Assembly (NCBI GenBank): GCA_947628985.1 | Contig: CANRCA010000003.1 | Coordinates: 1-41,011 of the forward strand | Length of the DNA stretch: 41,011 nucleotides | Reading direction: 5' to 3' | Source of the DNA: an uncultured Bacilli bacterium | Lineage (GTDB): Bacteria > Bacillota_I > Bacilli_A > RF39 > UBA660 | Shown here: positions 1 to 41,011 of the stretch, piece by piece | How positions within the stretch are numbered: position 1 is the first letter of the stretch | Layout of the letters: each line of letters starts with the position of its first letter | Program-made: the position numbers and the translations under genes | The notes under the pieces: generated by a model | Seen by the model: the letters and a program-made list of their open reading frames with translations, nothing else | What the model was told of the DNA's origin: nothing | Databases searched by the model: none

Positions 1-93
1 TTCAACATATATATCATATCATATCTTTTCATATTTTTGTATTGTTTTATCACCTCATATCTAATACACAGCAAAAAAATTTAAAAATTTTAA

Positions 94-393
94 TTATAAC
101 TTCTTATTTATCTTTTTTAAAATAAGGCAAGTAATCCAAGCAATTAATATACCAAATGAAAATGCACCATCAAAAATCATTATGATAAGTCCTGAAAGTT
201 CATTTCCTGAAATAGCTCCAAAAGAATAAGAACCAAATAATCCCATATATGTTGCAATCCCATAGAGTAAAATAACAATTATTAAATACAATGGAATAAA
301 TTTTAAAGCTTTTTGTTTTACTTTTAAACAAAATATCAATTGTACTAAAAATGCAATTACAAAACAAATGAGCAACCAAAATATACTATTCAT
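94..393 (-). CDS. Small hypothetical membrane protein (about 3 TM)
   Basis: 99 aa ORF, three hydrophobic stretches, AGGAGG RBS upstream. Confidence 0.75.
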   Translation of the reverse strand: MNSIFWLLICFVIAFLVQLIFCLKVKQKALKFIPLYLIIVILLYGIATYMGLFGSYSFGAISGNELSGLIIMIFDGAFSFGILIAWITCLILKKINKKL

Positions 394-576
394 TTTTAAT
401 CCTCCTACTATTATATCTAATTAATAATATCATAAAAAGTTCAATTATTAAATAAGTTCAATAGTATAAATTTAATTATATTCGTGACACATTAAAAAAT
501 TTTTGTTGTGTATTTTATTAATTTTTACCCCACATTATGTTAAAAAGATAATTTTTAAATAGAATTTATTATTTTT

Positions 577-1251
577 TTATTTTCTTCTATAATAATTATA
601 AATTTTTGTAAATTTTGATAATTTTATACTAATGATAAATAAAACCATATAAATTATTATTAATAAAACATATGATATTTTATACAAATCTATAAATAAA
701 GTTAAAAATATAATTGGTGCTATTATAATATTATAAATAATATTTTTTCCTAAACTATTTATATTAATAATAATCAAACAAAACAAACTTAATATATTAA
801 AAAATATTATATCTTTGATAAATATTTTAATAAAAAATATTACATTAAAATTTAAGCTATTACTTTTAACAAATAAAATTAATATAACAAATAAAATTAA
901 TCTCATTAAAATAATTAATATTGTGTTTATAAAAATATTATATAATATAATTTTTTTATAATTTTTTCTTAAAACCAAATATTCAGCTGAATTTAATATA
1001 TCAAATAAATATATTTTAAAAGTAACATAAAATATTATAATATAATTCATTATTTTAATAAGTTTTTCAATATTTGAACAATTAATTATATTCATAATAC
1101 CTAAATAATTTAATGTATCATAATTATTTAAATATTGAATAACACTTTTATCTATGAATAGAATTATCAATAAAAATAGTATTTGAAGCAAAAAATACTT
1201 TAATATTTTTTCTTTTATTAAGTTTATATTTTTATATATTATGTATTTCAT
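577..1251 (-). CDS. Hypothetical multi-pass membrane protein, probable ABC permease
   Basis: Highly hydrophobic 224 aa ORF, last of a tightly packed four-gene unit containing an ABC ATPase. Confidence 0.65.
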   Translation of the reverse strand: MKYIIYKNINLIKEKILKYFLLQILFLLIILFIDKSVIQYLNNYDTLNYLGIMNIINCSNIEKLIKIMNYIIIFYVTFKIYLFDILNSAEYLVLRKNYKKIILYNIFINTILIILMRLILFVILILFVKSNSLNFNVIFFIKIFIKDIIFFNILSLFCLIIININSLGKNIIYNIIIAPIIFLTLFIDLYKISYVLLIIIYMVLFIISIKLSKFTKIYNYYRRK

Positions 1252-1254
1252 ATT

Positions 1255-2031
1255 TCACTCCAAAACATAAATTTTTTTATATTTTAAATTAATGTATTTT
1301 ATTATTTCAAGTATTAATAATAAAATTATAATTTCTAATGAAAAGCAACATATTTCAAAAATAAATGAACTATATTGGAATGGATATAAATAATATCCAT
1401 AAAACAAATGAAAATCACTAAATGTAGCTATAACATTAGATGAATATTGCCAACATCCATTAAGTATAATAATTAATGATAATATTCCACCACCTATAAA
1501 TTTATTAAGACATTTATATAAACATATAGATATTAAAATTAAAATATTAATAATAATATAATATTTAATAAAACTATAGCAATTATATAAAATAAAAGGT
1601 ATTTTATAATATTCTATAAAACTAAAACTAATGTTTCCAAAACATTTAAATGTAACGATAATAAGACCTATAATTATATAATATAAATAAATAATAAAAT
1701 TAACTATAGAAACATTTTTTAAAAGATTGTTCAAATATTCTTTTTTATTTTTATATCTAATAATATTTTGATAGCTTTTATCAAAATATGAAATTGTATA
1801 AATTGACGAAACAAATAAAATACAAAAAAGAAATAATTGAAATAAATGACCACTAAATAAAGATAATATTGTACCTTCATAAGATAAACTTACTATATCA
1901 CTATTTAATTCATAACTACTGAAAAATACTGCCAATATAGAAGCAAGAAAGATTGCTTTAAATTTATCTGTATTTAAAAGTATTTTTATTTTTTTATAAT
2001 TCATCAATTGTTTTTTTATTAGATTTTTCAT
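1255..2031 (-). CDS. Hypothetical multi-pass membrane protein, probable ABC permease
   Basis: About 6 hydrophobic segments; start probably MKNLIK at 2031, overlapping the ATPase 3' end (start uncertain). Confidence 0.65.
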   Translation of the reverse strand: MKNLIKKQLMNYKKIKILLNTDKFKAIFLASILAVFFSSYELNSDIVSLSYEGTILSLFSGHLFQLFLFCILFVSSIYTISYFDKSYQNIIRYKNKKEYLNNLLKNVSIVNFIIYLYYIIIGLIIVTFKCFGNISFSFIEYYKIPFILYNCYSFIKYYIIINILILISICLYKCLNKFIGGGILSLIIILNGCWQYSSNVIATFSDFHLFYGYYLYPFQYSSFIFEICCFSLEIIILLLILEIIKYINLKYKKIYVLE

Positions 2032-2653
2032 ATAATTCACCATTATCAAATTTATATATTTTATCTGCTAGTTCATAAATATCTTCTTTTATGTGACTAG
2101 TTATTATTATAATTTTATCTTTTTTTACTTCATCTTTTAATATTTTTTTAATACTTTTAACAGATTTAGATTCAATACCATTAAATGCCTCATCTAATAT
2201 AATTACTTTTGGATCTTCTATTAATACTTGAGCTATTCCAAGTTTTTGTTTCATACCAAGTGAATATTCACTATATTTTTTATCTTTTTCCTCATATAAG
2301 TTAACTTTTTTTAATGTCTCTAAAATATCTTTATCTGTTATTTTATTTTGAATTGATGCTAATAATTTTAAATTTTCAAATCCAGTCAAATCAGGTATAA
2401 AGTCAGGTCCATCTATTAATGCTCTAGTATTTTCTGGGAAAGAATTATTTTCAATATAATTATATCCATCTTGTAATATTTCACCACTTGTAGGAATATA
2501 AAATGCACATAATGTTTTTAAAAACATACTTTTCCCAGATCCATTTCTACCAATTAGCCCATATATAGTACCACTTTTAAATGTAATATTTATGTTATTA
2601 AGAACTGTAACTTTTTTAAACTTTTTTGTTAAATTTTTAACTTCTATTTTCAT
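1994..2653 (-). CDS. ABC transporter ATP-binding protein
   Basis: Walker A GRNGSGKS, signature YSLGMKQK, Walker B IILDE, H-loop TSH. Confidence 0.95.
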   Translation of the reverse strand: MKIEVKNLTKKFKKVTVLNNINITFKSGTIYGLIGRNGSGKSMFLKTLCAFYIPTSGEILQDGYNYIENNSFPENTRALIDGPDFIPDLTGFENLKLLASIQNKITDKDILETLKKVNLYEEKDKKYSEYSLGMKQKLGIAQVLIEDPKVIILDEAFNGIESKSVKSIKKILKDEVKKDKIIIITSHIKEDIYELADKIYKFDNGELYEKSNKKTIDEL

Positions 2654-2667
2654 ATTTTAATTCTCCT

Positions 2668-3633
2668 TTACTTTTCACACATATGTATAAATTTTTCTTT
2701 ATTTTTATAAGATAATAATGCAATTAATAATGTTAATAAATACCAAGATAAATTAGTTGTTAAATATAGCAAAATGTTTTCTGTATTTCTCCATGAATAT
2801 ATTGTTAATAAATTAAAATAATTTGTTAAAATATTTAAATTATTTTGAAAAAATAAACCAATAATAACTTCACTTACAAACCAAAGTATATAAATTATCA
2901 AAAAACTTTCAATTAATGAAACTATAAAGTTTTTATTTTTACTCAATATGGTCAATGCAATATTTATATATATTCCTAAATTTAACACTATTATAATTAT
3001 ATATGAAATATAAAATATAGGATTATTATATAAAGTTTTCATAGTAGAATCTATTAGCATTAAATTAATATCTGCTTCAGGATTTAAATTTCTTGTAACT
3101 AAACAACAAATACCAAAAATTACTATTAATATTGTTGGTAAAATCCATATATCTTTATAAGCTGTTTTAAAAATATTTTTTATATAATTTTTATAATTGT
3201 CTCTTAATAAATAATTTTTTACTTCCTTACTATTAAACCTTTTCGATAATTCATATATAATTGGGAAAAGTATTAATAATGGAACAAAAAATGGAAAAAG
3301 TATTGACATAAATCTATCAAACATTATATTTTCAAATAAATAAAATGCACTATAGGTTGAAGTTTTATATTTTGTTATTTTATTACAATAATCTACAAAA
3401 TTATCATCTACTTTAAAGTCTTTATCAAATTCTTTTATGTATTTTTGCTCAAATTTTTGTATATCATTTTTATCTATTTTACTATATTCTTTACAAATTT
3501 GAAAATATTTATGATCATATATTTGATTTTCTCTACCATCTTCTAAAAATCTATAATTAATCCATGATAATATAATTATCAATATTAAAATTATATATAT
3601 TGTATTTTTAACTATTTTATTTTTTTTACCCAT
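2668..3633 (-). CDS. Membrane protein, probable ABC permease with an extracellular loop
   Basis: N-terminal TM, soluble loop, then about 5 TM; AAGGAG RBS; first gene of the ABC unit. Confidence 0.7.
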   Translation of the reverse strand: MGKKNKIVKNTIYIILILIIILSWINYRFLEDGRENQIYDHKYFQICKEYSKIDKNDIQKFEQKYIKEFDKDFKVDDNFVDYCNKITKYKTSTYSAFYLFENIMFDRFMSILFPFFVPLLILFPIIYELSKRFNSKEVKNYLLRDNYKNYIKNIFKTAYKDIWILPTILIVIFGICCLVTRNLNPEADINLMLIDSTMKTLYNNPIFYISYIIIIVLNLGIYINIALTILSKNKNFIVSLIESFLIIYILWFVSEVIIGLFFQNNLNILTNYFNLLTIYSWRNTENILLYLTTNLSWYLLTLLIALLSYKNKEKFIHMCEK

Positions 3634-3694
3634 ATTTTTCTCCTTTTAATATTAATAATTATAAAAATGTTATATTTTAATTAAAACCACTTTT

Positions 3695-3724
3695 AAAAAA
3701 AAACATTCCACTTTTAAGTGGAAT
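3695..3724 (-). terminator. Intrinsic terminator after the XRE gene
   Basis: ATTCCACTT-tt-AAGTGGAAT inverted repeat followed by a long U tract on the minus strand. Confidence 0.75.
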
Positions 3725-3725
3725 A

Positions 3726-4490
3726 CTAATAAACTAACTTATTATTTGTAAATTCTTCATAAATATTTAATTTAAATTTTTCTGTTTTTTGATTATTTTT
3801 ATTATCTGTATATGTAAATATTAAATATAAATCATCGAGTTCTTTTTTACCAAATATTTGTGAATTATTTTCATTATTAAAATTTATTTTTGTTTCATTT
3901 AAAATATCTGAAATTAATTTAATATTATCTGAAATATCATTTTCAGTCATATAATATATTGTATTTTTACTATTTTCTATACTTATAGAATATTCTTTAA
4001 TTAAAGTTTCACCATCGTCACCAATATAAATGATATCAGGAATAATAACAAATGTTTTTTGTGGATTAAATATAATATATCCACTTATTTGATATAAATT
4101 ATTGCTAAAACTTATATCATAAATATTATTCTTGTTATAATTAAATAATGTAAAAATTATGCAAAATATAGTCGTCAATATAATTATTATCAATCCAATT
4201 AATATTAAAAATTTTCTTTTAGTTTTAAAAACATATGAATTTATTATATCTATAAAAGATTTATTTATTTTTTCTTTTTTTATTCTTTCACCACTCAATA
4301 AATCTTGTACATTTACTTTTAATTCTTTACTTAAATTAAATAATAGTATTGAATCAGGTAAATTTAATCCTGTTTCCCATTTTGAAATTGTTTTAGCATT
4401 AACTCCTATTTTTTCTGCTAATTCCTCTTGTGTCATATTTTGTTCTTTTCTTAATTCTGCTATAAATTTTCCTATTTTTCCTAAATCCAT
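3726..4490 (-). CDS. Membrane-anchored XRE-family regulator (HTH_3 + TM + C-terminal domain)
   Basis: IGKFIAELRKEQNMTQEELAEKIGVNAKTISKWETG HTH, TM near aa 95-117, GGAGG RBS. Confidence 0.9.
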   Translation of the reverse strand: MDLGKIGKFIAELRKEQNMTQEELAEKIGVNAKTISKWETGLNLPDSILLFNLSKELKVNVQDLLSGERIKKEKINKSFIDIINSYVFKTKRKFLILIGLIIIILTTIFCIIFTLFNYNKNNIYDISFSNNLYQISGYIIFNPQKTFVIIPDIIYIGDDGETLIKEYSISIENSKNTIYYMTENDISDNIKLISDILNETKINFNNENNSQIFGKKELDDLYLIFTYTDNKNNQKTEKFKLNIYEEFTNNKLVY

Positions 4491-4788
4491 ATTGCCTCCA
4501 ATACTTTTTCAAATATATTTTAACAAATTATACCCTATTTTTAAATAAAAAATATGTAGATTTGGCACATTTCTTTCTTTAAATATTAAAATAAAACTTT
4601 TTTAATTTTAATCACATAAGTTTTAAAATATAATTTAATTTTTTAATTGAGTTTTAATATTCTTATCATTTTTTTTCATTTTTTTTTGATAAATTATTTT
4701 GAATTATTCATAATTGTTTTCAGTGTTTTTTTTGAGTTTTTTTAGTTAATTCGTCACAAAATTGAAAAAAATCGATTTTTTTGAAATT

Positions 4789-4811
4789 AAAAAGTCCTTA
4801 AAGTAAGGACT
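4789..4811 (-). terminator. Intrinsic terminator
   Basis: AGTCCTTA-aag-TAAGGACT hairpin with U tract on the minus strand, just after the 4825-6423 stop. Confidence 0.75.
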
Positions 4812-4824
4812 CAATTAATACTTA

Positions 4825-6423
4825 TTACTTTAAAATAAATGTGTATTTTATACCTCTAATTAATAAATATAATTCTATTTTACTTGCATCTTTTAATTCA
4901 CTTGGTACTTCAAAATATGAGTTTTTATCTTGTGCTATATCAACATCTATTTTATTTAAATGTATTGTATTATATTTACCCATATATCTATATCTAATAA
5001 ATCCATAATATTTTAATAAATCTGATGGTGTTTTTATATGTTTATTTATATATAACGAATTATCTAAATTAAGAGTTCCTATTATTTTTAATACACTTAA
5101 ATTACCTTTATTAACTGATTTTGGCATTACAATCATAGTTGAATTTTGACAATTATTATTAACACAATATTCATAATTTTCTTTAAATTTATCTTGAATT
5201 TCATAAGAATTAATTATTAATTTAGAATCTTTTAAAATAGTATCTTTAAAATCAATTTCATTTGGTAAAGCTAAACTACCTTTATCTTCTGTTTTAGTTA
5301 AATCTACTGGTTTTATTAATATATCTTTATAAGTAGAATCACTTATCATATTTTCATTATAATTACTTATTCTTAAAAAATATTCACTTTTAACATCTTT
5401 TTGATCTACTTCAAATGCTACTAATAATTTTTTATCTTCTCCTGAATTAACTGAAGTTGGTGTAAATAAAGTACCTAAATCCATAAATTTATCTCCTAAA
5501 TCAAATCTAGGTATTAAAAGTTCATTATTAACTTGTAATCTAAATGTTTGTCTATCTAAATTTAAATTACTCATATATTTATTACTAACATTTATCTCAA
5601 TTAAAACATAATATTTTCCTTCATTAATAACATTATTATTCATATCTGTATTAGTTATATAACTATTTTCTGCTTGATACCATAATTGATTTGCAAGTAC
5701 TTCACCATTTTCAGTAAATTGTGGTATTTTTATATTTATTCTACTAATTGCAAATAAAGATACTCCAAATATAACACAAGAAACTAATACTGTTACAAAT
5801 AATTTATTTTCTAATACAAAATATTTTGTTAAACGTAATAATTTTCTAAAAAATCTACTTATTTTATAAGTATCATTTCCTAATGTAACTTCTACTTCTT
5901 CATTATCTGTAATATCTATATTTAATTCTTCTAAATCTTTTTTAAAATCAAATTGTTTTAAATTAAATCCTAAAGTTCTTCCAAATATAATAAATAAGAA
6001 TACAACTTGTGGCAATAAAACAATCAAACAAATATCTCTTACTGCTCTTACACTTTCAACATCTAAAGATTCTACTTGTAAATTTCTAAATATTGAAGCT
6101 ATATATATAAAGAATATAAATAAACCAATATAATATAAAAATACCCATAAATAAGTACTTCTACTTTTTCTTTTAATAGATAAAATATAATATATCAATA
6201 AAGAAATAAGTATAGCAAAAATATCAAAAATATACATTATTGAATTTATATGATCTGTAAGTAAGTTAGCAGTATTTATATAAAAATGATTTGCAGCATA
6301 ATCACTAAAAAAATTAAATATATTTAGTGTTTTAACTGACAAATATAAAAGCATAGCAAAAAGTACAGCATGAATTAATCTAAAATTTTTGATTAAGAAT
6401 GCATAGGGTCTTCTAACTATCAC
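4825..6423 (-). CDS. Hypothetical membrane protein (about 5 N-terminal TM, large C-terminal soluble domain)
   Basis: 532 aa ORF, GTG start after AGGAGG, hydrophobicity pattern. Confidence 0.8.
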   Translation of the reverse strand: MIVRRPYAFLIKNFRLIHAVLFAMLLYLSVKTLNIFNFFSDYAANHFYINTANLLTDHINSIMYIFDIFAILISLLIYYILSIKRKSRSTYLWVFLYYIGLFIFFIYIASIFRNLQVESLDVESVRAVRDICLIVLLPQVVFLFIIFGRTLGFNLKQFDFKKDLEELNIDITDNEEVEVTLGNDTYKISRFFRKLLRLTKYFVLENKLFVTVLVSCVIFGVSLFAISRINIKIPQFTENGEVLANQLWYQAENSYITNTDMNNNVINEGKYYVLIEINVSNKYMSNLNLDRQTFRLQVNNELLIPRFDLGDKFMDLGTLFTPTSVNSGEDKKLLVAFEVDQKDVKSEYFLRISNYNENMISDSTYKDILIKPVDLTKTEDKGSLALPNEIDFKDTILKDSKLIINSYEIQDKFKENYEYCVNNNCQNSTMIVMPKSVNKGNLSVLKIIGTLNLDNSLYINKHIKTPSDLLKYYGFIRYRYMGKYNTIHLNKIDVDIAQDKNSYFEVPSELKDASKIELYLLIRGIKYTFILK

Positions 6424-6480
6424 TTTGCTAACCTCCTATTATAAAAAAATTATAGCATAAACTTTTATAAAAAAAAAGAG

Positions 6481-6813
6481 TTAGTCTCTTTTAAAGTAAA
6501 TCATTTGCCCAGGCATTAAATAAATAGTTTTATTTTGATCTACTATATCTTCTTTTTTTTCATCAAAAATATCGCTTACTGTTTTTAATGTATCTCCTTC
6601 TTTTGTAATATAATAACTAACATCTTTTTTAGGAATTAATAAAGTTTGTCCAGGATAAATATAATCATCTAATTTAAGTCCATTTAATTCTGCTAGTAAC
6701 TTAGTATTTACATCATAAAATTTTGATATTTGATAAAGAGTATCACCTTTCTTTATTTCATAAGTCATATAAAATGGACTTTCTAAATCTTTCTTTATAT
6801 TTTCATCTAACAT
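6481..6813 (-). CDS. Tandem LysM peptidoglycan-binding domain protein
   Basis: YEIKKGDTLYQIS...IYPGQTLLIP plus a second repeat YITKEGDTL...LMPGQ. Confidence 0.9.
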   Translation of the reverse strand: MLDENIKKDLESPFYMTYEIKKGDTLYQISKFYDVNTKLLAELNGLKLDDYIYPGQTLLIPKKDVSYYITKEGDTLKTVSDIFDEKKEDIVDQNKTIYLMPGQMIYFKRD

Positions 6814-6855
6814 TTAATATCACCTAAAGTATTATATGTAATTTAAATTATTAGG

Positions 6856-7956
6856 TTATTTAATATATACAAACATAGTATTATCACTATTAAATGTTAA
6901 TTCATAATTATAAAATAATTTTCTATTTCCATTTAATGGTTCATATAAATAGAAATAATCTTCAAATGAATAATATAATTTGTTATTATTTTCTTTGACT
7001 ATTTTTATTTCATTATCATTTATTTTTTGTTTTAATTTATTATTTTCTTTTATTGTTTTATACATTCCATTATTAAATTCATATTTATATTTTGAATTTT
7101 CTTCATTATATTTAATTTTATTAATTTTATATTCATTTTTACTACAACTTACAAATTTTCCATTTTCATATTTAACAAAACCTTTTTCATTATTTCCAAT
7201 TATTTTAACTTTATTATTTTTAGTATTTATTTCATATAAAATAGAATATTTATTATCAAATATATATAAATTATTTTTAATATTTCCTACAAAATAAGAA
7301 TCAAAATCTAAATTATATCCAAGATTAATTGTTTTTTTATTAGAATTTGTTAAGTTTAATGATATTAATGATGTAAATTCATGCTCTTCATCATTATTAG
7401 CCATATAAATAGTATCTCCTAATAAATATGCTAAACTATTATCATATTTATCTTTTTCAAATAATACTACATTTTTATATGATTTACCATTCATAATATA
7501 ATATCCTTTATAATTCCATAATGCTATATATTCATTATCATTAAGTAAATTATAATATATAAAATCTTTATTAGGTTTTGTAGTATTTACATCTATTTTT
7601 TTATATTGTTCTAATAATGGAGAATCTATTATATTATAGTCAACAAATTCATTATCTTTATAGCATAATGGATAAGTTTCAATTCCATCGATTATAGGAT
7701 ATATACAACTAAATTCATCATCCTCTATTGTATTTATTTTTTTTATTTTTGATATTAAAAATTTTCTTTTTGTATAAACATCAAAATTATATTTTTTATT
7801 TCCATCATTTATTTCATAATAAAATCTTTTATTTTTATAAATTGTTTTAATTTGATAATTATTTAATTTATATTCAACTGTATAATTTGAAAATCCATAT
7901 TTAAATAGTATTAAAATTATACATAATAATATTGAAAAAACAAGTATTTTTTTCAT
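6856..7956 (-). CDS. Hypothetical membrane-anchored or secreted protein
   Basis: 366 aa ORF with an N-terminal signal/TM, AGGTGG RBS. Confidence 0.75.
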   Translation of the reverse strand: MKKILVFSILLCIILILFKYGFSNYTVEYKLNNYQIKTIYKNKRFYYEINDGNKKYNFDVYTKRKFLISKIKKINTIEDDEFSCIYPIIDGIETYPLCYKDNEFVDYNIIDSPLLEQYKKIDVNTTKPNKDFIYYNLLNDNEYIALWNYKGYYIMNGKSYKNVVLFEKDKYDNSLAYLLGDTIYMANNDEEHEFTSLISLNLTNSNKKTINLGYNLDFDSYFVGNIKNNLYIFDNKYSILYEINTKNNKVKIIGNNEKGFVKYENGKFVSCSKNEYKINKIKYNEENSKYKYEFNNGMYKTIKENNKLKQKINDNEIKIVKENNNKLYYSFEDYFYLYEPLNGNRKLFYNYELTFNSDNTMFVYIK

Positions 7957-8004
7957 TATACCACCTAATTAAATTATACAAATATTAAACAAAAAAAGAA
8001 AGTG

Positions 8005-9396
8005 TTATTCACACTTTTCTTTTCCATTAACTACTCTTGTTTTTCCTGTACTTGTATATCCACTTAAAGTTTTCTTATCACTCCACTTATATGTATAATA
8101 TTTTGTATTTACTTTTTTAGCAGTAGCATTTACTTTTTCAGTAGTATATTTTACACATTTGTCTCCTTCAAGTTTATAACCAGAAGCGCAAGATTTTACA
8201 TAAGATACTTTTGGTTCAACTTTTGTACAAGTTTTACCATTTAAAGTATATCCTGCTTTTGAACATTTATATTCAATTTTTCCATTTGTTACTTGATAAC
8301 ATTTTAAACTTGATCCACTACCTTCAGTTAAATTAGCAGTACTTGGACAACTATATGTTTTATCTACTACATAACATTTTAAGTTTGATCCACTACCTTC
8401 AGATTTACTTCCAACAGGACAACTATATTTTGTTGTACTTGGTGTAGTAGTTGTTACATCTCTATAACATGTATCTGTATATTCTTGTTTTATGTCTTCA
8501 CATTTTTGTTCAGGTACACTCTTATAACATACATTACAAGTTGTTTTTGTTTGTCCATTTATAAATTTATTTACGCAATCACAATTGTATGGCACTTGAG
8601 TATATATAGTTTTACAACTTGGTTTTGTTTGAGTTTTAGTACAATCATATGCTTCTCTTTTTGTTGTAGTAGTTCCGGGAACAACTGTTTCAACTCTGTT
8701 TACATATCTTTTCTTTTCAGTAACTATTGTATTTACTTTTGTTTTTGTTCCAGCAGTTACTACTGGTGTTGCACTTTCAGTTAATGTTGTAGTTTCTTCT
8801 TTCTTAGTAGTAGCATCTTTTGTATCTGCTACAACACTTTTAATACAATATTTACCATCTAAAGTATATCCAGCTTTACAACTATAATTTGTTTTTGTTC
8901 CAGTTACAAGTTTTTTAAATTGATATTGAGTAATTTTTTCAACTGTACATTTCTTTTCACATTTATCATCTTTACAATAATTGTGACATCCTAATACTTT
9001 AATTACATAATCAGATTCAGTATTACATACTAAATTAGTTTTTAATTCATATCCAAGTTCAGTTTTAATTAAACTTACATAAGAACTATATTGATTACAT
9101 GCATTACCATCTTCATCTACAAATGGTAATAATAATTTCTTTTCAAGCATTTCTGCTAAAGTTATTTTAACTTCTTGACCTTCTTCAGTAGGCATTTTAT
9201 CATCTGTGAAATAACTTTCTCCAGCTTCTTGCATGTATTTAATATTTTCTCTAAATACATTACTGTAGAAAGGTTTCATGTTTGGAACTTTCTTTTGGAA
9301 TAACCAAACTAAGATAAAGATAAATAACCCAGCAAATATAATTTTAACTAATAAATCTAAAATGCTAAATCCATTTTTTCTATCATTGCTATACAT
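8005..9396 (-). CDS. Cys/Thr/Lys-rich surface protein with a prepilin-like N-terminus
   Basis: KNG|FSILDLLV plus a hydrophobic helix; repeated C-x2-3-GYxLxGxxC and YSCP...GSGSxLKCY units. Confidence 0.8.
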   Translation of the reverse strand: MYSNDRKNGFSILDLLVKIIFAGLFIFILVWLFQKKVPNMKPFYSNVFRENIKYMQEAGESYFTDDKMPTEEGQEVKITLAEMLEKKLLLPFVDEDGNACNQYSSYVSLIKTELGYELKTNLVCNTESDYVIKVLGCHNYCKDDKCEKKCTVEKITQYQFKKLVTGTKTNYSCKAGYTLDGKYCIKSVVADTKDATTKKEETTTLTESATPVVTAGTKTKVNTIVTEKKRYVNRVETVVPGTTTTKREAYDCTKTQTKPSCKTIYTQVPYNCDCVNKFINGQTKTTCNVCYKSVPEQKCEDIKQEYTDTCYRDVTTTTPSTTKYSCPVGSKSEGSGSNLKCYVVDKTYSCPSTANLTEGSGSSLKCYQVTNGKIEYKCSKAGYTLNGKTCTKVEPKVSYVKSCASGYKLEGDKCVKYTTEKVNATAKKVNTKYYTYKWSDKKTLSGYTSTGKTRVVNGKEKCE

Positions 9397-9414
9397 ATTA
9401 TATACCCCCTTCTA

Positions 9415-10860
9415 TTAATTTAATTTTCTTGTTTGTAAATGATCATATTTATATTCTAGTGTATCAAATAAATCTTGACTAAATCCAACTGAATCAGGAA
9501 CATTATCAACTTCTACTCCTGCAGCTGTTGCTATTACATTATTCCATTCACCAGTTACTATACCAGTATATATTTCAGAAACAGTAATATCTGTTAATAA
9601 CTTAGTATAATAATCTACACAAACTTTAACACATACAGGTTGCATACTATCAATATTATATTCAAATACTGTTGTTCCATAAGGATTTGTTGTTGATAAG
9701 AAAGCAAATAATCTATCTTTTGCTTGGAAATCATAAGGATTTACATCTCCATACATTCCATCACATTGCCATTCATTCCAGAATTTATAACCCAATTTTT
9801 CTACTTGTTCTCTTATAAGATCTGATGGATAAATGTTATTTTTTTTAAGTTCTTCTTTTTCTTCTTCACTTAAACTCATTATTTCAGTAATTCTTTTATA
9901 TATATCATCATAACTCTTTATAAATTCTTGTAATTCTGTTCCATCTGTAGTAAATAAATGAGCTGGAACATGATGCCATCCAATTAGTTGTGGTGATGAT
10001 GGTATATTAGTATATAAAACTAAAAATTTTTGTGCATAATCATCAACTATATTAACATCAAACATTTTATTTCCGTTTTCATCTAATGGTAATTCACCAT
10101 TCATTACTCTAATACAATTAGCTATATTATCAACTGTAACTACTGATTTTTCATTTTCACTTAAATCATTCATTAATGGTTGATAATATGTTTCATAAAT
10201 ATAATTTGCTCTTGCTTCTACTTGAGCATTATCTGTAACATCAAAGAATGTTCCATATTCACCAAGTTTTAAATTATTTGTATTATTTTCTAAATTTGGT
10301 GTTACATCTTCAGCACCTGGTATAATTATAGTTTCATCTTCATTATTTTGAGTTTCATCTATAGTTTCTACTTTATTATCTGTTTTATTATTTGAATTAG
10401 TAAGAGCACATGTTCCACCAATTCCTAATAAAGCACCAGCAAGTCCAATAGCTACATATTTACCAGCATTACTTTTTCCTTCTTTAATTTCTGGTCCTTC
10501 ATATGAACTTGTTTCCTCATATATAGGCATTTCAATATCTTCTTCTGGATGTTCTTCTTCAATTGGTTCTTCATCTAATGATGAGGCTTTTTGAGTATCT
10601 ATTTCATATCTATAATCATCATATTTTTTCTTAAGATTTTTTAATTGTTCTTTTGATAAATCTAATTCTTTAACTTTCCTTAAATCTTGAACAGCTTCTG
10701 TATATATCTTTTGTGAACGAATATCTTCAGATATTATTCTATCAATTTCAAACTTATCTCCTCTTTTTTTAACATCTTCAAATTGATTATGAAGTAAAAT
10801 GTCTTGTTTAAAGTGATAATTTTTTACTAATGTAATTTCTTCTAATAATTTTTCTTTCAT
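9415..10860 (-). CDS. Hypothetical single-pass membrane protein
   Basis: Start MKEKLL after AAGGGGG; charged N-terminus, acidic linker, TM (YVAIGLAGALLGIGG), large C-terminal domain. Confidence 0.8.
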   Translation of the reverse strand: MKEKLLEEITLVKNYHFKQDILLHNQFEDVKKRGDKFEIDRIISEDIRSQKIYTEAVQDLRKVKELDLSKEQLKNLKKKYDDYRYEIDTQKASSLDEEPIEEEHPEEDIEMPIYEETSSYEGPEIKEGKSNAGKYVAIGLAGALLGIGGTCALTNSNNKTDNKVETIDETQNNEDETIIIPGAEDVTPNLENNTNNLKLGEYGTFFDVTDNAQVEARANYIYETYYQPLMNDLSENEKSVVTVDNIANCIRVMNGELPLDENGNKMFDVNIVDDYAQKFLVLYTNIPSSPQLIGWHHVPAHLFTTDGTELQEFIKSYDDIYKRITEIMSLSEEEKEELKKNNIYPSDLIREQVEKLGYKFWNEWQCDGMYGDVNPYDFQAKDRLFAFLSTTNPYGTTVFEYNIDSMQPVCVKVCVDYYTKLLTDITVSEIYTGIVTGEWNNVIATAAGVEVDNVPDSVGFSQDLFDTLEYKYDHLQTRKLN

Positions 10861-10968
10861 TTTATATTCCCCCTTAAATGTGATTATGATTATACCACAA
10901 ATGTACATAAATGTCAATAATTCACAACATTTTCACTTATCGCAATTATTATTACATAATTATTTTTA

Positions 10969-11394
10969 TTAGTCAACATTATTTTTACTTTTAATTAATA
11001 CCTTATCTAATTTAAATTCAAATATAGTAAATATCGTTAATATGAAATATATTATTCCTTTAAATACGTTCTTATATATAAATATTGATTTAATATAATT
11101 TTTTGAGTAATCTATATAGTTCATAGAATTTAGCACAATATATTTTAAGATATAACTACTAAATATTCCTAAAACAATTACTATAATTAACTTACTAATT
11201 CTAGCAGTTGAATAATATTTTTTATAGTTATAGCATATTGGAACTAATAAAAATATTATAAATAAGCTTAATATTAAATAAATAACTCCAAATAAATTAC
11301 TATCCGCTAAAAAATAATATATCATTTCAATAATAGTTAAAATAATATATAAAATTGTTAATGAATAAATGGCTATTTTCTTATATTTATACAT
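10969..11394 (-). CDS. Hypothetical membrane protein (4 TM)
   Basis: 141 aa hydrophobic ORF, AAGGAG upstream. Confidence 0.75.
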   Translation of the reverse strand: MYKYKKIAIYSLTILYIILTIIEMIYYFLADSNLFGVIYLILSLFIIFLLVPICYNYKKYYSTARISKLIIVIVLGIFSSYILKYIVLNSMNYIDYSKNYIKSIFIYKNVFKGIIYFILTIFTIFEFKLDKVLIKSKNNVD

Positions 11395-11482
11395 TTTTTC
11401 TTATTTGTCTCCTTAAATAAATTATAACACAATACTTGTTTTTATAAAATATAATATGTTATATTAAATAAGAGGGTTTAAT

Positions 11483-13207
11483 ATGAATAGTAAACTATTA
11501 TTTAACTATATAAAAATGCAAAGTTATTATGATCATGACTTAGAATATATTGAAAATTATTTAGATTTAACTTTTCAACAATTAGTAAGATCATCTTTTA
11601 AATTATTAAATTCTTTAATTGATTCAAATCAAATTATAATTAATAGTACTTATTTAAATGATATAGATAGTTGTATAAATTTTATATGTTATTTATTTAA
11701 AAATGATAAAATTACTGAAAAAGAAATAGAAATTAATAAAGAAAGAATTAAAAAATCAAAAATGGCTTTAATAGCTAATGCTAATAAATATAATAACGAT
11801 GTTTTAATTAAATGTGCTAGTAAATTAGATAAAATATCTTTAGATAAATTTATTAATTTAGATAATCTTAAAAAAATAGTAATAAATTTAATTGATAAGA
11901 AAGAAGATACTAATATTATTAAGAAATTTATAAGTACTAATAAAGGCGAATTACTTATTAATACTGGTGAATTATTTGATTATACTTTTAAGTTAGCCAT
12001 AAAGTCTTTAAATATAAATGATAGAGATATTTATTATTATATCTGTCTTTTAAAAATGTTTTATACTAAAAATATTAATAAAGATAAATATATTAAAATG
12101 TTAAATATTGTTAGTAATGATTCTAATAGTTTTGCAAATGAAATATATTTAATATTATTTAATGATAGAGATGCTTTAAGTGAAGAAGAAATATTAGATA
12201 AATATGGTATTATTACAAAATTACAAGATAAAAAAATTATTATACCTAAATCTATTAGTAATTGTGATGAATGTATTATAACTATTGATGATGAAAATAC
12301 AATGTTAAGAGATGATGCTTTAAGTATTAAAAAAGATGGTAATAATTTTATAGTAGGAATACATATTTTAGATGCTGGTAAATTTATAAAGCCTAATAGT
12401 AAGATAGATATAGATGCTTTAAATAACTATAAATGCTTATATTGTACAGAAGATAATAATTTAAGAATATTTAGTAATGAAATAGAAAATGAATTATCTT
12501 TAAATGAAAAAAATAATAGAAATTGTATATCTCTTTATATTATTTTTAATGAAAATGCTGATATTATTGATTACTTCTTTAAAGAAGAAAATATTTTAAT
12601 TAGAAATAATTTAAGTTATACACAAACAGATAGTATTATTGAATGTGGATTTCATGATTATAATTTTTTAAAAGATTTATATAACCTTGCTTTTATATTG
12701 GAAAATAAAAATAAAAAGAAAAAAGATTATTGGAAAAATAAAACTATTCCTAATAATCCACTTGATTCAAAAAGTAATACTATTGTTAGAGAATTTATGG
12801 TTTTATATAATTATTTAATAGCATCTTTTGCTAAAGAAAATAATATTCCTTATATTTATAGAGTACAAGAAAAATCTTATTTAAAAGATTTAATTAGTGA
12901 ACTTAATATTGATAAAGATGATGAAATTAGTCAAATTGCAAATAATACTTATTTATATAGTAAATATAGTACTATTGCTATGCCACATAGTGGTCTTAAT
13001 TTAGATGTTTATTCTCATTCAACTGATTCTGCTAGAAGATATCCTGATTTATATAATCAATATTTATTTCATAAATTTTATTTTAAAGATAAAGAATTTG
13101 AATTTAATGAAGATAATTTTAAATTATTAGTTGAATATTTTAATCAAAGAACAACTGAATTACATTTAATGAAAAGTGAGTTAATTAAAGTTAGAAAGCC
13201 TAAATAA
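11483..13207 (+). CDS. Divergent RNB-domain (RNase II/R family) protein
   Basis: TIDDENTMLRDDALSI, VGIHILD, IVREFMVLYN, PYIYRVQ, HSGL, RRYPDL motifs. Confidence 0.85.
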   Translation: MNSKLLFNYIKMQSYYDHDLEYIENYLDLTFQQLVRSSFKLLNSLIDSNQIIINSTYLNDIDSCINFICYLFKNDKITEKEIEINKERIKKSKMALIANANKYNNDVLIKCASKLDKISLDKFINLDNLKKIVINLIDKKEDTNIIKKFISTNKGELLINTGELFDYTFKLAIKSLNINDRDIYYYICLLKMFYTKNINKDKYIKMLNIVSNDSNSFANEIYLILFNDRDALSEEEILDKYGIITKLQDKKIIIPKSISNCDECIITIDDENTMLRDDALSIKKDGNNFIVGIHILDAGKFIKPNSKIDIDALNNYKCLYCTEDNNLRIFSNEIENELSLNEKNNRNCISLYIIFNENADIIDYFFKEENILIRNNLSYTQTDSIIECGFHDYNFLKDLYNLAFILENKNKKKKDYWKNKTIPNNPLDSKSNTIVREFMVLYNYLIASFAKENNIPYIYRVQEKSYLKDLISELNIDKDDEISQIANNTYLYSKYSTIAMPHSGLNLDVYSHSTDSARRYPDLYNQYLFHKFYFKDKEFEFNEDNFKLLVEYFNQRTTELHLMKSELIKVRKPK

Positions 13208-15784
13208 TTAAACTCCCATATATTTTCCACTTTTTTTAAATATTATTTTTCTTATTATATCAAAAGGTATTACGCTAAATGCTAATATTATCATTACTTC
13301 AAATTCATATATAGTAAGTCCTGTAGTTCTAAATATTTCTCCTCCAAAATATATTAATGTTACTTGTACTATTGTAATGAATAAAAATATTAATAAAAAG
13401 ATTTTATTTTTAAATATATTTGCAAAAGTATTTATTCTATGTGTTCTTGAATTAAATGCATTAAATATATCTATAAATATAAATAATCCAAAAAATGCTG
13501 TCATTAAATATTTATTATTAATATCATATCTATATAATGAATATATAAATGGAGATTTTAAAAACCAAATACATAATAACATTGAATATATTCCATCAAA
13601 GAATATTTGATTTTTCATGTAAGAATTAATTATTTTTTCATTTTTCTTTTTAGGACGTTCTTCCATATATTCTAAAAGTGCTGGTTCAAATGAAAATGCA
13701 AGTCCTGCAAATGTATCCATAACCATATTAACCCATAAAACTTGTATTACTGTTATTGGAGATAAAATTCCTATAAAAGGACCTATTATACTAAGTAATA
13801 CAGCACAACAATTAACACTTAATTGAAAAATAACAAATTTTCTTATGCTTTTAAATATTGTCCTTCCATATAGTATAGCAGATGATATAGACATAATATT
13901 ATTATCTATAATAACTATATCACTAGTTTCTTTTGCTATTTCTGTTCCACTTCCCATTGAAAATCCAACATCTGCTTTTTTTAATGCTGATGCATCATTT
14001 ACTCCATCTCCAGTCATACCAACTACTAAATCATTTTCTTGTGCTAACCTTACAAGTCTATTTTTATCTTGAGGTAAACTTCTACTTAATACTCTTAATT
14101 TATTAAGTATTTTTTTTACATTTTCATCAGACATATTATTAAATTCTTCACTTGTTAATACAATATCACTATCACTATTTATTATTTTTAAATCTTTAGC
14201 AATAGAGGATGCTGTTTCTTTAGCATCTCCTGTTACCATTACAACTTGTATACCAGACTTTTGTATTAATTCTATTCCTTTATATGCTTCTTTTCTAATA
14301 GTATCTTTTAAAAATATAAAACCAACTAATGTAAGTGCTTCTACTTTTTCATTATCACTAATTGCGATAGCAAGAACTCTTTCTCCATTTTTAGTTTTAC
14401 TATTAATATATGAATTTATTTTATCTTTTTCAAGTAATACTCTTTTAGTACCATCATTTTTTAAATAAAAATTACATTTATCAAGTATTACTTCATAAGC
14501 ACCTTTTATAAAAGTAGTTTTATTATTATAATTTGTTGTTATAGTAGAATATTTAACTTTACTATTAAAATTTACTTTATTTAATATTTTATATTTAGAT
14601 TTATCATCACTTTTCATAAATTCTAAAATTGCTCTTTCAGTTGTATTACCACCTTCACATTTTGAATTATCAAAAAAAGCATCATTATTATAAACAAAAG
14701 ATTGATAAATAATATCATAATTATTTAACTTTTTTAATTCATCAACATTTTTATATTCTATTAATTCTGCATTTGTATATCTTACTGCTTTTAAATGTCC
14801 TTCTGTAAGAGTACCTGTTTTATCAGTAAATAATATATTTAAAGATCCTGCTGTTTCTATTCCAACTAATTTTCTAACAAGTACATTTTTCTTTAATAAT
14901 CTTTTCATATTAGATGATAAAACTAATGTAATCATCATAGGAAGACCTTCTGGAACAGCCATTACTACTACTGCTACACTAAGTGTTAATGCATATACAA
15001 AATGAGGAAAAAATATTTTAAAATCAAATATTTTACTTAAATCAAAATTATTAGCAATAACTACTGCATTTAACATATATGATAAAAATACAAGTACTGC
15101 TCCTATATAACCAATTTTACTTATAACTTTTGCTAAATCAGTAAGTCTTGATTTTAATGGACTTGGTTCTGTTTTTTCTTGAATTGAAGTTGCTATTTGA
15201 CCATAATGTGTTTTATCTCCTACTAACTCTACTATCATAATAGCATTTTGTTCTGTTATGATAGAACCCATATAAACATCATCATTAACATTTTTTTGTT
15301 TTTCTAATGTTTCACCTGTTAATGAACTTTCATCAATATAAACTTCTCCTTCAATAATTTTTCCATCTGCAGGTACTCTATCTCCACTATCTAAATATAC
15401 AATATCACCTACTACTACATCATCTATTTCAATAACTTCTTTTTTAGAATTTCTAAGTACTTTTACTGATATTTTACTATTTTCTTCTGCTAATTTATCA
15501 AATGCTTTTTCACTTCCATATTCTGATATAGCAGAAATAAAAGATGCTAAAAATATAGCAACTGCTATACCTAAAGTTTCATATATATTAGAATCTTGAA
15601 ATAAAAAAACTATTTTTATTGCTAATGCTATTAAAAGTATTTTAATAATTGGATCATTTAAAGATTCTATAATTAAATTAAAAAATGAATTTTTATGCTT
15701 ATTAGATAATTTATTTGAGCCATATAATTTTCTAGATTCTACTACTTCTTTACTGCTAAGTCCTGTTTTTTTATTAGTATTCAT
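13208..15784 (-). CDS. Cation (probably Ca2+)-translocating P-type ATPase, type II
   Basis: SSLTGET, VPEGL, DKTGT, KGAYE, TGDGVND, WVNMVMD motifs. Confidence 0.93.
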   Translation of the reverse strand: MNTNKKTGLSSKEVVESRKLYGSNKLSNKHKNSFFNLIIESLNDPIIKILLIALAIKIVFLFQDSNIYETLGIAVAIFLASFISAISEYGSEKAFDKLAEENSKISVKVLRNSKKEVIEIDDVVVGDIVYLDSGDRVPADGKIIEGEVYIDESSLTGETLEKQKNVNDDVYMGSIITEQNAIMIVELVGDKTHYGQIATSIQEKTEPSPLKSRLTDLAKVISKIGYIGAVLVFLSYMLNAVVIANNFDLSKIFDFKIFFPHFVYALTLSVAVVVMAVPEGLPMMITLVLSSNMKRLLKKNVLVRKLVGIETAGSLNILFTDKTGTLTEGHLKAVRYTNAELIEYKNVDELKKLNNYDIIYQSFVYNNDAFFDNSKCEGGNTTERAILEFMKSDDKSKYKILNKVNFNSKVKYSTITTNYNNKTTFIKGAYEVILDKCNFYLKNDGTKRVLLEKDKINSYINSKTKNGERVLAIAISDNEKVEALTLVGFIFLKDTIRKEAYKGIELIQKSGIQVVMVTGDAKETASSIAKDLKIINSDSDIVLTSEEFNNMSDENVKKILNKLRVLSRSLPQDKNRLVRLAQENDLVVGMTGDGVNDASALKKADVGFSMGSGTEIAKETSDIVIIDNNIMSISSAILYGRTIFKSIRKFVIFQLSVNCCAVLLSIIGPFIGILSPITVIQVLWVNMVMDTFAGLAFSFEPALLEYMEERPKKKNEKIINSYMKNQIFFDGIYSMLLCIWFLKSPFIYSLYRYDINNKYLMTAFFGLFIFIDIFNAFNSRTHRINTFANIFKNKIFLLIFLFITIVQVTLIYFGGEIFRTTGLTIYEFEVMIILAFSVIPFDIIRKIIFKKSGKYMGV

Positions 15785-15888
15785 ATTTTCCTCATTTAAG
15801 TTTATTATGCTATTTATAAAAAAATGACTTAAATATATAATTTACTTATTAATATTAAAATGATAAAATTAATTAAGAGGTAAGTAGT

Positions 15889-16377
15889 ATGAAAAGAGTT
15901 GATAAAAATAATTATTATTTAGATATAGCACAAGCTGCTTGTGAAAGAGCAACTTGTCTTAGAAAGAAATGGGGAGCAATAATTGTTAAAGATGATGAAG
16001 TTATATCAACTGGATATAATGGTGCTCCAAGAGGAAGAGCAAATTGTACTGATTTGAATAGATGTATAAGAGAAGAATTAAATGTTCCAAGAGGAGAAAG
16101 GTATGAACTTTGTAGAAGTGTTCATGCTGAACAAAATGCAATTATTTCTGCTGCTAGAAAAGATATGATTGGAGCTACTTTATATATTGTTGGTATTGAT
16201 CCTAAAACAAATGATTATGTAGCAAATTCTATGTCTTGTAGTATGTGTAAAAGATTTATTATTAATAGTGGTATAGAAAAAGTTGTATTTAGAGATACTA
16301 AAACTAAATATAGAGAAGTTCTTGTAAAAGATTGGATAGAAAATGATGAAAGTATTAATGGTACTATGGGTTACTAG
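15889..16377 (+). CDS. dCMP deaminase family protein (ComEB-like)
   Basis: TGYNG, HAEQNA and CSMC zinc-binding motifs. Confidence 0.92.
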   Translation: MKRVDKNNYYLDIAQAACERATCLRKKWGAIIVKDDEVISTGYNGAPRGRANCTDLNRCIREELNVPRGERYELCRSVHAEQNAIISAARKDMIGATLYIVGIDPKTNDYVANSMSCSMCKRFIINSGIEKVVFRDTKTKYREVLVKDWIENDESINGTMGY

Positions 16378-16386
16378 GAGATTAAA

Positions 16387-17214
16387 ATGATTTTAGACAT
16401 AATTATACCCGTATTCAATAAAGAAAAAAATATTTTAAATACTTATAATAAAATAAATGAAGAACTTTCTAATATTAAACATAATTTTATATTTGTAGAT
16501 AATAATTCTAGTGATAAATCTTTCGATATTTTAAAAGATATTTATAATAAAGATGATAGTAATGTTAAAATAATTAGATTATCTAAGACATGTAATATTG
16601 AAACTTGTATATATGTAGGAATAAAATATAGTAAACATGATTTAGTATGTATTTATAATTATTTTAATCCTTCTAATATTTTAAAAATGTATAATTATTT
16701 AGAAAAAAATAATGATATTGATTCAGTATGTTTATATTCAAATAATAAAAAATCTGTTAAAGAAAAATTTTTAAATTTATTTTTAACAACTAAATATGAT
16801 AGTAATAAAACATTAAATAGAATGTTTAGAAGAAATGTTTGTAACGCTATTATCGAATATTCAAAAGATAATATGTTTACTAATTATACATTTGATTTAA
16901 TTGGTTTTAAAACAGAATATATAAATTTTGAAAATAAAAATAGTATATGTAATTTTAATTTAATTTATTATAGTGATAAAATTATTAATTTATTTAAATA
17001 TTCTTCTTATATATTATTTACTTTATCTTTTATATATTTAATATTTATATTATTTGATTTAATTCACATAAGTAATGAAGTAATATTGTTAATAATTTTA
17101 TTATTTACATCTTTAAATTTGTTAATGTTATATTTTAATACTAAATATAATTTAAAAATTAAAAATGAATATTATATAAAAGATAAAATAGGTTTTGATG
17201 AAAATTTCTTATAA
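16387..17214 (+). CDS. Glycosyltransferase family 2 (GtrB-like, 2 C-terminal TM), divergent
   Basis: IIIPVFNKEKNI and FVDNNSSDKS N-terminal motifs; two C-terminal TM; no clear DxD. Confidence 0.75.
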   Translation: MILDIIIPVFNKEKNILNTYNKINEELSNIKHNFIFVDNNSSDKSFDILKDIYNKDDSNVKIIRLSKTCNIETCIYVGIKYSKHDLVCIYNYFNPSNILKMYNYLEKNNDIDSVCLYSNNKKSVKEKFLNLFLTTKYDSNKTLNRMFRRNVCNAIIEYSKDNMFTNYTFDLIGFKTEYINFENKNSICNFNLIYYSDKIINLFKYSSYILFTLSFIYLIFILFDLIHISNEVILLIILLFTSLNLLMLYFNTKYNLKIKNEYYIKDKIGFDENFL

Positions 17215-17217
17215 TTA

Positions 17218-17247
17218 AAAGTAGATAATTTTGTTGTTATCTACTTT
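17218..17247. terminator. Bidirectional terminator between the GT2 gene and tsaD
   Basis: AAAGTAGATAA-8nt-TTATCTACTTT between convergent stops. Confidence 0.75.
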
Positions 17248-18250
17248 ATTTTAATTTTGCATAACTTTGAGCATTTAATGATAGTGGTGAAAATTGTTTA
17301 TTTTTATAAAGTACATATGCAGCAGCACCTATCATCGCAGCATTATCTGTACAATATTTTTTTTCTGGCATATGCATTTCTACACCAAGACTTTCACACA
17401 TTGATTTTAATGCTTCTCTAATATGAGTATTAGCGGCAACTCCACCACTAATTAAAAATGTTTTTAAATTATAATTTAATAATGCTTTTTTAGTTTTATC
17501 TACTAAATGTTCTGTAACACAATCTTGAAATGAACGAGCTACATCATATTTATTAACCTCATTTCCTCTTTGTCTTTCATTATGAACTAAATTATTAACA
17601 TGACTTTTAATACCACTAAAACTAAAATTATAAGATTCATCATTTAAAATATTAGGCATTTTATAAGTAGGTTCTCCTTGCAATGCATATTTTTCTACAT
17701 TAGGTCCACCTGGATATGGTAAATCTAATATTCTTGCAACTTTATCATATGCTTCTCCAATCGCATCATCTAAAGTTTGACCTAAATATTCAAATTCATT
17801 TTCACTTTTCATAAGTATTAAATCAGTGTGTCCTCCTGATACGATTAATGAAAGTAATGGATATTCAAGTTTATTTCCTATCATATTAGCATAAATATGT
17901 CCCATCATATGATTAGTACCAATAAATGGCTTATTATAAATAAATGCAAGGGCTTTTGTTGCTTCTACTCCAACAAGTAAACTTCCAAGTAATCCAGGAG
18001 CATAAGTACAAGCAAAAGCATCCATATCTTCTAATTTCATATTAGCTCTTTGTAAACATTCATCTATTACCATTGTTATATTTTCTAAATGTAATCTACT
18101 TGCTACTTCTGGTACTACTCCTCCATATTTTGTATGAACATCTATTTGAGAATTTATTACTGTTGCTATATCTTCAAAACCATTTTTAATAATACTTACA
18201 CTAGTTTCATCACAAGAAGATTCAACTGCTAAAATATATACATCTTTCAT
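17246..18250 (-). CDS. tsaD: tRNA N6-adenosine threonylcarbamoyltransferase
   Basis: ILAVESSCDETS, GGVVPEVASRLH, HMMGH, VSGGHT, DDAIGEAYDKVAR, CTDNAAMI. Confidence 0.97.
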   Translation of the reverse strand: MKDVYILAVESSCDETSVSIIKNGFEDIATVINSQIDVHTKYGGVVPEVASRLHLENITMVIDECLQRANMKLEDMDAFACTYAPGLLGSLLVGVEATKALAFIYNKPFIGTNHMMGHIYANMIGNKLEYPLLSLIVSGGHTDLILMKSENEFEYLGQTLDDAIGEAYDKVARILDLPYPGGPNVEKYALQGEPTYKMPNILNDESYNFSFSGIKSHVNNLVHNERQRGNEVNKYDVARSFQDCVTEHLVDKTKKALLNYNLKTFLISGGVAANTHIREALKSMCESLGVEMHMPEKKYCTDNAAMIGAAAYVLYKNKQFSPLSLNAQSYAKLK

Positions 18251-18582
18251 TATTTCACCTTCTCCATTATAATTGCTGTATTTTCTCCATAATATCTTTC
18301 TCTTAAACTAATTTCTTTAAAACCAAGTTTACTATATAATCTAATTGCTTCATTATTGTTTTCATTTACTTCTAGCATTATTCTACTGTAATCTTCTTCT
18401 TCAATCATTTTATTCATAAGTGAAGTTGCTACACCTTTTTTTCTATCTTCCTCATTTACAAATAAATTCATAATATCAATAACGCCATCAACTAATCTTA
18501 TTTCTAAATAACCTAATACTTTTTCACCATCCATATAATTATAAACAGAATCAGTATCACTTAATATTTCTTTATTAATCAT
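18250..18582 (-). CDS. rimI: RimI-like GNAT acetyltransferase (short, 110 aa)
   Basis: [30 protein letters not shown]; lies between tsaB and tsaD; start MINKE after GAGGTG. Confidence 0.8.
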
Positions 18583-19126
18583 GATTTTCCACCTCAATTT
18601 TTTTAACATAGTTTGCTTTAATATGATGTGGATTTTCACTTTTCATATTTTCACAATATTTTATTATTTTTAAAACATCTAATTTTTCTTCTACTTTTTC
18701 ATAGTCACAGTTATCTTCTTCACTATAATATTCAGGAATTATATTGTTATTATTTTCATCAAATGCACTTATATAATATCCTTTATTATCTTCAATAACA
18801 GCTTTTCTTTTTTTATTATTATCATTACTTACTAAATAAGCGGTTAAACTTGATATAGTATTAATATCTATATTTAAAGCATAAGCCATTGTTTTTGCTA
18901 TTGACAAACCTATTCTAATACCAGTAAAACTACCTGGACCATTAACTACGATAATCTTTTTTAAATCTTTAACATTTAAATTATTTTCTTTAAATATTTC
19001 TTCTATCATAGGCATAGTATAAATAGAATGACTATACTCACTTTCTTTTGTTTTTATAAATAAATCATCATTATTTTTAAGTGCTATTGTTATTAAGCTT
19101 GAATGTGTATCAATAAATAAAAGCAT
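18575..19126 (-). CDS. tsaB: tRNA threonylcarbamoyladenosine biosynthesis protein TsaB
   Basis: LFIDT, HS and [11 protein letters not shown] motifs. Confidence 0.95.
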
Positions 19127-19151
19127 GGAAGTCACCTCTTTCCATGCTATA

Positions 19152-21800
19152 TTATATCACTCTTTTCTTATTTTTTAAATGTTTATATATTTCCATTACT
19201 GTTAAAATTGGTAATGCTAGTAAAAATAATAGTATCAAATATAAATATGGTATTTGATAAGTTTGTAAGAATTTAGATAAGAATGGTACTTCCATAACTA
19301 AAATTTGTAATAATATACTAATAACTATAGTTAATAAAACAAAATAATTCTTTTTAAAGCTATTTTCAAAAATACTTTTACTTTCACTTCTACAATTTAT
19401 TACATGAATATTTTGAATAAATACCATTAAAGCAAGAACATATCCTCTTGCATGAGCAACTTCCATATGTACTTTATTAATTAAGAATATCCATAATAAG
19501 AAAACAATAATTCCTATAAATAATCCTGATATTAATATTTGTTTTATTAATTCTTTTTCAAATATACTTTCATTTGGATCTCTAGGTTTTTCTTTCATAA
19601 TTGTTTCTGTTTCTCTTTCAAATGAAAGTGCCATATCTTGTAAACCATCAGTTACTAAATTTAACCATAATAATTGAATTGCAACTAAAGGAATAGGTAG
19701 TCCAAATGCTATTGACAATACAAAGAATAATACCTCTGCAAACCCACAAGATAATAACATTATACAAATTTTTCTAATATTTGAATAAGCATTTCTTCCT
19801 TCTTCAATACCAGCTACTATAGATGAAAAATTATCATCAATTACTATCATTTTTGCTGTTTCTTTAGCAACATCTGTTCCACTTCCCATAGCAATTCCAA
19901 TATTAGCTGCTTTAATCGCAGGAGCATCATTTACTCCATCTCCAGTTACTGCTACAAATTCTCCTTGTCTTTGAAGTGACTCAACTATTTTTAATTTTTG
20001 AAGAGGTGTTACTCTTGCAAAAACTTTTTTATCACTAATAAATTTATCAAATTTATCTTCATCATCAATATAAAAATCTAAATTTTCTCCAGTTGTTACT
20101 TCGCTTTTATCTTCAATCATGTTTAAACTTTTAGCAATTGCATATGCAGTCAAGGCATGATCTCCTGTTATCATTAATACTTTTATGCCTGCTTTTTTAC
20201 ATAATTTAATTGATTCAATTGCTTCTTTTCTAACTGGATCTATAAATCCTACTAATCCAATAAAATTTAAATTAGATATATCTTTTTCACTATATTTTTC
20301 TTTTCCTTCAATTTCTCCATCACATATTGCGATTACTCTATAACCATTTGATGCCATTTCTTCATTTTGTTCTAATATTTCTTCTTTATTTAATTTAACT
20401 AATTTTCCATCTTTATATGAATGTTTACAAAAATCTAGTATTACTTCTAAAGAACCTTTACAAGTACAATATACTTTATCATCTTTTTGATAAAATATAG
20501 CACTATATTTTTTTTCTGATTCATATGGTATTTCATATATTTTTTTATAAGTTATTTTATCTGTACCTAATTTTTTAGATAAGGCTAAAAATGCAACATC
20601 AATAGAATCTCCAAAATATTCCCATTTATTTTTATTTTTTTCTAACATTGCTTCATTATTAATTTTACCTAATATTGAAATATATTTTGCATTTTCTATA
20701 TTAGAATTATTATATGGTATTATTTTACCTTCAGAATTGTATCCGTTTCCTTCTATATCAAATTCTTCTTTACTTGCTAAAACTATTTTTTTAGCAGTTT
20801 GTTCATTAACTGTTAGTGTACCTGTTTTATCACTAGCAATTACTGTACAACTACCTAAACTTTCAACAGAATTTAATTTTTTAACAATTACATTTCTTTT
20901 ACCCATTTTATTAGAACCAATAGTAAGAGCCATTGTAAGAGCAAGTGGTAAACCTTCTGGCATAGCTGATACTGATAATGCAACTACTGATAAAAATATA
21001 TCTATTGAACTATAACCTTTAAAATATAAAACAATTCCTATAATTATTGAAATTACTACAATAATCATTGATATTTGTTTTGAAAATTTTTCCATTCTTA
21101 TTGTTAATGGTGATTTAGTATCAGCAGTGGATGTTACTTTTTGAGCAATTTTTCCAACTTCTGTATTAATACCTGTTTTAGTTACTACTGCTAGCGCTCT
21201 TCCTGTCATAACAGAAGTTGCTGCATATAACATACATTTTTTTGAAATTTCATTATCATTTGCTACTTCTATATTTTTATTTACTCCAATACTTTCTCCA
21301 GTTAAAACAGATTCATTTACTGTAAGATTATTTGATGATAATATTCTTGCATCTGCTGATATTACTGTTCCTGGTTCTATTACAATAATATCTCCAGGTA
21401 CTATTAAAGATGAATCTATTTCTTTATGTTTATTTTCTCTTATAACTTTTACTTTTACTTTAATTAAATTTTTTAATGCTTCACTATTTTGATTAGCTTT
21501 ATATTCTTGAAATGTAGATACTATTGCATCAATTAAAATAATAAATATAATTGCAATTCCATCAATTGTTTCAGATACTACAAATGAAAGTATAGCAGCC
21601 ACTATTAAAACATAAATAATTGGATCGTTTATAGCACTCAAAAAAAGTTCAAAAACATTTTTCTTTTTTTCTTTTGGAAGTTCATTTAATCCATATTCTT
21701 TTAATCTACTTTTTGCTTCTGTATTTTTAAGACCACTTAAAGAACTTCCTAATTCTTTTAATACTTTATTTTTATCCATCTTACTATAATCTTTTTCCAT
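19152..21800 (-). CDS. Cation-transporting P-type ATPase, type II
   Basis: [42 protein letters not shown] motifs. Confidence 0.94.
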
Positions 21801-21831
21801 TTTAGCTCCTAATTTATAAAAAGTGATTTAT

Positions 21832-22914
21832 TTAATCACTTTTACCTAATTCTACATTAAATACTTTATGTTCTTTTCCTCTAATTACTGTAATTTCAAC
21901 TATTTCATTTGGTTCATGTTTATATAAGTAATATCTTAATCTTGCAACATTTGTAACTTCATTATCACCTATTTTAACAATTACATCTCCTTTTTCAATT
22001 CCAGCTTTATTAGCAGGTCCTCCTGCAGTTGATTCTAAAACAATTACACCTGAAGTTATTGAATCATCTAAAGTTATTCCTTCTCTTCTTAAATAATATG
22101 TTGGAGTAGATATTTCTGCCATACTTACTCCTAAATATGATCTTTGTATTTCTTCTTTATTAACAATTTTATTGGCATAATTAACTGCATCTTCAATTGG
22201 TATTGCAAAACCAATTCCTTCTATTTCATTTTCTACTATTTTCATAGTATTAATACCAATAACCTCTCCATTTACATTACAAAGAGGTCCACCACTATTT
22301 CCAGGATTAATTGCTGCATCTGTTTGCATAACATTCATAATCCAATCATTTGTAGTAGAACTTACTTGTACTTCTACCATTCTATCTTTTCCACTTAATA
22401 TTCCTCTTGTAACTGTACCTAAATAATCAATATCCATAGGAGATCCAATAGTAAATACAGTATCTCCTAATTTAGCATTTTCACTACTTCCTATTTTAGC
22501 AACACTTGTAACATGTGATTTATCTATTTGAATAACTGCTATATCTGCAAACTCATCACTACCTATAACAGTTGCATCTAATGTTTCACCATTACTTAAA
22601 ACTACTTTTATTTCACTAGCATCTTCTACAACATGATGATTAGTCATTATATATCCTTCTTCACTATATATAAATCCAGAACCAATCCCAGCTAATGAAT
22701 TTCTTTGATAATTTTCAACAACTACTACTGCATTATAAATCTTATCTATACCTTCAGATATTCCATTATCAGTTACTGTAACTAATTTTTCAGAAGTAGA
22801 TGCTTTTTCACTTTCTTTATTTATAGGTAAAAAATATAATGCTGTATACATTATACCTGCTCCTAACAATGAAGATAATAAAATACTAATAAAATATGTT
22901 AATTTATTTTTCAT
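21832..22914 (-). CDS. htrA: HtrA/DegP-family serine protease with PDZ domain
   Basis: N-terminal TM, TNHHV, DIAV, TDAAINPGNSGGPL, C-terminal PDZ. Confidence 0.95.
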   Translation of the reverse strand: MKNKLTYFISILLSSLLGAGIMYTALYFLPINKESEKASTSEKLVTVTDNGISEGIDKIYNAVVVVENYQRNSLAGIGSGFIYSEEGYIMTNHHVVEDASEIKVVLSNGETLDATVIGSDEFADIAVIQIDKSHVTSVAKIGSSENAKLGDTVFTIGSPMDIDYLGTVTRGILSGKDRMVEVQVSSTTNDWIMNVMQTDAAINPGNSGGPLCNVNGEVIGINTMKIVENEIEGIGFAIPIEDAVNYANKIVNKEEIQRSYLGVSMAEISTPTYYLRREGITLDDSITSGVIVLESTAGGPANKAGIEKGDVIVKIGDNEVTNVARLRYYLYKHEPNEIVEITVIRGKEHKVFNVELGKSD

Positions 22915-22923
22915 TTTTCTCCT

Positions 22924-23856
22924 TTATTCAATATATGATATTTGTTTATAATTTTCTGGAAATCCCATTCTATATAATACCTTATCAATTTTAATAGAAT
23001 TTAATTTTGAAGATAACCAATCTATTTCATATTCAATTTCATTCATCATCATTTTAAAATCATTATATGTTAACATATGTTTTAAAATAATTATTAATGC
23101 AAAAATATCATGTTTTCCATAGATATATTCATCTTCTACTTTTGGTATATCAAGTTCATAATGAAATCTTGTATCATCAATACTTTTTTGTGTTTCATGA
23201 TTATATAGTATATCTTCATGAGCACATAAATTTCTATAATTAGATAAAATTGTAAGATAATCTCCTAAAGATTCTGAATTAATATTTGAATAGTATGACG
23301 CTATTTCATTTTTATCATCTTGTTTTAATACTGAAAATAGTTCACTTACTAATCCAAAACTTAATACTTTAACTCCTACCCATAATGGTATATATCCATA
23401 ATTATTTATATAATGACTTGTTGCTGTATGTTGGTACCCATTAATTCTTATTTGTCTTTTTATTTTTCTTATTAAATCATTTATTTGTCTATTTTTTTCT
23501 TTTGTTCTATCAAAATTATCAGGATTTAAATAATCTTTTTCTTTATATCCATATTTTCTACTTAAAACATAACTAAATATTGATTTATAGTTATTTTCTA
23601 CAATTAATAAATTTTTAAAAATTATATTTCTAAAATATCTATCAAATGAAAATAATGCATATAATTCTTCAAAAGTAGATCCTGGAATAAATTTTTTAGA
23701 ACCATTTATTAAAAAAGGAGAACGATATCCATTCAAAAAGAAATAGTTTTCTCTTAAAAGTATAGTTTTTGCTTTATCATAATCATTTATAGTAAGCCCT
23801 TTACTTTTTAATATATCTAATTGTTCCTCAATTGTTTTAAATACTTTTGCAGCCAT
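22924..23856 (-). CDS. Abi_2 (AbiD/AbiF-like) HEPN-domain protein
   Basis: FKTIEEQLDILKSKGL, YFFLNGY, LFSFDRYFR, IPLWV...SFG, RNLCAH (R-X4-H); ATG at 23856 is 7 nt after AGGAG. Confidence 0.88.
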   Translation of the reverse strand: MAAKVFKTIEEQLDILKSKGLTINDYDKAKTILLRENYFFLNGYRSPFLINGSKKFIPGSTFEELYALFSFDRYFRNIIFKNLLIVENNYKSIFSYVLSRKYGYKEKDYLNPDNFDRTKEKNRQINDLIRKIKRQIRINGYQHTATSHYINNYGYIPLWVGVKVLSFGLVSELFSVLKQDDKNEIASYYSNINSESLGDYLTILSNYRNLCAHEDILYNHETQKSIDDTRFHYELDIPKVEDEYIYGKHDIFALIIILKHMLTYNDFKMMMNEIEYEIDWLSSKLNSIKIDKVLYRMGFPENYKQISYIE

Positions 23857-23927
23857 ATACACTCTCCTATTGTAAATTATATCATTTAATAAGATTTTTT
23901 TAAATGATTTTTTTATAATTTAACACT

Positions 23928-23955
23928 AAAAAAGTTCGACTTGTATCGAACTTTT
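23928..23955 (-). terminator. Intrinsic terminator of rplM-rpsI
   Basis: AAAAGTTCGA-6nt-TCGAACTTTT hairpin with U tract. Confidence 0.85.
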
Positions 23956-23975
23956 GAAACATTGAAATAATTATA

Positions 23976-24371
23976 TTAACGTTTACTAAATTGTGGTGCT
24001 CTACGTGCTTTCTTAAGACCATATTTCTTTCTTTCTTTAATTCTTGAATCACGAGTAACCATTCCATTTGCTTTTAATACTGGTTTACTTTCTGCATTTG
24101 CAAGAATTAAAGCTCTTGTAATACCTAATCTAATAGCACCTGTTTGTCCTGAAAATCCTCCACCTTTAACTACAACATCAATATCATATTTATCTTTATT
24201 TTCTGTCATTTCTAAAGGTTGAACTAAATCCATAACTAATGTTTTATAAGGCATGTATTCATTAACATCTTTTCCATTAACAGTTATATTTCCTTTTCCA
24301 GGTACAAGTGTAACTTTAGCAACACTTCTTTTTCTTCTGCCAATAGCAGTTATTTTATTTTTTTCTGCCAT
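23976..24371 (-). CDS. rpsI: 30S ribosomal protein S9
   Basis: [34 protein letters not shown]. Confidence 0.98.
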
Positions 24372-24372
24372 A

Positions 24373-24804
24373 TTACTTTACCTCTAAACTTTCTGGCTTT
24401 TGAGCCTCATGTTTATGTTCACTTCCAGCATAAACAAATAATTGTCTATACATTTGTCTTCCTAATCTATTTTTTGGAAGCATTCCTCTAACTGCTCTTT
24501 CAACCATTTCTACTGGATATTTTTCTTTCATTTCTTTAGCAGTTCTCTCTCTTAATCCTCCTGGATATCCACTGTGATTATAGTACATTTTCTTATTTAA
24601 TTTGTCTCCAGTTAAATTAATTTTTTCAGCATTAATAATAATTACATTATCTCCACAAGCTAAATGTGGTGTATAAGTTGGTTTATGTTTTCCTTTTAAT
24701 ACATGAGCTGCAGCTACTGCAACTTTACCTAAGTTCTTACCCTCTGCATCAATAACATACCACTTATGTTCAATGTTTTCTTTCTTTAACATAAATGTTT
24801 TCAT
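24373..24804 (-). CDS. rplM: 50S ribosomal protein L13
   Basis: [30 protein letters not shown]; real start MKTFM at 24804. Confidence 0.98.
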
Positions 24805-24893
24805 AATTTTTCCCTTCTTTGATTTCAATGCTGTTATATTTGCAACTATAACTCTCTTTCCCACAGAGATTGCATCCCCATCAAAATGTACCG
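24805..24893 (-). promoter_or_regulatory. Structured 5' leader of rplM, probable L13 leader
   Basis: Relatively GC-rich leader of about 90 nt with short stems (UCUCU/AGAGA, GUUAUA/UAUAAC) between promoter and rplM; L13 leaders are known in Bacillota. Confidence 0.5.
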
Positions 24894-24898
24894 AAAAT

Positions 24899-24927
24899 AT
24901 TATATAAAAAGTATATTACAATGTCAA
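24899..24927 (-). promoter_or_regulatory. Sigma-A promoter of rplM-rpsI
   Basis: TTGACA-17nt-TATAAT on the minus strand. Confidence 0.88.
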
Positions 24928-24999
24928 ATATTTTTTTCATATTTTACTTGATTTTCTATTATTTTTTACTATTTTTCACTTTTTAAATACATAATATGC

Positions 25000-25029
25000 T
25001 TGACAATCATTATATATCATTGATAAAAT
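25000..25029 (+). promoter_or_regulatory. Sigma-A promoter of the secreted repeat protein gene
   Basis: TTGACA-18nt-TAAAAT with extended TG. Confidence 0.7.
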
Positions 25030-25054
25030 TATTATGATAATGGAGGAACAAAAA

Positions 25055-26119
25055 ATGAAGAATAAAATAGGGATAGCATTAATAGCAGTATTATTTGTAG
25101 CAAGTAGTGCAGCTGCTGCAACTGGATATATTTATGATAGTAAAAGGGTAGAAAAGAATCCAAATTTACCAAATAATGAAAATAAAATTACATATGAATA
25201 TTATTTAGAAGATGAACTTCAAGAACAAATGCCAGTAAATCCAGACATAACAAATGAAGATGGAACTGTTACTAAGGATAATGTTTATAGATTTTCTAGA
25301 TATGTTTGTACAAATGATGTAACTGGTGAATTTAACAATGAAACTTGGACTTTTACACCTAGTGAAGAAAAAGAAAGTAATTGTAGCTTATATTTTGTTA
25401 ATTCTTTCTATGATGTTACATTAGATGTAAGAGGTGGGGTTGCAGCTGATGTAAATCCAATTAAAGTTGAAAGAGAAAGTGACAGAGATTTCATAATAAC
25501 TCCTGATGAAGGTCATGAATTTAAAGAAGTAACTTGTACAAATGGAAAAGAAGCAAAATGGGATCAATCAACTAATACATTAAATATTAGTGCTATTACT
25601 GAAAATTTAGCTTGTACTGTTATATTTGGAACTCAAGATTTAAAAGTAGATATAACTGTTAAGAATGGAAATGGTACTACAACTGAAACAGCTGGTTATG
25701 GTGAAAGTGTTAGTGCTATAGTTCAACCTAGTGAAGGATATGGAAATCCTAAAATAGAATGTACTAATAATCAACAAGCCACATTTGCTGATAATAAATT
25801 ATCAATAGAAAAATTAACAGATAGTACAAAATGTACTGTAACATTTAGTGAAGCAGCTCCTAGTACTTATAAATTATCAATAATTAATATTCCTAACGAA
25901 GTTACTATTACACAAGGTAGCAACGGACAAGATATACAAGAAGGAAAAGATGGAGGATTTACATTAAAACCAGCTGATGGATATGATTTGGCACTAGATT
26001 GTGGTGGTGTTGCACCAAGTTCAACTACAGTTAATTCAGATGGTTCTATTACATATAATTTCTTAGCTATTAAAAATAATATAACTTGTAGTGTTACAGC
26101 AAGTTTAAAAACTAATTAA
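25055..26119 (+). CDS. Surface protein with tandem repeats of about 70-80 aa (divergent InlB B-repeat-like)
   Basis: Start MKNK after GGAGG; N-terminal signal/TM; repeats with (T/Q/K)PxxG(Y/H)...C...CxV. Confidence 0.75.
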   Translation: MKNKIGIALIAVLFVASSAAAATGYIYDSKRVEKNPNLPNNENKITYEYYLEDELQEQMPVNPDITNEDGTVTKDNVYRFSRYVCTNDVTGEFNNETWTFTPSEEKESNCSLYFVNSFYDVTLDVRGGVAADVNPIKVERESDRDFIITPDEGHEFKEVTCTNGKEAKWDQSTNTLNISAITENLACTVIFGTQDLKVDITVKNGNGTTTETAGYGESVSAIVQPSEGYGNPKIECTNNQQATFADNKLSIEKLTDSTKCTVTFSEAAPSTYKLSIINIPNEVTITQGSNGQDIQEGKDGGFTLKPADGYDLALDCGGVAPSSTTVNSDGSITYNFLAIKNNITCSVTASLKTN

Positions 26120-26124
26120 AAATT

Positions 26125-26148
26125 AAGTTTTCGAAAGAAAACTTTTTT
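26125..26148 (+). terminator. Intrinsic terminator
   Basis: AAGTTTTC-GAAA-GAAAACTT followed by TTTT. Confidence 0.8.
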
Positions 26149-26185
26149 ATTGATTTTATTTAATTAAAATGATAAATTATTGTTT

Positions 26186-27172
26186 ATGAAATGGAATATT
26201 AAAAATTTAAAATTTGATAATAATGTTATATTAGCTCCAATGGCTGGTATTACAAATCATTCTTTTAGAAATATAGTATCTCAAATGGGAGCTTGTTTAG
26301 TATATTCTGAAATGATTAGTTCAGAAGCTATTATAAGAAATAATAAAAAAACATGGGATATGATAAATAATCAAGATGAAAATAATTTAGTAATACAAAT
26401 ATTTGGTGGAAACAAAGATACAATGGCAAAATCAGCTAAACTAATTTGTGAAAATATTAAAAATGTGTCAATGATTGATATTAATATGGGATGTCCTGTT
26501 CCTAAAGTTGCTGTAAGATCCCAAGCAGGTTCTAGTTTACTAAAAGATAAAAATAAAGTTTTTGAAATAGTTAATGCTGTTGTAAATGCAGTAAATGTAC
26601 CAGTAAGTGTTAAAATAAGAGCAGGATGGAATAATGATAATATTAACTGTGTAGAAATTGCTAAAACTATTGAAAAAGCTGGTGCTAGTGCTATCGCTAT
26701 TCATCCAAGAACTAGAGAACAAGGATATAGTGGTGTAGCTGATTGGAATTTAATAAAGCAAGTAAAAGAAGCTGTGAATATTCCTGTAATAGGTAATGGT
26801 GATATTAAAAATATATATGATGCTAAAAGAATGTTAGAAGAAACAAAATGTGATGCTATTATGATTGGAAGAAGTACTATAGGTAATCCTTGGATTATAA
26901 AAGAATGTATTGAATACTTAAATAATAATAAAGAAATAGAAAAACCAAATTATAAAGAAATATTAGATATGTTAGTATATCATTATAATTTATTAAAAAA
27001 AGATACATCTATAAGAAAAGCAATTTTAGATATCAAACCACATGCTCTAGCATATTTAAAAAATATACCTAATACTAAAGAATTAAAAAAAGAGTTAGCA
27101 TTAAGTAAAACTGAAAAAGATTTTATGAATTGCATAGAAAAATTATATAATCATATAGAAAATTTAATATGA
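26186..27172 (+). CDS. dusB: tRNA-dihydrouridine synthase
   Basis: LAPMAG, DINMGCP, VSVKIR, HPRT, GNGDI, MIGR...GNPW. Confidence 0.94.
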   Translation: MKWNIKNLKFDNNVILAPMAGITNHSFRNIVSQMGACLVYSEMISSEAIIRNNKKTWDMINNQDENNLVIQIFGGNKDTMAKSAKLICENIKNVSMIDINMGCPVPKVAVRSQAGSSLLKDKNKVFEIVNAVVNAVNVPVSVKIRAGWNNDNINCVEIAKTIEKAGASAIAIHPRTREQGYSGVADWNLIKQVKEAVNIPVIGNGDIKNIYDAKRMLEETKCDAIMIGRSTIGNPWIIKECIEYLNNNKEIEKPNYKEILDMLVYHYNLLKKDTSIRKAILDIKPHALAYLKNIPNTKELKKELALSKTEKDFMNCIEKLYNHIENLI

Positions 27173-27182
27173 AAAACTTATG

Positions 27183-27220
27183 AAAATACTAGAAATTATT
27201 GTAAATCTAGTATTTTTTTT
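27183..27220 (+). terminator. Probable intrinsic terminator after dusB
   Basis: AAAATACTAGA-12nt-TCTAGTATTTT plus T tract. Confidence 0.65.
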
Positions 27221-27248
27221 ATATAATTAAAATTAAGGAGGAAATAAA

Positions 27249-28682
27249 ATGAAAAAGACTGGATTATTTAAAATAATCATGTTTATACTACTTGGTATAA
27301 CAGTAGCAACTTGGATTTTTTCAGCAAGTTTATATAGTGATGGAACTATGGGTGAATTCGGTATAAATAATATTGGATTCTTTCAATATTTTTTACTCTT
27401 ATCACGTGGTTTTATATATGAATATTTTGTACACACATTCTTATTAATCATTAGTGTTGGTGCTTTATATTCTGTATTATTAAAAACTGGAAAATATAGA
27501 ACTTTAGTTGAAAAAATCAGTAAAAAATTTAGAGGAAAGGAATTAATATTCTTAATTGCAAGTTCATTTGTAATTGCTATATTATCATCTGTATTTGATT
27601 ATGGATTTAATTTATTCATATTTATTCCATTTATAATAAGTATTATATTAGCAATGGGATATGATAAAATTACAGCTTGTGTAGCAACATTTGGTTCACT
27701 TCTAATTGGTACAATTGGAAACACTATTGGTTCTGATACAGCTGTAGTTGCAAATGAATTATTATCAGCAAATTTAGGCAATGGAATAATATTTAAAATT
27801 GTTTTATTTGTTTTAGCATTTGCTGCATTAATATTCTATTTATTTAAGGCAAAGATTGATAAGAGAGCAAAATATGAAGAAGAGGATGTATTCTTAGAAG
27901 AAGATGTTAAAGGTAAAGGATCAGTATTACCAATAATAATTGTATTTGGATTATTATTTGTATTCCTAGTATTAGGATGTACTGATTGGGGAAGCCTTAA
28001 CGTTAATATATTTACTGACTTAAATGATAAAGTTATTAATTATACTCCAAATCTACCTTACTTAAATATTACAACTACAGGTATAGATAGTGGTGCTAAA
28101 GAAACAGCTATATTTGCAAACTTATTTGGAAATTTCTCTGCTTTTGGAACTTGGGGATGCTTTGAAATGTCAATAGCCTGCTTAATATTTACTTTAATAT
28201 TAGGTCTTTGCTATAGAATTAAATTTAAAGATATTTTTGAAGCTATGCAAAAAGGTGTTGCTAAAGTATTAAAACCAGCATTTATGGTATTATTAGCTTA
28301 TACTGTTTTATACTTTGCTGCAAATACTTTATTCTTCCCAACAATAGCATACTGGATACTTGGAATTACTAAGAAATTTAATTTATTATTTAGTTCAATT
28401 ACATTAATTTTAGCTTCAGTATTCCATGTAGATTTCTTATATGTTGCTTCATACTTTATACCACAAATTTCCGCTATGGGAGTAGATGCTGATGTTCTTG
28501 GTATTTTATCTCAAGGTATGTATGGTGTTACTATGTTTGTAGCTCCAACAAGTGCTTTACTAGTTTTAGGTTTAAGTTATCTTGGAATATCTTACAAAGA
28601 TTGGCTAAAGAGAACTTGGAAATTAGTAGTTGCTTTACTTGCTATAGTAGTATTAGTTACAGTATTAGCAATGTTAATATAA
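27249..28682 (+). CDS. YfcC/DcuC-like (ion transporter superfamily) membrane transporter
   Basis: About 12 TM; MGYDKITA and PTSALLVLGLSYLGISYKDWLK resemble YfcC motifs. Confidence 0.7.
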   Translation: MKKTGLFKIIMFILLGITVATWIFSASLYSDGTMGEFGINNIGFFQYFLLLSRGFIYEYFVHTFLLIISVGALYSVLLKTGKYRTLVEKISKKFRGKELIFLIASSFVIAILSSVFDYGFNLFIFIPFIISIILAMGYDKITACVATFGSLLIGTIGNTIGSDTAVVANELLSANLGNGIIFKIVLFVLAFAALIFYLFKAKIDKRAKYEEEDVFLEEDVKGKGSVLPIIIVFGLLFVFLVLGCTDWGSLNVNIFTDLNDKVINYTPNLPYLNITTTGIDSGAKETAIFANLFGNFSAFGTWGCFEMSIACLIFTLILGLCYRIKFKDIFEAMQKGVAKVLKPAFMVLLAYTVLYFAANTLFFPTIAYWILGITKKFNLLFSSITLILASVFHVDFLYVASYFIPQISAMGVDADVLGILSQGMYGVTMFVAPTSALLVLGLSYLGISYKDWLKRTWKLVVALLAIVVLVTVLAMLI

Positions 28683-28704
28683 GTTAAATATAAAAATATT
28701 GATT

Positions 28705-28735
28705 AAAGTAAAGTTATCAAAGCTTTACTTTTTTT
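28705..28735 (+). terminator. Intrinsic terminator
   Basis: AAAGTAAAGT-7nt-GCTTTACTTT plus T tract. Confidence 0.75.
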
Positions 28736-28779
28736 ATTTTATTTGGAATTAAATTATAAAATTAACTCATAATATTAGT

Positions 28780-30114
28780 ATGATAACTTATGAAAATGAT
28801 TTATTAAAAATATTAAAATCAAGTGAAATAGAAGCTAAAAAATTAAATCATCAATATGTTGGTACAGAACATTTTTTATTAAGTATATTAAATTCTGATA
28901 CAATATATAAAACTTACTGTGATAGTGTTAATTTATATTATAATGATGTATTAAATGAAATAAATAAAATTAAATCAAATAGAACAAGTAATGAATTAAT
29001 TTATACTCCATTACTTAAAAGATTAATTATTATTTCTACAAAAAATAATATAGTTACATTAAAAGAAGTATTTTTAAAATTAATAGAAAATTCTGAAGGA
29101 ATTGCATGTTCTATTATAAATAATTTAAATATTGATATTAAAAAATTATATAAAAAGATTAATTCTAATCAAAAATTAACTTTTGGTACAAATTTAAATG
29201 AAGAAAATCAAATATATCATGAAAATATAATTGGAAGAGAAAATGAATTAAATGAAGTAATAGAAGTATTATGTAGAAAAAACAAAAATAATCCTTTATT
29301 AATTGGACCAGCTGGTGTAGGTAAAACAGCTATTATTGAAGAGCTTGCTTATAGAATAAATAAAAATAAAGTTCCAAATGAACTTGTTAATAAAAAAATA
29401 ATTTCAGTAAATTTAGCTGAATTAATAAGTGGAACAAGATATAGAGGAGAATTTGAAGAAAAAATGCAATCAATGATAAAAGAATTTGAATCTAATCCAA
29501 ATCTTATATTATTTATTGATGAAATTCATACTTTAATTGGTGCTGGTGGCGCTGAAGGTGCAATTGATGCTTCTAATATTTTAAAACCATATCTTGCAAG
29601 AAATAAAATTAAATGTATTGGTGCTACTACTATAGATGAATATAATAAACATTTTTTAAATGATAAAGCTTTAAATAGACGTTTTTATCCGATAGATATT
29701 AAAGAACCAAATTATAAACAAACAGTTGATATTTTAAAAAATACAAAGAAATATTATGAAAAATATCATAATGTTAAAATAAATAATGAACAAATTAAAT
29801 TAATTGTTGATTTATCAAGTAAATATTTAAAAAATAGATATGAACCTGATAAGAGTTTAGATATTTTAGATAAAGTGTGTACTAAAGCTAAATTATTAAA
29901 TAATAAAAATGATTATTTAAATCAATTAAATGAATTAATTAATCAAAAAAATTTATATATTAAAAATAAAGATTTTAAAAATGCTACTAAATTAAATAGT
30001 AAAATAAAAAAATTAAAAAATAATAAAGATAAAATTGTTGTTAATAACTTGTTTATTAAGAATTGTTTTGAATCAAATGTTGATAAGATGTCAATTGGAT
30101 TTAAAATATGTTAA
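28780..30114 (+). CDS. Short ClpC/ClpA-family ATPase (N domain plus one AAA+ domain)
   Basis: VGTEHFLL, IIGRENE, RKNKNNPLLIGPAGVGKT, GTRYRGEFEE, FIDEIH, ALNRRF; no second AAA domain. Confidence 0.9.
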   Translation: MITYENDLLKILKSSEIEAKKLNHQYVGTEHFLLSILNSDTIYKTYCDSVNLYYNDVLNEINKIKSNRTSNELIYTPLLKRLIIISTKNNIVTLKEVFLKLIENSEGIACSIINNLNIDIKKLYKKINSNQKLTFGTNLNEENQIYHENIIGRENELNEVIEVLCRKNKNNPLLIGPAGVGKTAIIEELAYRINKNKVPNELVNKKIISVNLAELISGTRYRGEFEEKMQSMIKEFESNPNLILFIDEIHTLIGAGGAEGAIDASNILKPYLARNKIKCIGATTIDEYNKHFLNDKALNRRFYPIDIKEPNYKQTVDILKNTKKYYEKYHNVKINNEQIKLIVDLSSKYLKNRYEPDKSLDILDKVCTKAKLLNNKNDYLNQLNELINQKNLYIKNKDFKNATKLNSKIKKLKNNKDKIVVNNLFIKNCFESNVDKMSIGFKIC

Positions 30115-30166
30115 ATTACTTATACATTTCACAATTACGTGATACAATATGTAATAGGTGATGAGA

Positions 30167-30832
30167 ATGGATTTATTATTAATATTTTTAATTATATTTA
30201 TACCAATAATAGCACAAATAAAAATAAATGGTGCTTATAAAAAATACTCTAAAGTAGATAATAGTATGAATATTACAGGAAAAGATGTAGCTAGAATGAT
30301 ATTAGATAAAAATGATCTTCAAAATATTACAATAGGTCAAATTGGAGGTAATTTAACAGATCATTATGATCCTTCTAAAAAGAATATAAATTTATCTCAA
30401 GGTATTTATTCAGATAAATCGGTTGCTTCTGTAGCAGTTGCAGCTCATGAAGTAGGTCATGCTATTCAAGATAAAGAAAATTATGGCTTTTTAAGAATGA
30501 GAACAGCTTTAGTACCAATTGTTAATATTACTTCAGGAATAGCTTCATATTTTGTATTTTTTGGGTTCTTATTTGAAGCATTAAATTTATTTTATATTGG
30601 TATAGCCCTATTACTTGTTGGTTTATTATTTCAACTTGTTACTTTACCAGTTGAATTTGATGCATCAAGAAGAGGAATAATTGAACTTAAAAAATGTGGA
30701 CTTGTAAGTACTACTGATGAAGTTGGAACTAAAAAAGTATTAAAGGCTGCAGCACTTACTTATGTTGCTGGATTTTTAGCTATGGCTCTTCAAATTATAA
30801 GATTAATTTTAATTAATAGAAACAATAATTAA
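30167..30832 (+). CDS. Membrane zinc metallopeptidase (YugP / Zn_peptidase_2 family)
   Basis: LTDHYDP, AAHEVGHAIQ (HExxH), TLPVEFDASRR, AAALTYVA. Confidence 0.92.
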   Translation: MDLLLIFLIIFIPIIAQIKINGAYKKYSKVDNSMNITGKDVARMILDKNDLQNITIGQIGGNLTDHYDPSKKNINLSQGIYSDKSVASVAVAAHEVGHAIQDKENYGFLRMRTALVPIVNITSGIASYFVFFGFLFEALNLFYIGIALLLVGLLFQLVTLPVEFDASRRGIIELKKCGLVSTTDEVGTKKVLKAAALTYVAGFLAMALQIIRLILINRNNN

Positions 30833-30844
30833 ATTTGACAAACA

Positions 30845-30870
30845 AAAAATGCAGGTAATTCTGCATTTTT
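30845..30870. terminator. Bidirectional terminator
   Basis: AAAAATGCAG-6nt-CTGCATTTTT between convergent genes. Confidence 0.85.
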
Positions 30871-30886
30871 ATTTTCTACTTTTATT

Positions 30887-31099
30887 TTATTTTGTATATG
30901 GTAATAATGCCATATATCTAGCAATTTTAATTTGATTTGCAATGTGTCTTTGATGTTTAGCACATGCACCAGTCATTCTTCTTGGTAAAATTTTACCTTT
31001 TTCATTAATATATTTTGATAAAATTGCTACATCTTTATAATCAACTGATTTTCCAGCACACATTTGGCAAATCTTTTTTCTTCTATAAAATTCAGCCAT
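30887..31099 (-). CDS. rpsR: 30S ribosomal protein S18
   Basis: [30 protein letters not shown] (Zn-binding form). Confidence 0.98.
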
Positions 31100-31113
31100 T
31101 ATTTTTTTCCTCC

Positions 31114-31599
31114 TTAAAATGGTAAATCATTATCGCTTAATGATACCTCTTTGTCATAATTTTCATATGGATCAGAGTTAGGAATATCATATTCTGGCAT
31201 TATATCTATTGGATCAGGACTAGGAGCATCAATAGGTTCATCTACAATACTTGGTTGTACTTGTGATGAATTATTGTTATCACTCTTTCCTCCAACAAAT
31301 TCTACATTATCAACTACAACTTCTGTAACATATCTTTTTGTTCCATCTTGAGCATCATAATTTCTAGTTTGTACTCTTCCTTCTAAACAAATCATATTTC
31401 CTTTTTTAAAATATTTAGATATAAATTCAGCTGTATTTCTAAATGCTACACATGGTAAGAAATCAGCATCATAATTTCCATCTTTATTTTTAAAATTTCT
31501 ATTAACAGCTACAGTAAAATTTGCAGTAGCAAAGCCAGTACTAGTACTTCTAATTTCTGGATCTTTAGTAAGTCTACCTACTAAAATAATCTTATTCAT
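31114..31599 (-). CDS. ssb: Single-stranded DNA-binding protein
   Basis: [17 protein letters not shown] fold, C-terminal DLPF. Confidence 0.98.
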
Positions 31600-31602
31600 A
31601 TA

Positions 31603-31890
31603 TTACTCCTCTTCTCTTATGATAATATGTCTTAAAATGTTTTCATCAATTTTTGCTTTACGATCAAATTCTTTTACTGCATCAGCTGTTGCTTCTACAT
31701 TAAATACGTAATAATTTCCTCTTAATTGTTTGTTAATAGGATAAGCAAGTTTTCTTTGTCCCATATCCTTTGTATTGACAATTTTAGATTTCATATCAGT
31801 TAAAACTTTTTCAAAAGTTTTTACAGTATCTTTTTGTGTTTTTTCGTCAATATCAGTCTTAACAATAAACATTATTTCATATTTGTTCAT
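31603..31890 (-). CDS. rpsF: 30S ribosomal protein S6
   Basis: KYEIMFI, GQRKLAYPI; rpsF-ssb-rpsR order. Confidence 0.98.
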   Translation of the reverse strand: MNKYEIMFIVKTDIDEKTQKDTVKTFEKVLTDMKSKIVNTKDMGQRKLAYPINKQLRGNYYVFNVEATADAVKEFDRKAKIDENILRHIIIREEE

Positions 31891-31947
31891 TATTACACCT
31901 CCTTTTGGTCTATACGGCTTCTATAAGAAGCAAGGAACTTTCGTTCG
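31891..31947 (-). promoter_or_regulatory. S6:S18 autoregulatory leader RNA
   Basis: Minus strand UUCCUU-GCUUCU-uau-AGAAGC-CGUAUAGACCAA-AAGGAGG: anti-SD pairs with SD, with a CCG-containing internal loop; TGnTATAAT just upstream. Confidence 0.75.
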
Positions 31948-32023
31948 AAAGTATTATAGCACACAATATTCTATTTAACAATATTTTTTTTCAAAAAAAA
32001 TATCAATAAAATTGATACTTTTT

Positions 32024-32671
32024 TTAGTTTTTAGTTTTTAATTTTTTTAATTCATCATAGTACATAATTTCAGCAGTAATCATATATGGTAATACCCATA
32101 TGTATAAAATTCCAAATGTTAATGCTGATAAAATCATCCATCCTATAAAGCTTAATTGGAAAACAAAATAATCCCATTTATAACCTTCCATTAATTCATT
32201 ACTTTTCTTAAGAGGACTTTCACTATCTAATTCTTCTGGTGTTGACTCTGCTAAAATATAAGTTAACATTGCATATTTTAAAGCATAAATAATTCCTGGT
32301 ATTACTAATAATAATGAAAATAAAGCAATTATTACATTAGAAACAATTATTGCTCCAATTATTTTCCAAATATATTCTTTTTTATATTTAGATAATAAAG
32401 CTTCTTTTAAATCTACTTCTTCTCCTCTAACTAACTTTATATAATATTGAACAAGTCCAACACTTAAAGGTAAAAGAAATAAATCTAATAATGTAGAAAT
32501 TACATAATATAGAGGACTTTCATCACTAATATTAAATATACCTGCAAATAATCCTAAAACAAATCCAATTGCAAAAGTTATACCTGCTACTAACAAAGTT
32601 CCTTTCCAAAAATTCCATTTGTTATTAAATCCAAATTCTTTAGCTTTTGCTTTTATTTCCTTTCTATTCAT
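32024..32671 (-). CDS. DUF975 family membrane protein
   Basis: MNRKEIKAKAK, LLLVIPGII, SNELMEGYKWDYFVFQLSFIGW, WVLPY. Confidence 0.9.
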   Translation of the reverse strand: MNRKEIKAKAKEFGFNNKWNFWKGTLLVAGITFAIGFVLGLFAGIFNISDESPLYYVISTLLDLFLLPLSVGLVQYYIKLVRGEEVDLKEALLSKYKKEYIWKIIGAIIVSNVIIALFSLLLVIPGIIYALKYAMLTYILAESTPEELDSESPLKKSNELMEGYKWDYFVFQLSFIGWMILSALTFGILYIWVLPYMITAEIMYYDELKKLKTKN

Positions 32672-32702
32672 TTTTTCACCTCCTTATCTTATCTACTATA
32701 TA

Positions 32703-34427
32703 CTACATTCTATCTGGTATTTCTATTGCTAGAATATCTAATAGTTTTTCACATGTATTATAAATTAATTTAAGCATAGATAAGTAAGTATTTCTTTTAT
32801 CATCATCTTTTTCATTTAATATATTAGTTTCTGCATAAAACTTATTAAATAAACTGCATATATCAAATAAATATTCACATATATAACTTAAAGTTTTTTC
32901 ATTATAAGAATTTTTTAATATCTTAGAAAGTTCTATTAATTTTATATAAATATTTTTTTCTGTTTCACTATATATTGATTTTATTTCATATTTTTCTATA
33001 TTTTGTTTTTTCAAAATAGATTTAATTCTAACCATAGTATATAAAATATATGGTCCTGTTTTTCCATCAAATGAACAAAATTTTTCAATATCAAATATAT
33101 AATCTGTTGAACGATATGGTAATAAATCTGCAAATTTAACTGCAGAAACTATTAATTTATCTAAAATATTTCTTTTTTCTTCATCATTATCAAATTTATC
33201 CATTTTTTTATTTAATTCTTCTTCAATTTGTTTTAATAATGAATTTAATGATAAAACTCCACCATCTCTTGTTTTATATGGCTTTCCATCTTTACCATTC
33301 ATAGTTCCATTATAATAATGTGCAAGTTTAACATCTTTTCTAACTAAACCACTTTTATAAGATGCTCTAAATACTTGTTTAAAATACATTGATTGTCTTA
33401 TATCTGCAATATACCAAATTTCATCTGGATTATAATTTTTAACTCTTGAATAAATAGTAGCTAAATCTCTAGTAGCATAAATAGATGCACCATTATTTTT
33501 AATTACTATTAATGGTGGTATTTCTACTTTATCATCATCTTTTTTAACATCTATTACCATTGCACCATTTGATTCATACATATATGGTTTTAATATTTCT
33601 AAAGTTGGTTCTATATAATTTAAAGAACTTAGTTCACCTTCCCATAAATCAAAATTACAATTTAAATAATCATAAACTCTTTTTATTTCATTAGCAGATA
33701 CTTCTACTATATCTTTCCACATACTGATATATGGTTCTTTTCCTTCTTCTACTAATGCAGTAATATTTCTTACTTCTTCTAATCTTTCTTCATCTTCCTT
33801 ACATGCATTACTAGCAGCAGGATAATATACTGAAAGTTCATAAGGAGTTATTTCTAATTTTGGATACTTTCCCTTATAATTTGGATCAAAATAACATAAA
33901 TCTGGTTTTCTTCTTTTAATTTCACTTATAACCATTCCAGATTGTCTTCCTAAATCTCCTAAATGAACATCTCCTATTACTTTATTTCCTAATAATTTTG
34001 CTAATCTTTTTAAAGATTCCCCAATATTAGCAGGTCTCATATGTCCTACATGTAATTCTTTAGCGGCATTAGCACCACCATAATCTATAATAATTGTTTT
34101 TTCTTCTTCTTTATCAATCAAAACATCAAAATTATCAATTGCTAAATTTATATTTTCTATTAAAAAATCATCATTTATAGTTAAATTAATAAAGCCAGGT
34201 CCAGCTATATTAATATTAGTAAATCTATTATCTATACTACTTACTATTTCTTTTGCTATTTCTAAAGGATTTTTTCCATATTTCTTAGCAAGTGGCATAG
34301 CAACATTTATTTGAAATTCACCTAAATCACGACGAGATGATGATTCTAATGTTACATCATCTATTTCATATCCACATTTATTAATAACATCTTTCAAATA
34401 ATTTTCGCTTTCTTTAATAAAACTCAT
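32703..34427 (-). CDS. argS: Arginine--tRNA ligase
   Basis: AGPGFIN, ANAAKELHVGHMR (HIGH), YATRDLA, KTRDG, GKTGPYILY, C-terminal PDRM. Confidence 0.97.
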   Translation of the reverse strand: MSFIKESENYLKDVINKCGYEIDDVTLESSSRRDLGEFQINVAMPLAKKYGKNPLEIAKEIVSSIDNRFTNINIAGPGFINLTINDDFLIENINLAIDNFDVLIDKEEEKTIIIDYGGANAAKELHVGHMRPANIGESLKRLAKLLGNKVIGDVHLGDLGRQSGMVISEIKRRKPDLCYFDPNYKGKYPKLEITPYELSVYYPAASNACKEDEERLEEVRNITALVEEGKEPYISMWKDIVEVSANEIKRVYDYLNCNFDLWEGELSSLNYIEPTLEILKPYMYESNGAMVIDVKKDDDKVEIPPLIVIKNNGASIYATRDLATIYSRVKNYNPDEIWYIADIRQSMYFKQVFRASYKSGLVRKDVKLAHYYNGTMNGKDGKPYKTRDGGVLSLNSLLKQIEEELNKKMDKFDNDEEKRNILDKLIVSAVKFADLLPYRSTDYIFDIEKFCSFDGKTGPYILYTMVRIKSILKKQNIEKYEIKSIYSETEKNIYIKLIELSKILKNSYNEKTLSYICEYLFDICSLFNKFYAETNILNEKDDDKRNTYLSMLKLIYNTCEKLLDILAIEIPDRM

Positions 34428-34548
34428 GTGAATTCTTTCCTTTCAAGAAATATTATAACACGACTATTATAAAAATTAAATTAATTTTTTATCATATTTT
34501 TAAGCTTTTAAAATATAATACCATATATCTATATCATATATGTGTTTT

Positions 34549-34577
34549 TTGACAAAGCATTAAAAATATGGTATGAT
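34549..34577 (+). promoter_or_regulatory. Sigma-A promoter of ole-oapA
   Basis: TTGACA-17nt-TATGAT with extended TG; predicted start 34583-34585 coincides with the 5' strand of the RNA closing stem. Confidence 0.85.
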
Positions 34578-34582
34578 TAAAT

Positions 34583-35040
34583 GCGTATGGAGCACTATGC
34601 TAGTCAAACATACCACTAGAAGATGGGGCTAAAAATCCATTAATTGTACAAAAGTGAGACTTTATATATTTTGCTTCTTTCGCCCAGATTGGGGTGAGTA
34701 TATAATTTTAGATTTAAGGATATTATGCAATGGCATGTATATGAATCCTTTTATCAAATCGAGTGTATATGAACGTACATGTCGTGAGTGATTTATTGGG
34801 ATAGAAATTGAAAAATAAATTGCAAAAGCGAATAAAAGTGAATTATGTTTGTTTGGGAAAACCTCTAGTGTGTCTATATTATAAGGATTGAAGTGCGGAC
34901 TAAGTGGTGATCGAGTGATCATTATGGTAACAAATGATTTATAATTTTAAAGAGAAATCGCCTACGGGTAACTAAGGGTAATTATGAGAGAAATTCAACT
35001 CGACCAAAGCCGTAAAATTAATTTATAATATTCCATGCAA
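34583..35040 (+). ncRNA. ole: OLE RNA (ornate, large, extremophilic), compact variant
   Basis: GC-elevated stretch with no + strand ORF directly upstream of oapA; 5' GUAUGGAG pairs with 3' UUCCAUGC; blocks resembling OLE consensus as I recall it (CUAGU..CCACUAG, GGGAAAACCUCUAG, GGAUUGAAGUGCGGACUAAGUGGUGAUC, CGCCUACGGGUAAC). Confidence 0.88.
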
Positions 35041-35059
35041 ATTTTTTCTAGGAGATAAA

Positions 35060-35578
35060 ATGAAAGATAAATGGATCATTAAGACTTTTTTAATGACTTT
35101 TTTTATAGCATTATTTTTTAATAGTGTTTCAAATGTCATTTCAAATAAATGTAATAATTTAATAATATTAATTTTACTTGCAATATTATTTATAGCTATC
35201 GGTATTATTTTTGATATAATTGGTACTGCTGTTTTAACTGCTAAAGAATCAACTTTTCATGCTAAAAGTGCTAAAAAAATTAAAGGCTCAAAACAAGGAG
35301 TATATTTAATTAAAAATTCTAGTAAAATAGCAAGTATATGTAATGATGTTGTTGGTGATATATGTGGTATTGTTAGTGGTTCTGTTAGTGCTATTATAGG
35401 AATTACAATATCAAATACTTTTAATATATCTGTTATATTAATTACTTTAATAATAAGTTCTATTATTTCAGCGTTAACTGTTGGTGGAAAAGCAATAGGA
35501 AAAAAATTTGCTATTAAAAATAGTGATGAAATAATATTCTGTGTTGCTAAAATTATTTCTAAATTTAAAAAAGATTAA
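35060..35578 (+). CDS. oapA: OLE-associated protein A (CNNM/DUF21-like membrane protein)
   Basis: GIIFDIIG, FHA, CNDVVGDICGIVSG and LTVGGKAIGK motifs; about 4 TM; immediately downstream of the RNA. Confidence 0.9.
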   Translation: MKDKWIIKTFLMTFFIALFFNSVSNVISNKCNNLIILILLAILFIAIGIIFDIIGTAVLTAKESTFHAKSAKKIKGSKQGVYLIKNSSKIASICNDVVGDICGIVSGSVSAIIGITISNTFNISVILITLIISSIISALTVGGKAIGKKFAIKNSDEIIFCVAKIISKFKKD

Positions 35579-35601
35579 GGTTTTAAAAATCTTAATCTTT
35601 T
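35569..35601. terminator. Bidirectional terminator overlapping the oapA and typA stop codons
   Basis: AAAAGATTAAG-11nt-CTTAATCTTTT. Confidence 0.75.
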
Positions 35602-37405
35602 AATTTCTATTACTTCTAAATCTTTCTTTTTCATCAAGAATTTTCTTTCTAAGTCTAATCGCATCTGGTGTAACTTCTACTAATTCATCAGATTCAATAA
35701 ATTCTAATGCTTCTTCTAAAGTAAATGTTTTTGGTTTAGGAAGAGCAATTGCTTCATCACTACTAGTAGATCTTGTATTTGAAAATTCTTTATTTTTACA
35801 TGGATTAACATTTAAATCATTTTCTCTATTATTAATTCCAATTATTTGTCCAGAGTATACATCTACTGATGGCTCAACTATCATAGTACCTCTATCTAAT
35901 AAGTTATATAAAGCATATCCAAATGTTTTACCACTTTCCATTGAAACTAATACACCATTTTTACGACCTGTTATTTCACCAGCATAAGGTTTATATGAAT
36001 CAAAACTTCTTACCATGATTCCTTCACCTTTAGTATTAGTAATAAAGCTATTTCTATATCCTATTAAACCTCTTGTTGGAACTGAAAACTCTAATCTAAC
36101 ATAATTTTCTTCAGCACTTTCCATAAGTTCCATAGTACCTTTTCTTTCACTTAAATCACTTATAATTGTTCCTGAATAATCGTTAGGTACATTTATTATA
36201 ACTTTTTCATATGGTTCACATTTAACACCATCTATTTCTTTAAATATTACTTCTGGTTTTGAAACACTTAATTCATATCCTTCTCTTCTCATATTTTCAA
36301 TAAGAATAGATAAATGTAATTCTCCACGACCAGATACTTTAAATCCATCAGATCCTGGTAATTCTTCTACTTCTAAACCTACATTTCTTTCAAGTTCTGC
36401 CATTAATCTATCTCTTAAATGTCTAGAAGTTACAAATTTTCCAACTTTACCAGCAAAAGGACTAGAATTAACTAAAAAGTTCATTGATAGTGTTGGTTTT
36501 TCAATTTCAATACTTGGTAGTGGATCAACATGATCATTATCACATATAGTATCTCCTATTGAAATATCAGGACAACCTGCTACTATTACTATATCTCCAT
36601 AATATGCAGTATTTACTTCTTTCTTCTTAATTCCTTCATTTATAAATAATTTAGTAATTTTTTCTTTTTCAATACTTCCATCATTCTTAGAAATAGTTAC
36701 TGTTTGACCTACACTAATTTTACCTTTATTTATTCTACCTATTCCAAGTCTACCAATATAATCATCATAATCTAAAGATGAAATTTGGAATTGTAATGGA
36801 TCATTTTCATTTCCTTCAAAAGGTTTAGTAGTTTCAATAATTGTATCTAATAATGGAGTAATATCATTATTATCATCATCTATTTCATATTTTGCTATTC
36901 CTTCTTTAGCAATACCATATATTATTTTAAAATCTAATTGTTCGTTACTAGCATCTAAATCACAGAATAAATCAAATGTCATATTAACAACTTCTTCAGG
37001 ACGAGCATCTTTTTTATCTATTTTATTAATAAATAATATAGGTTTTAATCCATTTTTTAATGCTTCTTTTAAAACAAATCTTGTTTGAGGCATTGGTCCT
37101 TCTGCTGAATCAACTAATAAAACTACTGTATCAACTGTTTTAATAATTCTTTCAATTTCACTTGAAAAATCAGCATGTCCTGGAGTATCAACTATATTCA
37201 TTTTATAATCTTTATATCTAATAGAACAATTTTTAGCAGTTATAGTTATACCTCTTTCACGTTCTAAATCTCCACTATCCATAACACAATCAACAACTTG
37301 TTCATTATCTCTAAAAACACCATTTTGTTTTAATAAAGCATCAACAAGTGTACTTTTTCCAGCATCAACGTGAGCTACAACAGCAAAATTTATTATTTTT
37401 TCCAT
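35600..37405 (-). CDS. typA: Translational GTPase TypA/BipA
   Basis: AHVDAGKST, ERERGITI, DTPGHADF, NKID, GRGELHL, ENMRREGYE, ELVEVTP..IRLRK. Confidence 0.97.
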   Translation of the reverse strand: MEKIINFAVVAHVDAGKSTLVDALLKQNGVFRDNEQVVDCVMDSGDLERERGITITAKNCSIRYKDYKMNIVDTPGHADFSSEIERIIKTVDTVVLLVDSAEGPMPQTRFVLKEALKNGLKPILFINKIDKKDARPEEVVNMTFDLFCDLDASNEQLDFKIIYGIAKEGIAKYEIDDDNNDITPLLDTIIETTKPFEGNENDPLQFQISSLDYDDYIGRLGIGRINKGKISVGQTVTISKNDGSIEKEKITKLFINEGIKKKEVNTAYYGDIVIVAGCPDISIGDTICDNDHVDPLPSIEIEKPTLSMNFLVNSSPFAGKVGKFVTSRHLRDRLMAELERNVGLEVEELPGSDGFKVSGRGELHLSILIENMRREGYELSVSKPEVIFKEIDGVKCEPYEKVIINVPNDYSGTIISDLSERKGTMELMESAEENYVRLEFSVPTRGLIGYRNSFITNTKGEGIMVRSFDSYKPYAGEITGRKNGVLVSMESGKTFGYALYNLLDRGTMIVEPSVDVYSGQIIGINNRENDLNVNPCKNKEFSNTRSTSSDEAIALPKPKTFTLEEALEFIESDELVEVTPDAIRLRKKILDEKERFRSNRN

Positions 37406-37574
37406 AATATCATCCCCTCTTTGATATGCCTATTAATAATACATCATTTTTGACATATTTTCAAGAAAAAATTATAATTTTAAATATTTATTTCTGATAG
37501 TAATATTTTATCATTTACAATAAATGGTTAAAAATTTTAAATAATGGCAAAATAATATAGTAGGAGACAAGCTA

Positions 37575-37835
37575 ATGAAAGAAAAATTTATATTTAAAGA
37601 TGAAAAACAATTATATTCTACAATAGGAAAAAATATAAGATATTATAGAAAATTATATAGTTTAAATAAAAAGGAATTAACACAAGAAGCACTTGCTGAA
37701 ATTGCAAATGTATCTACTTCTCTTATTGGAAATTTAGAAAGTAAAAAAACTTATCAAGGGATAAGTATATATAATTTATATAAAATAAGTAATATTTTAG
37801 AAGTTCCTATTGAAAACTTTTTTATTGATCGTTAG
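37575..37835 (+). CDS. XRE-family HTH regulator
   Basis: IGKNIRYYR...LTQEALAEIANVSTSLIGNLE; AGGAG RBS. Confidence 0.9.
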   Translation: MKEKFIFKDEKQLYSTIGKNIRYYRKLYSLNKKELTQEALAEIANVSTSLIGNLESKKTYQGISIYNLYKISNILEVPIENFFIDR

Positions 37836-38085
37836 AATTAATTGGTTCAAAAAATTTTTCTATTGAAGTATTTAATACTATAGAAATTTTATATAATGTT
37901 ATTAAAGCTAATCCTTCACTACCTTTAGTACTTTCAAATTTTCTAATGAATTCAGGCGATACGCCTACATCAACTGCTAGTTGTTCTTGAGTAATCTTAT
38001 TAATTTTTCTATATTTGATAACATTATATGCTACTGTTTCTATAATATTTTCATCAAAATCAAATTCTCTTTTAAATTTTGTCAT
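37822..38085 (-). CDS. XRE-family HTH regulator
   Basis: NVIKYRKINKITQEQLAVDVGVSPEFIRKFE; AAGGTG RBS. Confidence 0.9.
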   Translation of the reverse strand: MTKFKREFDFDENIIETVAYNVIKYRKINKITQEQLAVDVGVSPEFIRKFESTKGSEGLALITLYKISIVLNTSIEKFFEPINSNDQ

Positions 38086-38133
38086 AAAATCACCTTATCT
38101 ATAGATAATTTTACACATTTTTATTTCAATTTT

Positions 38134-38154
38134 ATGTAGAGTGATACTATACAT
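38134..38154. promoter_or_regulatory. Palindromic candidate operator between divergent XRE genes
   Basis: ATGTAgAGT-gat-ACTaTACAT, 8 of 9 positions symmetric. Confidence 0.5.
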
Positions 38155-38192
38155 TTTTAAAATTTTATTTTATAATAAATTAGGTGATGTTA

Positions 38193-38441
38193 ATGACACA
38201 AGATGAATTAAATCGTATTATTGGTAAGAATATAAAAAAGTATAGACTTTTATATAATAAAAATCACTCAAGGATGACGCAAGAAAAATTAGCTGAAGCA
38301 ATAAATGTTTCTGTTTCTTTAATAGGTAGTTTAGAAAGTAATAAAATTAATAAAGGTATAGGAATTGTGAATTTATATAAAATTTCTGTTATACTAGAAG
38401 TACCAATAAATAAATTTTTTGAGGTGAATGATGATAAATAA
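38193..38441 (+). CDS. XRE-family HTH regulator
   Basis: IGKNIKKYR...MTQEKLAEAINVSVSLIGSLE; start MTQDE after AGGTGA. Confidence 0.9.
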   Translation: MTQDELNRIIGKNIKKYRLLYNKNHSRMTQEKLAEAINVSVSLIGSLESNKINKGIGIVNLYKISVILEVPINKFFEVNDDK

Positions 38442-38865
38442 ATTAATTAATAAAAATAATTTAACTAATAAAGAGGAACTTAATGATATATGTAATAATA
38501 TATTTTTAAAAAAGAAAAATGTTGATACCTTCTTAATAAATCTTGATAATTATATAACGTTTTTAAAAAAATATTTAACAATAGATTATAATGATTTACT
38601 TTATATTATATTTAATACTATTAATAATGATATGTATAATTCAATTATTAAAAAAGAAAAAGAATTTAAAAAGATATTTTTATTGAAATACAATGAAAAT
38701 ATCGAATTTATATCAATTTTTATGAAATTAAAGAAAAGAAATTTTAATAATTTAATAACTCATTTAAATAATTGCAAGAGAAGATGTTATACATATTTTG
38801 AAGATATTGGTTTAAGAAATTTAAAGTTTTATTTAGCATTATTTCAAGAATTAGAAACTAAATAA
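38431..38865 (+). CDS. Hypothetical protein, overlapping the XRE gene
   Basis: About 144 aa; GAGGTG RBS within the upstream XRE gene. Confidence 0.65.
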   Translation: MINKLINKNNLTNKEELNDICNNIFLKKKNVDTFLINLDNYITFLKKYLTIDYNDLLYIIFNTINNDMYNSIIKKEKEFKKIFLLKYNENIEFISIFMKLKKRNFNNLITHLNNCKRRCYTYFEDIGLRNLKFYLALFQELETK

Positions 38866-39931
38866 ATACATCATACATATTTTTATAAGTGAAAGTTACT
38901 CTATTAGTTCCTTTCTTTTTTTCTTTTATTAAATATCCTTCTTCTACTAATTTATTTAAAACTTTATTAACTGAATTAATATGTAAATTACATTCTTTAA
39001 CTAAATCATTAGTAGTAAATACTATTTTTTTAACAATTACTGGATATACTTTATAAATAGTAGTTCCACCAATTTTATCTTTAAATTCTTCTAAGTCATT
39101 ATTGTATATTTTATTTAATTTTTTGATTTTTTTAATATTTAATAAACATTGCTCTTTAATACATTCTAAGATTGTTTTAATAAATTTATTTATATCATCA
39201 TTAGAATCAGCAGATAATAAAGTAAAATAAGTATTTTTTAAATTTTCTAAACTTTCTGATATGAATAAAATTGGAACTTCTTTTTTATAATATGATAATT
39301 GCATAGGAATAAATAATCTTCCTAATTTACCATTACTTGAAACATAAGGATGTATTTTTTCTAATTGAAAGTGTGACAAAATTACAGAAATAAAATCAGG
39401 ATCTGTATTTTCATTTATATATTCTATTAAGTTTTTCATTAAATCATTAATATCTGTATATACTGGTGGAACATATGAAACACTAGAACCAGCTAAACCT
39501 GGTTTTAATAAAAATGTTTGAATTTTTCTAAATTTTCCACTAGCTTTTGTTTTATTATTTTTTTTACAATTTATAAACATTGATTTATTTATTTTATTAA
39601 ATGTATCAATATCTATTTTTCCATTTGATATATCATTGATACCAATTAATAATGATTTTTTTAAATTATTAAATTGAATAACATCATTATTTTCTATCAT
39701 ATATGGAGTGTGAAACATATATTCTTTTTCTATTTTACTACCATCTATTTTAAATGAATAGAAAATATCAGAAGTAAATGCACATTCTAAAAATGATTTA
39801 TAATCATATGCCATGCTTTTTAAAAATCCTTTATATTCACCATAGATTTCTTCTGTTTCACATATTAATTTTATTAATTCATATGATTTATCATATTCTA
39901 AAGGTAATTTTTTTGCTTTATATGGTTCCAT
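38858..39931 (-). CDS. Fic-family protein with C-terminal winged HTH, non-canonical motif
   Basis: SFKIDG, GKFRKIQ, YVPP, HFQLEKIHPYVSSNGKLGR; C-terminal VNKVLNKLVEEGYL. Confidence 0.88.
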   Translation of the reverse strand: MEPYKAKKLPLEYDKSYELIKLICETEEIYGEYKGFLKSMAYDYKSFLECAFTSDIFYSFKIDGSKIEKEYMFHTPYMIENNDVIQFNNLKKSLLIGINDISNGKIDIDTFNKINKSMFINCKKNNKTKASGKFRKIQTFLLKPGLAGSSVSYVPPVYTDINDLMKNLIEYINENTDPDFISVILSHFQLEKIHPYVSSNGKLGRLFIPMQLSYYKKEVPILFISESLENLKNTYFTLLSADSNDDINKFIKTILECIKEQCLLNIKKIKKLNKIYNNDLEEFKDKIGGTTIYKVYPVIVKKIVFTTNDLVKECNLHINSVNKVLNKLVEEGYLIKEKKKGTNRVTFTYKNMYDVFI

Positions 39932-40001
39932 TTATATCACCAATATTATCATATCATAAAAAAATAAAAAAATATACATATATTTTTAAAAACATGTATA
40001 T

Positions 40002-40364
40002 TTAATATGGATTTGGATAATCTAATAATCCATCACCCGAACCATTAACCCAATAAATTTTATTACCTTTAATTTTAAAATCATAATTTATTTTATATTT
40101 TTGTTTTCCATCTGTATTTTTATATATAAAAGTTATATTAGTATTTCCATTTGATTTTGGTATGAATACCCATTTATTATTTTCTTCTGTTTTTAACTCT
40201 AGATTATTATTACTTAATTCATAATACCATTTATAACCTTCTTCTTTAAAATCATATTCTATTGTAACTTGATCAGAATATTTTAATAAATAATTAGGTT
40301 TATAAAAAAATAATATAAACACAAGTAGAATAGCAGTAATTCCAAAAATTATATAATATCTCAT
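40002..40364 (-). CDS. Small membrane-anchored protein, possible chagasin/I42-like Ig fold
   Basis: N-terminal TM; GYKW...WVFIP...GNTNITFIY pattern; AAGGAG RBS. Confidence 0.65.
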   Translation of the reverse strand: MRYYIIFGITAILLVFILFFYKPNYLLKYSDQVTIEYDFKEEGYKWYYELSNNNLELKTEENNKWVFIPKSNGNTNITFIYKNTDGKQKYKINYDFKIKGNKIYWVNGSGDGLLDYPNPY

Positions 40365-40379
40365 AACACTCCTTTATAC

Positions 40380-40416
40380 ACAAAAAGCAACCAGCCCTGA
40401 TAAAGCTTGATTGCTT
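40380..40416 (-). terminator. Intrinsic terminator ending the candidate RNA
   Basis: Minus strand AAGCAAUCAAGC...GCUGGUUGCUU followed by UUUGU. Confidence 0.75.
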
Positions 40417-40608
40417 CGAGTTTTCGAAAAAAGAATTATAATCATTTATATTAAAGAATTTGGCTTTAATATAAATACTTCTAAATATTATCAGTATTTA
40501 GCATAATTTCTTATCATTTTGAGTTTTACTTTCTCAACGATATATCATTTGTCCTTAGTAGATAAGTATTCTATTTCTTAAATTAATAAGATTATTATTA
40601 TTTATACT

Positions 40609-40752
40609 TTATTGTAATTCTATACATAAATAACTAATAAATTAATATTAATTATAAACATATAAATATTATCAACAATTTTATTGTAATTTTATATACA
40701 AATAACTAATAAGTTAATACTAATTATAAATATACAAATATTATCAATAAAT
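40609..40752. repeat. Two tandem imperfect 72-bp repeats, each a long hairpin
   Basis: 40609-40680 versus 40681-40752, 63/72 identical by manual alignment. Confidence 0.92.
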
Positions 40753-40882
40753 TTTATAAATTAATAATATTATAGAATTTTTTCACACGATAATTTTTAA
40801 TATGTTTCATCAATTTAAACTAAATATTTAAATTTAATAAAAATATATAGAATACATATTTTATTATCTATTGGACAATTAT

Positions 40883-40911
40883 ATTTTATCAAGTATAAAA
40901 ATTGTTGTCAA
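40883..40911 (-). promoter_or_regulatory. Sigma-A promoter of the candidate RNA
   Basis: TTGACA-17nt-TAAAAT with extended TG on the minus strand. Confidence 0.82.
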
Positions 40912-40976
40912 CACTTTTTTGAAAATTTTGTCAATTTTTTGTTACAATTCACAGTCGATAAGAAAGAGCTAAAATA

Positions 40977-41000
40977 AAAATGTAGGAAAACCTGCATTTT
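40977..41000 (-). terminator. Probable terminator of a gene beyond the window edge
   Basis: Minus strand AAAAUGCAGG-uuuu-CCUACAUUUU hairpin (one mismatch) with U tract. Confidence 0.5.
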
Positions 41001-41011
41001 TATATGGACTT

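Follow-up and report, generated by a model that had tools for sequence, protein, structure and literature searches.

The window analysed here, a 41,011-nucleotide stretch of DNA from an uncultured Bacilli bacterium of the RF39 lineage (assembly GCA_947628985.1, contig CANRCA010000003.1), harbors on its forward strand the gene for an OLE RNA of reduced form (34571–35052), identified by a covariance-model match, and downstream of it oapA (35060–35578), which encodes a 172-aa membrane protein identified by a profile match and a DxxxD motif. As the initial annotation had supposed, the genome is small and very AT-rich: the assembly carrying OLE and oapA comprises 1,060,077 bases (1.06 Mb) in 95 contigs at 67.8% completeness, and the GC content is 16–29% throughout the window.

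The Rfam OLE model (RF01071) matches 482 nt of the forward strand with a score of 216.1 bits and an E-value of 1.2e-59, and a search of the whole assembly identified this as the single copy. Because the match runs from end to end of the model (positions 1–616), and scores 216.1 bits against a gathering score of 50 bits, standard annotation does not miss the locus, contrary to the earlier suggestion that it might be missed or only partly hit. The 482-nt span also includes the −10 box of the promoter and the ribosome-binding site of oapA. With the −10 box lying inside this span, a start of the RNA near 34584 is probable; we infer a transcription start at about 34583–34585, and the actual OLE RNA probably spans about 34584–35045. 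The 458-nt estimate made initially (about 34583 to 35040) was a reasonable size for the RNA.

A sigma-70-type promoter lies upstream at 34549–34577 of the forward strand, with a −35 element TTGACA (34549–34554), a 17-nt spacer and TG-n-TATGAT (34572–34577). It matches at 11 of 12 positions with the TG present, and it ranks first among 15 promoter-like sites in the interval 34300–35800, a number of sites that is not above chance (shuffles average 12.5). The same arrangement, TT[GT]AC[AT], about 17 nt and a TG-n-TATAAT-like element, is kept at an equal distance to the RNA in all 18 untruncated loci of the genus, which supports the promoter as it was first called.

At the other end of the locus, an AT-rich 15-bp hairpin at 35569–35601, which could serve either strand, is a candidate two-way terminator by its fold energy (−12.8 kcal/mol, z −4.4, with none of 200 shuffles equally stable). 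Its place between oapA and a convergent gene encoding 601 aa makes it a plausible, not a proven, terminator. A consensus terminator scan downstream of oapA found no terminator. A further terminator-like call, at 34679–34698, is the P5.1 hairpin of the OLE RNA itself and was rejected.

Helices retained and lost

With helix names taken from the text of published OLE studies (PMC9723947, PMC7936274, PMC12286853, PMC12265935), the window OLE retains P1, P2, P3/P3.1, P4, P4a, P5/P5.1, P6, the base of P9, P10 and P12–P15. The conserved blocks are all present, namely the A-rich P4 loop, GCCCA, AAUGGCAU and AGUGCGGACUAAGUGGU, and are invariant in 18 of 18 sequences from the genus. The RNA is closed by P1, in which GUAUGGAG (5' strand, 34585–34592) pairs with UUCCAUGC (3' strand, 35031–35038); seven of these pairs are recovered by RNAalifold from the 18 genus sequences (columns 16–22 with 474–480), and this closing helix agrees with the 458 nt proposed initially. 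The P4 hairpin with its A-rich loop CUAAAAAUCC (34621–34642, model positions 54–73) is followed by the P5/P5.1 hairpin with its GCCCA loop (34663–34704, model 93–139) and by the P6 hairpin with its AAUGGCAU loop (34710–34752, model 144–190). A linker at 34753–34773 stands in place of P7 and P8 and leads into the 3' strand of P4a. The P9 stub (34774–34826) keeps a GGAU/UGAAA internal loop and the basal stem, which covaries in the genus (RNAalifold columns 223–232 with 251–260). The 3' domain, made up of P12–P15 with the invariant AGUGCGGACUAAGUGGU block, occupies 34874–35036 according to the model alignment, the genus alignment and RNAalifold, and both P13, with its bulged U, and P14.1 carry a GUAA tetraloop. 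All of these elements are on the forward strand. In the J4a/5 region, inspected by eye for the kink-turn that serves as the OapC site, the consensus of the genus is not the same as the GAUGA-type one, and a kink-turn may or may not still form there.

The missing elements were called by setting the window alignment against the full-length OLE of a named Rossellomorea genome (528.3 bits), both aligned to RF01071. Model columns 198–241 and 249–277 form two hairpins in the Rossellomorea RNA, P7 and P8. In the window both are gone, and the 80 model columns from 198 to 277 are reduced to 17 nt (44 columns to 8 nt and 36 columns to 9 nt). Also gone is the outer part of P9, with its palindromic GGCC kissing loop (50 model columns reduced to 4 nt), and a small hairpin upstream of P12 (model columns 424–435) is deleted. 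Set against the 616 columns of the Rfam model, the window OLE falls short by about 135 nt; its shortness had been noticed from the outset, and the run of the Rfam model places the losses in P7, P8, outer P9 and the one small hairpin.

The OapA protein and its relation to the RNA

We built an OapA profile from 62 proteins encoded downstream of OLE, all from loci with an OLE of at least 560 nt, and searched it against the 150 six-frame open reading frames (ORFs) of the window. The 172-aa ORF was the sole match (195.2 bits, E 6.8e-60), which, with the RF01071 match, confirms the original reading of the locus as OLE plus oapA. The motif CNDVVGDIC forms residues 94–102 of the protein, with the DxxxD at D96–D100. 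Both aspartates are invariant in 39 aligned OapAs, along with D52, G99, G107, K144 and K148, and these proteins are 28–76% identical to the one from the window; DVVGD had thus been correctly taken for the OapA DxxxD motif. We also looked in 81 loci (the window, two ultra-short loci and 78 of the cross-phylum sample described below) for the first ORF of 80 aa or more that begins within 250 nt past OLE on its downstream side. The motif D[VLM][IVM]GD, usually as CNDV[IV]GDI, occurs in 71 of the 81, and 73 of the ORFs are complete; the other loci comprise three without an ORF, five with an ORF open at the locus end, and two with a complete ORF that lacks the motif. At 172 aa, the window OapA lies at the short end of the sample range (172–231 aa, one 147-aa call apart).

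The hydrophobic segments of OapA lie at about residues 5–28, 25–62 and 97–146, and its AlphaFold model is all-helical (mean pLDDT 91.3, pTM 0.82). The top six PDB matches of this model in Foldseek are membrane domains of CorB/CorC (7m1t, 7m1u, 7cff, 7cfg), with TM-scores of 0.53–0.62 and probabilities of 0.97–1.00, at E-values of 0.0026 or weaker that do not reach 0.001. One of these structures, 7m1u, is the one used in published work on the H. halodurans OapA (PMC11332333). The Pfam CNNM family (PF01595) gave OapA 22.5 bits, under its gathering cut-off of 28.4, and apart from this weak match the search of the assembly found nothing in the family above the cut-off. Within the CNNM family of Mg2+ transporters (MpfA, CorB, CorC), the OapA model superposes best on the membrane domains of CorB/CorC; OapA differs from these proteins in having no CBS or CorC_HlyC domain, in its OapA-specific DxxxD and in being encoded beside OLE.

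The start codon of oapA is 7 nt past the end of the Rfam match, and its AGGAG ribosome-binding site (35050–35054) falls in the last bases of that match. This tight spacing, and the lack of any terminator between OLE and oapA, would suit a region whose main role is that of a long structured 5' leader controlling oapA in cis, and not that of a trans-acting partner of OapA. The two are, however, also co-transcribed where the RNA has been shown to bind OapA and to localise to the membrane (PMC12265935), and a genome of the window's own family (G264) has a 493-nt OLE and oapA on separate contigs, which fits poorly with a purely cis role. We consider a mainly cis-acting leader very improbable and treat the RNA as a partner of OapA in what follows.

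The partner proteins OapB and OapC

Neither OapB nor OapC, whose genes had been marked for a search at the outset, was detected in 50 genomes of the genus. An OapB query was obtained from a named genome with a full-length OLE and was confirmed against PDB 7k9b ("OLE-associated protein B"; E 1.9e-32). The homologue was located by its position between the methionine aminopeptidase gene and infA. This query gave no credible match in the 50 genus genomes, the window genome included; the single match (G051, E 0.003) falls within a frame of 319 aa and was treated as chance. Pfam KOW (PF00467) was discarded as an OapB probe, as in the named genome with a full-length OLE it returned two frames, of 115 and 177 aa, and no OapB; we take these frames to be L24 and NusG, probably. 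The L7Ae family (PF01248), to which OapC/YbxF belongs, was over its cut-off in none of the 50 genomes, and a 16.3-bit match in G044, below the cut-off and inside a 326-aa frame, was likewise treated as chance. Of the 50 genomes, 22 reach a completeness of 90% or more and stay within 5% contamination. With the window's own genome at just 67.8% completeness, it is chiefly the related, non-independent genomes of the genus that support an absence of oapB and oapC. A match to bS21 is present in the assembly (61.2 bits).

The GNRA loop and bulge of P13 are kept in the window OLE without an OapB having been found. This fits a second role of these nucleotides, which also make an RNA–RNA tertiary contact with P12.2 (PMC7936274).

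Conservation of the reduced RNA in the genus

Of 24 further genomes in the genus, 19 yielded OLE, and the five that gave no match are 72–94% complete. Counting the window, 18 matches are untruncated; they are 479–484 nt long and score 200–239 bits. In their alignment, which has a mean column identity of 87%, neither the loops nor the core block vary, and RNAalifold recovers from it 126 pairs that cover P1, P2, P3/P3.1, P4, P4a, P5, P6, P9 and P12–P15, with compensatory changes in 34 of the pairs. As the genus sequences share ancestry, this covariation supports a constrained structure and is no formal statistical proof of one.

That the shortened OLE is a decaying, pseudogene-like relic without a function of its own in a shrinking genome is scarcely credible: the genomes are indeed reduced, several substructures together with OapB and OapC have been lost, and the 55 of 151 genomes without an OLE match in a sample of the order show that OLE loss does occur in the clade, but whole hairpins have been removed cleanly, 34 of the 126 pairs in the remaining helices covary within one genus, the loops and core block are invariant in 18 species, the promoter is retained at 18 of 18 loci, and oapA is intact and adjacent.

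Relation to published OLE classes

Reduced OLE RNAs of this kind are already in print. A census of GTDB R214 (Fernando & Breaker, mSphere 2024, PMC11332333) sorted OLE RNAs into three classes: full-length RNAs, those of variant 1 and those of variant 2. Variant 1, from TANB77, is described there as having shorter P7, P8 and P9, often with the OapB site absent, and variant 2, found commonly in RF39, as missing P7 and P8 wholly with the conserved nucleotides kept. According to the same paper, TANB77 and RF39 are uncultured gut microbes with highly reduced genomes, largely without OapB and OapC, and the pressure that shrinks these genomes may have shrunk the OLE RNA too. Variant 2 RNAs score 235–310 bits on a covariance model of the authors' own, and hits below 235 were dropped. 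A full-text literature search returned 'variant 2' OLE RNA in this paper only. A review (Lyon & Breaker, RNA 2025, PMC12265935) adds that P7 and P8 make no dimer contacts, which may explain natural OLEs that lack them, and takes such natural losses as an argument that both stems can be spared.

The window OLE shares with variant 2 the absence of P7 and P8, the retention of the conserved nucleotides and of oapA, a small genome, and the lack of any OapB or OapC found; unlike variant 2, it additionally lacks the outer P9 arm and the small hairpin before P12. The fit to variant 2 is inexact, as a shorter P9 is published under variant 1 and the classes are defined by bit scores on the authors' own model. 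With variant 1 the window OLE has in common a reduced RNA, a host among reduced-genome gut bacteria and a shortened P9, but variant 1 keeps short P7 and P8 and frequently has no OapB site at the P13 tip, whereas the window OLE has neither P7 nor P8 and retains the GNRA tetraloop and bulged U of P13. It resembles the full-length OLE of H. halodurans (about 600 nt) and C. acetobutylicum (577 nt) in helix order, invariant loops, 3' domain, position ahead of oapA and a common covariance model (RF01071), and differs from it in being about 135 nt shorter, in missing P7, P8 and the P9 arm, and in belonging to a genus without detected OapB or OapC. Full-length OLEs score 463–559 bits among the matches listed, compared with 216 for the window OLE. 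The locus is very probably the reduced OLE ribonucleoprotein type known from small-genome gut bacteria, of the variant 2 type with a shortened P9.

How common and how small reduced OLE RNAs are

RNAs of this length are not rare, which removes the novelty originally attached to an OLE of about 460 nt: such forms make up 19 of 96 matches in a sample of the order and 5 of 78, among the matches listed, in a sample across phyla. The cross-phylum sample consists of 80 of at least 120 stretches collected by a core pattern, so that exact core matches are favoured; a first version of this pattern matched 7 of 20 genus loci and was loosened for the collection scan. Among the matches listed, OLE was found in 80 of 80 stretches, 78 of them not cut by the locus end. 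Of these 78, 70 have lengths of 573–711 nt and three of 531–562 nt, and a short class of five lies at 479–493 nt with 202–231 bits. In the order sample, OLE was found in 96 of 151 genomes, almost all from one very large family, and the matches comprise 71 of 533–620 nt (334–431 bits), four of 534–541 nt (248–287 bits), 19 of 480–516 nt from at least 12 genera, the window included (206–243 bits), and two of 378–381 nt (134–139 bits). With short OLEs on record in the literature and frequent in related genomes, the window locus is an ordinary case of an already known reduced OLE type that is common in its lineage. The "natural minimal OLE" defining the essential core that the initial annotation envisaged is not supported: reduced variants are in print (PMC11332333), and the OLEs of 378–381 nt are smaller.

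These lengths correspond to different sets of missing elements. In an intermediate OLE of 534 nt the losses are confined to P7, P8 and the small hairpin, and P9 is complete with its GGCC loop; in OLEs of 514 and 503 nt P9 is partly shortened, and in the window OLE a P9 stub is all that is left. The ultra-short OLEs of 378–381 nt come from three species in two sister genera of the window's family. In two of them (L176 of genome G129 and L177 of genome G150), model columns 74–277, which hold P5, P5.1, P6, P7 and P8 inside P4a, are replaced by 12–14 nt that read as a hairpin of 5–6 bp with a 4-nt loop, capping P4a. A third (genome G367) is 378 nt long and scores 136.4 bits. All three are followed by OapA (profile scores of 183–189 bits), and in L176 and L177 a 172-aa ORF with CNDVVGDVC begins 4 nt past the RNA. 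The ultra-short RNAs retain the A-rich loop of P4, the P9 stub, P10, P12–P15 and an adjacent intact oapA, and they apparently keep P4a and, judged by eye, P3. A junction pattern for the ultra-short form matched 4 of 401 genomes of the family, and three of these matches are genuine; the fourth, in G264, lies inside a protein-coding frame without an OLE core and was rejected. The class is rare, as it was found in three genomes of two genera among the 401 searched. It may also be undescribed in print, since its members score 134–139 Rfam bits and the published census dropped hits below 235 on its own model.

It is possible, although we advance this tentatively and with more doubt than conviction, that the window OLE represents one step in a nested series of deletions within the family, from about 600 to about 534, about 482 and finally 378–381 nt. 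If so, the P9 kissing loop would have become dispensable first and the P5.1/P6.1 kissing loops next, and the working core would be reduced to P3, P4, P4a and the 3' domain, with OapA as the sole protein.

Dimer contacts and a possible mode of action

Cryo-EM of the C. acetobutylicum and C. botulinum RNAs revealed an OLE dimer held by four contacts (PMC12286853, PMC12265935): an A-A contact of the P4 loops, two loop-loop contacts of P5.1 with P6.1, and a kissing loop between the tips of P9. P3/P3.1 is proposed to cross the membrane and P4a to be the OapA site, and for H. halodurans PMC12265935 reports that OLE RNA is bound by OapA and brought by it to the membrane. Both P3/P3.1 and P4a are kept in the window OLE and covary in the RNAalifold analysis of the 18 genus sequences. 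By analogy with these structures, the window OLE would keep the elements for the first three dimer contacts and, because the P9 arm is missing, could not make the P9 kissing-loop contact, and the OLEs of about 380 nt could make only the P4 A-A contact.

If the locus is read as encoding a reduced OLE ribonucleoprotein, its OLE RNA, about 460 nt long, would have a sigma-70-type promoter of its own and would probably share one transcript with oapA. OapA, a putative relative of the CNNM/CorB magnesium-transporter membrane domain, would then anchor the RNA at the membrane, where the particle may help the cell to cope with stress, as in Halalkalibacterium halodurans, and in this lineage it would work without OapB and OapC. 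Membrane anchoring, dimerisation of the RNA and a function in stress are carried over here from the literature on other species.

The window adds a further example of an RNA that is already catalogued, in a reduced form known from the literature, and the standard Rfam model annotates it correctly. Such forms show which parts of a large and biochemically obscure RNA nature can lose. The class to which the window OLE belongs shows that the P9 arm can be lost beside P7 and P8, and with it one of the four contacts of the cryo-EM dimer; its relatives of 378–381 nt suggest that the greater part of the 5' globular domain is dispensable too, with OapA kept. Short OLEs are also small natural constructs for work on binding, dimerisation and structure.

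Public sequencing runs contain related sequences. Metatranscriptome contigs at least 85% alike, from four runs of four studies, fall almost all within 34576–35059, and one contig of 450 nt spans 34605–35038 at about 89% identity; these are sequences of relatives, picked via conserved OLE words, from libraries of a kind that can contain DNA. The DNA runs that match best are animal-gut metagenomes.

Ultra-short OLE RNAs

Two sister genera include three species whose Rfam OLE matches define ultra-short OLE RNAs of 378–381 nt (134–139 Rfam bits), located at L176:1501-1878 in genome G129, at L177:1501-1881 in genome G150, and at G367:C9:18515-18892 (locus L201). In all three, a short hairpin caps P4a in place of the entire P5–P8 domain. 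The OLE RNA of the window is larger. With a profile built from OapAs encoded beside long OLE RNAs, oapA was identified downstream in three of three loci (183–189 bits), and in L176 and L177 the OapA reading frame is 172 aa long and starts 4 nt 3' of the RNA. The score floor of the published OLE census (Fernando & Breaker, 2024) possibly lies above these RNAs. A further match to the search string for the ultra-short junction, at G264:C18:8479-8517 (L196), was rejected as a chance match within a protein-coding frame, and the pattern by itself is thus not specific for ultra-short OLEs.

Conserved loops where no OapB was found

P13, with its GNRA tetraloop and bulged U (window 34909-34931; columns 355-378 of the genus alignment), and the GNRA loop of P14.1 (34958-34979; columns 399-419) are both kept across the window's genus. 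The P13 tetraloop and bulged U are the mapped OapB site, yet OapB was found in none of 50 genomes of the genus. These elements are probably conserved for RNA-RNA tertiary contacts.

Other OLE loci and a further RNA motif

In G264, a 98% complete genome of the window's family, no oapA follows the 493-nt OLE (G264:C8:31130-31622; L200/L097), and the sole OapA match (G264:C2:94010-94510; L203) is on a different contig, so that OLE and oapA are unlinked, at least as assembled. In a Desulfosporosinus MAG (L059), taking the first ORF of at least 80 aa that starts up to 250 nt downstream of OLE yielded no oapA; a c-di-AMP riboswitch (L059:1637-1779; 90.6 bits) lies about 170 nt 3' of the RNA.

OLE matches (346–495 bits) also occur on contigs of MAGs labelled Muribaculaceae (L050, L081, L091), Fibrobacter (L083) and Actinomycetota (L077), with an ordinary OapA reading frame 3' of OLE in L081, L091 and L077. 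These matches fit the published remark that OLE in non-Bacillota MAGs probably reflects binning errors or transfers.

The window also carries a PGK RNA motif (Rfam RF03040) on the minus strand at 40481-40573, matching the full model at 82.9 bits (threshold 50.8).

What the first reader, a model, noticed from the sequence alone, without database searches (positions are those of the whole stretch)
40380..40911. Unrecognised AU-rich ornate RNA of about 500 nt with its own promoter and terminator
Seen: a minus-strand TTGACA-17-TGnTAAAAT promoter (40911-40883) predicts a start near G40876, and no ORF of 60 aa or more occurs before a terminator at 40416-40380. The first bases (GUCC-aa-UAGAUAA, 40876-40864) pair with UUAUCUA-cuaa-GGAC (40565-40551). 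Nested inside, GUAUUCUAU (40855-40847) pairs with AUAGAAUAC (40574-40566). This closes a domain of about 325 nt holding a hairpin near 40843-40805 and a helix that encloses two tandem 72-nt hairpins. A 3' domain adds UUGAG-aaaguaaaa-CUCAA (40537-40519), a junction closed by AAGAAAUUAU/AUAAUUCUU containing CUAAAUA/UAUUUAG and a perfect 13-bp stem (40476-40444), and a UUCGA/UCGAA hairpin. I see no tmRNA, RNase P, SRP or T-box signatures. Inference: a possibly undescribed large structured ncRNA, and the best novelty candidate in this window. AU-rich DNA folds easily, so the case rests on the nesting, the matched 5' end and the G-U bias.
Basis: partly seen in the sequence, partly recalled or inferred. 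Interest (0 to 1): 0.9.

Follow-up and report, generated by a model that had tools for sequence, protein, structure and literature searches.

The report
Expanded stand-alone PGK-motif RNA
This is a real, conserved RNA of about 500 nt, but its core is the already catalogued PGK motif; what looks new is that the motif is only part of a larger RNA with its own promoter and terminator, which this bacterial genus has lengthened with repeated hairpins.

Summary
Promoter, 497-nt ORF-free stretch, terminator and every helix named are at the stated coordinates. The minus strand folds better than shuffles (z -5.2; plus strand -2.8).

It is not unrecognised. Positions 40573-40481 (-) are a full-length Rfam PGK RNA (RF03040, 82.9 bits, cut-off 50.8).

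The Rfam model covers only 92 nt. Across 45 full elements from the genus and 107 distinct 3' domains from other gut Bacilli MAGs, the conserved unit runs from promoter to terminator. It adds:
- P0, a pseudoknot pairing the first transcribed bases with the core's internal loop
- P4, a helix closing P3 plus a variable hairpin
- a 12-nt self-complementary element
- a terminator whose conserved loop complements the P3 loop

This genus inserts 0-6 AU-rich hairpin repeats, giving 359-981 nt. The window has two clean 72-nt copies.

In other lineages a conserved separate promoter sits between the terminator and the next gene (murG, pgk, lepA and others). I therefore read it as a stand-alone structured RNA rather than a riboswitch (0.55). 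Here the next gene's RBS lies 5 nt after the U-run, so that gene depends on read-through.

No transcript data could be obtained. The function is unknown.

The parts
40883..40911 (-). Sigma-70-type promoter: TTGACA (40911-40906), 17-nt spacer, extended -10 TGaTAAAAT (40891-40883)
   Evidence: 11 of 12, TG present; coordinates. It is conserved at the same place in the genus alignment. A promoter followed by GTCC/GACC was found upstream of 46 of 54 motif instances; 4 of the 8 misses had under 300 nt of upstream sequence.
40380..40876 (-). Predicted primary transcript of 497 nt, from about G40876 to the U-run. It is 16.3% G+C and has no ORF of 60 aa or more.
   Evidence: Homologous promoter-to-terminator elements of 359-981 nt were found in 45 cases. 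The ends are predicted, not mapped.
40873..40878 (-). P0 5' strand UUGUCC (GUCC if transcription starts at 40876). It pairs with GGACAA 40554-40549 and forms a pseudoknot with P1.
   Evidence: GUCC/GGAC in 40 of 40 and GACC/GGUC in 5 of 5 elements; GUAC/GUAC in L016. Family-wide, the first 22 nt after an independently chosen promoter form 6 or more Watson-Crick pairs with the element's own internal loop in 45 of 66 cases, against 15% for non-self pairs.
40549..40554 (-). P0 3' strand GGACAA, in the internal loop between the P1 5' strand and the palindrome
40864..40870 (-). It is mutually exclusive with P1 and is a possible alternative pairing.
   Evidence: Present. 80.6% of cells are paired in the genus, with many breaks. 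It is also present in some other lineages, seen by eye. It is lost where P1 changes to CUAAUC.
40847..40855 (-).
   Evidence: Present in the window and in its MFE fold, but only 51.4% of cells are paired across 40 genus sequences.
40805..40843 (-). AU-rich hairpin in the variable 5' region
   Evidence: MFE fold. Conservation was not analysed in detail.
40772..40788 (-). Block C, GUGUGAAAAAAUUCUAU. UUCUAU 40777-40772 pairs with AUAGAA 40574-40569 and closes the inserted domain (repeats plus H5).
   Evidence: 92.1% of cells paired, with double-sided changes at 4 of 6 pairs. A GUGAAAA-like block is also seen in other lineages (by eye).
40608..40751 (-). Two tandem 72-nt repeats, each holding a hairpin (40727-40702 and 40655-40630) with two G-U pairs and a UUAACU/UUAAUU loop. 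This is a lineage-specific expansion module.
   Evidence: Copy number runs from 0 to 6 and tracks element length (r 0.89). It is not a dispersed repeat in this genome.
40576..40591 (-). Hairpin H5, UCUUA-uuaauu-UAAGA, just upstream of the Rfam match
   Evidence: 85.3% of cells paired; compensatory variants ACUUA/UAAGU and GCUUA/UAAGC
40481..40573 (-). Rfam PGK RNA match (RF03040), model positions 1-92 of 92: P1 40566-40561/40515-40510, P2 40537-40533/40523-40519, P3 40501-40495/40487-40481
   Evidence: 82.9 bits against a gathering score of 50.8, E 1.8e-11. It is the only hit in this 1.06-Mb assembly.
40537..40548 (-). 12-nt self-complementary element AUGAUAUAUCGU, directly 5' of P2
   Evidence: A 12-nt palindrome (G-U allowed) is present in 96 of 107 distinct family members (10 nt or more in 104), against 3.2% of shuffled windows; 23 sequence variants.
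40503..40512 (-). P4 5' strand AAGAAAUUAU. It pairs with AUAAUUCUU 40439-40431 and closes a junction holding P3 and H13.
   Evidence: Genus: 99.2% of cells paired, 4 of 6 pairs with double changes. Family: 92.7% paired, 6 of 6 pairs with double changes, for example UA 54 / CG 46. The 3' strand lies outside the Rfam model.
40431..40439 (-). P4 3' strand AUAAUUCUU
40488..40494 (-). P3 loop CUGAUAA, complementary over 7 nt to the terminator loop UUAUCAG 40403-40397
   Evidence: This was the only long-range pairing RNAalifold returned on the family alignment, kept in 107 of 107. Both loops are invariant, so there is no covariation, and my pattern and filter partly fixed them. The pairing is not kept in a divergent paralogue.
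40444..40476 (-). H13, a variable hairpin with a perfect 13-bp stem in the window
   Evidence: 84.2% of cells paired, 10 of 13 pairs with double changes
40380..40423 (-). Nearly invariant AAACU (40423-40419), then the intrinsic terminator: stem 40415-40408/40393-40386, 14-nt loop holding UUAUCAG (40403-40397), U-run to 40380
   Evidence: Genus: 96.6% of cells paired, 7 of 8 pairs with double changes. Family: a helix of 9 bp or more in 106 of 107 against 27% for non-self pairs, 76 variants. The loop motif plus T-run is found in 162 of 172 instances.
40002..40374 (-). Downstream gene: RBS AAGGAG 40374-40369, only 5 nt after the U-run, then ORF 40364-40002. It encodes 120 aa with an N-terminal hydrophobic segment. 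There is no room for its own promoter.
   Evidence: Pfam gives only sub-threshold hits, including chagasin I42.

Best explanation
The region is the full-length, genus-specific expanded form of a PGK-motif RNA (Rfam RF03040).

How it is built:
- A strong sigma-70-type promoter starts transcription at about 40876.
- The first bases (GUCC) pair with the internal loop of the conserved core about 320 nt downstream (P0). With P1 this makes a pseudoknot.
- Between the two P0 strands this genus has inserted an AU-rich domain. It is closed by UUCUAU/AUAGAA and carries a variable number of 72-nt hairpin repeats (two clean copies here) plus hairpin H5.
- The core continues beyond the 92-nt Rfam model. 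It comprises P1, a 12-nt self-complementary element, P2 with an invariant A-rich loop, P4 closing a junction of P3 and a variable hairpin, an invariant AAACU, and an intrinsic terminator. The terminator's conserved 7-nt loop sequence complements the P3 loop.

How I think it works (inferred):
- The terminated RNA of about 500 nt is the main product. It acts as a stable, compactly folded stand-alone RNA with both ends tied into structure. It is probably a scaffold for a conserved partner or for self-association, not a metabolite-sensing leader.
- In this genus, polymerases that read through the terminator also provide the only transcript for the small membrane-protein gene that begins 17 nt downstream, and probably for the Fic-domain gene after it.

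Shown: family membership, the extended conserved architecture with covariation, the expansion, and the separate downstream promoter motifs in other lineages.
Inferred: the transcript ends, the stand-alone role and any partner.
For: Identity:
- PGK hit of 82.9 bits over the full model.
- The motif is present in 45 of 49 other species genomes of the genus.
- A core pattern is present in at least 120 further stretches of DNA from gut MAG assemblies.

Extended unit:
- 45 promoter-to-terminator elements were recovered.
- On 40 genus sequences the structure P0/blockC/H5/P1-P4/H13/terminator has 91.2% of cells paired, against 85.1% in shuffles (0 of 500) and 36-46% when slid. The covariation score is 0.180 against 0.084.
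- On 107 family sequences the figures are 90.6% against 84.1% (0 of 500) and 0.247 against 0.134.
- P0 covaries.
- The palindrome is present in 96 of 107.

Autonomy:
- Near-consensus promoters lie directly before the P0 strand. In one search's list most score 11.5-13; the scale tops out at 13.5 (12 hexamer matches plus bonuses for TG and a 17-nt spacer).
- The terminator loop is conserved and complements the P3 loop in 107 of 107. That is atypical for a riboswitch expression platform.
- A conserved separate promoter motif lies between the terminator and the next gene: 16 of 16 distinct murG gaps, 14 of 14 'KYCPNYY' gaps, and 2 of 2 lepA gaps. By eye only, TATAAT-like boxes also stand in the 5 Fic gaps and in most of the 11 pgk gaps.
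- Downstream genes are unrelated between lineages: PGK, MurG-type GT28, LepA, dCMP deaminase, HU, ABC ATPase, a sulfatase-family protein, and unknowns.
- There are one or two copies per genome.
- The 25 to 600-nt insertions between the two P0 strands are tolerated.

Read-through dependence here: the RBS lies 5 nt after the U-run.
Against: - No transcript evidence. The only RNA run found held one 68-nt contig over 40524-40591.
- Rfam files the family as cis-regulatory.
- The first ORF of 70 aa or more downstream is on the same strand in 106 of 118 distinct contexts, with a median gap of 54 nt. That fits a leader as well as strand bias.
- In this very genus the next gene has no promoter of its own, so the RNA is at least also a leader.
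- The downstream promoters elsewhere are inferred from conserved motifs only.
- The loop-loop pairing is invariant, so it has no covariation. My search pattern and terminator filter partly fixed it. It drops from 7 to 3 contiguous pairs in the one divergent paralogue type examined.
- No partner or function is identified.
Confidence: 0.55

Rival explanations
1. Cis-acting transcription attenuator or riboswitch. The PGK core would sense a ligand, protein or condition and decide whether the terminator at 40415-40380 forms. This would control the small membrane-protein and Fic genes here, and pgk, murG and the rest elsewhere. The competing pairings of the CUUAUC segment (P1 against the 5'-end UAGAUAA), or of the terminator loop, would be the switch.
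For: - Rfam type is Cis-reg.
- The downstream gene is co-oriented in 106 of 118 contexts, with short gaps.
- In the window's genus the RBS follows the U-run by 5-25 nt with no room for a promoter.
- In tandem loci each of the two genes has its own copy in front.
- There are five related GAUAA/UUAUC segments that allow alternative folds.
- In some lineages a 7-9-bp upstream copy of the terminator's 3' arm could act as an antiterminator, for example AGUUAUUU/GAAUAACU (variants).
- In the divergent paralogue the terminator loop changes in parallel with the P1 5' strand.
Against: - There is no coherent regulon. At least ten unrelated downstream gene families occur, usually one copy per genome.
- Conserved independent promoter motifs lie between terminator and gene in the murG, KYCPNYY and lepA lineages, and by eye in the Fic and most pgk gaps.
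- The antiterminator test gave no signal family-wide: self 5.56 against non-self 5.49 bp.
- A conserved terminator loop and insertions of several hundred nt between pairing partners are unusual for co-transcriptional switches.
Confidence: 0.3
2. Only the roughly 190-nt core and terminator are functional. The 300-nt 5' part would then be an AT-rich spacer whose apparent ornate fold is a by-product of tandem duplication and low-complexity sequence, or of a DNA-level feature such as repeated protein-binding palindromes (TAATA-N6-TATTA) between promoter and gene.
For: - AU-rich RNA folds easily.
- The repeats vary from 0 to 6 copies, and 11 of 45 elements have none by the motif count.
- The repeat core is a DNA palindrome.
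- A Fic protein with a winged-helix domain is encoded two genes downstream.
- Promoter-like sites are not enriched in the region.
Against: - The 5' terminal P0 strand and block C covary with the core.
- The repeat hairpins use G-U pairs that would be C-A on the other strand.
- The sense strand folds better in 44 of 45 elements, by a mean of 23.4 kcal/mol.
- The palindromic core element keeps self-complementarity through G-U-compatible asymmetric variants such as GAUAUGUC, GGUAUAUC and GAUGUAUC.
Confidence: 0.1

Closest known systems
PGK RNA motif (Rfam RF03040; Weinberg et al. 2017, NAR 45:10811, PMC5737381)
   Same: Positions 40573-40481 match the whole 92-position model above the gathering score. 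They carry P1, P2 and P3 with the conserved GAGAAAG...ACUC and AAUACUGAUAAUAUU loops.
   Different: The Rfam structure line has only P1-P3 and ends after P3. Here the conserved unit also has a 5' pseudoknot strand at the transcript start, P4, a variable hairpin, a palindromic element, AAACU and a terminator with a conserved loop. This genus adds a 5' insertion of about 200-700 nt. The next gene here is not pgk; pgk lies on another contig. The motif's original description is in a supplement I could not open. The main text does not mention it.
Terminator-type riboswitches and attenuator leaders (general class)
   Same: A structured 5' region ends in an intrinsic terminator just before a gene. 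Alternative pairings are possible.
   Different: There is no consistent gene family downstream. Separate promoters lie after the terminator in most lineages. The terminator loop is conserved. There was no family-wide antiterminator signal.
raiA motif RNA (recalled from memory; not tested here)
   Same: As I recall it, this motif was named after a frequent downstream gene and first taken for a cis-regulator. It was later regarded as a stand-alone structured ncRNA of Firmicutes and Actinobacteria.
   Different: There is no sequence or Rfam relationship: only PGK hit this region at E up to 10 apart from weak chance-level matches. The comparison is by analogy only.
Large 'ornate' bacterial ncRNAs (OLE, ROOL, GOLLD)
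   Same: A long, multi-helix, highly conserved RNA of unknown function with its own transcription signals. An OLE RNA lies 5 kb away in the same window. The palindromic element and loop-loop complementarity would allow self-association, which I recall has been reported for those RNAs.
   Different: There is no homology. The core is much smaller (about 290 nt in most lineages by my arithmetic). Multimerisation here is pure inference.

Membership tests
PGK RNA (Rfam RF03040) | Covariance-model score at or above the curated gathering score (50.8 bits) over the full model | tested here: met
   82.9 bits, model positions 1-92 of 92, E 1.8e-11 in the local scan; same hit in the whole-genome search
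PGK RNA (Rfam RF03040) | P1, P2 and P3 helices with the conserved P2 and P3 loop sequences | tested here: met
   The alignment to the model shows all three. Genus: P1 95.0%, P2 93.0% and P3 100% of cells paired. Family: 91.3%, 94.4% and 99.7%.
PGK RNA (Rfam RF03040) | Location upstream of a phosphoglycerate kinase gene. This is the association that gave the name, as far as I recall; it is not part of the model. | tested here: not met
   The next gene is a 120-aa membrane protein. The genome's pgk is on contig C12. pgk does follow the motif in other lineages, for example L059.
PGK RNA (Rfam RF03040) | Cis-regulatory function (Rfam type) | not testable with these tools
   Only indirect evidence: no own promoter for the next gene here, but conserved separate promoters elsewhere.
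Terminator-type riboswitch / attenuator | An antiterminator that competes with the terminator's 5' arm and covaries with it | tested here: inconclusive
   Self 5.56 bp against non-self 5.49 bp family-wide. It is 7-9 bp in some lineages and only UUUCG/CGAAG (5 bp) in the window's type.
Terminator-type riboswitch / attenuator | Downstream genes depend on read-through and form a functionally coherent set | tested here: not met
   Dependence is met in this genus (RBS 5-25 nt after the U-run) but not elsewhere (own promoters). The gene set is heterogeneous.
Stand-alone structured ncRNA | Own promoter and own terminator bounding a conserved structured RNA, independent of neighbouring genes | tested here: met
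   Met at the sequence level only: promoter plus P0 at the start, terminator, variable neighbours and separate downstream promoters. The transcript ends are not mapped.
Other known RNA families (tmRNA, RNase P, SRP, T-box, 6S, OLE, ROOL, GOLLD, group II intron) | Rfam hit in 40200-41011 | tested here: not met
   At E up to 10 only PGK is significant. The other six matches score 13.9-22.6 bits, far below their cut-offs.

The most novel reading that the evidence does not exclude
PGK-motif RNAs are not cis-regulators. They are a widespread class of stand-alone, pseudoknotted RNAs of about 290 nt in small-genome gut Bacilli. Their covarying 12-nt palindrome and loop-loop complementarity drive homodimer or higher-order RNA assembly, as I recall has been reported for OLE, ROOL and GOLLD. 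This genus shows that the scaffold tolerates modular growth by tandem hairpin repeats, up to about 1 kb.
Probability: 0.2. Interest if true: 0.8.

Novelty: new variant of a known kind. Interest (0 to 1): 0.55.

Why it matters
The PGK motif is an orphan entry, a 92-nt 'cis-regulatory' model with no known ligand or function. I found no paper text on it in the searchable library.

If the reading here holds, the catalogued motif is only the core of a promoter-to-terminator RNA with a 5'-terminal pseudoknot, an extra junction helix, a palindromic element and a terminator that belongs to the fold. That RNA would be an autonomous gene in many uncultured gut Bacilli.

This changes what experiments make sense:
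- Look for a partner or for self-assembly rather than a metabolite.
- Use the full-length construct, which gives defined ends and testable compensatory mutations.

The genus of this window adds a natural series of 0-6 inserted hairpin modules. That series is a ready-made test of which parts are dispensable.

Tried and rejected
Transcript evidence. One RNA run (X1) held 5% of the sampled words. Laid on 39900-41011, it gave a single 68-nt contig at 40524-40591 with 3 differences. This is probably a relative's conserved core. It says nothing about ends, strand or level.

Methods that did not discriminate.
- RNAduplex energies of the core segment against its own or foreign upstream regions: -13.2 against -12.0 kcal/mol.
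- The longest helix anywhere in 400 nt upstream: 8.3 against 7.7 bp.
- Only the test restricted to the first 22 nt after an independently picked promoter worked.
- RNAalifold on the MAFFT family alignment found only P2 and the loop-loop pairing, because variable helices are out of register. In that alignment the terminator scores only 70.3% paired. An anchored per-sequence test gives 9 bp or more in 106 of 107.

Ideas tested and not supported.
- Antiterminator: no family-wide signal.
- Dispersed repeat or MITE origin of the 72-nt repeats: only weak AT-rich matches (41 bits or less) elsewhere in the genome. The 16-nt repeat core is not enriched in the window (9 found, 6.5 expected).
- 6S-RNA analogue: RF00013 was not found in 5 genomes of the genus, 3 of them about 90% complete. 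The control finds 6S in only 5 of 14 reference genomes, so this shows little. I drop the idea.

Instances outside the main pattern. Ten of 172 pattern instances lack the loop-plus-T-run signature:
- 2 are cut by a contig end.
- 2 have the loop but a broken T-run.
- 1 has a variant loop, UUUUACUAG.
- 4 belong to a divergent type with another 3' architecture. One of these 4 (L091) was scanned against Rfam and stays below its cut-off.
- 1 shows nothing evident.

Literature.
- No paper in the library holds 'PGK motif', 'PGK riboswitch', 'pgk leader', 'RF03040' or 'PGK RNA motif' in the relevant sense.
- Of Weinberg et al. 2017 (PMC5737381) I saw the search listing with the start of the abstract, and a term search of the main text for 'PGK' that gave 0 occurrences.
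- The motif's description must be in the supplement, which is closed. P0, P4 or the terminator may be drawn there.

Dropped rows. One genus element (L015) was dropped for N. Elements over 520 nt (5 of 45) were left out of alignment A1. Instances with a terminator more than 130 nt after P3, or with none, were left out of A2.
Full report
**What is there.** The window is a whole 41,011-bp contig (22.4% G+C) of a 1.06-Mb, 67.8%-complete MAG. On the minus strand I find, in order:
- a promoter: TTGACA (40911-40906), 17 nt, TGaTAAAAT (40891-40883). It scores 11 of 12 and is the best promoter-like site in the scan;
- a 497-nt stretch, 40876-40380, with no ORF of 60 aa or more;
- a hairpin, AGCAAUCA 40415-40408 / UGGUUGCU 40393-40386, followed by a U-run.

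The minus strand folds at -104.5 kcal/mol (z -5.24) and the plus strand at -73.4 (z -2.84).

**It is partly known.** Rfam finds a full-length PGK RNA (RF03040) at 40573-40481 (-), with 82.9 bits against a cut-off of 50.8. Nothing else in 40200-41011 is credible. I found no paper text on this motif. The main text of the paper that introduced the 224 motifs does not mention it, and the supplement was closed.

**Relatives.** The motif occurs in 45 of 49 other species genomes of the genus, once or twice each. It occurs in 0 of 24 sampled genomes of other genera of the class. These are gut MAG assemblies labelled uncultured Bacilli, Mollicutes, Tenericutes, Clostridium sp. CAG:914 or CAG:524, and similar. 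In the genus the locus is syntenic: an [FeFe]-hydrogenase gene, about 350 nt or more of intergenic DNA, the motif, a small membrane-protein gene, then a Fic/winged-helix gene. The window ends 100 nt upstream of the promoter, so the hydrogenase gene is not seen here.

**The conserved unit is larger than the Rfam model.** A promoter followed within 4-9 nt by GTCC or GACC precedes 46 of 54 genus instances. Four of the 8 misses lacked upstream sequence. A terminator follows 89-155 nt after the model's end. This gave 45 promoter-to-terminator elements of 359-981 nt.

On 40 of them (those of 520 nt or less; alignment A1) I tested this structure: P0 as a pseudoknot, block C:AUAGAA, H5, P1, P2, P3, P4, H13 and the terminator.
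- 91.2% of cells are paired, against 85.1% in shuffles (0 of 500) and 36-46% when partners are slid.
- The covariation score is 0.180 against 0.084.

| Helix | Cells paired | Pairs with double changes |
|---|---|---|
| P4 | 99.2% | 4 of 6 |
| Terminator | 96.6% | 7 of 8 |
| P1 | 95.0% | 1 of 6 |
| Block C | 92.1% | 4 of 6 |
| H13 | 84.2% | 10 of 13 |

UAGAUAA/UUAUCUA is paired in 80.6% of cells and GUAUUCUAU/AUAGAAUAC in 51.4%; the whole structure scores 84.7%.

On 107 distinct 3' domains from all lineages (A2), the structure P1-P4, terminator and loop-loop pairing has 90.6% of cells paired, against 84.1% in shuffles (0 of 500). All 6 P4 pairs show double changes, for example UA 54 / CG 46. 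An anchored test gives a terminator helix of 9 bp or more in 106 of 107, against 27% for non-self pairs.

**P0, the 5'-end pairing.**
- In the genus, GUCC goes with GGAC in 40 of 40 elements and GACC with GGUC in 5 of 5. L016 has GUAC/GUAC.
- In other lineages the same place holds UUGCUUAG/CUAAGCAA, UUACUUAG/CUAAGUAA, UUGUCUAG/CUAGACAA, CCUAGAG/CUCUAGG, CUUAGAG/CUCUAAG, UCCUAAAG/CUUUGGGA or AUCUCGGU/GCCGAGAU.
- I picked the best-scoring promoter without looking at complementarity. The next 22 nt then form 6 or more Watson-Crick pairs with the element's own internal loop in 45 of 66 distinct cases, against 15.1% of non-self pairs. For 8 or more pairs the figures are 19 of 66 against 3.9%.
- The order of strands (P0-5', P1-5', P0-3', P1-3') makes P0 and P1 a pseudoknot.

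**Other conserved features.**
- A 12-nt self-complementary element lies directly 5' of P2 (AUGAUAUAUCGU here, UUACAAUUGUAA and others elsewhere). It is present in 96 of 107 sequences, against 3.2% of shuffled windows, in 23 variants. The asymmetric variants are G-U compatible.
- The 7-nt P3 loop CUGAUAA complements UUAUCAG in the large terminator loop in 107 of 107.
- The loop motif plus T-run is found in 162 of 172 instances.

Caveats: both loops are invariant, and my pattern and filter partly fixed them. In a divergent paralogue (weak Rfam hits; L049 and L050) the features P0, P1, palindrome, P2, P3, P4 and AAACUAGAAAUA are all kept with new sequences. There the loop-loop complementarity falls to 3 pairs, and the terminator loop changes in parallel with the P1 5' strand.

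**The genus-specific part.** Between the P0 5' strand and the core, other lineages have roughly 100-200 nt. This genus has 215-825 nt. The length tracks the number of copies of a hairpin unit with core UAAUAUUAAUUUAUUA (0-6 copies, r 0.89). The window has two clean 72-nt copies, 88% identical, plus a degenerate third. The unit is not dispersed elsewhere in the genome. The sense strand folds better than the antisense in 44 of 45 elements.

**Leader or stand-alone RNA?** For a leader:
- Rfam's label is cis-regulatory.
- The downstream ORF is co-oriented in 106 of 118 contexts, with a median gap of 54 nt.
- Here the RBS (40374-40369) lies 5 nt after the U-run, so the 120-aa gene can only be transcribed by read-through.

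For a stand-alone RNA:
- Downstream genes differ completely between lineages: PGK, MurG-type GT28, LepA, dCMP deaminase, HU, ABC ATPase, a sulfatase-family protein, and unknowns.
- There are one or two copies per genome.
- The promoters are near-consensus.
- The terminator loop is conserved.
- Most tellingly, a conserved separate promoter motif lies between terminator and gene. CAUAUAAUUAUGRUAUAAU is in 16 of 16 distinct murG gaps, and TTGAY-about 17-GTATNAT in 14 of 14 'KYCPNYY' gaps. An extended -10, TTGATATAAT, is in 2 of 2 lepA gaps. By eye only, TATAAT-like boxes stand in the 5 Fic gaps, and a second hairpin plus a TATAAT-like box in most of 11 pgk gaps.
- A family-wide antiterminator test gave no signal.

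I therefore favour a stand-alone structured RNA (0.55), with read-through feeding the next gene in this genus, over a classical attenuator (0.30).

**What could not be done.** The supplement with the motif's original drawing could not be read. Function and partner remain unknown. The scaffold or self-association idea is inference from architecture.

**Verdict.** This is a real feature and a member of a known family, in a new expanded form. There is evidence that the catalogued motif is only the core of a larger autonomous RNA.

Noticed in passing
window 34571-35052 (+), and ORF 35060-35578 (+): A full-length OLE RNA (RF01071, 216 bits) lies 5 kb from the finding. An ORF with a weak CNNM/DUF21-type membrane-domain match (22.5 bits, below cut-off) follows it directly. 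OLE in a 22% G+C gut MAG with a genome of about 1.5 Mb.
   Followed up: no
window 38858-39931 (-) and 40002-40364 (-): The two genes downstream of the RNA are a 120-aa protein and a Fic-domain protein. The first has an N-terminal hydrophobic segment and only sub-threshold Pfam hits (chagasin I42, 18 bits). The second (PF02661, 39 bits) has a C-terminal winged-helix-like region. In some relatives each gene has its own PGK RNA copy in front.
   Followed up: partly
L049 (G033:C2:30686-30771) and L050 (G036:C46:5580-5666): A divergent paralogue of the PGK RNA in the same genus (41-42 bits, below Rfam's cut-off). It keeps P0, P1, the palindrome (UACGAUCGUA), P2, P3, P4 and the terminator with different sequences. 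It lacks the variable hairpin and has a different P3 loop (CGACUAA). A hairpin, a TGCTATAAT promoter and an unrelated ORF follow it.
   Followed up: partly
L087, L091, L107, L167 (named MAG records): A further divergent type shares the P2/P3 core words but has a G+C-richer P0 (AUCUCGGU/GCCGAGAU). Its 3' part is about 170 nt longer and different, ending in another terminator. L091 does not reach the Rfam cut-off.
   Followed up: no
L059 6476-6567 and 6829-6918 (-); tandem loci L003, L016, L025, L028, L042, L044: Some genomes carry two PGK RNA units in tandem, 350-1200 nt apart. In a record titled Clostridium sp. CAG:914 both lie upstream of pgk.
   Followed up: no
genomes G000, G006, G015, G025, G028: No 6S RNA (RF00013) hit in five genomes of the genus, three of them about 90% complete. 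The same search finds 6S in only 5 of 14 control genomes, so this is weak.
   Followed up: no
gaps after the terminator in pgk-type and Fic-type loci: A second conserved hairpin with a U-run (for example AAGUGCAGUA...UUGCACUU) sits between the PGK RNA terminator and the downstream gene's predicted promoter. This looks like a double terminator or insulator arrangement.
   Followed up: no
window 40974-41003 (both strands): A 13-nt inverted repeat (ATAAAAATGTAGG / CCTGCATTTTTAT, 92% complementary, 4 nt apart) lies just upstream of the promoter at the contig end. It may be the terminator of the unseen upstream gene.
   Followed up: no

Follow-up and report, generated by a model that had tools for sequence, protein, structure and literature searches.

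Organization of the locus

The window analysed here is a whole contig (C3) of 41,011 bases, which belongs to an assembly of 1.06 Mb in 95 contigs, rated 67.8% complete. The G+C content of the window lies at about 15-29% when taken in 1-kb windows, and that of the genome at about 20%. The features considered below are all read on the minus strand and are listed in Table 1 in the order in which an RNA polymerase would meet them. A sigma-70-type promoter, from which RNA synthesis should start near G40876, is followed by a variable domain containing two tandem hairpin units of 72 nt, by a PGK RNA motif, and by a hairpin with a U tract that resembles an intrinsic terminator. The predicted promoter-to-terminator unit would thus extend from about 40876 to about 40382 (about 495 nt) and hold both the hairpins and the PGK motif. 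The hairpins are not free-standing: they are located directly 5' of the full-length motif, with 35 nt between it and unit 1. The initial annotation, which was concerned with the two units, overlooked this context: they belong, as an internal domain, to a larger RNA that contains the PGK motif. An OLE RNA is also present in the window, at a separate locus about 5.5 kb away.

Table 1. Features of the PGK RNA locus and of the adjacent genes, in minus-strand order
Feature	Position	Strand	Remarks
Sigma-70-type promoter: TTGACA, 17-nt spacer, TAAAAT, extended TG	40883..40911	-	Score 11/12 with TG
Closing helix, 5' strand GUCC..UAGAUAA	40864..40876	-	Extreme 5' end of the predicted RNA; partner 40549-40566
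5' hairpin of the variable domain, UUAAAU hexaloop	40820..40837	-	Third UUAAnU hairpin here; UUAAUU at the aligned position of relatives
Conserved single-stranded block GUGUGAAAAAAUUCUAUAAU	40769..40788	-	Nearly invariant (GUGAAAAA..UCUAUA) in a 12-locus alignment
Hairpin unit 2, distal to PGK	40681..40752	-	29 pairs, UU/UU internal loop, UUAACU hexaloop; R2 match 50.6 bits
Hairpin unit 1, proximal to PGK	40609..40680	-	29 pairs, UU/UU internal loop, UUAAUU hexaloop; R2 match 54.7 bits
Mini-hairpin CUUA-UUAAUU-UAAG	40577..40590	-	Same hexaloop as the units; conserved in the genus alignment
PGK RNA motif RF03040	40481..40573	-	82.9 bits (gathering score 50.8); model positions 1-92 of 92
Closing helix, 3' strand CUUAUCUA..GGACAA, inside the PGK motif	40549..40566	-	Pairs with 40864-40876
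Joining strand AAUUAUG, between the PGK helices	40502..40508	-	Pairs with UAUAAUU 40434-40440
PGK 3' hairpin loop CUGAUAA	40488..40494	-	Fully complementary to the terminator loop
Second variable hairpin, 3' of the PGK motif and 5' of the joining-helix partner	40442..40477	-	
Joining-helix partner UAUAAUU	40434..40440	-	3' of the second variable hairpin
Intrinsic-terminator-like hairpin and U tract; loop holds UUAUCAG (40397-40403)	40382..40414	-	Read from sequence
Gene of a 120-aa protein, hydrophobic N-terminus	40002..40364	-	Start codon about 20 nt past the terminator
Gene of a Fic-domain protein, C-terminal winged-helix region, SoFic-like	38858..39931	-	Pfam Fic, E 1.4e-9
typA			Beyond the Fic-domain gene

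As to the ends of this unit, a scan of the window for promoters was not enriched overall (16 sites versus 14.9 +/- 4.2 in shuffles); at the position of the promoter listed in Table 1, relatives keep both the TTGACA and the -10 box, and an A-rich tract precedes them. The terminator was missed by a simple scan allowing loops of no more than 8 bases, probably because its own loop has 9. In the unconstrained minimum free energy (MFE) structure of the 505-nt RNA, both units are present together with the mini-hairpin and the closing helix. As the units form within this unconstrained fold and within the long-range contacts described below, they make up a variable domain in the interior of one compact RNA, about 495 nt long. 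Assembled contigs from RNA libraries (68 to 436 nt; four runs from four studies; at least 85% likeness) cover mainly 40480-40591 of the interval 40300-41011, and one of them, 436 nt long, extends to 40629-40652 after an interruption of 192 letters that do not match. Most of these contigs are less than 95% alike to the locus and therefore come from relatives; they carry neither strand nor transcript ends and cannot show transcription in this organism, and nothing follows from the parts that they leave uncovered.

The PGK RNA motif (RF03040) originates from the screen of Weinberg et al. (2017; PMC5737381), the main text of which does not contain the term PGK, and a literature search on the motif and on RF03040 found nothing relevant in the collection that it covered. 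The local copy belongs to the family by the Rfam gathering score and over the full length of the model. The 92 positions of this model leave out hairpins such as those at 40609-40752, the terminator and the upstream half (5' strand) of the closing helix. The two units are outside the model and hence accompany a member of the family without being part of what the model describes. The motif was found in 46 of 50 genomes of the genus and in 28 of 151 genomes of a sample of the order (this genome included in both cases), the latter belonging to 17 of 87 genera; among 16 genomes of other families, taken in the first draw, none had it.

Pairing of the 72-nt units

At 40608-40757, Tandem Repeats Finder detects 2.1 copies of a repeat with a period of 72 (score 237, 88% matches). 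When 40609-40680 and 40681-40752 are compared directly, they differ at 9 of 72 positions, which on the plus strand are seven C/T, one A/G and one T/A. The initial annotation had listed nine differences, including the seven C/T, and had assigned these seven to switches between A-U and G-U in a minus-strand stem, the eighth to the terminal loop and the ninth to a position outside the hairpin; it had also described the UU/UU internal loop as unchanged. All of this agrees with our analysis. Each of the seven stem differences is an A-U pair in one unit and a G-U pair in the other, the eighth distinguishes the hexaloops (UUAAUU in unit 1, UUAACU in unit 2), the ninth concerns base 2, which is unpaired, and the UU/UU 2x2 internal loop is identical in both units.

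When each unit is folded on both strands, the minus strand yields the identical hairpin of 29 pairs in both cases, at -17.6 and -17.9 kcal/mol, versus -2.2 and -6.5 kcal/mol on the plus strand. Taken together, the 144 nt of the minus strand fold at -37.0 kcal/mol (z -5.76), and none of 200 dinucleotide shuffles folds as well; the plus strand reaches -9.6 kcal/mol, a value equalled or surpassed by 148 of 200 shuffles (z +0.70). When seven random transitions were placed on stem positions, all pairs were kept in 3.6% of trials, and with seven random changes of any type in 0.006%. As transitions alone keep the pairing in 3.6% of cases by chance, the window by itself suggests that the pairing matters, and it is the comparative data that make the case strong.

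The comparison set consisted of 52 loci from the same genus. A model built on the two local units (R1) mostly matched only positions 18-59 in relatives and was replaced by R2, a covariance model that covers 46 nt of the hairpin core and was made from 16 units; R2 was run on both strands of the 52 loci with filters off. It produced 56 matches at E<=0.1, all 56 of them on the strand of the PGK motif and 5' of it; 10 of the 52 loci gave no match, and in the 42 same-genus loci the position of the hairpin relative to the PGK motif is fixed. In the alignment fitted to R2, 98.2% of the cells are paired, versus 86.6% in shuffles and 25-49% in slid controls; 13 of the 16 pairs have changes on both sides, and 63 cells are changed on both sides, versus 12.9 expected. 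Since the alignment used for these counts was fitted to the R2 model itself and the sequences are related and thus not independent, the p-values overstate the case. A further test, neutral with respect to strand, was done on apex-anchored, ungapped arms and made no difference between G·U and A·C when the extent of the stem was set. The ratio of G·U to A·C was 37:6 in 36 units and 55:11 in 47 distinct units (binomial p 3.6e-8, which again overstates the case because the units are related by descent, the direction being clear). Of the stem G's in the 47 distinct units, 60 out of 60 face U (55) or C (5), never A or G. The pairing of the hairpin is under selection, and it is so on the minus strand of the window, as had been proposed initially; the strand bias of the R2 matches, the changes on both sides of most pairs and the excess of G·U over A·C all speak for it.

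The hairpin core conserved in most relatives has only 16 pairs and is flanked by internal loops. In the 16-unit alignment the 3' U's of the U-rich internal loop are invariant. Unit 1 is nearer than unit 2 to the single units of relatives (91-95% identity over 44-47 nt versus 80-86% by BLAST; loci L017, L014 and L001). In other genera no R2 match inside the variable domain was better than E 0.3, and long hairpins of other sequence are found there.

Long-range contacts

Three contacts connect distant parts of the RNA. When 54 RNAs were aligned with MAFFT, the 5' helix strands fell into registers that differed between genera, for which reason this alignment was not used for pair counts, and duplex permutation tests were applied instead.

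The first contact is the closing helix, in which GUCC and then UAGAUAA (40876-40864), the bases directly after the -10 box, pair with CUUAUCUA..GGAC (40566-40551). The GGAC(AA) of the partner lies in a stretch that is unpaired in the Rfam consensus line, and its CUUAUC overlaps the 5' strand of the Rfam helix P1. This helix covaries across genera. Its compensated variants (5' strand/partner) are GACC/GGUC in L010, L019 and L022, GUAC/GUAC in L011, GUUC/GAAC in the second copy of L018, CUUAG/CUAAG in several genera, AACCUAGAUU/AAUCUAGGU in L057 and GUAUCUUGA/UCAAGAUAC in L064. A first duplex test, uninformative on its 50 near-identical instances, gave the cognate partner the top place, alone or shared, in 8 of 50 rows. 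For the permutation test on 34 distinct types, 8 instances had first been removed, as their match to the promoter pattern lay within a hairpin array; the cognate mean was -8.72 kcal/mol versus -5.11 +/- 0.41 for permuted partners, and none of 20000 permutations reached the cognate value.

The second contact is a pair of loops: CUGAUAA, the loop of the PGK 3' hairpin (40494-40488), and UUAUCAG in the terminator loop (40403-40397) are fully complementary. A 7-nt complement of the PGK loop occurs within 320 nt downstream in 76 of the 79 distinct instances with a recognisable loop, in 74 of them followed by a U tract, and in none of 82 upstream controls. The two loops covary, the variants being CUGACAA/UUGUCAG (L070), CUAGUAA/UUACUAG (L063) and CUGACAU/UGUCAG (L061, 6 of 7 bases).

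The third contact, the joining helix, pairs AAUUAUG (40508-40502) with UAUAAUU (40440-40434) and has many compensated variants; its cognate mean over 37 distinct types was -5.41 kcal/mol versus -3.32 +/- 0.24 for permuted partners, and none of 20000 permutations was as low. A pairing of the UUAAUU loop with AAUUA of the joining strand was also considered and was dropped because the joining strand pairs with the partner at 40434-40440. The UUAAUU loop is not self-complementary, only its 4-base halves being so.

Hexaloop and number of hairpins

For a survey of loops, the region from the promoter to the PGK motif was folded in 41 distinct same-genus instances, and every hairpin of at least 8 pairs was kept, whatever its sequence. 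A hexaloop of the form UUA[AG][ACU]U is carried by 83 of the 112 hairpins (53 UUAAUU, 13 UUAACU, 13 UUAAAU and 4 others). As a background, 150 random segments of this genome with no more than 14% G+C yielded 289 hairpins, and none of them had such a loop. A literature search on UUAAUU hairpin loops found, in the parts of the literature it covered and as far as the listed entries show, no case in a bacterial RNA.

The number of UUAAnU hairpins per domain in this MFE survey ranges from 0 to 6. It is 0 in 3 of the 41 domains, 1 in 13, 2 in 18 (the 5' hairpin and one unit), 3 in 2, 5 in 4 and 6 in 1, and the length of the variable domain within the genus ranges from 156 to 655 nt. This genome is one of the two with three, namely the 5' hairpin and the two 72-nt units, one above the usual two. 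Since so many domains have one or two UUAAnU hairpins, the second 72-nt unit is not required. The suggestion that the units represent a duplicated module stands: the copy number varies among relatives, and each local unit matches the other (0.89) better than any unit elsewhere (0.70 and 0.74), so that the local pair is a lineage-specific duplication. Other arrays are older. In L016/L018 and in L020/L043 the units are closer to their positional counterparts in the other species than to their neighbours in the array, from which it follows that these arrays were inherited. In the old arrays the stems have diverged to 50-60% identity and the hexaloop has been kept, and more than one species has preserved arrays of 5-6 copies.

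Downstream genes

The 120-aa protein encoded directly downstream has sub-threshold matches only in Pfam and none in NCBIfam; its orthologues (117-126 aa) are located downstream of the RNA in most loci of the genus. The next protein matches the PADLOC profile of SoFic (PDLC03963) with E 1.5e-54 over profile positions 8-357 of 361.

Like a leader, the RNA combines a structured domain with a terminator directly before a coding region (40414-40382, then the start at 40364), and because in this genus the start codon lies about 20 nt past the terminator, downstream expression requires read-through. The downstream genes, however, are not functionally related throughout, as leaders would have it. PGK-type RNAs are followed by pgk-like, murG-like, SpoIVA-like, sigma-factor-like, Fic or transposase-like genes, or by none (L071), the names in other genera being read from N-terminal sequences and not from family searches. 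This diversity between genera argues against a simple riboswitch-like leader. The motif presumably owes its name to an association with pgk genes, and in the genus g40 a phosphoglycerate-kinase-like gene follows the same core (L053, L055); in this window it is not located upstream of a phosphoglycerate kinase gene. In L002, L011, L016 and L018 one copy of the RNA precedes the small gene and another the Fic gene. In L071 no co-directional gene lies within 600 nt downstream, and in L061 two copies of the RNA stand in tandem with no gene between them. The whole RNA could thus be either a terminator-controlled leader of an operon of the small membrane protein and the Fic protein, or a stable RNA in its own right.

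Likeness to known RNAs

In its design the RNA resembles the sponge RNAs CsrB, RsmY and RsmZ, which also have a variable number of stem-loops with the same short loop in one non-coding RNA ending at a terminator. The likeness is one of design only. The loops of CsrB and RsmZ carry GGA, those considered here UUAAUU, UUAACU or UUAAAU. With the variable arms of RNase P RNA, tmRNA, rRNA, OLE, ROOL and GOLLD it shares a core closed by long-range helices and a periphery gaining and losing self-contained hairpins. Unlike those arms, the ones described here keep an invariant loop and are multiplied in tandem, and in the hairpin/PGK region Rfam gave no match to any of these families. The two 72-nt units abut without a spacer and so lack the unique spacers of a CRISPR array.

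Discussion

We think it rather probable that the two units are tandem copies of a genus-specific arm in the variable 5' domain of the PGK RNA, and that such arms present their loops for docking, their number setting the valency. The components of this explanation are not equally firm. We are highly confident of the identity and of the strand of the hairpins; the docking role of the arms and the candidate partner are put forward tentatively. The closing helix, formed by the 5' end of the RNA and the PGK core, shuts the variable domain, and the joining helix, together with the complementarity of the PGK and terminator loops, ties the core to the 3' part. The proposed mechanism is as follows. Each arm would fold independently and present a hexaloop with AAUA/UAUU closing pairs and a U-rich 2x2 internal loop. 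The hexaloop could then serve as a docking site for a putative partner, most likely a protein, and the neighbouring U-rich internal loop may belong to this site. Duplication of an arm would raise the number of sites and hence the valency. A further-reaching possibility is that the PGK motif is the core of an RNA of 0.4 to 0.8 kb that kisses its own terminator loop, the array of arms being a multivalent platform for copies of the partner or for RNA-RNA assemblies, with 1 to 6 arms tuning the valency. Other large bacterial RNAs are reported to form higher-order assemblies; in the form stated, we nevertheless regard this possibility as decidedly unlikely.

Among the other explanations, the one that survives best, although we consider it unlikely, is that of a neutral expansion segment, where tandem duplication is tolerated and selection acts only on the ability of the segment to fold on itself and to spare the core, the number of hairpins and their loop being without a role. 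It would account for the wide range of domain lengths in the genus (156 to 655 nt), for the unrelated hairpins found in the domain in other genera, for the many domains with one (13 of 41) or two (18 of 41) UUAAnU hairpins, and for the youth of the local duplication, the units being 88-89% alike. It fails to explain why 83 of 112 long hairpins still have the hexaloop when stems have diverged to 50-60% identity and none of 289 background hairpins has it, or why arrays of 5-6 copies persist in different species; selection for self-folding alone leaves both the invariant loop and the invariant U's of the internal loop without explanation.

The probability is small that the units are elements of processing or stability, that is, duplexes of 29 pairs that are cut by an RNase III-like enzyme or slow down the decay, thereby determining how abundant the RNA is or where it ends. 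Twenty-nine pairs are in the usual length range for RNase III substrates, each unit interrupts them by a single 2x2 internal loop, and the predicted 5' end of the RNA is itself base-paired. In most relatives, however, the core hairpin is reduced to 16 pairs between internal loops, and RNase III has no need of a conserved loop sequence.

The initial annotation also raised the possibility of an antitoxin-like unit. In this case the repeats would act as an RNA antitoxin of type III restraining the downstream SoFic-like Fic protein, and the terminator would set the ratio of the two. The order of promoter, tandem repeats, terminator and gene does resemble that of ToxIN-type loci, and of ToxI-like type III repeats in particular; the second downstream gene does encode a Fic-domain protein similar to the defence protein SoFic, and a PGK-type RNA stands directly before the Fic gene in L002, L004 and L005. 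The units considered here, however, are hairpins, they are single in 13 of 41 domains and 18 of 41 domains have two UUAAnU hairpins, so that tandem direct RNA repeats are not found throughout the family. The same core precedes unrelated genes, pgk, murG and others, elsewhere. Searches of Pfam and PADLOC with the two downstream proteins gave no ToxN/AbiQ-type match, and no gene of this type follows the terminator. Finally, SoFic homologues are present in 17 of the 149 other genomes of the sample, and none of these 17 loci, all of other genera, has a PGK motif; the one marginal hairpin match among them proved to be an unrelated inverted repeat, so no convincing hairpin is found there either. With single-hairpin domains this common and no ToxN-type toxin downstream, the antitoxin reading is disfavoured, and we consider it very unlikely.

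Hardly any credence can be given to an element acting at the level of DNA, such as palindromic protein-binding sites, a cruciform or iteron-like repeats, an explanation that the strand data already disfavour. The apex AATATTAATTTATT is AT-rich and partly palindromic, and the neighbourhood encodes several Xre-type helix-turn-helix genes as well as a winged-helix domain. In DNA, and likewise on the plus strand, each G·U pair would turn into an A·C mismatch, and yet G·U outnumbers A·C by 55:11, the matches of the hairpin model fall on the two strands as 56:0, and the plus strand folds no better than shuffles; arms of 29 pairs also far exceed the length of an operator. The last explanation, a dispersed hairpin repeat (of REP, MITE or Ssn/NTS type) or an assembly artefact, is already largely refuted and its probability is negligible: tandem repeats can come from misassembly, but misassembly of one copy would not give copies that differ at 9 sites, and instead of many copies at unrelated loci BLAST finds only the two in the assembled 1.06 Mb (to which, at 67.8% completeness, this absence applies), all other matches being no longer than 29 nt with E >=0.013, in five whole genomes R2 finds nothing but PGK loci (among the 150 of about 7000 first-look candidates scored per genome), and the position relative to the PGK motif is fixed in 42 same-genus loci.

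Returning to the arms of the PGK RNA, we see the significance of the locus in the following. Like many other orphan RNA motifs, the PGK motif has so far been catalogued as a short cis-regulatory element, and this locus places it in a much larger fold with long-range contacts that can be tested; models in catalogues can truncate real RNAs. Within this fold, a peripheral domain has undergone amplification with its hexaloop unchanged. The RNA offers several experimental handles: three contacts suited to compensatory mutants, a natural series of 1 to 6 arms, and a defined loop that can be used as a bait. The locus also exemplifies how, in a genome of about 20% G+C, a divergence between repeat copies that is confined to A-U/G-U exchanges can reveal which strand is transcribed and structured.

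Predicted long-range pairings of the PGK-type RNA

The hairpin loop at the 3' side of the PGK motif could be engaged in a contact with the loop of the terminator of the same transcript. The complementarity of these two loops (see the table) is present in 76 of the 79 instances, versus 0 of the 82 upstream controls, and the loops covary, with three variants observed. Judging by these sequences, the data suggest a kissing contact of the PGK motif with its own terminator. Another pairing is provided by the joining helix, which links the strand located between the PGK helices to the segment lying 3' of the second variable hairpin; its cognate energy was reached by none of 20000 permutations.

The 5' end of the RNA (40864-40876, minus strand) pairs with the segment 40549-40566 of the PGK motif. 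Here CUUAUCUA is complementary both to the 5' strand UAGAUAA and to the 3' strand of Rfam P1, GAUAAG (40515-40510), so that two mutually exclusive pairings are possible, of which the MFE structure takes the one with the 5' strand UAGAUAA.

Features of the PGK-type RNA and of its surroundings
Feature	Position	Strand	Remark
OLE RNA (Rfam RF01071)	34571-35052	+	full-length match, 216.1 bits, model positions 1-616
Three small Xre-type helix-turn-helix ORFs of 85-87 aa, plus a 145-aa ORF not assigned to any family	37575-38441	both	
Fic-domain protein, C-terminal winged-helix region	38858-39931	-	PADLOC SoFic defence profile
Terminator loop UUAUCAG	40397-40403	-	exact complement of the PGK 3' hairpin loop
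PGK 3' hairpin loop CUGAUAA	40488-40494	-	exact complement of the terminator loop
Joining helix, third covarying helix	40502-40508 with 40434-40440	-	permutation test
Block GUGUGAAAAAAUUCUAUAAU	40769-40788	-	near-invariant within the genus; predicted unpaired
Terminator-like hairpin	~40974-41003	-	precedes the promoter (region 40912-41011)

PGK-type RNAs in related genomes

In some genomes of the same genus, a second PGK-type RNA is found at a distance of 0.8 to 1.2 kb from the first (loci L002, L011, L016, L018, L042, and L044), and in the first four of these loci one RNA precedes the small membrane-protein gene and the other the Fic gene. In genomes G008 and G016, the two copies are located on separate contigs. 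Divergent PGK-like sequences, scoring 41-42 bits and thus below the gathering score, were found at L050, L051, L052, and L066, in some genomes as a second locus; their 3' loop is different, and they are devoid of the UUAAnU hairpins. L032 was excluded from the hairpin counts, as its hairpin unit is largely hidden by a stretch of N.

Genomic setting

In relatives, the 3' end of a [FeFe]-hydrogenase-like gene lies immediately upstream, in the same orientation. This gene was recognized solely by its conserved peptide motifs, and the contig studied here ends before reaching its position. Downstream, the Fic-domain protein gives a full-length match to the SoFic profile (E 1.5e-54), its linkage to the PGK-type RNA being confined to this genus. 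The block formed by the Xre-type ORFs and the 145-aa ORF is situated between the Fic gene and typA; since in the relative represented by L002 the Fic gene is followed directly by typA, the gene order makes this block look like an insertion.

The tandem hairpins of the PGK-type RNA and the OLE RNA are separated by ~5.5 kb in the window. Thus, two large structured RNAs are located within 6 kb of each other in a small AT-rich genome.
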